Source: Eledone cirrhosa (taxonomy: Eukaryota). Taken from it: 64,000 nucleotides of DNA. Made by a program: the position numbers and the translations under genes. The notes under the pieces are model-generated. The model was not told where the DNA came from. It was given only the letters and a program-made list of their open reading frames with translations, and ran no database searches. Shown piece by piece: positions 1 through 64,000 of the stretch. The stretch is from positions 114,638,001 through 114,702,000 of the forward strand of contig OZ024745.1 of the NCBI GenBank assembly GCA_964016885.1, given 5' to 3'. Position 1 is the stretch's first letter. Each line of letters starts with the position of its first letter.

Positions 1-34
1 GTTCTCGGTATGGTGAACTAACTGTTATGTAACC

Positions 35-38
<4 letters not shown>

Positions 39-124
<86 letters not shown>

Positions 125-131
125 ATATATA
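39..131. repeat. (TA)n microsatellite, representative of dozens of (TA)n, (CA)n, (GA)n, (GAA)n and (TACA)n tracts in the window
   Basis: Direct reading. Other large tracts lie at ~584-838, 7236-7370, 15393-15570, 16303-16817, 33570-33745 and 38700-39006. They generate the [12 protein letters not shown] ORFs. Confidence 0.99.
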
Positions 132-310
132 GTGTATTGGTGTGTAACGTTTAGTTACTATTGTTTCACCAATTTCAGCACTCAATGCTAATATGGGTCC
201 GGTTGCCGATGTGGTATTCTACATTTGGTATTTCACCTTATTCGGTATCCTTAAGAAGCAGAGTATTAATAATAGGAATAATAAGGAGCAAGAACGAATA
301 TATCAATATA

Positions 311-449
311 GCATCATCATGTTTATTCACGTATAACGCGCGTTTTACGATCGAGCAGCTCAAGGTGTGATCGGAATTGATCGATATGCTCGTACCTTGA
401 GCTGATCGATCGCGAAAAACGCGTCACGTGTGAATAAACATAACGGTGC
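311..449. repeat. Imperfect inverted repeat (~55-bp arms)
   Basis: atgtttattcac...cagctcaaggt (319-366) is the reverse complement of accttgagctg...gtgaataaacat (394-441). Confidence 0.85.
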
Positions 450-576
450 GTTTTTTTTTTTGTTTTTTTTTTAATGTAAACAAAACATTTTCCAGTACGC
501 TATGTTGTTAGACGAAATGAATTTAATTCCGATGACTACTATTAGGGTGAAACATATGTAAATTAAATCATGATAC

Positions 577-727
<151 letters not shown>

Positions 728-746
728 TATATACATATATATATAC

Positions 747-875
<129 letters not shown>

Positions 876-902
876 GAGCTCAGCTGTCGGGGTCCCGAAT
901 CC

Positions 903-940
<38 letters not shown>

Positions 941-1291
941 GATAAGAAACGAAAGGAGATGTGTGGTTACTAAAAACAAAGTTTAGGATGGTGGTTTGGA
1001 CGGAACATGTGGAGAAAAGAAGAAAGAATCCTTCGACAGCTGTAAATCCGCGATCCAGATGTTTCGGCGCTTATTTACAGGACATCTGTAGCGATCCACG
1101 GTGCACCCGAGGCCGTTTCTTAATCAAAAGGCCAGGAGGAAAAGAAGAGAAAAAGGAGAGAAAATGGAAGGAAAAAGAAGGAAAAGAGGAAGAAGAACAA
1201 AGGGGGAAGGGGGTGAGGGAAGAGGAAGAAAGAGAAAAAGGAAAAAAAGGTGAACAGATCCCATCGTGGGGAGACACAGGACAAAGGAACA

Positions 1292-1329
<38 letters not shown>

Positions 1330-1331
<2 letters not shown>

Positions 1332-1723
1332 CAAAAGGGATATTTAATTTGTTGGTAATTCAACAAATATATATGTTTATAACTGATTTGAAGCACTCGA
1401 CAAGTTTTCTGGAGTATAATATTCAATGATATTAAATAAATGGAAACTATATTTATAAAACCATATTTATTCTATTATATATATTTCAAGGGTACCAAAA
1501 GTTTGTTTTATAAATATTGACATATCCAGGATCTTAACAGATCAAGTTTTTCCAGGAAAAACTTGAACCGTTAAGATCTTCTTGTTGGATATGTCAATAT
1601 TTATAAAATAAACTTTGTATTTTATCTGATGAGAGCGTACCAAAGTGTTGGTACCCTTGAAATATATATAATAGAATAAATATATGGTTTTATAAATATA
1701 ATTTCCATTTATTTAATATCATT
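1330..1723. mobile_element. Asymmetric palindromic element between (TA)n tracts, Penelope pLTR/retrozyme-like; related to the 6.8-kb and 42.3-kb family
   Basis: Arms 1425-1552 and 1555-1723 centre on tttttccaggaaaaa. It shares tatactccag...gagtgcttc and t(a/g)ttttatCTGATGA with the 6.8-kb family. Confidence 0.75.
1618..1678 (+). ncRNA. Type I hammerhead ribozyme motif
   Basis: tattttat-CTGATGA-gagcgtaccaa/ttggtaccctt-GAAA-T-ATAT-ATA-atagaata. Stems I and II pair, loop 3 is palindromic, and the triplet is AUA. Confidence 0.8.
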
Positions 1724-1746
1724 GTATATATATATATATATATATA

Positions 1747-1783
1747 TTGCTGACGATAGCTAACAAGCTTGAAACTAGTACAG
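1747..1783 (+). ncRNA. Minimal hammerhead ribozyme motif
   Basis: ttg-CTGACGA-tagc/taacaa/gctt-GAAAC-TA-GTA-cag, directly after a (TA)n tract. Stem I is short. Confidence 0.6.
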
Positions 1784-2054
1784 CGTTCCTTTGTCAGTGT
1801 TGAACAAACGATCAACGGTAGTTGCTAGACACTACGGCTTAATACGGGATGTTTGTTTACAAACACACCGAGCATTATAATAAATGTTCGGTGAATCCAT
1901 ACGTGCATATATATATATATATGTGTGCATGTATGTATATATATATACATACTACTGTACGTCTGTATACATATATGTATGTACGTGTACATACTTATAT
2001 TTAAGTAACAGCCGTACTAAGAGTGGGAAATGAAATATCGTTTCATTTTTTTCC

Positions 2055-2129
<75 letters not shown>

Positions 2130-3024
2130 AGTTCGTTATTTGATTCAGTGAAATTATTTTGGGCTGGGCGTTCCAAGTGATGGCCAAACAGTAGTTTACC
2201 CACTCTAAATGTTGTTACTAGTTCTCCATGAATGAACCTCCATCTCTTTTTCTCGCTGGTTCTAAACATATATACTTCTTGCAATATTTGTTAGTAACTA
2301 GATACAATTCAAAATGTATACAATAAAATGTATTAATCAGAAGAAAAAAATCTAGTTTCAAATACAATAGTTCTGAATCGTACAATTCAGGTCGATTAAT
2401 ATAGGACTTGAGACGTCATGGCAACGCATTTGTTTGCCTGCGCCAAAGGCAGAGTGGGTCTGTGTTTAAAAAAAAGAAGGAAAAAGTATTCCAAATAATA
2501 AGATACTAGGAAATAAACAAAAATTGTTAATAAATCATCCAGTCAAATATATGTGATGCTAGAAAAAATATTGACACAATAATTGATGTGACTAAGTGGA
2601 TGATTTACACTGGACTGCAATAATTTGATGGATTTTTTTTCCCTTTTAAAAGGTGATTTTAAAGCTATTTGTCGCCCCAAAATTCATCTACTACACTTTT
2701 GAAGCTATTAATAATGCTTTTTTCTTCGTATTTTACAATTTAATATACATTCTTAGCTGGCAATGTATATAAAAAAAAGCTTTTTAAATTTATATTTATG
2801 AACTTGAATACCGCATATACATATATATACACACCTACACACACATAAACACACACATATATATATATATATATGTACATTATGATATATGTACATGATG
2901 AATATAAGTCAATTTATTATTATTACTATTTGGCTCCCTCGGTTGAGCACTCTATTGACTTATATTCATCATGCAGAAACAACATCTGAATATTTCTACA
3001 AAGAACATACCCGTACCAAGCAGG

Positions 3025-3275
3025 AAAACATACCTAAAATCGTCTTCCTGTCTTCCTCCGGTTGCAACGTTTTTTTTGAAATATTCACTTCTGCGTTCAC
3101 AGATTGACTTTGTTAGTTTCAGAAGATCCCGTTAAGGGTGAAAGCAGCGATTCTTTGCGTAAACTTTAATCTGTTATTTTAATAAATAGTTGCTCTATAT
3201 TGGTATATATTTATCCTTATCGAGCCCTCTTTGGATTTTAGTCTTCAAATTTATTATTATTACTATTATTATTAT
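3025..3275 (+). mobile_element. Interspersed element with hammerhead-like core variant (CAGAAGA); second copy at ~39720-39965
   Basis: The two copies are clearly similar: agttt-CAGAAGA-tccc/gggt-GAAA...aaact, then AATAAA and an (ATT)n/(TA)n tail. Confidence 0.65.
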
Positions 3276-3407
3276 TATTACTATATATATATATATATAT
3301 CAGACAACACTCGCCTCCTATATATATATATATATATATATACATTTATATATATATATGCTTCAAAAATGTAATATATGTTTGTTTTCAAATTCACTTT
3401 AGCTCTA

Positions 3408-3572
3408 ATAATTGTTTCTACTTTAGGCACCAGTGCATTACTGGTACTTTATTTTATCGACCCCGTGAGGATGAAAGGCAAAGTCAACCTCGGCGGAATT
3501 TGAACTCAGATCGTAAAGGGAGGTAACTATGCTGGAAAGCATGGCGTCCGACCCTCTACCGATACTGCCAAA
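3408..3572 (-). mobile_element. tRNA-derived SINE, family 1 (Meta-domain-like core)
   Basis: A box TGGCAGTATCGG, B box GAGTTCAAATTCC, core gactttgcctttcatcc...gggtcgataaaataaagtaccag. Confidence 0.9.
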
Positions 3573-4004
3573 TGGCTTCTAAGGACATCATCAATAGCAC
3601 AGGCATATATATTTATACGTATGTAGTGCATTGTTTGCTAAAAAGTAAAAACAAGATTGGACAGTCCTTATTTAGATAGTTTACTATACTTAGCACGAAG
3701 AGGCCGAGAGAAGTGTTGGGCTCTAATCAAAATATGTTGTATTTATATTGCTGTATTGAGAAATTGTAGCCACGGCGAAAAGAAAAACCTAGTTTTGGAG
3801 AGGCCCTATTGTAAGACGTGAGCATAGAAATCCTGTCAATGACTGTTACATCTGTTCATGAAAAATGAAAGGTTACAATATCAGGAACAAAAATAAAAAA
3901 AGGCTTCTTTTCTTAAATCAGCCATAAAGTTCTGTTTTTCACGATTTGGCCATTTGTATCCTACGTTCGTCTGACGGTCTGAATCCTTATAATTGTCTAA
4001 AGTA

Positions 4005-4344
4005 TAAAGTTTGTCTCGTGTCCAGTGGCTCATGCGGCCGGTGCTTATCCCAGTTTTCTTATCGTGAAGTGACTGAGAGTACAATACTCCCCACTGGATA
4101 GGGCGTCAATCCATCGTAAGGTTAAACCACCAGTTATTGCTGGTACTCATTTTCAGCTGAGTATACTGGAACATTGTGTAATGAAGTGTTTTGCTCAAGA
4201 ATACAACATGCAATTCAGTCCAGGAATCGAATCCACAACATTATAATCGTAAGTCCAACGCTCAAGAAGACAACACGCAACCCAGTTCAGGAAGCGAACC
4301 TATGGCATTATGATCGTAAATCCAACACACTTACCACTAGGCCA
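4005..4344 (-). mobile_element. tRNA-derived SINE, family 2 (CORE/V-domain-like), with duplicated head
   Basis: tggcctagtggtaag head and tgtgt(t)cttgagcaaaacactt core. The B-box/core segment occurs twice. Homologous to 9824 and 58160. Confidence 0.85.
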
Positions 4345-5265
4345 AATTCAAACAATAAGGATGTGTTTATGAACCGGGAGAAAATAACTAAGCACCAAAA
4401 TCATTAATATAAGCGGAATTGAACGTCTGGTTTAAAAAGTACGAGTAAGATTTTGTATCGTGTTTTGCAAGAGGATAGTACCCTAAATTTCGCAAGTATA
4501 TTTGGGGATTGATGTGTAAACTAGGCATCAAATTATTTATTGGGATTTAGTTATTGCTCCTTGAAAGGGTAGTCTCAAAGGATTGACACTTACAATGACA
4601 GTGCCAAAACCAGTTGATAGAGTAATTAATTTAAAATAAAATTACGAAAAAAATATAAAATATGAAAAATACGGATGAATATTGTTTATTGTCAGCAACC
4701 CTCATAGAAAAGAAGAGATAATCTAAAGTAATTGAGATTTAATTTTTCAAAATTAATTTACATCTTTTGGGAAAACCAGTTTGTTGTCTGCAAGCAAATT
4801 ATTTCGTCAGTAATAAGATTGCACTAACACTCAATATATCATATGCGAATGGGATAATAACCGAAGAAAAATTGACCTCTCATGAATCTTATTTCAAGAC
4901 CACAGAAAATGTTCAAATAATGTGTTGTTACCAACCTTGTATATCAAATTAGGCTTCATAAAGATGGATGTCAAAACATTAAAAAATTATAGCGATTGCT
5001 TTAAATAAATGCCTTCAAAATATAAAAAGAAAATCAGCTACTAGAAAATAATGGAATGTGCCTGCCACAGAAACACTTATAAGATTTTGCTAGATGATAG
5101 ATATCTCCTCACAATGAATAAAAATGAAAACGAAACGTCCTTTCGTTTGAAAAGCATTAGTTTGAAAAACACCAAAAAGTTATAATTATGAAAATCAGGT
5201 ATATATATATATTAGTGAAAGAGTGAAGAATAACATGGTGGGCTGTACAAAAAGGGTTTTATTTA

Positions 5266-5380
5266 CAGTATTAACAATTGTTTCATTGATCAGGTGAGTC
5301 TAAAGGCCGCTAATCACTCAAAGTTGCGTCACTCGACCTTAAATACAGTGTGTGTTTCTGATCAAACCATCGGAATACTG
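5266..5380 (-). ncRNA. Degenerate hammerhead motif
   Basis: cagtatt-CCGATGG-tttgatcag...ctgatcaat-GAAAC-AATT-GTT-aatactg. Stem I is a perfect 7 bp, loop 3 is palindromic, and the core has two substitutions. AATAAA and (TA)n follow. Confidence 0.6.
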
Positions 5381-5753
5381 GAGGGTGTAACACATGGCAT
5401 TGGTATTTATAGATACATCGGAGAATCAAGTGAGTGAAAACAATAACATCAATAATAAAAGATAAAAGATAATAATAAAGAAGTTAGAATGAAAATGATA
5501 AAAAATAAGCAAAATGTAAAAATTAAGCAAAAAATAGGTACAGAATACGATTGCTGATAATAGTAATGGTGGTGGTGGTAGTTGAAGTTATAGTGGTGAG
5601 TAAGTGGATGTGTAAAGTAGTGATGACGGTAAAAATAACAATAACATGAAAAGAAATACGAAATACATATGTAGTATAAATGCAAGAAGTATAATCAAAT
5701 TTCAGAGGATTAAAATAAAAAATAAAAATAAAAAAATAAAACATAAGTAAGAG

Positions 5754-5834
<81 letters not shown>

Positions 5835-6093
5835 CAGTGGAACCTCGGTTCACGAACGGTCTCTTGAGTAACGAACACGCAAGCTGGCAACAACGGTTGG
5901 CAACAAGCTTAGAGTATCGGCGGTAAAAAGTAGCATTTGCTGTGTAGTTAGTTATTATGGCAATATCTATCTGTTTTTCTCTCCCATCGTATTTCTCTCT
6001 CAACATTTCGTATGGTCAAAATGGTTTGGGTTTGCAAACATTTCGGGTGGTGAACGGCCTTCGCCAACGAATTAAGTTCCTGAAGTTCTAATG
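5835..6093. mobile_element. Tc1/mariner-pogo (Tigger-like) MITE, degraded
   Basis: TA-CAGTGGAACCTCGG left end and a degenerate right end gaagttctaatg-TA. Confidence 0.55.
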
Positions 6094-6573
6094 TATATAT
6101 ATTTACCTGTCTTTCATAATTATAACTTATACTTCAAAGTATATGCAATATGAGCCTGAAGTTTTTCCTTGTAATCTGAGATATCTAAAGTGACGGATAA
6201 GGAGGCTGCTTCCACTGATAAATAAAAATTTGAAGGGAAAATATCAATGGAAATGGAATGTCAATTTGATGGTGAACTATATAAGACAAGATTTGACTGA
6301 TGTACAGCATAAGAAGTCGCCGTCCCATACCTATAACACCACCATACCTATATACTAACAAGGTCATACGCATAGAAATCACAGCATACAGGAATATTTT
6401 AATATATTTTATTGTGTGATATATAGAGTTATGTATAATATATTATACGAAATAACATGGTTTGGAAAAAGGACATTACTCTCTCTTATGACAACAAAAA
6501 GTGAGCTCCTCTAGATCAGACTGGAAAAAAACATTTTCATCATATGGGTACCGGAAGTACGAATGTGCAACAG

Positions 6574-6628
<55 letters not shown>

Positions 6629-6714
6629 TATGCATACTCCAGTCCTACAAATTGTAGAGTGCTTCTTATCCGATATCTGCATTGCTTTATTGTACTACAA
6701 TAAAACTCACCTCC

Positions 6715-6765
<51 letters not shown>

Positions 6766-6895
6766 ATATGTAGGAGGTGAGTTTTATTGTAGTACAATAA
6801 AGCAATGCAGATATCGGATAAGAAGCACTCTACAGTTTGTAGGACTGGAGTATACATAATATATAAGAACAAAAGATGGTTAAAAGAGTTCCATG

Positions 6896-6966
6896 TATTT
6901 TAGTATGCGCATTTCAAAAACAAATATCATCATGCAATAATATTTGTGTTTTCATCAGATAAAACA
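6896..6966 (-). ncRNA. Type I hammerhead motif (inverted copy)
   Basis: Reverse complement of the 7128-7198 motif, with one stem I mismatch next to the cleavage site. Confidence 0.7.
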
Positions 6967-7127
6967 GGAAGACATGATATGAAGGTTAAAAAACACTTGT
7001 GGATAGTGCAGTTTTAAATCAACATATAAAAATTTTCATTTAATCCAGAATTGTTGTTTAATCCAGATATGTTGATTTAAAACTGCACTATCCACAAGTG
7101 TTTTTTAACCTTCATATCATGTCTTCC

Positions 7128-7198
7128 TGTTTTATCTGATGAAAACACAAATATTATTGCATGATGATATTTGTTTTTGAAATGCGCATAATAAAATA
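7128..7198 (+). ncRNA. Type I hammerhead ribozyme motif
   Basis: tgttttat-CTGATGA-aaacacaaatattatt/gatgatatttgtttt-GAAA-T-GCGC-ATA-ataaaata. Confidence 0.85.
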
Positions 7199-7256
7199 CA
7201 TGGAACTCTTTTAACCATCTTTTGTTCTTATATATTATATATATATATATGTATAC

Positions 7257-7370
<114 letters not shown>

Positions 7371-7572
7371 CATATATAGTATATAGTAAACAACGTAAAA
7401 GAAATTAATTCACAGCAAAAGAGAAAAAAACTATAAATAAATTTCCTCTTTTTTTTTAAGATATAAGTAGGTTTTCAGAAATAGTCATGATTATTTAAAT
7501 AGTTTTAGTACTTAACCAACTTCGCTGAGTAGTTTTTCAAAAGTTTACATTCTGGTTTGTATTATACATATC

Positions 7573-7757
7573 GGTGGATTGGCAGTATCGGTAGAGCGTC
7601 GGATACAGCATAGTGAGGTCTCTTTACGTTCTGATTTTAAATCCCGCCGAGGTTAGCTTTGCCTTTTGATAAATAAAGCACCATTAATGTACTGGGGTCA
7701 ATTTAATCGACTTCCCCTTCCTCTTCAAATTACTGGCCTTGCACCTAAAGTAGAAAC

Positions 7758-7762
<5 letters not shown>
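7573..7762 (+). mobile_element. SINE family 1
   Basis: ggtggattggcagtatcggtagag ... cctaaagtagaaacaatta. Confidence 0.88.
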
Positions 7763-7792
<30 letters not shown>

Positions 7793-8238
7793 CATGTTGC
7801 TATGCGTGTGCATGTCTGTGTGTGTGTTGAATTTCCGAGATGAATTATCCTGATCATGATCATAAACTGATTTATTTGAGAGAATATTCTGTTGCGCTAA
7901 GAAATTTAGTTTAGAAGACGATTCTTCAGTCCCTCAAGACAAGAGTGGTATTTTTGAACATCTTATGCAATCAGCAATCAGTGATAATCTCAAAGCTAGA
8001 GCATTGAGATTCATACAATAAATATCTACAACAGCAATTTGGATAATTGCATTGGAAAACTTGAAAGTCGCAAAGATATTTACAGCCATAGAGATTTTGT
8101 CACCTGAATCAGAAGCATTCTTAAAAGCTTCAAATTTATTTCATATTTGTGACCTTGTTAATATAAATTGCTTGGGCGGCTTGTTTCTTAAAGAACTGTG
8201 TTGTCAAACGCAACATTTTAGAAAACAATATTTTAAAC

Positions 8239-8440
8239 GCAGTATCGGTGGAGCATCGTACAACATGCTTTATGGCATAGAGTTAAGGCTCTTTACGAGT
8301 TCAAATCCTGTCACGGTTAGCTATGCGTTTCATCTTTACGGGGTCGATAGAATAAAGTACCAGTAATGCACTGGCGTCGATTTAATCGACTTTCCCTTCC
8401 CCAAAATTGTTGGCCTTGTGCCTAAATCAGAAACCAATAT
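8239..8440 (+). mobile_element. SINE family 1
   Basis: B box, core and 3' tail match the other copies. Confidence 0.85.
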
Positions 8441-8645
8441 TTTAAACAAGCTGTCAGATATCTGTTCTTCGTTGTATTTATTTTGAGGCCACTTTCCCAG
8501 ATATCCTACAGCATGTACGCTGCAAACCACATTCTGATTTATATACTTACACCCTATCAGCGTTTTATGGCACATTAATGAAAGAGCAATCTCACGCTTG
8601 CATTCACAGAAACTAAACAGTAAAGAGATTTTTTTCAACATTTCT

Positions 8646-8824
8646 CAGATCTGCCAACCTCTAAAAACCCAAAAGGGGTGTACCAGGAAAAAAAGAGAAA
8701 TGAGGCAAAATGGGGAGATTTTACATTGATGAAAGCTTTACCCATTTTTACAAGAGGAGACATGAAGACACTTTGGGGTGAGTGAGAGATCTCCCCATTT
8801 TGACGGTGAGAGTTGACAGGTCTG
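8646..8824. mobile_element. Small MITE with 13-17-bp TIRs (hAT-like)
   Basis: cagatctgccaac...gttgacaggtctg. Confidence 0.55.
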
Positions 8825-9027
8825 ATTTGTGTTGTAAGTCAAGAAAATTACAATTCTTTTAAGACATTTATTATAATTGTAATGTTTCTGTTAGTTATTA
8901 CTAATTACATTTGGTTTGCAATAATTTTGTAAATTTTGTACATTTTTAACATCAAGAGAAAATTTTGAAGGTTGTCTATGAACGGTTGGTTTTGGTATAT
9001 ACAAGCCCTAGTAGCTTGGGTTTTTGT

Positions 9028-9187
9028 ATTAGGCACAAGGCCAACAATGTGTGTGTGTGGGGGGGGGGGTCGTAAGGATGAAAGGCGAAGCTAACCTCGG
9101 CGGGATTTGAACTCAGAACGTAAAGGGCCGTAACTATATACCGCAAAGTATGTTGTCCGACGCTCTACCGATACTACCAATCCACCA
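9028..9187 (-). mobile_element. SINE family 1, internally deleted
   Basis: ggatgaaaggcgaagctaacctcggcgggatttgaactcag...gatactaccaatccacc. Confidence 0.85.
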
Positions 9188-9823
9188 CTTAATATAGTGA
9201 TATAATAGTAAATGTAAATTAAAAACATAATATACTATGAAGATTTAAAATCATTGGGAATTAGAGTACGCACCTTCAAGTCTTGAAACCCCTCCTCTAT
9301 CGAGCACCAAAACCTACACAAAATACCTTATTCAATTGGTAATAGATATAGATGGGACCAATTAATGATCAATTTTGCGAGGAAACGGTCACAGCTGAAG
9401 TTCTATATTGATATAAATAAAATTACTTTCGTTGATGATCTTGAAAAGGAGAAAATACTATTGAATACGTTAAAGAAGACGTATCTAGATCTTACACAGC
9501 GTGAACTGCACCGACAACCACTGAGAAAAGAGAGGAGGCGAGAGAAAGAGAGAGAAAGTGAGAGAGGGGGAGGATAGATATAGAGAGAGGGGGAGAGAGA
9601 AAGTGAATGTAAAAGAAGATTGTTTACGACTGTCTCCACGACTTATAAAGTATTTTTCAGGCCGGAAGTTAACAGAGTTAGCTAGGTTTCCTTGGAAATG
9701 ATATACAGTATTATATGTTTCCACAGAACAGAAGGTTGGATGGTTTTGTATGATAGTAAATGAAACTGTTCCAACAGACTGCTGATATCCATTAACAATT
9801 TATCGACTGTCCATAGAAAGAAA

Positions 9824-10110
9824 GTGGAAGTGCGTAGCCTAGTGGTAAGGGTGTTGGGCTTACAATCATAGTATCGCGGATTCGATGCCTGAACTGGGTT
9901 GTGTGTTGTGTTCTTGAGCAAAACACTTCATTTTGCGTTGCACTCAGTACACTCAGTTGAAAATTAGTACCAGCAATAGTTGGAGGTTTAAACCTGCGAT
10001 GGACTGGCGTCTTATCCAGGGGAAGACTTGTATTCTCAGTCGCCCCATGCCACGGTAACCAGAATAAGCACCTGCCCGATGAGCCACCGGGCTCGAGACA
10101 AGCTTTAGAC
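9824..10110 (+). mobile_element. SINE family 2
   Basis: A box tagcctagtggtaag, B box ggattcgatgcc, core tgtgttcttgagcaaaacactt. Confidence 0.88.
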
Positions 10111-10236
10111 TTTTTAGATAGAAAGAATAATTATGAAATATGTATATCAAGAAAGAAGGCATATGTACAAGTAAGAAGAGTACATGTTATTTGAACATTG
10201 TAAAACTAACTAACTTATTGTTTTCTTGTTACATTA

Positions 10237-10658
10237 CAGGAGCGGTGGAACTGGGGTGGAGAGCAGGCCCCCTCCATAATTATATTTTTCTCCTCAAACT
10301 ACCAAAAAAAACACTTCTATTTGTATATGCGCTACAATTTATGTACATATATTTATCGTATATCAAAGTTTTTTTATATCTTGGTTGATATTTGATAATT
10401 GTTTCTACTTTGGGTACAAGGCCAGCAATTAACCAGAGCATTAATGGTACTTTATTTTATCGACCACTGTAAGGATGAAAGGCAAAGTCAACCTCGGCGG
10501 GATTTGAACTCAGACCGTAAAGGCGTCCGACCCTCTACCGATACTGCCAATCCACCGCCAGTGATATTTGATAATAATAGCTAAACTAATCACTACAACT
10601 AAATTAACCAAATTTGCACCGCCACCTCGCCAATTCAGAAATACTTCCACCGCCCCTG
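10237..10658. mobile_element. hAT-like MITE with a nested SINE
   Basis: TIRs caggagcggtggaa / ttccaccgcccctg. Confidence 0.6.
10396..10560 (-). mobile_element. SINE family 1 with TSD
   Basis: Flanked by the direct repeat tgatatttgataat. Confidence 0.9.
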
Positions 10659-10794
10659 TATTATAAGGCCTTAAATGTTTATGGGAGAAGTGAAGACCTC
10701 ATGCACCTTCCAGGTGAGTAACTGCCTTCAACTGAAAATAGGACCTAGCTTGTGCTTTTGCCTCACCAGATAGGTATTCTACATTTGCACTGTT

Positions 10795-10925
10795 TGGTTT
10801 TTAGGTCATATGATAAAATTGATTTTAGGTCCTATGGTTATATTGATTCATAGGCCACATGAATATATTGATTTTATAGGTCACATGAATATATTGGTTT
10901 ATATAGGTCATACGAATAAATTGAC
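10795..10925. repeat. Degenerate ~27-30-bp tandem repeat, about 5 units
   Basis: Repeated taggtca(t/c)atga(a)tatattgattt units. Confidence 0.7.
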
Positions 10926-11002
10926 CGATTTTCAGCAGTTTTCGTTCAATCAGATTTTTTCCCTGCTAATAAATAGGTCGTGTCTTTAAATGCGTTACTT
11001 TT

Positions 11003-11040
<38 letters not shown>

Positions 11041-11230
11041 TTTATCTGATTGTCCCGAATCTTCTATTATCGATTTTTTTATCGTACGGTTGATTTTAGA
11101 CTTGTTCTATGTGTGACGGTATTTTAACGATAGTTATAGCTCTGATTTATCTGAATCATTGAGCCCTCTGCCGCTCATTTCGAATTTTGTTTATCGTGAA
11201 CTCGTGCGCCGATTTTTCGATACTCGATCA

Positions 11231-11267
<37 letters not shown>

Positions 11268-11269
<2 letters not shown>

Positions 11270-11458
11270 CGAAGGAATTGTGGTAAGGAACCAGATGGAT
11301 CATAACGCACCAGAGTACTCAATACTTAGGGTAGTAGAGTGGGTAATAGGAAAAAGTATGACCCCGACGGCAGAGCTCAAGCCGTTTCGACGGCTATTTC
11401 TGGAGTCCAGAAATAGCCGTCGAAACGGCTTGAGCTCTGCCGTCGGGGTCATACTTTT

Positions 11459-11462
<4 letters not shown>
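11268..11462 (-). mobile_element. Snap-back palindromic element in (TA)n carrying the 3' half of a hammerhead (family G, copy 1)
   Basis: Perfect ~55-bp arms around ctggagtccag. Contains GAAAC-ggc...gcc-GTC-ggggtcat. A ~80-bp unique tail ends in (TA)n. Confidence 0.85.
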
Positions 11463-11497
<35 letters not shown>

Positions 11498-11574
11498 ATT
11501 TTTTTTTTGTGGTGCAATTTAGAGATAGACATATTCTATGAAAAACATAGAGCTGTCAGGTTTGATTAATTTTG

Positions 11575-11748
11575 CAGTATTTCTTCTGGCTCTTTACATT
11601 CTGAATTCAAATCCTGCCGAGGTCAACTTTGCATTTCATCCTTCCGGAGTCGATAAAATAAAATACCAGTCATTTACTGCGGTTGATTCAATCAACTTTG
11701 CCCTGCCCCCAAATTTGCTGAAATTGTGCCTAAATTAGAAACCAATAT
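11575..11748 (+). mobile_element. SINE family 1, diverged
   Basis: gaattcaaatcctgccgaggtcaactttgcatttcatcc core. Confidence 0.8.
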
Positions 11749-12580
11749 AGTTGTTGCTACTGCTGCTGCCAGTGTTGTTGTTGTTGCTGTTGCAGTTGTT
11801 GTTTAGCCATGACTATCTCGTCTTTTTAGGCAGTATATCTAGGACTGCATTCATTATCCAATGAACCATTCCTGTTTTAAGACTATATTGAGAAAGATGT
11901 GGCTTATATTTATAGCAGGTCAAGTAAGCACGTAGATGTTTACTTGCTAGTTTGTTTCGTTAATATATTAAATAAGAAATAAAAGAAACTTGTTGCTTAG
12001 TAACAAAGAAAAAAAAAAAAGAAAAAAAATCAATTTTTCTAATCTAAATCATTAAAACATATTCCCTGCTGATATAATTCTTAGAATGGGATTCGCTCTT
12101 ATGCTTCCACTGCTCGAATAATTAACGAGAGACAGATTGGAGCCAACAAAATACCACTACGCGGTCGCGCACTTGCTGAAAATAACAGTTAAATTTATAT
12201 CTTAAACTCTTAAACTAGATATGTTGAACAGTTCAACTTTGATTATAACATGTCTGGAAACACGATAAGCTAGTTACGCCAGTCGGACGATAAAACTTTG
12301 TTACAGAAAACTATAGTAGCTAAACACCTAACTACCATGCAGAATATGCAAATGATAGCTTCGGACGAAAATCATCTCGAAAGATTATCTCCATTTCGAG
12401 ATTCGTAGTCATGCACTTAATATAAACAACTTATTTTTAAAAAAGCACTTCTTACATAAAATATACAGCAAAAACCAAAGTAACCATGCACAATACATAA
12501 ACAAAACACAACAAATAGTATATTGCAATACAACACTAACGGTCAAAAAAGATCTCTGTAGGTGTTGGAAGCAGCCATTA

Positions 12581-12750
12581 ATAATTGTTTCTATTTTAGG
12601 CACAAGGCCGCAATTACCCAGTACATTACTGGTACTTTATTTTATCGACCCCGTAAGGATGAAAGGCAAAGTTAACCTCAGCGGGATTTGAACTCAGAAT
12701 GGCAAGGGCCGTAACTCTATGCGTCAAAGCATGGTGTCCGACTCTCTACC
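12581..12750 (-). mobile_element. SINE family 1
   Basis: Matches the array monomer in reverse. Confidence 0.88.
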
Positions 12751-12893
12751 ATTCATGAGCTCGGTTGGTCTTGCTTGGGGATCCAGCCGGATCAATTGGA
12801 GACGGTTGTTTCTGATAGGAACCTCTGCAAGGTGTGTCTGAGAAGAAGAAGAAGAAGAAGAAGAAGAAGAAGAAGAAGAAGAAGAAGAAGAAG

Positions 12894-12923
<30 letters not shown>
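12751..12923 (+). mobile_element. RTE-like LINE 3' end with (GAA)n tail
   Basis: catgagctcggttggtcttgcttggggatcc...caattggagac matches 45398-45460, followed by (GAA)n. Confidence 0.7.
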
Positions 12924-12924
<1 letters not shown>

Positions 12925-13932
12925 CATGGTGATAATCATTACTATTCACATCAGAATTCTGAGTTCAAATGCCACCGGTGTTGTATTTGCTTTTCGACCC
13001 ACAGAAATGAATAGAGTAAAAAGCATACACCAGAGGACCAGTACCTATTTGTAGCCCTGTACCAATGTAAAAAGTCGTTAGTCCTCTCATAGAGTTCTGG
13101 ATTATTAACGAGTCTAACACAAAATTATTTGCTCGAATTAAATATTTGGTATGAATTTGAAACGTCCTGGAACCTTTTAATAGTCACTAAGCTTCATTGT
13201 CCAACAAAATTACCTTTAATTGATGCACATCTTCTTATAGTCAAAATAAGGCTTTCTTCCCTGAATCACAAAAAGGTTATTGTATTCCAAATACAACCAT
13301 ACGAAATCATGCGCCCGTGTGTATGTGGGGAGTAGCGGTGTGTGTGTGTGTGCAAGTGTACCCCTTCCCCTCTCTCTCTCTCTCTTTCTTTCTCTCTCTC
13401 TCTTAGAACAGGTATATCTGCATATGACGGTTTTCATATCCCAACTTGGATAAACTTGAAACCAACTTGGATAATCTTGTCCAAACATTCGTTTAAATAA
13501 TTTGAAAACTAAAATAATAATCCTCTTATATTGAGACATCTGTCATTTCTTTCCTTCTTTCTTTTCCCCGAGAAAACATATATTGGCAACAAATTAATGA
13601 TTGTATAGGAAATCGATATCGACAAATATTAATAACAGGACGTCTTTATTTGATAAATGGGAACGGGCTGGGTGGGTGAGAGGTGAGAGAAGGACTTGTA
13701 TATCGAAGAGAACAGAAGTCCTATGATTAGTACCATTGGGGGAATAGCCAAGACGATAAATATAGAAAAATATTCTTCGTTAAGGATTGAAAAAACACAC
13801 GGTGACCTACTAACAACGAGACGAATTAATAAGAAAAAAATGTTTGAACGAATTTCATTAAAACAATTTAAATGTACTAATGAAACTGTATAATTGTCCA
13901 TAATCTTTATTTATTTTTTTAATATTCTCAAT

Positions 13933-14075
13933 AGGCAGCGAATTAGCAAAGTCATTAGAACGTCGGGTAGAATGATTTCTATGTATTCGTTCCGGCTCTC
14001 CCTGCCGAGATCAACTTTGCTTTTCATCAATCCGAGGTCGATAAAAAAGTACCAGTCCAGTACCGGGGTCGATTC
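13933..14075 (+). mobile_element. SINE family 1, diverged
   Basis: gagatcaactttgcttttcatc...gaggtcgataaaaaagtaccag. Confidence 0.7.
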
Positions 14076-14088
14076 TTCCTCTTACCGC

Positions 14089-14158
<70 letters not shown>

Positions 14159-14338
14159 CTGGAGAAAAATAAGCTGTGTTCCACCATATGGGTACATGCA
14201 TACATTGGTAGCTGATTTTTGCTATATTGATAACTGTACTTATTATATCGATAACTGTATTACTGATATATTGGTAAATGAATAGTCGCTATATTGATAG
14301 CTATATAGAAAAAAAAAACATTAATTTCTTTTAACAAT

Positions 14339-14523
14339 GGTGGATTGGCAGTATCGATAGAGAGTCGGACGCCATGCTTTCCAGCATAGTTACGTCCCTT
14401 TACGATCTGAGTTCAAATCCCGCCGAGGTTAACTTTGCCTTTCATCCTTACGGGGTCGATAAAATAAAGTACCAGTAATGTACTGGGTAATTACTGGCCT
14501 TGTGCCAAAAAGTAGAAACAATT
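14339..14523 (+). mobile_element. SINE family 1, young copy with 18-bp TSD
   Basis: attaatttcttttaacaa at 14320 and 14521. Confidence 0.92.
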
Positions 14524-14574
14524 AATTTCTTTTAACAAAGCTCAAAGGTTCAATATTTCTAGAAGTAAAAAAGA

Positions 14575-14810
14575 AATTGTCGAGCCCATACACCTCCAAT
14601 GACTTCCAATGAGGGCGTCTCTACGATATCAGTCATTGGATCTGCTAAAGATAGCTGTTAAATCTCCCTCGATTCTCATCATAACTCTTAAAAAAGGGAC
14701 ACGTTGGATAATATAGAGCTGGGTTACTGTCACACAGAGAAAAAGATGGGATGATCAAGGCTGGAACGCCTTTGATTATTATAGGTCCTCTCGATCAAGT
14801 TATAACTGTA
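14575..14810. mobile_element. Unclassified interspersed repeat; probable relatives at ~11790-11950 and ~12130-12330
   Basis: Shared diverged motifs such as tgctaaa(g/a)ata(g/a)c(t/a)gttaaat. Similarity judged by eye. Confidence 0.4.
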
Positions 14811-14987
14811 ACTTATTTGTTGTCTCAGATTGTTGTCGTTCGCCTGATCAGGGATCAGAGATCAGTGATCAGTATCCAGGCCCCACCACGAGAAGGTCAA
14901 TAAGCCTGGACACCATTCCTATGGCTAAACAACGGCAATGGCGTGAAGATAAAGCCACATCAAAAAGAATTTTATATATATATATAT

Positions 14988-15164
14988 ACATTTAATATAG
15001 AAAAACTGTTTCATTCGAAGGAAATCATCGGGGCTTTTTTCCTGATGATTTCCTTCGAATGAAACAGTTCTAGTCCCGTAGACGCCATTTCTATATTAAA
15101 AATGTATACTCTGCTATGTATTGAGTACCTTTCTTACTGTGGTGACCCCCGATTGATCCCGGGA

Positions 15165-15168
<4 letters not shown>
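14988..15168 (+). mobile_element. Palindromic hammerhead-core element between (TA)n tracts
   Basis: CTGATGA-tttccttcgaat-GAAAC at 15042-15065, with an inverted copy at 15004-15032. Outer IR tttaatatagaaa / tttctatattaaa. Confidence 0.65.
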
Positions 15169-15584
<416 letters not shown>

Positions 15585-15694
15585 TATATACACACAGACA
15601 TATACACACATATCAGAAATTGGATTCCACTAATATACTAATATAAGAGAAAATAATATCTCAATATTCTATTTATTTTTGTCTCATCTAATCT

Positions 15695-16020
15695 CTCCAC
15701 CACCACCACCATCACTGCCATCACCGCCTCCACCCACCCCCCTCGCACCACCGCCACCACCGCCACTACCATCATTATAGTCACCACTACCACCAACAAC
15801 ATCACCATATCACCCACCCCACCACCGCCATCACTACCACCTATACCACCTATACCACCACCACCACCACCACCACCACTATAATCATTATAGTCACCAC
15901 TACCACCAACAACATCACCATATCCCCCACCCCACCGCCATCACTACCACCTATACCACCTATACCACCTATACCACCACCACCACCACCACCACCACCA
16001 CCACCACCACTATAATCATC
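15695..16020. repeat. (CCA)n-rich tract with a ~113-bp internal duplication
   Basis: atcattatagtcaccactaccaccaacaacatcaccatatc at 15771 and 15884. Confidence 0.85.
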
Positions 16021-16308
16021 GAAAGGTTATTGTATATAGTCATATATTTTGCAAGATCGTGTAATTGCCACGCAAGGTTTAAAGGATTATGTATTGATAA
16101 CATTGAGTTAGTAAAATTCTTCATACTAGGAGTAGAAGTATGTTGTAAGTTTTACGTGTTGCACATCTAGCAACTATCTGAGAATTATTGATTTCAGTTG
16201 TCACCTTAACAAATCAACTAAAATATTCTGCTTGTAATTCTCTCAGCAAGAGGTTTCTATTAGAAAGAATTTGTGTACGGATATGTAGGTATGTGTAGGT
16301 ATATATAC

Positions 16309-16355
<47 letters not shown>

Positions 16356-16388
16356 TGTATATATATACTGTATATATATATATATGTA

Positions 16389-16446
<58 letters not shown>

Positions 16447-16527
16447 TATATATATATATATATATATATACTGTATATATATATATATACTGTATATATA
16501 TATACTGTATATATATATATATATACA

Positions 16528-16612
<85 letters not shown>

Positions 16613-16688
16613 TATATATATATATATATATATACAGTATATATATATATATATATATACAGTATATATATATATATATATATATACA

Positions 16689-17100
<412 letters not shown>

Positions 17101-17176
17101 CATATATACACATATACATATATATATATATATATACATATATATACATATATATATACATAAATATGTATATATG

Positions 17177-17249
<73 letters not shown>

Positions 17250-17297
17250 ATGTATGTAATAAATGAGTAACGGGTTTCGGAAATAACGCATCAATAA

Positions 17298-17491
17298 TGG
17301 TTTCTGATTTAGGCACAAGGCCAGCAATTTGGGGTGAAGGGGGGGGGGGGGGTAGTCGATTATGTCGACTCCAGAATTTAACTGGTACTTTATTTCATCG
17401 ACCTCGTAAGGATGAAAGGAAAAGCTAACCTCGGCGAAATTTGAACTACGAAGCATTCGGTCCGACGCTCTAACGTGTCTGCCAATCCACC
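17298..17491 (-). mobile_element. SINE family 1
   Basis: Core and head recognisable in reverse. Confidence 0.82.
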
Positions 17492-17664
17492 TCAGTGACA
17501 AACATGGCAAAATACTTTTTTCATTTACACTATCAAAAGTGAAGTAAAATTGACATATTCTTTATTACAATAAAGATGGTGGCACAAAGTGACAAATACG
17601 AAGGTTCAATGCCGAGCAAAGACAGCTATGGTTGAAACAATGATCGGGAATAACTGTCTCAGAT

Positions 17665-17915
17665 AGCTTAGTTATGTATGCCGAATGGAAGATAGTCGCA
17701 TTCCAAAACAACTCCTGTTTGGTGAATTAGCCAGTGGCAAGAGAAGAGAGGCCGCCCACGGAAACACTGGAAGGACTTCATTAAAGAGGATCTGAACGAC
17801 TTTGGCTTCAACCTCTCCTCAATATGCCTGCAGGAAATAGATAAAGAATGGCTGCGTTCTTTCAGAAGCGTAATTTGCCCAGCCAGCGGAGAGGCGTCGA
17901 AGACGACGCCATAAC
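17665..17915 (+). mobile_element. RTE LINE 3' fragment
   Basis: Translates to [23 protein letters not shown]...GRPRKHWKDFIKEDL, paralogous to [23 protein letters not shown] of the large RTE. Confidence 0.8.
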
Positions 17916-18298
17916 GAGAGTTCTCCTCGTCAATAATGACGGGCACGAGAAAAGAAATATTACAATGGAATACTTTTATGTTGCTCACTCCTGTATATCC
18001 TTTTAAAGCTCTTGTTTTACATTGAAAACTATAATTTAAAAAAAAAAGGACTCCGCAGTTACCTTCGATTTTATGGATTTTCGGTATTAATGGAAACACA
18101 CTTCCCCGGTCATTCGAAAGTTTACTGTATGTGGGTCTCTCTCTCTCTCTCTCCCTCTCCCTCTCTCTCTCTTTCTCTCTCCCACTCTTTCTTTCTCTCC
18201 CTCTCTCTCTCTCTCTCTCTCTCCCTCTCTGTGAATGTTGATTATTTTTGCTTGAAATCGTGGATAGCGTTGGTTTGATGTGGATTTGTTTAACTTAA

Positions 18299-18349
<51 letters not shown>

Positions 18350-18421
18350 TCTTTCACCTGTTCCAGCCATCCGGCTGGGGCCATGCTGGGGCACCGCCCT
18401 TGAAAAAAGAAACTTAGCTTA

Positions 18422-18463
18422 CGTCCCTGGGTGGACTCGAACCACCAACCTTTCGGTTAACAG
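18422..18463 (-). pseudogene. tRNA-Asn: tRNA-Asn(GTT) 3' half (pseudogene) followed by a T-run
   Basis: ctGTTaaccgaaaggttggtggttcgagtccacccagggacg matches eukaryotic tRNA-Asn from the anticodon loop to the 3' end. The 5' half is degraded. Confidence 0.8.
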
Positions 18464-18636
18464 ATTTTTGTAAGGTGTTAACCAATTAGAGTTGAGCTAT
18501 CCACACTCCAGTCAGTTAACGGTGATGGCAATAGAATAAAGCACTCTAAGTTCGTTTTGATAGTCCAAGATGGAATATTCATACAGTACTGTAAGTATTA
18601 GCGAAGCTTATTTGAAGTTGTGCATAAATCTATTCA

Positions 18637-18717
18637 GCTATTATACATATTTCTCTGGCGCCGGTGATTAGGTGATGTGATCACCACGTAATCGTCGGCC
18701 CGAGTTCATCAGACAGC
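18637..18717 (-). ncRNA. Type I hammerhead motif with long stem II
   Basis: gctgt-CTGATGA-actcgggccg...ggtgat-cac-atcacc...cggcgccaga-GAAA-T-ATGT-ATA-atagc. Confidence 0.75.
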
Positions 18718-19586
18718 ATTCAGAAATAAAGAGAAGCAGCTTCTAAAGTTTATCGATACTAGAGCCGGCATAGAGCCTGTTCCTATCTAGCTCGCTGAAC
18801 CCCCCTCCCTCCCCCGTATGATTTCTGCTCTTCTCGAACAGGTGTTAGAGATGAGTAGAAATCTACACGAAACCAATGTTATCCACGAATTTTACCACAT
18901 AAGGTAAAACCAATCACACCCATCAAAACCATACTTAAGCACCTCCACCATAACATTAACAAAACTACACCAATTACTAGTAGAGAAGCGACAGTCGTCA
19001 TCAGGCTGGCGTCATCATATTAAGTAGTTTGTATATTACTCTGCCGTATGTGTATGGGGTGTGTATTTATATATACAAACATGAAGAAAAAGCCCTGAGT
19101 ACATAAATACAGTTCATTATGGGTAACAACAATTTAAACTGAGATTTTTGAATACCATTGTTACTCCAAGTAGAGTTTGTTTCTACTTTTCCACACAACT
19201 AAGCTATGTCGATAAACGTCAACGGGAAACTAGAGTAATACCAATGTGAACTATCAGCTGTAAAGGCTATAAATACCTCAAACAGACGGGCAGCAAATAG
19301 ACAAGGTCGTTAATATGTCGGACAACATGCTTTGTTGTATTTGTGCCTTCTGCAGTTGGAGAATGGAGAATGTACGGCTTCTTCTTCTTCTTCTTCTTCT
19401 TCTTCTTCTTCTTCTTCTTCTTCTTCTTCTACATAGGAGGATTGCGGGTGAGGAGTCCTCAAACATATCGCCATAGTCATCAAATAGTGTGAGACCCCTA
19501 ATAACATTCCTCTTATTGTACTGTAATTTCATCGAGTTCCCTCATTATCATTTTTCTTGATAAGCTTACAGTACATACGTACAAAC

Positions 19587-19662
<76 letters not shown>

Positions 19663-19900
19663 ACACGGAAAAACAAATGCCAAAGACAAACGAACAAAAG
19701 TATTCAATTTCCTCGTTATGGAATACGATTTCGTGCATAAGGTTGCTGACTAGAAAATTTGATGCATTTGTTCGCTTGTCCACTGCATCTGTTTTCCGTA
19801 TACAACTTTCTTTCTTAATATTATATATATTATCAAAACTATATATATATATATATATATATATGATAATAAGGGCGCTGCGGAGTTGCAAATGGGTTAC

Positions 19901-20003
19901 ATATGAAAAAAGTTTTGTCCTTCATCAGTGATCTTCCAACCATCATAGGCATTTGAAATGCCTATGATGGTTGGAAGATCACTGATGAAGGACAAACTTT
20001 TTT

Positions 20004-20007
<4 letters not shown>
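19901..20007. repeat. Near-perfect palindrome between (TA)n tracts, with CTGATGA in each arm; single-arm relative at 39007-39105
   Basis: atgaaaaaagttttgtccttcatcagtgatcttccaaccatcataggcattt-g-aaatgcctatgatggttggaagatcactgatgaaggacaaacttttttcat. Confidence 0.85.
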
Positions 20008-20040
<33 letters not shown>

Positions 20041-21140
20041 GATTGGCGTAGAAGACATTGGAAACATTTGAAAGTGGAAACGTCTGCGTCCAAACGCAAA
20101 TGTCCCTAATAATACTTTCTTTATTAACCACAAGGGTTTTATGTCCCTAATAATGTCTATCAATATACAGTAATCCCACTTTGTTTGAACTTCTGTAAAA
20201 TATCTGAAAAAAAAAGAGAGAAGTAGTGGCCATCGGCTCCTTAATGTAATGGTTAAGATATGCTCCCGGCATCCGACAGATGCGGCGTTCGATTTCTTGT
20301 TCAATATTTTCCATTTCTAGGGGTACCTGATTTTTCTCAACTATTATTTATACAGATCGACTATTATTATCGACATTTGTGTTGAACACACAAATTTCAG
20401 GTATATAGATATATATATATATATAATATATATAGATATATAGATAGATGGATAGATAGACACGCTCAAATATATGTATATCTGTGTATGTGTGTGTATG
20501 TATACATTTCCATATATATATATATATATATATACACTAATCTATTTGTTATGAAAAGAAATGGTTATCACTCATTTAAATTCTGAGGTCATTGTTTGTG
20601 TTTTCGCTTCCTCTTACTATGTCTTCCTCCTCCACCACGACCACCACCACAGCCAACACCAACACCACCACCACCATAGCAGTACTTCGAACTTTCTTTC
20701 GTTGTCTTTTGTGGTATTTTTCGTGCTACTCTGAACCATCACGTGTAGCCAGCTGTGATGGCGGCAGTTGGTGGTGGACGGATGAAGAGAGTGTTATAAT
20801 GAGATGTTGTAAGGATGAGGTATAAGAGAAAGAGAGTGACAACAGTATTATGAATTTTCCTACGTCATACTAATATGGAATAGACCTTTCTGTTTTGTCA
20901 TTGGAATAGCAAACACCCACGCTGTGACGTTATTTTTATCTTCGCAAGGAACTTCCCTTGTTTTGACGTCAATTACCATATAAGGTATTGGAATTCCTTC
21001 AGTGAGAGAATACCGCGAAGCTTCGTCGATTTTGGAGGAGGGACTCTTTACTTTTTCAAACAACTTTTCTGCGCATGCTTATCTGTGTTCGTTTGAAAGT
21101 CAAACTACTAGGAAGCAACTTTAAGCATTTCATAGCCATA

Positions 21141-21171
<31 letters not shown>

Positions 21172-21350
21172 GGTTTTTTTTCTTGTTTTTATTATTTTTT
21201 TATCTGGTCATTTTATGTTTTCATACCTGTGTTTCTACTATGGTATTTAACTGAAACATGTTATCGCCTTAATTATTTAATCATTTCAGACGTATGTTTT
21301 TTGTTGTTTTAGTTTGTGTGTGTGTTTATATATATATATATATATATATA

Positions 21351-21430
21351 TAGGAAAATGTTCAAGATATATATATGAAAATGTTCAAGACCCCGACGGC
21401 AGAGCTCAAGCCGATTCGACGGCTATTTCT

Positions 21431-21433
<3 letters not shown>
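21351..21433 (-). mobile_element. Family G single-arm remnant in (TA)n
   Basis: gaccccgacggcagagctcaagccgattcgacggctatttctgga, ending at the position of the palindrome centre. Confidence 0.75.
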
Positions 21434-21480
<47 letters not shown>

Positions 21481-21487
21481 TTGTATT

Positions 21488-21522
<35 letters not shown>

Positions 21523-21692
21523 AGTAAGAATATTTTCGAAACAGCGAGCGAAATGGAAAAAGATGAGTATTGACTTACATGTACGCCAATACTCATCTTT
21601 TTCCATTTCTCCGAGGGTTCTTAACCCCACTATCAGGCTAAATAATTTCTTTAATTTCTTTAGTCAAAATACGGCGATAGCTTATATATATG

Positions 21693-21741
<49 letters not shown>

Positions 21742-22059
21742 TCATTTATTTTTCCTACTAATTGATTGAAATATGTATTATCATGTTAAATGAATTCGAT
21801 TTATTTTAACCTCATGATTTAAAAGTTACATATATAAATATGATAATCGATTAACGGTTTCCAAGTCGTGGATATGTAAACGCGCGCACCTGTGTGTGTA
21901 CATGTCTACGTAAACCCCCACCCCACCCCCACCCCTTGCTGTTGCTATCCTGTGTTGATATATCACTATCATCTTCTTAACCACTCGACCTTATGCTCAC
22001 CTTAATGGTAATAGATAAATAGATAAATGAATAAATAAACAAACAAACAAACAAACAAA

Positions 22060-22098
<39 letters not shown>

Positions 22099-22404
22099 CT
22101 GTATTGAGATTAATCAATACACAAGAATGTCCGCGTTCCTCTTATTGCTGTTGCTGACCTTCGGGAAACAAGTAAGAACATTATAAATTCATCACATGAA
22201 ATTGAGGCATTGTATATTATGTAATTAAAACAATCAACAGATTCAACTATATTATGATTATATTGATAGCTAATTTTTGGAAGTAATAAGAATAGTCACT
22301 CAATTGGTTCCAGTCTGTTTATGGTTATTTCATCAGCTCCTGTGTATTTATTTTATCGATCGATCTCAAGGACATTTGTGTATTGAATTACGAATACCAG
22401 AAAT

Positions 22405-22845
22405 AATAGTCTCTAGGCCAAAAATTCTGGAGTAGGAAGAAAGAAAAGTCGATTATATTAACCCCAGTATTTGACTGCTATTTTATTTCATTGACCCCGA
22501 AAGGTTGAAAGGTAAAGTTGATCTAGGTGGGATTTGAAACCAGAACGCAGAAGGTCATAACGAAATACTGTAAGACGTGTCATCCGACGCTCTAACGATT
22601 CTGTCAATCCACCACCCTGTCAATGCCAGAAATAATAGTTTCTGATTTAAGCACAAGGCCAGCAATTTACGGATAGGTAAAGTCGATTATATCGACCCCT
22701 GTACTTGAATGGCATTTTATTTTATCGAACTTGGAAGGATGAAAGGCAAAGTTGACCTCGACAGGGTTTGAGCTCAGAACGTTAAGAGCCGAAACAAATA
22801 CTGCAAAGGCATTCTGTCCGACTCCCTAGCAATTCTGCCAATCCC
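22405..22845 (-). mobile_element. Two adjacent diverged SINE family 1 copies
   Basis: Cores at ~22490-22545 and ~22720-22780. taccagaaataatagt / tgccagaaataatagt flanks the first copy. Confidence 0.8.
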
Positions 22846-23199
22846 CACAATGGTGAACCAGTTTTTCCATGGGGTTCTCTGTCATCACTATTTTCATTGT
22901 GTCCGTCTCCATCATTCCTCAAGCTATACCTCCAGAACTAATTGAATTCAGTACAATGTACGTATACCGAGTTTGTATCGAATCGGCAGTGCCCCTCGGT
23001 AGCACTGCTAGGCCTAGAAATTATCCATGATTCTCAGACCGAAAGTCCTCCGGAACCGATTAATCAATTCATTCTAGTCAACGCCTAGATTTTCCCCGAG
23101 AACGTCATCACTCTTTCTTAGAAGTCCTCTATAGAGACATGCCTGACAAAATCAGGACACACCAGTTTATTGTTTAAGAATGTCTGTAGATGCCGCAAC

Positions 23200-23990
23200 A
23201 TCAGCGCATATCTGCGCACCAATGGCCACTGCTGAGACCGCCGCGTAGAAGTTGACAGCAAGTGGACCACCTGATCAGTGAAATGTCTCCCTTCCTCAAG
23301 AAGCGAAAGAGGAGACGGTTCGACCTGGTCACGCGAAAACTAGGGCAAGATACGATGGACTTGTCTCTCCAGGTAGCGAGTTGCAAGCCCACCGACTTGT
23401 CCAGATTGATTTTTGCCCATGTCTCCGCCTCGTATTCTTTTAGAACGGTGCCAATCCAACCCGGTCCGTCAGCTACCTATTTGAGGTTTTGTTGCTACGT
23501 CACGCCGCTGTCACACGAGGCCATCGAACGGCTTTCGTTCATTCGTGTCTTAAAGTATGTTTTAGCTCTGATAATGCAACATTCGTGTTTTGTAAAGAAA
23601 AAATCATCGAGGGTCATTGCGCTGTGGTTGTTCCATATCCACATGCGGGGTTTCCTGTCGGTACCTGTAAGACAGTTAGAGACGTCTGAGCAGGTTTGCG
23701 ATGTTTTCGCATCCCATTTCCCTATTGGCTAGTCCTACACAGTAACATTATGTGTCTAAGATACACTTGAAATCCTCAACTAGCTCTGATGATCTGGATG
23801 TTCCCAGGAAGGCTTCTAGAAGCCTGAAGAAATATGATCGCTCTGTCACCAATCTAAAACCACCTCTTTCGCTACCGCTCACGTTCAGCAGCACCAACCT
23901 TCCTTCCGGATCCAGGAAGATCGTACTTACTTCGAGATCCAGACCTTTCTAGAACAGCACTATCACCCAGACTCTCGCTTCTGACAGACC
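23200..23990 (+). pseudogene. Degraded GC-richer coding remnant, possibly a Tx1/L1-type ORF1
   Basis: Non-repetitive ORFs 23262-23732 and 23752-23952 (LPSGSRKIVLTSRSRPF resembles the region before an ORF1 zinc knuckle). Weak similarity only. Confidence 0.3.
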
Positions 23991-24054
23991 ACCAGATGCA
24001 AACACCCCTTAGATGTAGAAAACTGACACGAGAGATCGGGCCCCGAAAATTCTG

Positions 24055-24292
24055 GTCTTGCTGGTGGCTAATACATCTTTTGCTACTGATTTGAGATCTT
24101 CTGGTGGTCTAATTGATGGCTAATACATCTTTTCTACAGATTTGAGATCTTCCGATGGTTTTATTGATGGCTAACACATCTTTTGCTACAGATTTGGTGG
24201 TCTTATTGATGGCTAATACATCTTTTGCTACCGACATAGGATCCGCTGGTTTTGCTAATGGCTAATATATCTATTGATATCGACTTGAGATT
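24055..24292. repeat. ~45-bp degenerate tandem repeat, about 5 units
   Basis: Repeated gatggctaatacatcttttgctacagatttgagatct. Confidence 0.85.
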
Positions 24293-24484
24293 GTTCTGCA
24301 AGTGACCATTCTTCCACGCTGACCTCAGGCCACGTATGCTTATACTTTCTACTATAATGTATCGGAGATATATAGAAAGGAAAGGGGAGAAGTTCTTAGT
24401 CTTCGAGAAGGCCGGTTGATCCTGATCCGGTTTTCCCTACAAAGGAAAAGGGGTTCTCTTGGACTTTTATTATTAGGATTTAAA

Positions 24485-24673
24485 GGGCGGTGAATTGGCA
24501 GTATCGGTAGAGGGTTGGACGCCATGCTTTCTAGCATAGTTACGTCCCTTTACAGTCTGAGTTCAAATCCCGCCGAGGTTAACTTTGCCTTTCATCCTTA
24601 CGGGGTCGATAAAATAAAGTACCAGTAATGTACTGGGTAGTTGCTGGCCTTGTGCCTAAAGTAGAAACAATTA
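24485..24673 (+). mobile_element. SINE family 1 with TSD
   Basis: attattaggatttaaa on both sides. Confidence 0.92.
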
Positions 24674-26434
24674 TTAGGATTTAAACTGAAATTCACCACG
24701 CCCTCGGGAAATTTCAATTTGAATGTTCTGAAAGTTATCGAGTCCGTCCACACTAAAAGTCTGCCAGGCGGTGTTTTATGTTCTATGACACCCACATCTT
24801 TTGTTTTAATTGTATTGTTGTAGATAACTTCCTCCAGCAGCTCTTTCAAACAACCGTGAAGTTGATGCAGGGGAACCGGGCAGGTGTTTGTTGGTTTTGT
24901 CGTTGCTGTTGTTGCTCTTGTACATTTTTTATTTGTTTTTTTTTTAATTTTTGTTTGTTTGTTTTTACCTTTTCTTTTAGCGGTGTTGTAGTTGTGAGTA
25001 TTGGTTATGTTGTGGTGATTCCATCTTATGCGTTTTACTTAGTCTACTTACAGAGTGTGCGTTGGTTGGTATTTGTATGAACTTTTAGGGGAAGTTTAGG
25101 CTGCTCATATCCATGGTTAATGTTCTTTTGCTGAGTTACGCTCTATCATATAATATGGATCCTTTATCACAAGTTATAAATGAAGTCTCTTAGTATGCAG
25201 CAATTTATATAGGAACTTTATGTAAGTAGTTGAACAAGTGTTATATATCAAGAAGAGGAACACTTAATGTTATGAAAGTAGAGTTAAATATATTTATATT
25301 TCAGTTTGGGATTTGCGTTAAAGCATAATATTAATAGTTTCGGATGGGCGAGAATATAAATTGTGCCTAAAATCATCAAACAGACGCTGACATGCATTTT
25401 CTCATTCACATGTAAAGTGGCGAATGCACCGTTATATTTATCTGCGATGTAATTTGTATTCAATAAAAAAAATCTACGAACTATTATTATTTCCAAGAAC
25501 TGAAAAAAGGGAATATTCATTTTCTGATGAAATTCCCAAAAAGAATATAATTTTAGCCCACGAAGAGATAAAAAGAACATTCGCTTAGATTTTACTATTC
25601 AAAGCGGCCAAAAAAATCATATTCATTCGACCCGTGAATAAATACAAATATGTGTTTACATTTCAAATAATCCAATAATTAGTGTGTATACATTAATAAT
25701 TATTAATTAACCACGTTGCAAGGAATTCACTGTTATGACCAATTCGGTTTAGTTTTTGAATGTATTCACTAGAAATAGCAATAATACTTTGTTTTGAAAC
25801 CCATCAAGACAATTGCAAATTTTCTGCCCACGAATTAGCGAAAAGAAAAGGTGTTTACATTTCTTTACATGACAGTGCAATGCTGAAATTCTATCGAATT
25901 ATTTAAGGATATACTTTGCAATACATTCCAAATAATCCGATGCAAGCTATCGTGACATAAATTTAGTCGAGCTGACTTATGGACCTAACGAGGAGCTATT
26001 TTGAGCATTCCTGTTGTCCCGCCCGTATCATTCTATGTATTCATATACATATACTCTCACAGTTTGTGATTTAATACGCACGCTCACACGTACAGCTCTG
26101 TGTACAAAACGGTATTTTCCCTTTCAGCCAGACGCGTTCGTTCAACCACCATTTAAAACTAGATTATCTTACACAAAACGCCAGCATCAACAGTTTTCCT
26201 AGAGATGGCGACATGAATGAACCTATTTTTTCTCTCAAAAAAAAAACTTTTTTTGCTTCCGCCACTACACGTCTCCCCAATCTTTCAATTTCTTCTTTAA
26301 TTTTTCATTCTATTTTCTAATGAAGGACTAGCGTCTTAAACGTTAAGACTCTTTTCCTACTATATCATCATAAAACTAATAATATATTTCCTCATTGTAC
26401 TGTGCGGCTTGCTTTGTTATTTCTGTTTGCATTT

Positions 26435-26472
<38 letters not shown>

Positions 26473-26505
26473 CATACATACATACATACATACACACACA
26501 CATAT

Positions 26506-26649
<144 letters not shown>

Positions 26650-26868
26650 GTATATCTACAGCTCTCTTGTAGCTGTAGATATTATTACAACACATTTTCG
26701 TTCAGTACTCTTAACTACTCATTCAACTCAAAGATAATTGATAGAAATCTTATTCGATGAATTATTGTTTGTTAGTAATAATAAAAAAAATAAGATTAAA
26801 AGAAATGTACAAATCCACATATTCATACTTCGGTTAATACACACACACACGCGCGCGCACACGCACAA

Positions 26869-26946
<78 letters not shown>

Positions 26947-28004
26947 TGTTTAATAATGTATTTATTTTATACAAGATAGGCTTTTTTCCCCGTGGGAAGT
27001 AATGACGTTAAGTATATAAAAGTGTGCAGAGTGGAGGCGCATAGATCCATGCGCATAATTGAGTTTTGGCGAGCTTTATAGATGTGTTGGACGCTGTTGG
27101 GTAGCCATGGTTTTGGGTATTTTTATTGTTGTTGTTATGTAATTTATTTGTTCGTTAAAGGCAGTAATGAATGCACTTACAACAAGGAGTCACAAGATGG
27201 ACTTACAACATCCATTTTGAGATAAGTTTTTGCCTGCTTCGAGTCCCAAAGTGTTTCGGCTTTGAACCCTAACACCCTGTCGTTGTGGGTCAACAAATGT
27301 GGTCAAATTCCTGCCTATCTTCTCCTGACTTTCAGTTTATCACCTCTCTCCTGTTCCATATCCATCAAGATGCCCTTTCTGCTGCCTCCGCCATTCTATG
27401 TACTTCTATCCTCTCTCTTCCTGTCATTCCAATCGCAGTGAACACTCCCCATATCATTTGAGCCGAGAATCTCCTGCAGACTAACTCAACTGGAAATAGT
27501 TATGCTTTCTCGTGGCACTCCTACACAAGGTCTAGGTAAATGACACTTTTTCCTCCCCATTTAAAAAAAAGGCTGGTGGTTCTTTGTTCTATTGTATATT
27601 ATCTACGATGATTCTTCGTACTTCTCTGACTTTCACCATTGTTATGATGTCCTTTATTTTGAAATCCAATTCTAGCCAGATGGGACCCTAGTTTTCACTA
27701 CATTATCATCAACCTCAGCCATTATCCACCCACTGCAAAGCAAAGTGCTCCTTAATCCTATGTCAATTGTTCATATCCGCTCCCTCTTTCATTCCTACGC
27801 AACACCTGTAGACTTATCAATCTTATCTTACCATCTCATAATGTTTTCCTCGACTACGTGAACTTGTTCTCCTTCATTTCCACATCTCCATTCTCTACAT
27901 ATTTTGTTCATCTGTTCATTCATTCGTACTATATCCACTTCCATTTTCTTTTCTTAATTTTATGTCTTATACTTTTTTTTTTCTTATGCTCTTTTGCATC
28001 TAGA

Positions 28005-28147
28005 CGACAAATTAACAGAATCGTTAGAACGTCGGATAAAATGCTTTGTGGGATTCGTTCTGACTCATTGCGCTCTGGTGAGGTCAACTTTGCCTTTCAT
28101 ACTTTCGAGGTCGATAAATAAAGTACCAGTCCAGTATTGGGGTCAAT

Positions 28148-28206
<59 letters not shown>

Positions 28207-28470
28207 CCCCCCATCTCTCTATCTCTCTCTCCATCTCTCTATTGGTTTCATGTGTAAATCTGTGTAGATTTAGAAAAATATACATAGACTGACGAAGCGA
28301 CGTATATAGATAATTAGGCGACAAATTGGCGGAGTCGTTAGAGCATTGGATAGAATGTCAAGTGGTTTTCGTTCCGGTACTCTGCGTTCAAATCCAGCCG
28401 AGGTAATTTTTGCCTTTCATTCTTTCGAGGTTGATAAATAAAGTACCAGTCCAATACTAGAGTTGGTTCC
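28005..28470 (+). mobile_element. Two diverged SINE family 1 copies (28005-28148 and 28320-28470)
   Basis: gaggtcaactttgcctttcat...tttcgaggtcgataaataaagtaccagtcc core in both. Confidence 0.8.
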
Positions 28471-28477
28471 CCCCCCC

Positions 28478-28514
<37 letters not shown>

Positions 28515-28689
28515 AATATACATCTTTCTCTTTTTCCCCTTTCTTTTTTAGAAGAAGAAGAAGAAGAAATCGACTGTGTTCAGACCTGAAGAGGTTGGTT
28601 TAAATATCCAAGATTTACTGTACATCATCACTACATCGTGAATTAAGAGCCCGTGGATGTCACATTGATAGATAGATAGATAGATAGAT

Positions 28690-29939
28690 GTGTTTCTTTA
28701 TTAGCCACAGGGGCACAAAAGAAGGGAACAATTACAAAGGGGGGAGTTTACATACAATAAAAACGTGTAAAATGTTATCACAATTGTAAATTAAAAGTTA
28801 ATCGATTTTCCCCAATAGGGGGAGACAGTTCATATGGGTAGCACATACCCCCGAAAAAAATGTACAACCCTCATCTCCAGGAGTACGAAGAGTTTGTACC
28901 CCTTTCCTCTCTTCCTCTTTTTCCTCAACCTACAGGCTGATATAGAGAGAAGGCCCATTCACTCGGGCCATTCTCGCCACTTTCACCCACCTTTCATAAA
29001 ACTTGCTGGGGTACAGCACTTCTCTCTCCATCCTGACTCTTCTTCCAAGTGGTATTTGAAAAAAAGAACCAGTTGTTGGCCGGAGAGAAAGGTGTCTGAC
29101 CTCAGCCCTTTTAACCTATTCCACCATACAACCTCTTTCGCCATAGCTATCACACAAAGGAAAACCGCCTCTCCTTCGTTTTTGAAGGAGGGTGGCGGTT
29201 TGATCATGACAATGGACTCGGTGGTCAACTGGATTGGTCCCACCCGCGACAATAGTCGTTCTACATAGCTCCACAGGTCGGTAACGCCCGGGCAGTGTAT
29301 GAATGCGTGCGCGACGGTTTCTTCGTCTCGCACGCATCTCGGACAGATCTTTTTCGAAGGGTCCCTGCCCGGGCGCCCATGTCTGTAGAGCTTGTCTCGA
29401 ACTGGTAGAGCTCCTCGGTAGCACTGCCAGGCCAGGGACTTTTGGAAGTTGTCCATCGGTCCCGGACGGAAGGTCCTACCGAACAGACTGGACATTTTGT
29501 CTTCCTCCACGCCTAGAGTTTCTCCGAGCGCGTCGTCGCACTTAATGCGGATCAACCCTCTATAGAATGACGAAGTGGAGTCTCCACTGATCGCCGGGTC
29601 CGCCTGCCAGAGGGCTATGAGCGCCTGAGCACATTCGATGTGCCAGTCGCCCATTTTCCTCGGTCTTTTCTTGACCAAGGACTGCAGCTCGGTCAGCGAG
29701 ACGAGTCGTGGCAAGGCTCGCCTCACGAACGGGGCCCACACCGGTTGTCCGGTGAGGAATACGTAGAGATGCCGCAGCCTGAGCGCGTGTTTGCGCATCG
29801 TCAGCCACGGCATCTCCAGCCCTCCGTTGGAAGGGTGTTGGCAGCAGATGGATCTTCTCACCAAAGGAGCCCGCTTCTTCCAAAGGAATTGGAAGAGCGC
29901 GCGCTCCATTTTGGTGAGCGTTTTGGCTGGACAAGACAC
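28690..29939 (-). mobile_element. Tx1/L1-like LINE 3' fragment A (RT thumb, CCHC zinc region, 3' UTR)
   Basis: ORF 28983-29939: FQFLW..GGLEMP..GALPVRDKL..CPRC..EETVAHAFIHC. AATAAA then (TATC)n. Confidence 0.9.
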
Positions 29940-29997
<58 letters not shown>

Positions 29998-29998
<1 letters not shown>

Positions 29999-30597
29999 TT
30001 CTTTATTTGCCACAAGGGCGCACAAGAAAAGGGGACAATACAAAGACATGCCGGGGATTTTATATACAGTCGTGTAAAAAATATAAAAACAAACAATTAC
30101 AGCAATCGAAATCCCCAATAGGGGGGAAGCACCACAAATGGGTTGTTTAATACCCCGTCGATAGAACAACCCTCAACTCCAGGAGCGCGTTGTGCAAGTG
30201 CTCCTTTCTTCCTTTTGCTCTCTTCTTTAACCTACAGGCTTATAAACAGAGAAGGCCCAATCACGCGGGCCATTTTCGCTTCATTCACCCACCTTTCAGT
30301 AAATTTACTGGGGTGCAGTGCCTCTCTCTCCACCCTGATTCTCCTTCTAAAGTGATACTTAAAGAAGGGAATCAATTGTTGTCCGGAGAGAAAGGAATCT
30401 GTCTTCAGTCCTCTCAATCTCGTCCGCCATATAACTTCTTTCACCATAGCCACTGTACAGAGGAAAACCGCTCTCTTTCGTTTTTGAAAGAGGCTGGCGG
30501 TTTGATCCTTACTATGGACTCGGCAGTCAACTGGATTTGTCCCATACGCGACAGCAGTTGTTCTGCATAGTTCCACAGGTCGGTTACGCCCGGGCAG
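29998..30597 (-). mobile_element. Tx1/L1-like LINE 3' fragment B
   Basis: CPGVTDLWNYAEQLLSRMG...RWVNEAKMARVIGPSLFISL*. (GATA)n on both sides. Confidence 0.88.
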
Positions 30598-30685
<88 letters not shown>

Positions 30686-30686
<1 letters not shown>

Positions 30687-31647
30687 TGTTTCTTTTATTT
30701 GCCACCAGGGCATCAAAAGTGGGACAAGTACAAAGGGGGGAGTTTACACAAAAAGGCGCCCTCAATAAGGAGGAGGCAATAACAAAATATAAAAATAAAA
30801 TAAAATATAACAAAAAATAAAATTTGTAACAAAATCCTCAATAGAGAGGAGGCGCCTTGGGGGGTCGCACACACCCCCGAAAAAGAGAGGGGGTGCTCCC
30901 TCGTTCCTTCCTCCTTTCCACCTACAGGCTTATGTAAAGAGAAGGCTCATTCACACGGGCCATTCTCGCCACTTTCACCCACCTTTCATAAAAACGACTG
31001 GGGTGGAGCACCTCTCTCTCCATCCTGATCCTTCTTCCGAAATGATATCGGAAGAAACGGACCAGTTGTTGGCCAGAGAGAAAGGTGCCTGACCTCAGTC
31101 CTTTCAGACGCGTCCACCATACAACCTCTTTCGCCATGGCTATTACGCACAGAAACACCGCCTCTGCTTCATCTTTGAAGGGGGGAGGCGGCTTGATCAT
31201 TACAATAGACTCGGTGGTCAACCGGATCGGTCCCACCCTTGACAGCAGTTGTTCGACATAGCCCCACAGATCGGCTACGCCCGAGCAGTGTACCAATGCG
31301 TGTGCAACGGTTTCCTCGTCGCACACGCATCTGGGACAGATCTTTTTGGCGGGGTCCCTACCCGGGCGCCCGTGTCTGTAGAGCCTTTCTCGAACGGGTA
31401 AAGCCCCTCGGTAGCACTGCCAGGCCAGGGACTTCTGGAAGTTGTCCATAGGTCCCGGGCTGAATGTCCTACCGAACAGGCTGGCCAGTTCGTCCTCCTC
31501 CATGTCTAGGGCTTCTCCGAGGGCGTCGTCGCACCTGCTGCGTACCAGCCCTCTATAGAATGTTGCGGTGGAGTCTCCACTGATAACCGGATCCGCCTGC
31601 CAGAGGGCGGTGAGCGCCTGGGCACACTCAGTGTGCCAGGCGCCCAG
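30686..31647 (-). mobile_element. Tx1/L1-like LINE 3' fragment C
   Basis: ORF 30922-31503 is homologous to A but has a distinct 3' UTR. (GATA)n flanks. Confidence 0.9.
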
Positions 31648-31665
31648 TTAGATAGATAGATAGAT

Positions 31666-31990
31666 ATGTTTCTTTATTAGCCACAGGGGCACAAAAGAAG
31701 GGGACAAATACAAAGGGGGAAGTTTACATACAATAAAAACGTGTAAAATGTTATCACAAATACAATTTAAAAATTAGTCGATTTTCCCCAATAGGGGGAG
31801 ACATTACATATGGGTAACACATACCCTCGAAAAAAAAATGTGCAACCCTCATCTCCAGGAGTACGAAGAGTTTGTACTCCTTTCCTCACCTCCTCTTTTT
31901 CCTCAACCTACAGGCTGATATAGAGAGAAGGCCCATTCACTCGGGCCATTCTCGCCACTTTCACCCACCTTTCATAAAACTTGCTGGGGG
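31666..31990 (-). mobile_element. Tx1/L1-like LINE 3' fragment D (same subfamily as A)
   Basis: 3' UTR nearly identical to 28690-29010. Confidence 0.88.
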
Positions 31991-32025
31991 TAGATACATT
32001 TCTTAGACAGATAGATAGATAGATA

Positions 32026-32171
32026 TATTTCTTTATTTGCCACAAGGGCACACAAGAAAAGGGGACAATACAAAGACACATGCCGGGGATTTTACATACA
32101 GTCGTGTAAAAATATTGAAACAAACAATTACAACAATCGAAATCCCCAATAGGGGGGAAGCGCCACAAATG
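32026..32171 (-). mobile_element. Tx1/L1-like LINE 3' fragment E (same subfamily as B)
   Basis: Nearly identical to 29998-30141. (GATA)n flanks. Confidence 0.88.
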
Positions 32172-32220
<49 letters not shown>

Positions 32221-32405
32221 GTAAGGAGGAAGGCTATCTTCATGACTCATTGAAGTAACATCTAAGGTACGTTATTTCCCCTAATATCCACACTGAGACC
32301 ATGTTTCCACAACGTAAAGCTAAGAATATTGTTGCTTTCTAAATTTTGGATTTCACGCGTGACTGATGGTCGAATAGGCGTGGGTGGGCTTTCTCTCTTT
32401 AATAT

Positions 32406-32995
32406 CACACACACACACCACATACACCACACCACACACATACACACCACACACACACACACCACACACACATCACACACACACACACACACCACACACA
32501 CACACATACCACACACATCACGCACACACCACACCACACACATCACACACACACACATCACACACACACCACACACACACCCACACACTACACACCACAC
32601 ACACTACACACCATACACACACACCACACACACACACACCACACACCACACACACCACACACCACACACCACACACACCACACACACCCACACACCACAC
32701 ACCACACACCACCACACACCACACACACCACACACCACCACACACCACACACACCACACACCGCACACACCACACACCACACACTACACACCACACACAC
32801 TACACACCATACACACACACCACACACCACACACCACACACACACACACACCACACACCACACACACACACCACACACCACACACACATACACACACCAC
32901 ACACATACACACACCACACACACACACACCACACACACACACACACCACACAACCACACACCACACACTACACACACCACACACCACACATACGC
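32406..32995. repeat. Complex CA/CACCA low-complexity tract
   Basis: Direct reading. Source of the HT-rich ORFs. Confidence 0.95.
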
Positions 32996-33097
32996 ACGAC
33001 ACAAACATACATGAATGTATGTGTCGGTATGTGTATGTACGTACCTATATATATATACCTGTATATGCGTGCCTATGTTTGTGTGTAAGTATGTGTG

Positions 33098-33147
<50 letters not shown>

Positions 33148-33376
33148 CACACACATATATATATATATATATATGTGTGTGTGTATGTATATATATATAT
33201 ATATATACATATGTGTGTATGTGTATATATATATATACATATGTGTGTGTGTGTGTGTGTACGTACCTATATACATATATAGGTACGAACACACATACCT
33301 GTATGTTTCCGCATGCCTATGTTTGTGTGTAAGTATATGTGTATGTAAGTGTGTATATATATATATATATATATAT

Positions 33377-33724
<348 letters not shown>

Positions 33725-34551
33725 TGTGTGTGTGCGTGTGTGTGTGTTTACATATGTGTGTGAAATACACACGTTTTCATCTAAAACAAACAAAACATAC
33801 AGATATACCAAGAAGAAAGATGTGAGATTCTGAAACGAAGGTTTAAGCAGCAATAAATTTAATTTATTTCTATTTGAAAACACCGAATTTATTGATATGT
33901 TCGAGATACCACCCACGCTAAGCTACTAGCTTACTGCATATCTTTCTCGCTTATTTGCACAGTGTTGCTACCTTGTGATGTGGCAGGTCGTATAAAATAG
34001 AATATATTTCTTTCATAACCAACGTATTGAAAGATGCCGAATGTTAGCAGGAAGAGAATAAAAATAGGCTTCAACCAAGAAGAATGGAGTTGAAGGAGAC
34101 TGACTAATAAAGAGAAAAGGAAGATTATAGAAGAAGGGTATCGGGGGGGGGGGGGGGGGGATAGAAAGTGAACGAAGAATTGGAGGAGGGTGGAGAAAAA
34201 GAAAGAAAAAAAACAAGAGAAAGTGAATGTTATGTTATATAAATTACATTTTCAAAAAAACAAAAACAAAAAAATAAAGAAAGAGAGAAGGTGAGAAGCC
34301 GATAATATTAAAGAAAAATGAAACAAAAATGGAAGAATATGAAGAAATAAGGAACAACATTTGAAATGAAGAGGATGATAATGACATTGAAAAAAAATTG
34401 GATAAATGACTCGAACAAGTACATGAAAACTAGAAGCTGAAGAGACTTGAATACAAAGAATGGTAATGTGGCAAAATTGGCATATATATATGTATGTGTG
34501 TCAATTTTGCATATACATACACACATATATATATATACATACACACACACG

Positions 34552-34591
<40 letters not shown>

Positions 34592-34636
34592 GATATAGAT
34601 ATATATATATGTATATATACATACATACATATATAC

Positions 34637-34696
<60 letters not shown>

Positions 34697-34756
34697 TGCC
34701 CCCTCGTTATCGAGTATGGCCATTGCACAATAAAAAAAAAAAAAAAAAAAAAAAAA

Positions 34757-34801
<45 letters not shown>

Positions 34802-34835
34802 AATAAATAAAAAAAAAAAAAAAAAAAAAAAAAAG

Positions 34836-34868
<33 letters not shown>

Positions 34869-34990
34869 TATACATATATATATATACACACATATATATA
34901 CACACACACATACATACACATACATACATATATACACACACACATACATACACATACACTCACACATATATACACACATACATTAATAAC

Positions 34991-35027
<37 letters not shown>

Positions 35028-35106
35028 GCAATAATAATAATAACGACAACAACAATAATAATATACATATTCATATATATATACACACACACGCACGCAC
35101 ATAAGC

Positions 35107-35148
<42 letters not shown>

Positions 35149-35156
35149 GATAGCAA

Positions 35157-38100
35157 CTAACAGTGCTGCGATCGAATGTGGCTTTTTAGCCCAGCCAATG
35201 ATCCAAAATGTCTTGCACAGAGTCGGCAACCAAAACATTTACTGGGAATAGTCGGCTGTGGTTGGAGTTCGTGTACTTTTGCATGTCGCTTGAGTCCTCC
35301 TGCTGATTTACATTCTCTACCACATGTTTGGCAAGCATGATGAGTAGCATCTCCAACAGCAGCCTGGTAGTCAACCACTGGTCTTACTTTATGACTGCGA
35401 AGATGACTTTCGAGTCCAGCTTTGCTTAGGCAGAGTCTCGCACAGACGCTGCATGTCAGAAACATAGGAGGACCCTCGCCGTCTGGAAGTGCAACAGCAA
35501 TACCCTTCCTCACGTCCCGCTTTACTTTCTCGTGTGCGATTCGAGATGCCTCAAAGGCAACTTTTCCCTCATATACAGTCTTTCTCCATTTATTACGATC
35601 AGCAGCAACATTTTCCCATGTATCAGCAGAGATGTTAGCGTCTCTCAGAGAGGCCTTCAAGGAATCCTTATACCTCTTTTTTGGTTTATGTGGCGGTCGT
35701 TTTCCTTTAACCAACTCTCCATAGAAGAGTTGTTTTGGTATTCTAGAATCCTTCATCCTGGCAAGGTGACCACTCCAACGGAGTCGCTGCTTAAGCACAA
35801 GAGCTTCTATACTGTCACACATAGAGCTTTCCAAAATCTCGACATCACTGATGTGGTCCCTCCAGTGAACGCCATGTATCCGTCTGAGACACATCTGATG
35901 GAAACGCTCCAATTGCTTAAGGTGGCGTCGATATGTGACCCAGGTCTCGCAGGCATAAAGAAGACAAGAGAGTACACATGCCCTGTACACCCTTACCTTT
36001 GTCCTCCTGCATATGTCTCGCCGACCCCAGAGTCGCCTTTCTAGCTTTCCGAAAGCATCACTTGCTTTCCTAATCCTAAGTGAGATTTCACTGTCAAGGT
36101 TGCCGTATCGATTGACAGTGCTTCCCAGGTAGACAAACTGATCAACCACTCCAAGTCGTTTGCCATACACATAGATGTTTGGTTCAGTGTACTGCCTACC
36201 AGGTGCAGGTTGGTACATGACGACGGTTTTCTTGAGACTGACAGTCAAACCCAGGGCAGTGCAAGCGTCAGAAAATACATTCAAAATGTGCTGCATATCA
36301 CTCTCTGTGTGCGCTACAAGATCGCAATCATCTGCATACAAGAGGTCTCTTATGACTGATGTAAATACTTTTGTCTTCGCAGCAAAGCGCCTGATGTTAA
36401 ATATGCTGCCTGAGGTTCGATATCGGATGTAAACACCATGCTCGCAATTCCTGAATGCAATACAGAAAACCATTGCAAAGTATATGGCAAACAGGGTCGG
36501 TGCTGGAATATCCCCCTGTTTCACTCCATTTTTTACTGAGATAGGCTCCGACATGTTACCTCCGACATTAACCCAAGCCTTCATGTCGTCATGGAAAGAC
36601 CTAACTAAAGCAAGGAACTTATCAGGGCAACCAAGTTTCTGGAGAACCTTCCATAATGCATCTCTGTTGACAGTATCGAAAGCCTTTGTCAGATCGACAA
36701 AAACCTGATACAGATCCAAGCCCTGTTCAATGCACTTCTCCTGGAGCTGTCTAGCTGAGAAGATCATATCAGTAGTGCCGCGTCCAACACGAAAACCAGA
36801 TTGACTTTCAGGAAGGACACAATCTGCAATGTGTGTCAGCAGACGGTCCAGAAGCACCCTACATAAAACTTTCCCCACGACAGAAAGCAATGATATACCT
36901 CTGTAGTTCCCACAATCATTCCTGTTACCCTTTCCCTTGTACAAGACCACCATTACTGCATCTCTCCAGTCCTCAGGCACGGATTCATTAGCCCATATCC
37001 TTCCAAACAGAGAGTGAAGATGTTGCAGGAGTCTCTCACCACCATATTGTAGGAGCTCAGCATGTATGCCATCCATACCTGGAGATCTTCCACTGTTCAG
37101 CTTCGAAATAGCCACTGCAACCTCCACAAGTGTCGGAGGCTCTGCGAGAGCTACTTTCACAGGACTTTCCGGAATGAGATTGAGGAAATCTTCACTGACG
37201 ACAGACGGCTGATTCAAAAGATCATCAAAGTGCTCTCGCCACCTTCGTAGAATTCCCTGTGAGTCACGAAGAAGTTCTTTGCCATCCCTGCTGCGAATCG
37301 GTGTCACCAGAGAAGAAGACGGTCCATAAACCTCACGCAAGAGACTGTACAACAGCTTTGTGTTATTGCAATCAGACGCAGTTTGTATCTCACCAGCCTT
37401 CTCACTCCACCACTGATCCTTCATCTGAGAAAGACTCCGCCTAACACGTGATTTTACATCCCTGAGCTCCTCATGCAACGTATTCCTCTCCTGTGGTCTT
37501 GCCGTCAAGTAGCGTGACAGAGCGCGCCTCTTATCAGCCAACAAGTCATCTATATGCACATCTTTCTCATTAAACCAGTCCTGATGTTTTCTCTGCACCA
37601 ATCCCAGAACACGTCTGCCTACATCATAAACCGACTTTTTAAGGGTCGGCCAATCCTCACCAAGATCTGCAGCCTGCATCTCTTCTTCCAATGTCCTCTT
37701 CACATTTTTATCCTTAAGACGAGCAGCATTCAATCTTTTGGGCAGGGTAACACCAGGAGCCCGGATTTTACGTTTGGTGATTAGATTCACTTTTGCGCGT
37801 ACCAGGCGGTGGTCCGTCCAGCACTCAGCTCCACGAAGAACACGAACACACCGCACATCCTGTCTGTCACGCATCCTGACTAGGACGTAGTCCAAAAGAT
37901 GCCATTCCTTAGATGCAGGATGCATCCATGTGGTCTTGAATTTGTTCTTTTGTTGGAACATCGTGTTGGTAACACACAGATCCAGCTCCTCACACATCTG
38001 CAGCAAGAGCATACCATTGCTGTTACACTTTCCCACCCCATGCCTTCCGATTACATTCCATGTGTTAAAATCCCTACCCACTCTAGCATTAAAGTCACCA

Positions 38101-38411
38101 AGCACGATGACTTTGTCTGCCTGAGGGATATTTCTTAAAACACCTTTCAAGGCATGGTAAAAGGACAGTTTTTCTTCATCGACAGAATTCATAGTTGGAG
38201 CATACACACTCACCAGGGTAGCATATCTTCCCTTGTCCAGCGGAACTCTCATGGACATAAGACGCTCACTAATCCCCACTGGGAATTCTTCTAATTTATT
38301 CACCAGTACAGTCTTAACAGCAAATCCTACCCCAGCCTCTCTTCTGGTTCCTTCATCTCTTCCTTTCCAGAAGAATGTATATTCTCTCACAAAATTCCGT
38401 AAGATGACCAT
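35157..38411 (-). CDS. RTE polyprotein (APE endonuclease, reverse transcriptase, 3 x C2H2); N-terminus continues across one frameshift to ~38700
   Basis: 1084-aa open frame. The upstream frame encodes [10 protein letters not shown]...[13 protein letters not shown], and the frameshift lies at ~38385-38395. Confidence 0.92.
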
Positions 38412-38696
38412 CTCCAGCTAACCTCGTCTCAGACAAAGCCACGATGTCAAGATCGTAACGTCGAAGCTCCTTCGCAACAAGAGCGGTCCTTCGTTCAGGA
38501 CGCTCCAAAGAATCCCTGTCAAGCAGCGTCCGTACGTTCCAGCAGCCAAGACTAAATGCCCTGTTTGGCTCTATTACAATGGCACGATGACGGGCGGGCC
38601 CAGGTTGTGATAACTTGGGGCCCCTGCCCTTATTGCCAATGATCTCTTTTGTTCCAGAACCCAAATTGGCAATTATCTCGTTTACATTGTTCTGGA

Positions 38697-38700
<4 letters not shown>
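35157..38700 (-). mobile_element. Near-full-length RTE (BovB-like) non-LTR retrotransposon
   Basis: APE motifs [36 protein letters not shown] motifs [37 protein letters not shown]2H2 fingers at the C-terminus. Confidence 0.97.
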
Positions 38701-38753
<53 letters not shown>

Positions 38754-38770
38754 CATACATACATACATAT

Positions 38771-38841
<71 letters not shown>

Positions 38842-39130
38842 TACATACATATATACATACATACATATATATATATACATATATATATACATATATACAT
38901 ACATATATATAAACATATATACATACATACATATATATATATACATATATATATACATATATACATACATATATATAAACATACACACACACATATATAT
39001 ATATATGAAAAAATGGGGAGAAGAATACTGCAGGTTGCACATGGATAACATGTAATAAAATGAGTCCCTCATCAGTGATTTGCCGACGATCATAGATATT
39101 TCATATATATATACATACATACATATATTG

Positions 39131-39345
39131 TGAAGGCGTGTGGCTGAGTGGTTAGAGAATTGGATTCGCAATCGTGAGATATTGAGTTCGATTCCCGGAC
39201 CGAGCGATGCGTTATGTCCTTGGGCAAGACACTTTATTTCACGTTGCTCCTTCTACCTGGAGTTGCGACCAATAGATAGTATTAGCAACTGGAAAGACCA
39301 ATGGAAACATTGTTTCCTCGGTCCGATTTGACGAAAGTCGATCGT
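39131..39345 (+). mobile_element. SINE family 2 (tail variant shared with 47060)
   Basis: gaaggcgtgtggctgagtggttagag, gagttcgattcccgg, tgtccttgggcaagacactt. Confidence 0.9.
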
Positions 39346-39719
39346 TCCTGATACCATATACATACATACATATATATATCAGGGGCGAAGGGTTCGTGCA
39401 TGCAACGCATGCAGTGCATGCGTTATAGAATCTTGAAGCAAGCAGAATTTTGGCTGCTTACTAAATTGTAGACACATAAAAAGATAACACACACACACAC
39501 ACACAGTAGATAACACTACATGCGGGTTTGACCGGGAGGGTCATTTAGAGTGAATTGGGGGGGGGGGGGTAAGGCTGCACAGCCCCTCTTTCCGTCATGG
39601 CGATTGGACTGCATGTCCTGCTTTCCAGGTTACCCTTCGCCACTGATATACGTGGTTTTGTCTTTGCGTGTAATGACGTATTATGTTCGTTTTTTCCCGT
39701 TCTTTGCCAGGGAACATTT

Positions 39720-39965
39720 CCACGAACCAAAGTATCGTCTTCCTGTCTTCCTCCGGTTGCAACGTTTTTTGAAATATTCACTTCTGCGTTCACATATTGA
39801 CTTTATTAGTTTCAGAAGATCCAGTTAAGGGTGAAAACGTTGCTTAAACTTTAATCTGTTATTTTAATAAATATTTGTTCTACGGTTCTTATATATCTGA
39901 TATATATTTATCCTTATCGAGCCCTCTTTGGATTTTAGTCTTCAAATTTATTATTATTACTATAT
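39720..39965 (+). mobile_element. Second copy of the 3.0-kb element (CAGAAGA hammerhead-like core at 39808-39850)
   Basis: Aligns with 3025-3275. Confidence 0.7.
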
Positions 39966-39995
39966 ATATTTATTACTATATATATATATTATTAT

Positions 39996-40067
<72 letters not shown>

Positions 40068-40136
40068 AAAAAGAGATGAAATCGAAAATGCAACTGGAGT
40101 CTTATTTTTTTTAAAAATATATATATTTATTTGGTT

Positions 40137-40174
40137 CCTTTACCGGTTTCGCAGTTCTTCTGCTTTTCAAAAGG
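40137..40174 (-). ncRNA. Minimal hammerhead motif with compensatory U3-A8 core
   Basis: cctt-TTGAAAA-gcag-aagaa-ctgc-GAAAC-CG-GTA-aagg, followed by AATAAA and (TA)n. Confidence 0.75.
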
Positions 40175-40316
40175 TGAGTTGAGATGGAGGGTCTGTTGTT
40201 TTTCTCACATATATATAGTAATAATAATAAATTATTATAAACGAACATAATACGTCATTACACGCAAAGACAAAACCACGTTTATGGTATAAAAGAAGTC
40301 GTAGACTAATATTCTA

Positions 40317-40815
40317 TTAGGACGCGACTTTTTCGCGTCCGTGCCAAGTGATATTGGTTGCCATCAAGTATTTTCGGAACGTTCGTCGCCAGGTAGTCCT
40401 GGGACAACCCCGTCTCCGTTTGCCGCCAGGTGGAGTCCAGTTCATCGCTGTTTTCGAGTGTCGTTGGTCGGGCAGGTGCAGAATATGGCCAATCAGGCGG
40501 CACCGGCGCTTCGTGACCGTCCTCTGTAGCTCCACGACTCGGCTTTCCGCAGGACACACGAAGGATCATTCACAGGCACCGCTGGTGGAAAGTGTTCAGC
40601 CGTCTTTATCTTTGCCGTGCTCTTCAAGGTTTCGCTCGCGTAAAGCACTGTCGGCAGCATCTTGTACAGGCGCGGCTTGGTCCTGGTGCTGATGCATGAA
40701 GATACGACAGTTGATGTCGAGCTCTGCGTCTCCATTGCTTGCCAAGATGCTACCCAGATAGGTGAAGTGATCGACTTCTTCCAGGTCTTGTTGGTTGACT
40801 CTGATCGCTGGACCT
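40317..40815 (-). mobile_element. RTE-like LINE 3' fragment, frameshifted
   Basis: LEEVDHFTYLGSIL, LPTVLYASET, IGHILHLPDQRHSK...GKRRRGCPRTTWRRT. Confidence 0.85.
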
Positions 40816-41149
40816 GTATACATACATATACATGGTGGCTGCCAACTCGTTTTCGAGTACGGCCACTACTTTATATCCATGTAGGAGAACCCCCACCGAT
40901 GCGCTGAATGAGTGTGACTTTTTAGTCCAGCCAGCGACTTGAAAACTCTCGTACAAACACTACACTTGTGACAATTATTGACACATAGTGCTGGGCCCAT
41001 GGTACCATGTGACGACAAGTGCAGAGAGATCTCCAGATATAAAGCAATGCCTGTGCCGTGAAGCTTTTATAGTGAGCAAAGGCACTGCACAAAGCCAGTC
41101 CCACTCTCTTAACCAAGATGATATTTACCTAAAAGAAGAACAAGTCAAC

Positions 41150-41440
41150 ATCATTGGATACCATCAGGGTTGCAGGTGTTATATCAGAGTTTTCCTTCTC
41201 CTAGAATTCTGCCTTGACAAAGGCTAAGGGGTCATCTCTCCCGGTGATTTTGGTTGGCCATTGACTCTTAAGAGCTCCTTTGCCCTTTGACAGGTTTTGT
41301 TTTTAGTCTTGCAGGATGTCTAAAGTCACCCTCCTCACCAAGAAAACTTGGTGGGGTTGCCAGTTTAGTCGCCAACGACCCGACCATGAGACAGGTTGTA
41401 CTGGGATACATGTCACCAGTAGCACCAACTGGTGACCTGA
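41150..41440 (-). mobile_element. Probable RTE 5' UTR segment, possibly belonging to the 40.3-40.8-kb element
   Basis: ctaggagaaggaaaactctga resembles RTE 5' UTRs (recalled, not searched). Same strand and upstream of the RT fragment. Confidence 0.4.
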
Positions 41441-41478
41441 CATACATACATACATACATACATACATACATACATACA

Positions 41479-41510
<32 letters not shown>

Positions 41511-41570
41511 CATACATATACATACATACACACACACATATATATATTTTTTTTGGTCGTTTTGGAAGCA

Positions 41571-42083
41571 TCAACAATGCAGACGGGTAAATCTCCGGGT
41601 AACAGAATCCGGTAGTGAAGAGAGAGATGTAAGGGAATGTAGAATGAGATGTATAGTGTGTAGAGGAACGTAGGAAAGAGCGTAAAAAATAAAAATAACA
41701 ACACGAGATAACAACACTTGGGAGAGATTTAATTGTCCCTATATTTCGGATTCGCATCCATCAACTGGGGTGTTTTCCAGGGGGGTTATCTGTCAGATAG
41801 GAACGGTGTTACACACAAACAGCGGACAACAGAGGCCACGTACCGTTCCTCTCCGACAGATAACTTTCCCCCCGGAAAACCCCCCCAGTTGATGGATGCG
41901 AATCCGAAATATCGGGACAATTAAATCTCTCCCAAGGTAACTCTATCTCGTATTGTTATTTTTATTTTTTACGCTCTTTCCTACGTTCCTCTACACACTA
42001 TACATCTCATTCTACATTCCCTTACATCTCTCTCTTCACCACCGGATTCTGTTACCCGGAGATTTACTCATCTGCATTGTTGA
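41571..42083. repeat. ~510-bp palindrome (arms ~235 bp, ~32-bp spacer)
   Basis: tcaacaatgcagacgggtaaatc...aggaacggt is inverted as accgttcct...gatttactcatctgcattgttga. Confidence 0.92.
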
Positions 42084-42151
42084 GGCGACCCCCCCCCCCA
42101 AAAAAAAAAATGTTATTATTCTACAATGCTTCAAGCAAACTTCAATACTCT

Positions 42152-42218
<67 letters not shown>

Positions 42219-42248
42219 AGATCAAAAGATGGTTAAAGGAGTTCCATG

Positions 42249-42316
42249 TATTTTATTATGCGCATTTCAAAAACAAACATCATGCAATAATATTTGTGTT
42301 TTCATCAGATAAAACA
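42249..42316 (-). ncRNA. Type I hammerhead motif (inverted copy)
   Basis: Reverse complement of 42426-42496, with a 3-nt deletion in stem II. Confidence 0.8.
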
Positions 42317-42425
42317 GGAGAACATGATATGAAGGCTAAAAAACACTTGTGGATAGTGCAGTTTTAAATCAACATATCAACTGAACTATCCACAAGTGTT
42401 TTTTAGCCTTCATATCATGTTCTCC

Positions 42426-42496
42426 TGTTTTATCTGATGAAAACACAAATATTATTGCATGATGATGTTTGTTTTTGAAATGCGCATAATAAAATA
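42426..42496 (+). ncRNA. Type I hammerhead ribozyme motif
   Basis: tgttttat-CTGATGA-stem II-GAAA-T-GCGC-ATA-ataaaata. Confidence 0.85.
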
Positions 42497-42617
42497 CATG
42501 GTACTCCTTTAACCATCTTTTGATCTTATATTATGTATACTCCAGTCCTACAAACTGTAGAGTGCTTCTTATCCGATATCTGCATTGCTTTATTGTACTA
42601 CAATAAAACTCACCTCC

Positions 42618-42657
<40 letters not shown>

Positions 42658-42941
42658 CTTTTGTTAACCTGTTTAGCTTGCTTCGTTTTTTTGTCTCCGG
42701 TGGCTGATAGCTTCACGACCGCCGTTTTCATTTTGTCTGGCCTCTATAACGTATGTTAATTGCTCTGGTCTTCCTTTGGTCCATTGAGCGCTTGCCGCAT
42801 ATCTCGAAAATTGCGTTTCGCTTTGTTTTTGACCACAGCCGAAATACGATCTCGCTGAAATTATATTTGCATATATATATATATATTCTAGTCCTGTAGA
42901 AGCCATTCTATATTAAATAATTAATTAAATAAGTGTGTGTG

Positions 42942-43053
<112 letters not shown>

Positions 43054-43061
43054 CGCGTGTG

Positions 43062-43300
43062 TGAAGGCGCGTGGCTTAGTAGTTAGAGAGTTGGATTCAC
43101 AATCGTGAGATTGTGAGTTCGATTCTCGGACCGGGTGACACATTGTGTCTTTGAGCAAGACACTATATTTCACGTTGCTCCAGTTCACTCCATTGTAGAA
43201 ATGAATTGCGACGTCTCTGGTTGCATGGAGAAAGGTGTTCCACAAAAACGCCTTGCTTGGGCTTGTGCCTGGGAGAGGAATTATGCCTGTATATGTAAAG
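43062..43300 (+). mobile_element. SINE family 2
   Basis: gaaggcgcgtggcttagtagttagag, B box and core. Confidence 0.88.
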
Positions 43301-43327
43301 CATATGTATTTAGAAGACGGCAAGAGG

Positions 43328-43495
43328 AATTGAATTAGAATTAGAGATTTCGCCGTATTTTTTACTAAATAAAATGATGTAATAACGGGGTCTAAAAGCC
43401 TTCTGAACGAGAAAGGATGAACTTTACAATTCGTCATGTGATTATTTTATTTAGTAAAAAAAAAACCTACGAAATCGTCTAATTCTAATTCAATT
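43328..43495. repeat. Imperfect inverted repeat (~50-bp arms)
   Basis: aattgaattagaattaga...tttactaaataaaat / attttatttagtaaa...tctaattctaattcaatt. Confidence 0.8.
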
Positions 43496-44199
43496 ATATA
43501 GTAAATGTTTAATAAAATAGCCGTCTGGGATTCGGTACGACTTTTTTTGCTCGTTTTTTTTTTACGTGTATTTTCAAAGGATCTGACCTCCAAACCCATC
43601 AGATATCGGCGGAGGCGAATATTCTTTGAAAGGCATTAACAAATTTTTAATTTTCTTATTTGACACGAAGCCATACTGATACTCGTGCAATTAAAAATGA
43701 AAGTGATTTCAAATTGAATAAACGAGCCAATGACACCTGTCTGGCGTAGGGTTAGAGTTAGTTAGGATTACGGTTAAGAAAACAACGAATACTACCCTCC
43801 CCCCATGTATCTAAAAAACGAATAATTTCAAATAGTTGGATTCGTAGAAAATACACGAAAAAAAAAAAAAATAGCTAGGAAAATTACAAATTGTTTATAG
43901 TCCTTTCGGAATGAAAATATAAACACAGATATAAACACATATAATAAATACAATTAATTATTGCACAAATATAATGCACAAAAAGATCACAGTGAGAGAA
44001 AAAGAAAAGGAAAGAAAAAAAACGAGAAAAAGAAACATTAATTCACCACCTTGTGCGACAATCGGCCGCACCCCACAAGGGTCAACGGAAAATATTGAGG
44101 CAAGCCAACACGATCGCAGTATTACCGCAGATGATGGTGAGGCTAAGGCGCTGAAACAACCAGGCACCATCGCGGGCATCACTTGACACCTCTGGAAGG

Positions 44200-45480
44200 C
44201 GAGCCGCCAACGATGACAAGAATTTCGTTGTTTAGGGCACCTAAACTATGGCAATCGGGAGTGATAATCCCAATTTTCAAAATAGGAGACAAGAGAGATT
44301 GCTACAATTAGTGAACGATCTCCTTGTTAAACCTCTCAGCTAAAGTCTAGGCTAAGTGTCTGACAAAGAGATGTAGGGATATTGTCGAGTCCAAGATAGC
44401 TGACGAACAGTGTGGTTTTCGCCCCGGATGCAGCACAGCCGACCTAATATTCACACTGCGGCAGGTCTTTGAGAAATTGTGGGAGTACTGCTAAAAGATG
44501 TATTCTTGTTTCGTAGGCCTCGGGATCTGTTATGGAAGGTTCTGCAGATGTATGGAATCAATGGACAACTTCTTGTTGACCTGATATCTCTATACGAATG
44601 CCCTGGTATTTGCATTCGGATAAAGTCGAAACCATTCAATGTGGGAGTCGGTCTCCTCCGAGGGTGCATACTGTCATCTCTCCTGTTCATAATCTTCTCG
44701 AACAGGATTTACATGCGCAGCCGAGTTAGAATTGATACCACGACTAGCGGGTGTAGGATCAGTCGGTTGGAATTTACAGACGACATAGAATTACTCCGAC
44801 ATGCATTTGATAGATTTCATGTCGAGTGCTGCTGCATGGCAAGAATGAAAATCAGTGCTGCGAAGGAAGCCTCCGCAATACACTCTACATATGAGAGGAG
44901 TTCCACTAAAGTAAATGCAGAAGTTCAAGTAACTCGGGACTACGTTCACGAGTAATGGAAGGCAGGAGGCTAAATTAAGTGCAAGAATTGCAGGAGCTGG
45001 TACTGTAATGCGCCAGCTTCAACATTCGGTCATCAAAAGAAGGGGGGTAGGCGTAACAGCCAAACTCACTAACTCCAACTCGGTATTCGTGCCAACCCTT
45101 ACATATGATCATGGATCTTGGGTAATGACTGAAAGGATACGACCGTGACTACAAAAGAACGAAATGGGGTTCCTCCGAAGGGTCTTTAGAGTAATGTCAC
45201 ATGATAGAGTGCGTAGCTCGGAGATCAGAGTGTCGCTCAGTAGAGCCGCTACCTCTCCAAATTGAGAGATGATAGCTCCGATATTATGGTAATGCAGTAA
45301 GAATGTCTCAAGTGAGAATCGCTGGACAGATTTTATCGGAAAAACCAACCGGCAGGAGACCCAGAGACAGACCTAAGTAAGATTGTTGGATAGCATCCAT
45401 GAGCTCGCTGGTCTTGCTTGGGGATCCACGCGGATCAATTGGAGACAGTTGCTTCTGACAAAGGGAGTAAAGAAGAAGAG
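44200..45480 (+). mobile_element. Degraded RTE-like LINE (RT to 3' end)
   Basis: EQCGFRPGCSTADLIFTLRQVFEK, GVGLLRGCILSSLLF, FTDD, with multiple frameshifts and a GAA tail. Confidence 0.88.
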
Positions 45481-46169
45481 AAGTGTAAACACTTTCCACT
45501 ATTCTCTTTTTACACAAACAAATATAAAGAATTATTTGTACGCATTGTTGTTTGGTGGGTGTGGTGATGCTAAATTTGTAATCGGTGGGAAGGATTACAA
45601 TCCAAGTGACCAATGAGAAGATTATTAGAGTTGTAAGTAGAGGGAGTTTACAAAGAGGGAGGACTAAGGCTGGTAAAGAAACCTACTTAATTCATATATT
45701 GTGGATAGGGGAATAGGGGAAGTAAAAAAAGGAAGAGAAAAGAGAAGGGAGAAAATAGATAAAGAAATAAGGCCGGAGTGACCAGAAATGATAAAATATC
45801 GTTGAAAAGCTATAAATTAACTTGGGGACAAAGTATTAGGTTTTATCTCAACAGGAATCAACAACAGAGAGACAAGCGGGCGTCGTGACGAGTAATGGTG
45901 GCGAGAAGGAGGGTGGTATAACTGGTAAGTATTTCAAGTAGATTGGATACAGAGACACAGGATCCAATCCTATGCTAATCAGAGTGATATTTAGCGAAAG
46001 TTTTTAATGCCTTATGTTGGCATTTAAAGATTATATATATATTTATATAAAATCTTGTCTGAGGTGAAACTCTAAGAATATTTAAACACTACTTCGTTAC
46101 TGAGTACTCAGTCTCATGTCCTTCAAATACATACGTATATGTGTTTGTGTGTGTGCGCGCGCGCTGAGT

Positions 46170-46213
46170 GAATATGTTTCGCTGAGGAGATCTAATGAGA
46201 TCGAAACATATTC
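46170..46213 (+). ncRNA. Hammerhead-core remnant inside a short fold-back
   Basis: CTGAGGA-gatct-aatg-agatc-GAAAC, bracketed by the IR gaatatgtttcg / cgaaacatattc. Confidence 0.5.
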
Positions 46214-46464
46214 GTTGATTTCATTAATTCGATGTGTGGGCAATATCTATTCCCACTGCATTGTCTTGTATTGTTCTAAGCTGTAAGAGACCTCACTTTC
46301 GCTTGCTTCTTACCACCTAATTAACCCCTAAAAGAAGTTTTGGTCTTGAAATCGCGAGAATAGTCTTGGTTGATTGGAGTATCTCCTACTCGTCACAGAC
46401 AACGATACATCATTTGTCTTTATATATTTCATGGAGAGCATGGAGAGCATGAGGCATTTTCCCA

Positions 46465-46575
46465 GTATTGGTGGAGGTATAAGAGCGTCGAATTAAAGAT
46501 ACTTCGGTATTTGTTACAGCTCACTGCGTTCTGAGTTCAAATCCCACCGAGGTCAACTTTGCCCTTCATCCTTTT
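46465..46575 (+). mobile_element. SINE family 1, partial
   Basis: ctgagttcaaatcccaccgaggtcaactttgcccttcatcc. Confidence 0.75.
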
Positions 46576-47003
46576 TACTAGTGGGGTTAATCTTTCGTCT
46601 TTCCTTCTCTTTCTTGCTACTCCCCCCCCCCCATCTCTCCCCTCTCTCTCTCTCTCTCCGTAATAAATCGGGTGTGTTCAGACATGAAGATAGATGGGCT
46701 TCACCTTGTGAACATGTCCAAGACATACCTTGTATCAAAACGGTGCTCCTACAAGTCCGTCAGGAGTTAAGGGCCTCTTTCCTTCCCAATAGAAAGTTTA
46801 GGTTTGTTGTAATTAGTTGTTGGGTAAGGTTTTGTAAGGAAATAAATATATTTTATCATATCTCTGATACTGTGTGGACTCAGATACACGTTGAAAAGTC
46901 TCTGCTACGAAATATTCTGGTGTGTCTTTTTAAAATTTTATTTAAGTGAGCAATTGTATTTTGTGTGGTGCTTTTTGGGGGGGGGGGGGGGGGGCTAGTT
47001 TAG

Positions 47004-47059
<56 letters not shown>

Positions 47060-47062
<3 letters not shown>

Positions 47063-47300
47063 GGCGTGTGTCTGAGTGGTTATAGAATTGGATTCGCAAT
47101 CGTGAGGTTGTGAGTTCGATTCCCGGACCGGGCAATGCGTTATGTCCTTGAGTAAGACACATTATTCCACGTTGCTCCTTCTGCCTGGATTTGCAACCGG
47201 TATATAGTATTAGCAATTCTAAAGACCAATGGAAACATTGTTTCCTCGACCTGATTTGACTAGCTCCACCCAACTTAATCGAATGAGGTCAGGGAGCTTG
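47060..47300 (+). mobile_element. SINE family 2
   Basis: Close match to 39131-39345. Confidence 0.9.
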
Positions 47301-47555
47301 TCGATCGACTGTAATATATATATATATATATAAAGTATATTGAAACTTAAGCTAAAATCCTTGGGTGGCGCGGGGGATATAAGCTAGACTGACTAAAATA
47401 AATCGGTTTATTATAGATATATAGTAAAGTTCTATGAAATTTGCATTTAGAAAATGTCTTGATTTGGGCCAGGTGATAAGTATCGACCACTCTTCAATCT
47501 ACTCTGTGAGAAATATCGACTCTTAAAACACGATATTATTTTTTGGTGGATTTAG

Positions 47556-48895
47556 GGCGGTGGATTGGCAGTATCGGTAGAGGGTTTGACGCCATGCTTT
47601 CCAGCATAGTTACGTCCCTTTACGATCTGAGTTCAAATCCCGCCGAGGTTGACTTTGCCTTTCATCCTTACGGGGTCGATAAAATAAAGTACCAGTAATG
47701 CACTGGGTAATTGCTGGCCTTGTGCCTAAAGTAGAAACAATTATTTTTTGGTGGATTGGCAGTATCGGTAGAGGGTTGGACGCCATGCTTTCCAGCATAG
47801 TTACGTCCCTTTACGATCTGAGTTCAAATCCCGCCGAGGTTGACTTTGCCTTTCATCCTTACGGGGTCGATAAAATAAAGTACCAGTAATGCACTGGGTA
47901 ATTGCTGGCCTTGTGCCTAAAGTAGAAACAATTATTTTTTGGTGGATTGGCAGTATCGGTAGAGGGTTGGACGCCATGCTTTCCAGCATAGTTACGTCCC
48001 TTTACGATCTGAGTTCAAATCCCGCCGAGGTTGACTTTGCCTTTCATCCTTACGGGGTCGATAAAATAAAGTACCAGTAATGCACTGGGTAATTGCTGGC
48101 CTTGTGCCTAAAGTAGAAACAATTATTTTTTGGTGGATTGGCAGTATCGGTAGAGGGTTGGACGCCATGCTTTCCAGCATAGTTACGTCCCTTTACGATC
48201 TGAGTTCAAATCCCGCCGAGGTTGACTTTGCCTTTCATCCTTACGGGGTCGATAAAATAAAGTACCAGTAATGCACTGGGTAATTGCTGGCCTTGTGCCT
48301 AAAGTAGAAACAATTATTTTTTGGTGGATTGGCAGTATCGGTAGAGGGTTGGACGCCATGCTTTCCAGCATAGTTACGTCCCTTTACGATCTGAGTTCAA
48401 ATCCCGCCGAGGTTGACTTTGCCTTTCATCCTTACGGGGTCGATAAAATAAAGTACCAGTAATGCACTGGGTATTTGCTGGCCTTGTGCCTAAAGTAGAA
48501 ACAATTATTTTTTGGTGGATTGGCAGTATCGGTAGAGGGTTGGACGCCATGCTTTCCAGCATAGTTACGTCCCTTTACGATCTGAGTTCAAATCCCGCCG
48601 AGGTTGACTTTGCCTTTCATCCTTACGGGGTCGATAAAATAAAGTACCAGTAATGCACTGGGTAATTGCTGGCCTTGTGCCTAAAGTAGAAACAATTATT
48701 TTTTGGTGGATTGGCAGTATCGGTAGAGGGTTGGACGCCATGCTTTCCAACATAGTTACGTCCCTTTACGATGTGAGTTCAAATCCCGCCGAGGTTGACT
48801 TTGCCTTTCATCCTTACGGGGTCGATAGAATAAAGTACCAGGAATGCACTGGGTAATTGCTGGCCTTGTGCCTAAAGTAGAAACAATTATTTTTT
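47556..48895 (+). repeat. Tandem array of 7 near-identical 191-bp SINE family 1 monomers
   Basis: Monomer starts at 47559, 47750, 47941, 48132, 48323, 48514 and 48705. Confidence 0.97.
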
Positions 48896-49204
48896 GTTGT
48901 CGTATGAAGTTTACACATACATCTAGAGACATATTACCTAACTGAAGTTCTTCCTCTGTTCTTCACCTATACATGCCCTCAATCGCCTTGACCAAACCTA
49001 TGAAACTCACAATATCTAGTCCCGACACGAAGCCGATGCAAAAACTATATAATGCCTTCAGAAAATGTTTGATGCAGAGACAAACTTAGTTCGTTCTGCA
49101 ATGATCGACCACTTTTTAGACTTCACATTATTCTTTATCGTTTCTTGATGAAACATATGCCTTCCGGTTTTGTTTAGGTGAATCATCAGCGATCCTTCTG
49201 TATG

Positions 49205-49490
49205 TGAAGGTGCGAGACTTAGTGGTTCTTCGGTTCTCGGTAGTAAGGTCATGATTTCGACTCCCGCTGGCACGTTGTGTCCTTAAGTAAGACACTTTAT
49301 TTCACCTTACGCCAGTCCACTCAACTGGCAAAAATGAGTTGTTCCTCTGATTCAAAAGGTCCAGTCTTGTCACACACACACTGTATCACATTGAATATTC
49401 CTGAGAACTACATTGAGGATACATGTGTCTGTGGGTTTCTCAGCCACATGCACGTTAATTTCGTGAACAGGTTGTTCTGTTGATCAAATA
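49205..49490 (+). mobile_element. SINE family 2, diverged
   Basis: gaaggtgcgagacttagtggtt; tgtgtccttaagtaagacactttatttcac. Confidence 0.8.
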
Positions 49491-49854
49491 ACAGGTAGAC
49501 GCGTAGTTAGAAACAATGGAGGTTCAAAACACACTTTCAGTATAGTCTCAATACTGGCTCTTTGCTAAAAAAAAACAATCTGCATCGTTGTCTCTCATTT
49601 CTTTTTCTTTCTGTTTTAGTAGTGGATGCAAAACATCTTAGCCATGCTTCAACAAGGTCAATATTAATGAGTTACCAATCCCGATCTAATCAGTGACGCC
49701 ATTGATGTGTTTTCGGGTCACACAGAGCTTCTCCAAATATTGTCGCGTTCAGATGTGATCCTTTATGTCCAGTAGACTCAATCAATTTACAGGTTCACGC
49801 TCCATGTGGAACACTTAAGCCGCCTTAAATGTACCTAATCACGAACACACAAAA

Positions 49855-52800
49855 TACATGCACCAATATCGACATACCAGTAACATATTTACAGTATAGT
49901 GTTCACAGTACATACACCAATATCGACATACCAGTAACATATTTACAGTATTCACAGTACGTACACCAATATGGACATACCAGTAACATATTTACAGTAT
50001 ACAGTATTCACAGTACATACACCAATATGGACATACCAGTGACATATTTACAGTATACAGTATACACAGTACATACACCAATATGGACATACCAGTAACA
50101 TATTTACAGTATACAGTATTCACAGTACATACACCAATATCGACATACCAGTAACATATTTACAGTATTCACAGTACGTACACCAATATGGACATACCAG
50201 TAACATATTTACAGTATACAGTATTCACAGTACATACACCAATATCGACATACCAGTAACATATTTACAGTATTCACAGTACGTACACCAATATGGACAT
50301 ACCAGTAACATATTTACAGTATACAGTATTCACAGTACATACACCAATATGGACATACCAGTGACATATTTACAGTATACAGTATTCACAGTACATACAC
50401 CAATATCGACATACCAGTAACATATTTACAGTATATAGTGTTCACAGTACATACACCAATATGGACATACCAGTGACATATTTACAGTATACAGTATACA
50501 CAATACATACACCAATATCCACATACCAGTGACATATTTACAGTATACAGTGTTCACAGTACATACACCAATATGGACATACCAGTAACATATTTACAGT
50601 ATACAGTATACACAATACATACACCAATATGGACATACCAGTAACATATTTACAGTATACAGTGTTCACAGTACATACACCAATATGGACATACCAGTAA
50701 CATATTTACAGTATACAGTGTTCACAGTACATACACCAATATGGACATACCAGTAACATATTTACAGTATACAGTATTCACAGTACATACACCAATATGG
50801 ACATACCAGTAACATATTTACAGTATACAGTATACACAGTACATACACCAATATGGACATACCAGTGACATATTTACAGTATACAGTGTTCACAGTACAT
50901 ACACCAATATGGACATACCAGTAACATATTTACAGTATACAGTATTCACAGTACATACACCAATATGGACATACCAGTAACATATTTACAGTATACAGTA
51001 TACACAGTACATACACCAATATGGACATACCAGTGACATATTTACAGTATACAGTGTTCACAGTACATACACCAATATGGACATACCAGTAACATATTTA
51101 CAGTATACAGTATTCACAGTACATACACCAATATGGACATACCAGTAACATATTTACAGTATACAGTATACACAGTACATACACCAATATGGACATACCA
51201 GTAACATATTTACAGTATACAGTATTCACAGTACATACACCAATATGGACATACCAGTAACATATTTACAGTATACAGTGTTCACAGTACATACACCAAT
51301 ATGGACATACCAGTAACATATTTACAGTATACAGTGTTCACAGTACATACACCAATATGGACATACCAGTAACATATTTACAGTATACAGTATTCACAGT
51401 ACATACACCAATATGGACATACCAGTAACATATTTACAGTATACAGTATACACAGTACATACACCAATATGGACATACCAGTGACATATTTACAGTATAC
51501 AGTGTTCACAGTACATACACCAATATGGACATACCAGTAACATATTTACAGTATACAGTATTCACAGTACATACACCAATATGGACATACCAGTAACATA
51601 TTTACAGTATACAGTATACACAGTACATACACCAATATGGACATACCAGTAACATATTTACAGTATACAGTATTCACAGTACATACACCAATATGGACAT
51701 ACCAGTAACATATTTACAGTATACAGTATACACAGTACATACACCAATATCGACATACCAGTAACATATTTACAGTATACAGTATACACAGTACATACAC
51801 CAATATCCACATACCAGTGACATATTTACAGTATACAGTATTCACAGTACATACACCAATATGGACATACCAGTAACATATTTACAGTATACAGTGTTCA
51901 CAGTACATACACCAATATCGACATACCAGTGACATATTTACAGTATACAGTATACACAGTACATACACCAATATGGACATACCAGTGACATATTTACAGT
52001 ATACAGTGTTCACAGTACATACACCAATATGGACATACCAGTGACATATTTACAGTATACAGTGTTCACAGTACATACACCAATATGGACATACCAGTGA
52101 CATATTTACAGTATACAGTATACACATTACATACACCAATATGGACATACCAGTGACATATTTACAGTATACAGTATACACAGTACATACACCAATATGG
52201 ACATACCAGTGACATATTTACAGTATACAGTGTTCACAGTACATACACCAATATGGACATACCAGTGACATATTTACAGTATAGTGTTCACAGTACATAC
52301 ACCAATATGGACATACCAGTGACATATTTACAGTATACAGTGTTCACAGTACATACACCAATATGGACATACCAGTAACATATTTACAGTATACAGTATA
52401 CACATTACATACACCAATATGGACATACCAGTGACATATTTACAGTATAGAGTATACACAGTACATACACCAATATGGACATACCAGTGACATATTTACA
52501 GTATACAGTGTTCACAGTACATACACCAATATGGACATACCAGTAACATATTTACAGTATACAGTGTTCACAGTACATACACCAATATGGACATACCAGT
52601 GACATATTTACAGTATACAGTGTTCACAGTACATACACCAATATGGACATACCAGTAACATATTTACAGTATACAGTATTCACAGTACATACACCAATAT
52701 GGACATACCAGTAACATATTTACAGTATACAGTATACACAGTACATACACCAATATGGACATACCAGTAACATATTTACAGTATACAGTATTCACAGTAC

Positions 52801-55800
52801 ATACACCAATATGGACATACCAGTAACATATTTACAGTATACAGTATACACAGTACATACACCAATATCGACATACCAGTAACATATTTACAGTATACAG
52901 TATACACAGTACATACACCAATATCCACATACCAGTGACATATTTACAGTATACAGTATTCACAGTACATACACCAATATGGACATACCAGTAACATATT
53001 TACAGTATACAGTGTTCACAGTACATACACCAATATCGACATACCAGTGACATATTTACAGTATACAGTATACACAGTACATACACCAATATGGACATAC
53101 CAGTGACATATTTACAGTATACAGTGTTCACAGTACATACACCAATATGGACATACCAGTGACATATTTACAGTATACAGTGTTCACAGTACATACACCA
53201 ATATGGACATACCAGTGACATATTTACAGTATACAGTATACACATTACATACACCAATATGGACATACCAGTGACATATTTACAGTATACAGTATACACA
53301 GTACATACACCAATATGGACATACCAGTGACATATTTACAGTATACAGTGTTCACAGTACATACACCAATATGGACATACCAGTGACATATTTACAGTAT
53401 AGTGTTCACAGTACATACACCAATATGGACATACCAGTGACATATTTACAGTATACAGTGTTCACAGTACATACACCAATATGGACATACCAGTAACATA
53501 TTTACAGTATACAGTATACACATTACATACACCAATATGGACATACCAGTGACATATTTACAGTATAGAGTATACACAGTACATACACCAATATGGACAT
53601 ACCAGTGACATATTTACAGTATACAGTGTTCACAGTACATACACCAATATGGACATACCAGTAACATATTTACAGTATACAGTGTTCACAGTACATACAC
53701 CAATATGGACATACCAGTGACATATTTACAGTATACAGTGTTCACAGTACATACACCAATATGGACATACCAGTGACATATTTACAGTATACAGTGTTCA
53801 CAGTACATACACCAATATCGACATACCAGTAACATATTTACAGTATACAGTATTTACAGTACATACACCAATATGGACATACCAGTGACATATTTACAGT
53901 ATATAGTGTTCACAGTACATACACCAATATGGACATACCAGTGACATATTTACAGTATACAGTATTCACAGTACATACACCAATATGGACATACCAGTGA
54001 CATATTTACAGTATACAGTATACACAGTACATACACCAATATGGACATACCAGTAACATATTTACAGTATACAGTATACACAGTACATACACCAATATCG
54101 ACATACCAGTAACATATTTACAGTATACAGTATTCACAATACATACACCAATATCGACATATCAGTGACATATTTACAGTATACAGTATACACAGTACAT
54201 ACACCAATATCGACATATCAGTGACATATTTACAGTATACAGTATTCACATTACATACACCAATATGGACATACCAGTGACATATTTACAGTATACAGTA
54301 TTCACATTACATACACCAATGTGGACATACCAGTGACATATTTACAGTATACAGTATACACAGTACATACACCAATATGGACATACCAGTGACATATTTA
54401 CAGTATACAGTATACACAGTACATACACCAATATGGACATACCAGTAACATATTTACAGTATACAGTGTTCACAGTACATACACCAATATGGACATACCA
54501 GTAACATATTTACAGTATACAGTATTCACATTACATACAGCAATATGGACATACCAGTGACATATTTACAGTATACAGTATTCACAGTACATACACCAAT
54601 ATGGACATACCAGTAACATATTTACAGTATACAGTGTTCACAGTACATACACCAATATGGACATACCAGTAACATATTTACAGTATACAGTATACACAGT
54701 ACATACACCAATATGGACATACCAGTGACATATTTACAGTATACAGTATTCACATTACATACAGCAATATGGACATACCAGTGACATATTTACAGTATAC
54801 AGTATTCACAGTACATACACCAATATCGACATACCAGTAACATATTTACAGTATACAGTATACACAATACATACACCAATATGGACATACCAGTAACATA
54901 TTTACAGTATACAGTGTTCACAGTACATACACCAATATGGACATACCAGTAACATATTTACAGTATACAGTGTTCACAGTACATACACCAATATGGACAT
55001 ACCAGTAACATATTTACAGTATACAGTATTCACATTACATACAGCAATATGGACATACCAGTGACATATTTACAGTATACAGTATTCACAGTAGATACAC
55101 CAATATGGACATACCAGTAACATATTTACAGTATACAGTGTTCACAGTACATACACCAATATGGACATACCAGTGACATATTTACAGTATACAGTATTCA
55201 CAGTACATACACCAATATGGACATACCAGTGACATATTTACAGTATACAGTATTCACAGTACATACACCAATATGGACATACCAGTGACATATTTACAGT
55301 ATACAGTGTTCACAGTACATACACCAATATCGACATACCAGTGACATATTTACAGTATACAGTATACACAATACATACACCAATATGGACATACCAGTAA
55401 CATATTTACAGTATACAGTATACACAGTACATACACCAATATCGACATACCAGTAACATATTTACAGTATACAGTATACACAATACATACACCAATATGG
55501 ACATACCAGTAACATATTTACAGTATACAGTGTTCACAGTACGTACACCAATATGGACATACCAGTAACATATTTACAGTATACAGTGTTCACATTACAT
55601 ACAGCAATATGGACATACCAGTGACATATTTACAGTATACAGTATTCACAGTACATACACCAATATGGACATACCAGTGACATATTTACAGTATACAGTA
55701 TTCACAGTACGTACACCAATATGGACATATCAGTGACATATTTACAGTATACAGTATTCACAGTACATACACCAATATCCACATACCAGTGACATATTTA

Positions 55801-57175
55801 CAGTATACAGTGTTCACAGTACATACACCAATATGGACATACCAGTGACATATTTACAGTATACAGTGTTCACAGTACATACACCAATATCGACATATCA
55901 GTGACATATTTACAGTATTCACAGTACATACACCAATATGGACATACCAGTGACATATTTACAGTATACAGTATTCACAGTACGTACACCAATATGGACA
56001 TACCAGTGACATATTTACAGTATACAGTATTCACAGTACATACACCAATATCGACATACCAGTGACATATTTACAGTATACAGTGTTCACAGTACATACA
56101 CCAATATGGACATACCAGTGACATATTTACAGTATACAGTGTTCACAGTACATACACCAATATGGACATACCAGTGACATATTTACAGTATACAGTATAC
56201 ACAGTACATACACCAATATCGACATATCAGTGACATATTTACAGTATACAGTATACACAGTACATACACCAATATGGACATACCAGTGACATATTTACAG
56301 TATACAGTATACACAGTACATACACCAATATGGACATACCAGTGACATATTTACAGTATACAGTGTTCACAGTACATACACCAATATGGACATACCAGTG
56401 ACATATTTACAGTATACAGTATACACAGTACATACACCAATATGGACATACCAGTAACATATTTACAGTATACAGTGTTCACAGTACATACACCAATATG
56501 GACATACCAGTAACATATTTACAGTATACAGTATTCACAGTACATACACCAATATGGACATACCAGTGACATATTTACAGTATACAGTATTCACAGTACA
56601 TACACCAATATGGACATACCAGTGACATATTTACAGTATACAGTATACACAGTACATACACCAATATGGACATACCAGTAACATATTTACAGTATACAGT
56701 GTTCACAGTACATACACCAATATCCACATACCAGTGACATATTTACAGTATACAGTATTCACAATACATACACCAATATCGACATACCAGTGACATATTT
56801 ACAGTTTACAGTATTCACAATACATACACCAATATGGACATACCAGTGACATATTTACAGTATACAGTGTTCACAGTACATACACCAATATGGACATACC
56901 AGTAACATATTTACAGTATACAGTGTTCACAGTACATACACCAATATCCACATACCAGTGACATATTTACAGTATACAGTGTTCACAGTACATACACCAA
57001 TATGGACATACCAGTAACATATTTACAGTATACAGTATTCACAGTACATGCACCAATATCGACATACCAGTGACATATTTACAGTATATAGTGTTCACAT
57101 TACATACACCAATATGGACATACCAGTGACATATTTACAGTATATAGTGTTCACAATATGCGACATTTACAGCAT
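49855..57175. repeat. 56-bp satellite array, ~130 monomers, with 49- and 54-bp variants
   Basis: Unit acatacaccaatatggacataccagt(a/g)acatatttacagtatacagt(a/g)t(t/a)cacagt. Confidence 0.98.
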
Positions 57176-57563
57176 ACAATATCCATAGCAACTGTTTCGC
57201 AGTTTCTTATGGCACTGTTACCTTAACTCTTTCCTATGATTAAAGTATTTCTCAGACATGTTATTTGTTTATGTCCGCCCACATCCATCTCCCACACACA
57301 ACACGCTGTTCACTCTATATCGGAAGGCAGCAATAATTCTTCCCTTATGTTACTATTTTTATAGCATTTCGAAGCACAAGGGACAGAGACAACCAGCATG
57401 TTGTTTCACAGAGTCAAGCGTTAATGTATACGTCTAATATATATTTTTAAATGTGTGTGTATGTTTATGTATGTATGTGTGTGTGTGGTAGTGTGTGAGG
57501 GGCGGGGGGGGGGGGAGTTTTACTCCAAAATGTCTGAAGTTAAAACAATGAAAAGCTGGTTGA

Positions 57564-57675
57564 ATCAGACTATCATGCTAATAACGCGAATGCCGCGAGT
57601 TTCAGATGTTTCAGACCATCATGCTAATAACGCGAGTATCAGTTGTTTCAGACCGTTGTGCTAATAATACGGGTG
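57564..57675. repeat. Three degenerate ~40-47-bp tandem units
   Basis: tcagac(t/c)atcatgctaataacgcga repeated. Confidence 0.7.
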
Positions 57676-58159
57676 TTACCGGTTTGACCCCCCACCCCAT
57701 ACACACACAGTGGGCAGCTTTTGATTTTCTCTTTCTTCCTTTATCTAAATATACACATTTCTTTAAGTTATTCAGTGTGACTGACACCAAGAGTGACTTA
57801 TCTTTATTATAGGAACATATAACGGAATTGAACTACCTACCTATATTTTAAAGGTTAAATTAAATATAGTTTGAGTTAAATGCAATTTTCAACATCACCG
57901 AGTTTCACGTAAAAAAAAAAAAAAGATGAATTTAAATATTTTAAAAATCTGTTAACAAAAATGTTAAGGGATGCAACGTGTATTAGCTTGTAATGAAATG
58001 CTACGTATCACGCGCCTTACGAAAATCTAGAAAATATACCCATTTCAAATAGAAAATATTTTAAGAACATTCCAAACTTGACGTACTTCGCTTCAAAGAC
58101 GATGATTTCCAATATTGGCAATTCTGAATATAGACGAACCTGTTATGGAAATATTAAGT

Positions 58160-58425
58160 ACTCTGTCTTGAACACAGAGACGCATCAGGCCAATGCTTAT
58201 CCCGGTTTTCGAGACGTTAAATGACTCAGAGTTCATGACTCCTCCACCCTGGATAGGACGCCAGTCCATCGCAGGGTTAAACACGGAGCTACTGCTGGTA
58301 CTCATTTTCAGCTGAGTATACTGGAGCAACGGGAAATAAAGTGTTTTGCTCAAGAACACAACCCAGTCCAGAAATCGAACCCACGACGTTATGATCGTAA
58401 GTCCGATACTTTTAACACTAGGCCA
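58160..58425 (-). mobile_element. SINE family 2
   Basis: Homologous to 4005-4344 and 9824-10110. Confidence 0.88.
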
Positions 58426-58914
58426 TCACCTCTGAAGCAAATGAATATAGTATTAAATGTTGTACAGATCATCAGAAGTCAATTAAAAACTCCGGGAAAA
58501 GAACAACATGCGATCATTTCAGAACATTTGACAATTTAAATATGCATTGGATCTCCCTTTACAAAAAGGACGAATCTTTGAAAATTCAATCTGTTGCATT
58601 GGATTAAGAACTACGATTAAAATCGTCGGAAAAAATACAAAGATTGAGTACATCGCAAATTACTACCACGTGACAATTTACCAAATTTGGAAATTCTGAA
58701 GTCGAAGTATTTTGCGTAAAATGCAACAAGATAGCAAGAAACCTACTTTTCCACATTACTATATTTGCATAAGTGTCATGGTGAAATTTAGAAAATCTTA
58801 CATATTTTTTATCGTTCCACTTACATATTGTATCTGCAAAGTGTATGTTATCTGGTCAATTCCTTTGCCTAAAAATCTTAGCTTTTCTAAACTATCATTA
58901 TCATAGCTAAATGC

Positions 58915-59125
58915 ACGGTGGTGGATTGGCAGTAGAGCATCGGACAATATGCTTTGTGGGACAGCGTTACGACCCTTTGTGTTCTGAGTTCAAATCCTGC
59001 CGAAGCTAGCTTTGCCTTTCATTTTTACGAGGCCGATAAAATAAAGTACCTCTAATGCACTGGGTCGATTTGATCGACTTTCCCCTCCCCCAAAATGTCT
59101 GGCCGTGTGCCTATAGTAAAAATCA
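58915..59125 (+). mobile_element. SINE family 1
   Basis: Head, B box, core and tail all present. Confidence 0.88.
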
Positions 59126-60449
59126 TTATTATAGCTAAGAACACCAACAATTGTCGGAATAAATGGGTTGAGAAGCTGAAGGTTCTGAAGCAGTTGACCG
59201 TAATTATTCTCTTCCTGATTTTAAAAGAAATGTCCAGATTGATGAGGCAGTTGACCTGTATGACAATAAATAATTTTTTTCCATTCTGCCCCAAAGAATT
59301 ATATTGGACAGAGGTTTTTATGGAAATGTTTCACCGATATTTCTTGTGTTGATTTATTTGTTTGTTTGTTTGCATGTATGTATGTATGTATGCATGCATG
59401 CGCGCGGCGCACATATTCAGTAACAGGAAATCTCTGTCTTTATTCCAGGATAATATTTCCTGTGGTTGTTTTAAAAACATCATGACCCATTAGGAAGTTA
59501 AATACCTTCGTGACTTTTTTGCAGTTTCTGGAAATATCTACATCTTCTACAGAAATTTGACAATCAATATCCTTGATTGCATCTTAGGGATTTAAGGGCG
59601 TCACTGTCTCTCTTGTTCATTAAGTATTTCGTAGCTATCTCCTGTTCTTGGATTGCAAAACATAGCCTTCAAAGGTTCTGGGTTTGGGAAAAAGGTTTTC
59701 CACATTCAACTATCGAACATGAAGATTTCTTTTGACCAAATTTCATTTCTATATCAGCTTAAGTGTTGTTATGAACTGCGGCTGCGGTTGTTTCTCGAAC
59801 GTTTGATGTCGTAGAATGAAACTTTATCGCTGCCGGGCGTTGATTTTGGAATATATGTTAAAAACAAACTGGAAAGAAAAAAAAAAAAATACCGTGCCCT
59901 AGGCCTAGAGCCCATCACCCTCCCCTTCCCATTCTCTGTGACCCTAGACTCTTTGCCTTTCTCTTCCTTTTCCGTTTTCATAACCCCAAAAGACACTTGC
60001 ATTTTTTTACAATAAAATAATTGTTTGTTTTGTTTCAAGAAATATAACACGTAAACGATTCGGTAATGAAAGTGTCTAATTCGATTAACAGAAGATATGG
60101 AAATGTAAACAAAGCGGAAACAGCGAGTGATAAGGGAACCTAGAAGGATAGGAAATAGTGCTTTTGATTCCGTTTTGTGTTTTTTAATACAATCATTTCA
60201 ATGCGGCACAATATACGACTAGCGTATTTGTCTTAACATATCTTTAGTGGAACAAACGTCTGTAAAAGAAAACATGGTTACAGGTAACAACCGATTACGT
60301 CAAACTTGTAGAACACATGAAAATGCTTTAATAAAAAATAAAAATTAAATAACATAGGTTGAATTAAATGAAATAAAGTGATTAAGTGCATTTTGGGTTG
60401 TTGTTTTTTTATTGGGGGGGGGGGGGTTCTATACCAATTCATTTACTTT

Positions 60450-61150
60450 TCAGTAAGGAACATTTTTCGCTGTTGTGTTGCACAAACGAAGACGGAATGT
60501 GCCTTGTAAAGTTATTCGTCTGTATTTTGGAAAACAGAATGCACCAGTTAGCACTGCATTATTATCGTTCCAAGATTAAAGTCTGAGTTCAAATCCCACC
60601 GAGGTTAACTTTGCATTTCATCCTTATGGGGTCGATGAAATAAAGTACCAGTAATGCACTGGGATAATTGCTGGCCTTGTGCCAAAAAATAGAAACAATT
60701 ATTATTGTTCCAAGAAATTGTAGTTTAACATGCATACTTTTAACGACGGGTTTTGAGAGCATTTCATTCCGTCAGTGTGTAAATACCAGGATGATTTCCT
60801 CCAACTTCCTGCTAAAGAGATAAACGCGCTATTTTGGACAATGCACTTGCCCACTTGTCAGTTAGTGAAATGAGCTCATGTTCTTCTCAGTCAATGTCAC
60901 CCATGATACAGCCAACAGATCAAGATATAATTGTAGCCTTACAAGAAATCATACTTCAGAAGATATTTGGACGAAATTCTCGTGGTGATAGAAACATTTT
61001 TTTAGGATAACACACAAGAGACAAAGAATTTTCAATAACATTAAGAATTACATCAAGCCTGGAATATTCAATTCAACCTTTCATGGAAGTCACCGAAGAC
61101 TACAATTCTAGCCAATGCTTGGGAAAAACACTTCTCTACGATGTGAAGGT
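60450..61150 (+). pseudogene. pogo/Tigger-type DDE transposase relic interrupted by a SINE
   Basis: KEHFSLLCCTNEDG..VKLFV, LALHYYRSK, EHFIPSV, ILDNALAH, VNVT-MIQPTDQDII are DDE_1 family motifs in the expected order. Confidence 0.75.
60575..60702 (+). mobile_element. 5'-truncated SINE family 1 with TSD
   Basis: attattatcgttccaag / attattattgttccaag flanks. Confidence 0.88.
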
Positions 61151-61249
61151 AGAATGTAATTTTGATGGACTCATGGTAAGGGATTTACATTTTATACTTC
61201 AAAGGGTAGATGATATAGATATTACCTAACCTGGTTAAGAGATACAGAG

Positions 61250-61630
61250 AATCATCATCACCGTTTTACGTCCATTCTTCCACGCTAGCATGGGTTAGAC
61301 AGGTTGTCCTGTTGTGGATAATGCCAGGCCGGGTGACCATGTCTTGTTCATACGGGAACTGATTTTGGCTTGATTTCTACAGCTGGATGCCCTTCCAAAC
61401 ACCAACCTCATTTACAGTGAGTACTGGGTGCTTTTTTTACCGTGGCGCCTACACAACCACTTTACAGTGTGGGCTGGGTGCGTTTTAGTTGTGATACCTC
61501 CACGACCACTTTGCAGTGGGAGGGGTGGGGGCATATTGTCTATATGCTTCAGCTTCGGCTTGTACCCGTCGGAAGTTGGATCTTCTGTATTACTGCGTAA
61601 CGCCAGAGGTCTCAGCCCTTGTGTCATCGA
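61250..61630 (-). mobile_element. Third SINE-like family with (GAT)n tail
   Basis: ggaagggcatccagctgtagaaa core and an RTE-like 3' tail (catgctagcgtggaagaatggacgtaaaacggtgatgatgat). Recognised from memory. Confidence 0.6.
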
Positions 61631-62640
61631 TGTCTCTGGAAACCAAGTGTTAATGGAAGACAAATAATGGATGAAGTTCTCATAGGTAATAAAAGATATA
61701 GTAAGGATGGTGAAAACATTGATGAAAATGCTGAAAAAAATATGCTTTTCAATAAAAAAAATACTGTGATATTTGTTCCACTGAGTTACACAGGCAATCT
61801 CTTATCACTTTTGTTCTTAGAGACACAACAAAGAAGTTTATAACGAATGATATCTTTCAGCAAATGCAAAATAAAATCAGTATGGATAAATAAATCAAAC
61901 CTGACAGTTGCATCTTGATGGGTGATGCTGCAATGTACACAAACATCCTTGACTGCATCAAAAAGAAAGTTCTCTGTATGATTGATTAGCAAACACTTAC
62001 TCAGCAGCCTACTTTAACCTCTAGGTTACAGATGTAGTCTCCTCAATGTATGTTCTATTGCAACTACAATGACAGTTGCTCTTTAAAACTAGCTTGTTGC
62101 ACACCACTTCTACTCAAGCCCACCTGTCCAAAATCATCAATGCTGTGATTCTCTCTCAATGCCATGATATCCACTTTTTCCCTTTCGATACAACATATAA
62201 ACACATAAACAACAACAAAAAATACAGAATTAAATTTTTTATTCAATTAACAGAATTTTTGTTTGTCAAATGTTTATAAAAATATATATGAAGTCATAAC
62301 AATGTAAGGAATGATATACTGGTTATCAAGAAAAACATGAAGCCAGCCAAATACAGGCAGCACCCAAATAAAAAAATGTACAGTTGCAATAGTTTTTATG
62401 TCAGGGATGACTAATTAGTACCTATTAATTATTATAAATCTAGATATTTTAAACAATGCATATCATATATGAAGTTAATGTATCTTATTCAATGTTTTAA
62501 TATTATTTGTGTAAAATGAAAAAATAGCACAAACCTTGTGTGACAAATATTTTGTCTTAAAACATCTATTTTGAACATAGAAGAGTGGAGCATACATGTT
62601 ACTATATGGTTTATACAAACTTTTGTTTATGGGCTAACCA

Positions 62641-62734
62641 CTGGACCAGATTTAGACCTTAGAGGGCCTAGGGCAGTTCAGGTTTGGTGAGCCCCTCATA
62701 TATATAATCTCTCTCTCTCTCTATTATATATATG

Positions 62735-62767
<33 letters not shown>

Positions 62768-62906
62768 ACAAGCATGAAGGGAGAGAGAGAGAGAAATACA
62801 ACAGAGACTTAAAAAGTAGCAATAGCCCTGTTTGAAGTGGGGGTCCTGGGCCTAGTTTGATGATTGGGCCCAGGGGCATTCACCTCCCCTGTTAAATCTG
62901 GCCCTG
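62641..62906. mobile_element. hAT-like MITE
   Basis: TIRs ctggaccagattta / taaatctggccctg. 8-bp TSD-like gctaacca / gttaacta. Confidence 0.65.
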
Positions 62907-63759
62907 GTTAACTATTCAATGTTCATCACCTATAAGGAGGCTAGTGTTTGTTTTCTTCTTGAAATTCATCTTTTAATTTTTTTTACATGTATCATATGTT
63001 CAAACAATGAACCTATATCCTATAGGAGAGTTTATGGAATGTTAAGTTTTAATAGCTGTGATGAGTGAAAAGTATAATTGCTTAGGCAGATATCCCACAA
63101 ACTCTCCGTTTGATTAATTGGAGCTGATGCATGCCCTTACCAATTTCTTCAGATTCCACACTTTAGTACTTCCTATTTCACTGTTAACAATAAAAATTCA
63201 TTATTCAGTCAACTAAGGCTAGACAAAATTGAAAAGATATTTATATATTTACAGACGTGCCATACATATTCACACACATATATATATACATTACACACAC
63301 ACACATATGTATGTACATTTACACACATATATATATATATATATATAATTAGACATATACACACCTCACACATAGATATTTACATACATATATACATATA
63401 TATTTGCATTCCATACACATACATTTATATACACACACACACACACACACAGATATACATATATATTTGCATTCTACATATATTTTGATTTTTAATCATT
63501 TGTTATATAATTTACATCTATCTATTTGCCAGTAGTTCTTCTGAGAAAAGATTAACATTTAATATTGTAAAATAATAAAAGTTGGTTTTAAGGCAAGGGA
63601 TTATTTAACCCTTTTGACATGAATACAGCCAAAATGGGCTCTGGTTCTATGAAATATAACCACTCATTTTAAAGGGTTCCTATTTAAAGTAAAATCTTCC
63701 AACATAATTTTATTTAAGAACCATATGTTAAGTCACTAAGTTATGAAATAATTAATGGC

Positions 63760-63948
63760 CTCTAATTTAAGCACAAGGCTAATAATCTTGAGAAAAAGGT
63801 GGAAAGTTGATGATATCAACCCCAGTACTTTATTGATTCTTCATTTTATTGACCTCATAGGTTTTGAAACTAGAATGTAGAGGGCTGTAACAAAATATTG
63901 CAATGCATTTTATCCCACATACAAATGATTGTGCCAATCCACTGCCCT
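63760..63948 (-). mobile_element. SINE family 1, old diverged copy
   Basis: taagcacaaggc...cccagtact...tttattgacctc...gccaatccactgccc. Confidence 0.65.
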
Positions 63949-64000
63949 TAGGAATAAATTCCTCAAAATTCTTCATTAATTAATAAAGTGTATTTCATTA

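Follow-up and report, generated by a model that had tools for sequence, protein, structure and literature searches.

A tail-only piece facing a hammerhead-bearing fold-back repeat across a TA tract in Eledone cirrhosa: possible trace of a third priming in a Penelope-like insertion

Background

As described in PMC8557442, Penelope-like insertions comprise an element with an adjacent inverted and 5'-truncated copy and a tail of 30-40 bp on one end, and show a bias towards microsatellites. The head-to-head arrangement is reported as the usual form, and the tail-to-tail arrangement as what self-priming on a sense template should yield (PMC3846280). In metazoans, these elements carry pairs of hammerhead ribozymes about 100-700 bp apart and on opposite strands (PMC4209133). 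According to PMC11167929, the element PAc has two reverse-transcription start sites that define the tail, both strands of AT-rich target DNA are cut and extended, and the hammerhead of PAc is not needed for insertion in vitro. How start sites, target strands and templates are coupled is called unresolved in the passages of the Penelope-like literature on which we draw.

Here we analyze a locus of Eledone cirrhosa in which a fold-back repeat with two hammerhead motifs faces an additional, tail-only piece across a TA tract. All positions refer to the window, that is the whole stretch of 64,000 nucleotides that was analyzed (assembly GCA_964016885.1, contig OZ024745.1, positions 114,638,001 to 114,702,000 of the forward strand).

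Results and discussion

Three pieces of one repeat family share a locus

The locus (6574-7385) is composed of three pieces from one repeat family of about 260 nt, in the order A, TA tract, B, 34-nt spacer, C and again TA. On the left, a microsatellite of (TA)6 followed by (TG)20 (6574-6626) joins A through a short TAT overlap. Piece A (6626-6717, + strand, 92 nt) consists of the tail only: it starts at the TA-rich boundary between tail and body, and contains an AATAAA motif and an AC-rich 3' end. A and B both point their 3' ends towards the central (TA)26 tract (6718-6769), which includes a short GTGT variant. Piece B (6770-7032, - strand) is a whole unit made of the tail (6770 to about 6860) and of the body up to a common 5' limit at about 7027; it extends up to 5 nt past this limit, with extra bases that fit a longer relative. 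Beyond a junction filler of 34 nt that is specific to this locus (7033-7066), piece C (7067-7236, + strand) runs from the common 5' limit to an internal 3' end, which abuts an imperfect TA tract of 79 units (7229-7385).

The first-pass annotation had described 3' ends facing one TA tract from both sides and a fold-back near 7030-7066 with a repeated sequence at the turn, and both observations held. The arms 6626-6743 and 6744-6861 are 97% complementary, with their center within the TA tract, and overlap a second pair of inverted arms of 177 nt (6851-7027 and 7067-7243; 99%) that flanks the spacer. Within the spacer is a repeat of 11 nt, similar to the beginning of arm C and equalled in only one of 5000 shuffles; the spacer likely arose by slippage or re-priming during end joining.

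Piece C lacks the last 85-90 nt of the unit, namely the tail, and A is almost exactly this missing tail, a correspondence that the first-pass annotation had overlooked. The start of A lies within a few bases of the position in the unit where C ends, both in a TA-rich stretch. The tail is also a short open frame (6632-6718, + strand, and its equivalent in B), which opens with an ATG and spans about 29 codons, a length within chance; Penelope tails are described as overlapping the start of the reading frame (PMC3846280).

The fold-back is the usual form of the family

The proposed comparison of substitutions among the three segments and with the family gave a clear answer for B and C. Over 170 nt they differ at one position, and they share a letter at 6869 held by 23% of the depth in X1, one of the four sequencing runs used below (X1, X4, X24 and X5). 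A second copy of the family (42204-42620) is likewise a fold-back flanked by TA tracts, in which a short junction separates a tail-less inverted arm from an arm that bears the tail; it has hammerhead motifs at 42308 (- strand) and 42434 (+ strand) and no extra tail piece. Its two arms, D and E, share five substitutions and one indel against both B and C. On these sequence comparisons, B and C are one event rather than two insertions because both carry one haplotype, so that the choice between two insertions and serial template switching offered in the first-pass annotation falls away for B and C and stays only for A. Since the arms of each fold-back share a haplotype, we suggest that one template, or one donor, served for both copies; gene conversion between the arms at a later time could also produce this pattern. 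Just upstream of the second copy lies an imperfect palindrome of about 520 nt (41568-42086; 88%).

We relied on sequencing data to see how other members of the family end. The stretch 6762-7100, which starts downstream of A, was aligned to four runs (4516, 396, 5038 and 35 records). Among the rows listed, loose ends joined to TA occur at 6765-6770 in all four runs and at 6851 in three of the four. The family thus has two fixed 3' ends that are joined to TA and separated by about 85-90 nt, and the same two ends are found in the run of Organism B. The read depth drops steeply at about 7027, which is the common 5' limit, and loose ends behind 7032 in X1, X4 and X24 point to a relative with a longer 5' part. 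The summed depth in X1 is about 0.9-2.2 million over the body and 63.5 over the spacer bin (7038-7049), a ratio of about ten-thousandfold that we take only to mean that the family is very abundant because summed depth is not a copy number. The same bin has depth 0 in X4, X24 and X5.

The best 15 of 68 joints in the four runs each have a different fold-back point. Among the joints listed, those from 6804, 6820, 6931, 6969 and 7008-7028 lead to about 7066, and we read them as fold-backs in other copies of the family, given that 7066-7100 is an inverted copy of the 5' end of the unit. Two opposite-strand joints are present in the raw reads of another study, one in 98 reads with one start and the other in 79 reads with two starts. 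Inheritance of the fold-back from one master hairpin was rejected, as these 15 joints differ and none exceeds depth 400. A MITE or foldback DNA transposon, for which the terminal inverted repeats should be symmetric and fixed around an invariant center, was also rejected: the ends are asymmetric by the tail and the junctions vary between copies. We did not retain the 2-nt indel at 6859 as a marker, its frequency being discordant between runs (1187 out of 1915 in X24, and 260 out of 856,818 in X1).

In the window we picked by hand nine fold-back units from five or six families, and all nine lie between or beside TA tracts and have a one-sided extension of 25-95 nt, with the extra tail absent in seven. 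Together with the second copy and the joints in the reads, they indicate that the B-C fold-back is the routine insertion form of its family and nothing special to this locus. B and C very probably represent a new, abundant family with a known insertion pattern. The sharpness of the common 5' limit points to a family that is short and non-autonomous, and the architecture likely matches the published Penelope-like unit, with an inverted copy, a one-sided tail and hammerheads on opposite strands. Membership rests on this architecture because the 103 frames of the window compared with Pfam (98 of them chosen from 179 listed) contain no Penelope-like reverse transcriptase or GIY-YIG frame; for the same reason, the mobilizing enzyme is known only by inference. 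The insertion target is a TA tract, inside which a duplication is unreadable. A frame of 1086 amino acids at 35157-38417 (- strand) matches endonuclease, reverse transcriptase and a C-terminal zinc finger, and was rejected as the Penelope partner, being a near-intact endonuclease-reverse transcriptase element of the non-LTR type. The 64-kb window contains no tRNA.

Outside the runs, viral contigs gave one match to the tail pattern, confined to 20 letters and judged to be chance, and none to the hammerhead pattern. Metagenome contigs gave zero and seven pattern matches, respectively, and the seven, without further similarity or TA tracts, were also judged to be chance. Of the 24 rows of sequencing runs listed, 20 contain part of the stretch, none of them RNA, and the results given here draw on four runs.

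Several other repeats of the window end in TA or form fold-backs. A second TA-flanked fold-back family is present in four copies (11269-11460, 15203-15392, 16819-17018 and 33378-33568), with arms of 52-59 nt, a one-sided tail of 76-83 nt and no match to the hammerhead descriptor defined below. Further TA-flanked fold-back units lie at 1330-1724, with a hammerhead motif at 1626 (+ strand) and a palindromic helix III, and at 19871-20007. Two copies of another repeat that ends in TA are found at 3100-3358 and 39800-40064; in one of them, two TA runs enclose an additional AC-rich piece of about 19 nt (3300-3318), whose end resembles the tail end of the A, B and C family. Tandem arrays are also present: several fragments from the 3' region of a non-LTR element, arranged in tandem and each terminated by a GATA-type repeat (28983-31647, - strand; zf-RVT match); seven near-identical 191-nt units (47559-48896), similar to a repeat dispersed at about 7570-7730 and 8240-8400; and 129 units of a 56-nt satellite (49944-57155).

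Hammerhead motifs are probable passengers of the copied region

The presence of hammerheads on opposite strands was confirmed, with one correction: positions 6896 and 7128, at which they had been placed, mark where stem I terminates on its outer side. The motif in B (6896-6966, - strand) has C3 of its core at 6958 and a predicted cleavage after 6904, and that in C (7128-7198, + strand) has C3 at 7136, a stem I of eight pairs and a predicted cleavage after 7190. Both have the type I core (CUGANGA, GAAA and UH) with three helices, and the B motif has a long stem II and a palindromic stem III of 6 nt. We searched the window with a descriptor for type I motifs with palindromic helix III. It returned five matches, at 6958 (- strand), 7136 (+ strand), 42308 (- strand), 42434 (+ strand) and 1626 (+ strand), the last unrelated to the other four, and none in each of 30 block-shuffled windows, a control that favors the motifs because the descriptor was written with them already in view. 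Rfam gave no match at gathering score over the whole window, and no hammerhead family was among the 75 matches with E up to 10 that it gave for 6600-7300; matches to microRNA families below gathering score in this interval were rejected, since they reflect the long hairpins only. Free folding of the isolated motifs was no better than that of shuffles (z of -0.7 and -1.1).

Variation within the family supports the hammerhead fold. Among the best 40 of 81 variant rows listed, changes in stem II preserve pairing as G-U or G-C, and the sole common change of the core in the DNA runs falls on the free position N7. The B motif has a private letter at position 1.1 (6903), where a C.U mismatch disrupts stem I at its first pair, adjacent to the site of cleavage; the other letter accounts for 1,459,319 of 1,460,597 of the summed depth in X1 (> 99% of the family depth). 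In X4, A-to-G differences at 6902, 6905 and 6940 reach 18%, 14% and 11% of the depth (18, 18 and 19 contigs), while they are at most 0.02% in X1 and almost absent from X24 and X5. They look like A-to-I editing of fold-back hairpins, or else like alleles, X4 being a separate sample with a library of unrecorded kind.

Any transcript spanning B and C is predicted to fold into a hairpin of 177 pairs (-271 kcal/mol), which would hide the hammerheads. Because such a transcript is predicted as one long hairpin, hammerhead activity at 6626-7236 is unlikely. By analogy with PMC4209133, the palindromic helix III implies a dimer for the putative self-cleavage.

A third priming is a candidate origin of the tail-only piece

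With the fold-back accounted for, A is the part of the locus to be explained. Our preferred, tentative reading, to which we give nearly an even chance, is a single insertion into a TA microsatellite, carried out by a Penelope-like reverse transcriptase, in which A was a third, abortive priming on the opposite strand during the same event. The reading builds on the three pieces, the common 5' limit, the variable junctions and the single haplotype of each fold-back. A short hammerhead-bearing repeat would have been copied into the TA tract, the hammerheads being passengers of the copied region. By extension from PMC11167929, the two 3' ends would correspond to two reverse-transcription start sites on the RNA, and both target strands would have been nicked, with B primed from the end of the tail and C from the internal site. 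The cDNAs of B and C would then have been joined head to head through the slipped filler. In the weakest steps of the model, A would have been primed from the end of the tail on the bottom strand of the self-complementary TA tract and would have stopped at the internal start site, either blocked or captured by a TA-like overlap, before being joined to the (TG)n flank.

We measured how often such an arrangement occurs in the window. Inverted copies flank the edges of two of the 66 TA tracts, once two weak low-complexity scores are set aside: the present locus and the tract at 26525-26626. In the latter (26503-26682), a piece of about 22 nt faces, across a TA tract of 102 nt, an inverted longer copy with a fold-back of 12 bp. 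The short piece is again the one-sided extension of the longer copy, with the same split, although the two 3' ends differ by 2 nt and the arms have only 12 bp; the window contains no other copy of this element. As a control, we cross-paired the flanks of different tracts, a procedure limited to families that are multicopy within the window, and obtained eight matches in 4032 pairs, corresponding to 0.13 expected among 64 tracts. The observed two out of 64 exceed this expectation (P = 0.007). When the selected case is left out, one of 63 tracts remains (P = 0.12).

The substitutions in A may be read in more than one way. A and B differ by two substitutions over 92 nt (6835 and 6854 in B), and in comparison with the pooled divergence between the arms of single events (7 out of 576) this is compatible with a single event (probability of at least two differences, 0.31; Fisher P = 0.36). 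The letter of A at 6854 is a variant of the family, accounting for 2.2% of the depth in X1 (two contigs) and 7% in X4, and found in one contig of X5; the difference at 6835 is absent among the variant rows listed. A family variant is what a different template would bring, and counts weakly against an origin in the same event. Three alternative letters of the family are commoner (6793, 6810 and 6823; 23-25% each in X1); A carries none of them, an observation that is uninformative about its origin.

The best of the other accounts is that A is a separate insertion of the same family, on the other strand of the same TA tract and cut short at the TA-rich tail boundary by microhomology with the target. 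We give it a modest chance of being right. The abundance of the family, as far as summed depth in X1 and not copy number tells, and its targeting of TA tracts would provide the opportunity, A carries a family variant that B does not have, and the excess of tail-to-tail tracts is not significant without the selected case. However, in each of the two tail-to-tail cases the short piece is a nearly exact match to the tail, and because the variant that A shares with the family is rare (about 2%), a second template is favored only weakly.

A later inverted duplication by the host is improbable. A nascent strand would have snapped back in the TA tract, recopied the tail and rejoined its template at the TA-like boundary. 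The TA tract is indeed self-complementary, both tail-only pieces start at a microsatellite-like overlap, and two differences over 92 nt would fit this common origin. Nevertheless, both tracts with inverted flanks, out of 64, lie at apparent element tails and none at ordinary DNA, and the 2-nt difference between the ends at 26503 is not expected from direct copying. The same difference disfavors, at that second case, pure self-priming on sense RNA, which predicts a perfect palindrome.

It is very improbable that a fold-back read chimera or an assembly error created the tail-to-tail piece, or all of the structure. The stretch aligned to the runs (6762-7100) comprises B, the spacer and the start of C and begins downstream of A and its (TG)n junction, X1 may be the source of the assembly and no contig among those listed spans that stretch, but the arms are short, bounded, different by substitutions and unlike in their flanks, and the depth of X1 contigs over the spacer bin together with the family fold-backs in the raw short reads of another study makes an artifact unlikely for B and C.

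Overall, the evidence leans slightly towards a coupled origin of A. A broader and still tentative generalization, for which the chances are somewhat below even, is that three primings per event occur on long TA targets and leave a fixed signature, in which a tail and a full copy face each other across (TA)n and the full copy is followed by a tail-less one. Under that generalization, the outer pieces A and C would together represent one RNA split at the internal start site. If true, the signature would be a recurrent footprint of two start sites on one template, or of self-priming on the sense strand, for which PMC3846280 predicts a tail-to-tail product. Should A have been made in the same event as B and C, thousands of natural products would become available to test the coupling of start sites, target strands and number of RNA templates.

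In the four-copy fold-back family of the window, a lone tail-less arm (21353-21432) begins with 14 nt that are present twice, on either side of a short run of TA (21353-21390). This suggests repeated priming and looks like an abortive start followed by re-priming.

Comparison with known systems

Twin priming of L1 also involves both target strands, which prime cDNA, one of them internally, and yields two parts that do not overlap. Some joints of the present family (from 6860 and 6863) similarly pair a piece of tail length with a full body, whereas B and C overlap over 170 nt.

Non-LTR retrozymes (bioRxiv 10.64898/2026.07.22.740005) are comparable in being short, non-coding and linked to Penelope-like elements, and in having a type I hammerhead. 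They are described as head-to-tail tandems, whereas the present family is made of dispersed fold-backs with one hammerhead per strand; both loci in the window are head-to-head fold-backs, and the family was not assigned to retrozymes. The Naiad clade, described as targeting TA and without a canonical hammerhead (PMC8557442), was also rejected: the TA target is found here, but so is a hammerhead.

The motifs resemble the hammerheads of PMC4209133 in their type I fold, long helix II and small palindromic helix III. They differ in that helix II, of about 12 pairs, opens with A-U pairs and not with the conserved G10.1-C11.1 pair described there, and in being motifs known from sequence.

A biochemical parallel is PAc, from the Poseidon elements of Anolis (PMC11167929), with two 3' ends or start sites, use of both strands, an AT-rich target and a hammerhead upstream of the start sites. 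PAc is an autonomous lizard element whose insertion has been demonstrated in vitro, in contrast to our start sites, which are deduced from genomic ends, and the portions of PMC11167929 on which we draw do not describe a three-piece product. In the literature covered, consisting of main texts and few subscription papers, we found no tail-only partner placed tail to tail in a Penelope-like insertion, and supplements may show three-piece cases.

In architecture, the locus is most similar to the units of endonuclease-bearing Penelope-like elements (PMC8557442, PMC3846280), with which it shares the head-to-head inverted and 5'-truncated copy, the single tail, the repeated hammerhead and the microsatellite target. 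It departs from them, as described, in its tail of 85-92 nt, compared to the printed 30-40 (PMC8557442), in having no visible reading frame and in the extra tail-only piece placed tail to tail. Fold-backs with paired hammerheads are ordinary for Penelope-like elements, and only piece A is unusual.

Follow-up and report, generated by a model that had tools for sequence, protein, structure and literature searches.

Five Tx1-type LINE copies stacked head to tail within (GATA)n repeats of Eledone cirrhosa

Introduction

In a 64 kb window of the Eledone cirrhosa genome (the whole stretch that was analysed, positions 114,638,001 to 114,702,000 of contig OZ024745.1, assembly GCA_964016885.1), we found one locus, 28667-32220 on the plus strand, at which (GATA)n runs alternate with five related LINE segments. 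These segments (copies A-E) are 5'-truncated 3' ends of a Tx1-type LINE arranged head to tail, all on the minus strand, with a common 3' end and different 5' extents (Table 1). We are rather confident that the insertions of this lineage were targeted to GATA at this locus, the one locus that forms the evidence base, and sequential target-primed insertion into (GATA)n, guided by an endonuclease preference together with RNA pairing, is the probable route.

An earlier, sequence-only reading of this DNA had proposed five 5'-truncated minus-strand copies of about 1250, 600, 960, 325 and 145 bp, and the coordinates, strand and sizes that we obtained match it. The background on which that reading relied, that some Tx1 families target microsatellites, is published for (TC)n, (TTC)n, (TTCC)n and (TTTC)n (PMC4494074), and the repeat targets described for LINEs more widely include ACAY, AC, TC, TTC and TAA (PMC3812793). 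How APE-type LINEs target microsatellites at the molecular level is described as poorly understood (PMC3812793).

Structure of the Locus

The ORF2 part of copy A runs from the late RT-thumb region to a stop at 28930-28932, and its 3' UTR terminates in AATAAAGAAA; a single 1-nt deletion near 29047 shifts the frame, with 318 codons up to the frameshifted end. Copy B also carries one 1-nt deletion (near 30471), and the 3' UTR of copy C terminates in AATAAAAGAAA. None of copies A-E extends to the RT core, the endonuclease, or ORF1. Open reading frames that cross the repeats as IYLS runs were rejected as an artefact of (TATC)n, which has no stop in that frame.

The 3' UTR hairpin is kept in all five copies; in copy C it shows one change on both sides (C-G to U-A), and this copy also has a second, similar hairpin. 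The covariation term, calculated from five related rows only, was unfavourable (+1.64). The conserved hairpin may be an RNA recognition signal, which we mention as a lead only.

Table 1. Features of the GATA-LINE stack, in positions of the 64 kb window.
Feature	Positions	Strand	Description
(GATA)5 plus GAT	28667-28689	+	outer flank, at 3' end of copy A
Copy A	28693-29939	-	1247 bp: 1010 bp of ORF2 and 237-bp 3' UTR
3' UTR hairpin (copy A)	28810-28821	-	about 125 nt from the 3' end
zf-RVT zinc knuckle (CPRC...H..HC), copy A	29271-29441	-	Pfam zf-RVT, E 2e-7
(GATA)14 plus GA	29940-29997	+	from 5' end of A to 3' end of B
Copy B	29998-30598	-	601 bp: 367 bp of ORF2 end and 234-bp 3' UTR
(GATA)22	30599-30686	+	separates B and C
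Copy C	30689-31648	-	960 bp: unbroken 241-codon ORF2 end and 233-bp 3' UTR
zf-RVT zinc knuckle, copy C	about 31264-31434	-	Pfam
TA(GATA)4	31649-31666	+	18 nt, separates C and D
Copy D (A subfamily)	31669-31991	-	323 bp: 82-84 bp of ORF2 end and 239-bp 3' UTR
One GATA unit	31993-31996		3' side of the 9-nt micro-piece
Putative sixth micro-insertion	31997-32005	-	9 nt, resembles the element's last bases
GACA(GATA)4	32006-32025	+	at 3' end of copy E
Copy E (B subfamily)	32028-32171	-	144 bp, 3' UTR only
(GATA)12	32172-32220	+	outer flank, at 5' end of copy E; no element 3' end before the run

Identity of the Element

Pfam zf-RVT, a domain that is not unique to Tx1, scored above its curated cut-off in both of the proteins scanned (copies A and C). 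A search for longer proteins gave three matches among 3394 candidates (P0003-P0005), which are 58-63% identical to copy A and form a clade with the window copies (support 100/100). The nearest named relative is the hypothetical protein Ahia01_000009400 of the octopod Argonauta hians (P0005, 58% identity), an unannotated protein of the same lineage as the window copies, compared by protein alone. In the ESM Atlas only generic clusters of RT plus zf-RVT were found; Rfam gave no match at gathering score in the 64 kb, and blastn revealed no further copy with a 3' end within the window.

As a proxy for the RT core, which is absent from all window copies, we used P0004 (62% identical to copy A). P0004 scored 279 bits against Tx1L (YTX2_XENLA, P0183; 31% identity over 659 aa) and only 174 bits against human L1 ORF2, while Tx1L itself scored 178 bits against a comparable endonuclease-less L1 chain. 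P0004 was 34-41% identical to named Tx1-type proteins, against 27% to the RTE-type RT found in the window. Relatives of full length, 44-48% identical to P0004, have APE (PF03372), RT, and zf-RVT in about 1150 aa, compared with 1308 aa for the ORF2 of Tx1L, the named Tx1 prototype of Xenopus laevis, whose site-specific APE endonuclease is directed to the transposon Tx1D and not to a microsatellite. The element is therefore best described as Tx1-type by protein score, as had been claimed, with its RT judged through P0004 and its formal membership of the clade putative.

In a quick RT tree of 31 rows chosen from 238 proteins, the proxy group (SH-aLRT 100) lay outside the vertebrate Tx1 group (88); since L1 is not represented in this tree and the only outgroup is a very long RTE branch, it cannot test Tx1 monophyly. 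The RT of P0004 was 30-34% identical to that of Tetraodon Q76IM5, which we take to be one of the Kibi/Koshi deposits, and the two were not grouped together in the tree.

Junctions with the GATA Repeat

Among the 174 microsatellite runs counted in the 64 kb window, six are GATA-class runs of at least 3 units (5, 14, 22, 4, 4, and 12 units), every one of them at a junction of the stack, and no TATC run was found on the plus strand of the window. The sequence-only reading had the 3' ends passing straight into (TATC)n without poly(A). Poly(A) is indeed missing from the 3' ends of all five copies, but the joining is not direct, being made through a 2-nt spacer in a fixed register. In element sense every copy reads AATAA(A)AGAAA, then the spacer, then (T/C)ATC-TATC, so that AATAAA ends 6 nt ahead of the repeat. 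The spacer is CA in A, C, and D, TA in E, and TC in B, merging there with the repeat. The register AAGAAA-NN-(T/C)ATC is identical in 5/5 copies, an outcome with a probability of 0.4% if four phases are equally likely, and a 9-nt micro-piece at the 5' side of D stands in the same register. The pattern GATANNTTTCTT occurs five times (in B, C, D, E, and the micro-piece) against 0.25 expected, with copy A off by one base, and none of 100 shuffles reached five, a control that is post hoc since the pattern was derived from these same junctions. A pattern scan of GTDB genomes gave 34 matches and no relatives.

At the 5' side, the claim of a GATA-type repeat at every junction holds for four of the five copies (A, B, C, and E), each of which meets a perfect run, and only minimally for D, where about 1.5 TATC units are followed by the 9-nt piece and then by 4 units. 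At the four 5' junctions for which a longer sibling shows the template, flank and template overlap by 0-2 nt. We considered the 9-nt piece as upstream sequence of D itself and rejected this, and since that reading calls for some 4-5 changes within 14 nt beside 82 identical coding bases, the piece may be a sixth, minimal insertion. No target-site duplication was found in unique sequence, the longest word shared by the unique 60-nt flanks being 5 nt, and one lying inside a perfect repeat is unreadable; the 16-18 nt runs at C/D and D/E would be of about the right size.

The outermost 5' run (32172-32220) is target DNA and not a tail. Because these 12 units have no element 3' end before them, the repeat is to be regarded as the target of insertion and not merely as the 3' tail of the element. 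Orientation taken alone (5/5 on the same strand) gives p = 0.06.

Subfamilies and Independence of the Insertions

Pairwise identities confirmed the three subfamilies recognized earlier, namely A with D (94.1%), B with E (95.8%), and C alone; all other pairs are 67-81% identical (A/C 81.0%, A/B 75.8%, B/C 70.0%). The coding parts gave a dN/dS of 0.137 for C versus A (dS 0.59, 240 codons) and of 0.254 for C versus B (dS 0.74, 120 codons), which indicates that the subfamilies diverged as working elements under purifying selection. The link to GATA, with the same repeat, strand, and register, is therefore common to at least three separate source lineages.

Within the A/D pair, the differences are confined to the 3' UTR (0/82 coding versus 17/237 UTR positions; Fisher p 0.008), which favors different source elements over the decay of a duplicate. 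This test depends on the chosen start of D, with p rising to 0.05-0.18 if the first 1-2 bases of D are counted. The junction bases also differ within both pairs, A/D and B/E. Taking these two observations together with the low dN/dS between subfamilies, we favor an independent origin of the insertions, as the sequence-only reading did; its dismissal of tandem duplication was too quick, as D-E repeats A-B in the order A-B-C-D-E, which chance gives in 6/30 orders, and the divergences of the two pairs are alike (17/319 for A/D versus 6/142 for B/E, p 0.82).

Proposed Mechanism and Alternative Explanations

The probable course of events begins with a source element that would be transcribed through its own AATAAA into the flanking repeat. 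In metazoans, cleavage takes place 10-30 nt downstream of the polyadenylation signal. With AATAAA lying 6 nt before the repeat, some 1-6 UAUC units would stand at the end of such an RNA, ahead of any poly(A). By analogy with its relatives, the element would use its ORF2-encoded APE endonuclease to nick the GATA strand, and the freed ...GATA-3'OH could then pair with UAUC of the RNA and prime reverse transcription, skipping the poly(A) and fixing register and orientation. Pairing of a UAUC-tailed RNA with the nicked end would account for the missing poly(A), the orientation, and the register at once. Reverse transcription would stop early, and the second strand would be attached inside that repeat through 0-2 nt of microhomology, so that the target is left on both sides and the site stays usable. 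As each insertion would leave two usable targets, later insertions from other source elements could pile up head to tail, and slippage afterwards would alter the run lengths (4 to 22 units).

The two components of this scheme are borrowed from described systems, the endonuclease preference from relatives of the element (PMC1919474, PMC4494074) and RNA-target pairing from I factor, R1Bm, R2Ol, and the RTE model (PMC6007223). Site specificity among APE-type LINEs is ascribed only to the Tx1 and R1 clades, and pairing of RNA with the target is described as aiding priming in I factor, R1Bm, and R2Ol (PMC6007223), while the Tx1L endonuclease is reported to recognize about 10 bp (PMC1919474). The strand-specific, GATA-targeting family proposed earlier is supported at this locus; that proposal left endonuclease specificity and RNA-target pairing undivided. 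The regeneration of the target and the stacking that were claimed with it are likewise supported here, and this behavior is already described for elements mobilized by Tx1 (PMC4494074).

It is unlikely, in our estimation, that the endonuclease has only loose specificity and that a (UAUC)n RNA tail, by pairing with nicked GATA DNA, does nearly all of the targeting. The fixed register, the missing poly(A), and the position of AATAAA fit this explanation equally well, the repeat stands 2 nt closer to the element end in B, as pairing across a mismatch might give, and a role of 3' microsatellite-like RNA in site choice has been proposed for RTE elements (PMC6007223); against it, the endonuclease itself is specific in the characterized Tx1 and R1 elements, and domain swaps move the target (PMC1919474, PMC4494074). 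A very different account, in which the element itself makes (TATC)n, purely as a 3' tail of the kind known from RTE, CR1, and L2, and the stack arose by passive accumulation in a repeat-rich region, seems to us highly improbable. Microsatellite tails are common in LINEs (PMC9115989, PMC6007223), the window is indeed very repeat-rich, and passive accumulation has been proposed for Drosophila Waldo-A and Waldo-B (PMC3812793). What speaks against a mere tail is that no host DNA separates the five copies and that no element end precedes the outermost 5' run. The protein, moreover, is Tx1-like and not of the RTE, CR1, or L2 type, RTE being the one of these compared directly. The features of an RTE/CR1/L2-type element were not found, P0004 being nearer to Tx1-type proteins than to the RTE RT and the repeat being present at the outermost 5' junction as well.

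Two further explanations retain insertion into GATA and reduce the number of independent events. In one of them, an A-B unit was doubled into D-E and then trimmed by deletions, giving three insertions instead of five. The repeated pair in the order of the copies and the similar divergences of A/D and B/E (see above) suit this duplication, which we nevertheless regard as very unlikely, since it requires deletions of about 920 and 460 bp, both of them ending in a short repeat, and the micro-piece in addition, and since the differences between A and D avoid the coding part and the junction bases differ in both pairs. Under duplication, GATA targeting by three lineages would still stand. Alternatively, the stack could be the product of one event, in which RT copied RNA A and then moved on to RNAs B-E by way of their (UAUC)n ends, so that the inner repeats would be RNA tails and targeting would be shown by the outer junctions only. 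Such template jumps are known from R2 and from L1 chimeras, and the head-to-tail order, the lack of host DNA between copies, and the lack of a duplication in unique sequence would all follow from it. It demands, however, four jumps among five RNAs of three lineages that differ by up to 30%, and the inner runs, at 14 and 22 units, are longer than the 1-6 units that the RNA should carry; we give it scarcely any weight. With duplication or template jumps alike, the outer junctions still show insertion into GATA. Sequential insertion into the repeat, with endonuclease preference and RNA pairing combined, remains our preferred explanation.

Relation to Known Site-Specific LINEs

Kibi, directed to (TC)n, and Koshi, directed to (TTC)n, are teleost members of the Tx1 clade that likewise combine a Tx1-type ORF2 with insertion into a simple repeat (PMC4494074, PMC3812793), whereas the repeat entered here is (TATC)n/(GATA)n. 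The crocodilian Tx1 families (Tx1-1_Crp, Tx1-2_AMi, and others) found in (TTCC)n and (TTTC)n also have a tetranucleotide target, TATC being one base off TTTC if the published targets are in element sense (PMC4494074). These families, compared with ours by description only, are presented as showing a preference, as standing near Kibi and Koshi, and as living in vertebrate hosts (PMC4494074). In the same source a LINE is counted as microsatellite-specific when the target occurs in >20% of the flanks of its family (PMC4494074). Repeat-targeting LINEs of other clades, directed to other repeats, include Waldo ((ACAY)n) and Mino ((AC)n) of the R1 clade, Dong ((TAA)n), and the telomeric TRAS1 and SART1 (PMC3812793, PMC1919474).

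As for stacking, tandem SINEU-3 copies that sandwich a target-site duplication are explained as sequential insertions (PMC4494074, section 14). SINEU-3 and Tx1-Mar thus resemble our locus in their sequential head-to-tail insertions around a duplicated target, but there the target is Mariner and the copies are mostly pairs of a non-autonomous SINE, whereas here five LINE fragments of three lineages are stacked (PMC4494074).

Both the mechanism class, a microsatellite-targeting Tx1, and tandem stacking are therefore already published. In the literature searched, which was weighted toward open-access papers and lay outside Repbase and Dfam, we found no Tx1 element directed to GATA or TATC. The words GATA and TATC do not occur in the main text of PMC4494074, figure labels and supplements aside, and PMC9115989 has no mention of Tx1. 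L1-Tx1 elements are described as common in molluscs in accounts that name no target where they treat them (PMC13282606, PMC8967140, PMC11203168, PMC10294476), and 80 L1-Tx1 consensus families, 13 of them recently active, are reported for O. vulgaris (PMC13282606). The GATA/TATC target, the cephalopod lineage, the stack of several subfamilies, and the fixed junction register accordingly appear to be new, with an existing Repbase or Dfam entry possible.

Implications

The new target, the invariant register, the missing poly(A), and the placement of AATAAA make the question of endonuclease versus RNA directly testable. Microsatellite targeting by Tx1 would be extended from vertebrates to molluscs, and the locus suggests that many octopus L1-Tx1 families may hide site-specific elements. 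GATA markers developed from such genomes may have flanks in common and yield products from many loci.

A more ambitious proposal, which we regard as possible but doubtful, is that a cephalopod Tx1 lineage gained microsatellite specificity independently of the vertebrate Kibi and Koshi and kept (GATA)n across coexisting subfamilies, that its own read-through (UAUC)n RNA sets the register, and that it makes and maintains a large share of octopod GATA microsatellites as self-renewing landing pads. If this were true, TC, TTC, TTTC, and TATC would form a natural series for mapping endonuclease loop sequence onto target, and the element would be a candidate integrase for GATA repeats.

Other Sequences in the Window

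The 64 kb window is very repeat-rich. At 22960-23990 lies an older relative with no GATA in its vicinity, which is uninformative on GATA targeting because its 3' end is lost. A relic in the window has an endonuclease-like piece at 23754-23990 (E about 1e-4).

Tx1-Type Sequences Outside and Within the Stack

The old, internally deleted Tx1-type relic of the window belongs to the same lineage as the stack copies, and pieces of the endonuclease, linker, RT, and C-terminal regions are left in it. Its DNA is 65–69% identical over ~160 bp to copies A and C of the stack. GATA is absent from the flanks of this relic, whose own 3′ end is gone. The degenerate GATA run, to which no element is attached, is either an unused site or too imperfect to serve as a target.

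In the 3′ UTR of copy C (30689–30921, minus strand), the hairpin conserved in all five stack copies occurs twice, and the T-rich and A-rich terminal stretches have each moved in a way that would still permit a stem enclosing the poly(A) signal.

RTE-Type LINE

The LINE at ~35060–38680 is judged to be RTE-type from its motifs, together with the 27% identity of its RT to P0004, the protein used as a Tx1 proxy. Its reading frame stays open for 733 codons or more (35801–38000). A (TAA)n run (34984–35063) is found at the 3′ end of the element, and (TA)/(ACAT)n (38699–39006) adjoins its 5′ side. This element looks young.

Other Repeats

Every one of the four ~265-bp repeat copies is bordered by (TA)n, and this repeat is possibly a TA-targeting MITE or a similar element. 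The ~600-bp repeat shows inverted similarity inside and (TA)n at its ends. The SINE-like repeat had no match in Rfam; its array consists of seven head-to-tail copies with 99% identity, probably reflecting recent tandem amplification.

Repeats and related features of the window
Feature	Position	Strand	Remarks
Tx1-type relic	22960–23990	minus	
Degenerate GATA run	~20430–20462		
LINE, judged RTE-type	~35060–38680	minus	near full-length
Minisatellite, 56-bp unit	49944–57155		129 copies, 95% matches, 7.2 kb
~265-bp repeat	11236–11499, 15164–15425, 16780–17051, 33354–33605		~92% identity
~600-bp repeat	6626–7295, 42154–42655		two copies, 86–98% identity
SINE-like repeat (~190 bp), array	47559–48896		
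SINE-like repeat, dispersed	e.g., 3390–3571, 14338–14528, 24488–24693		~20 sites
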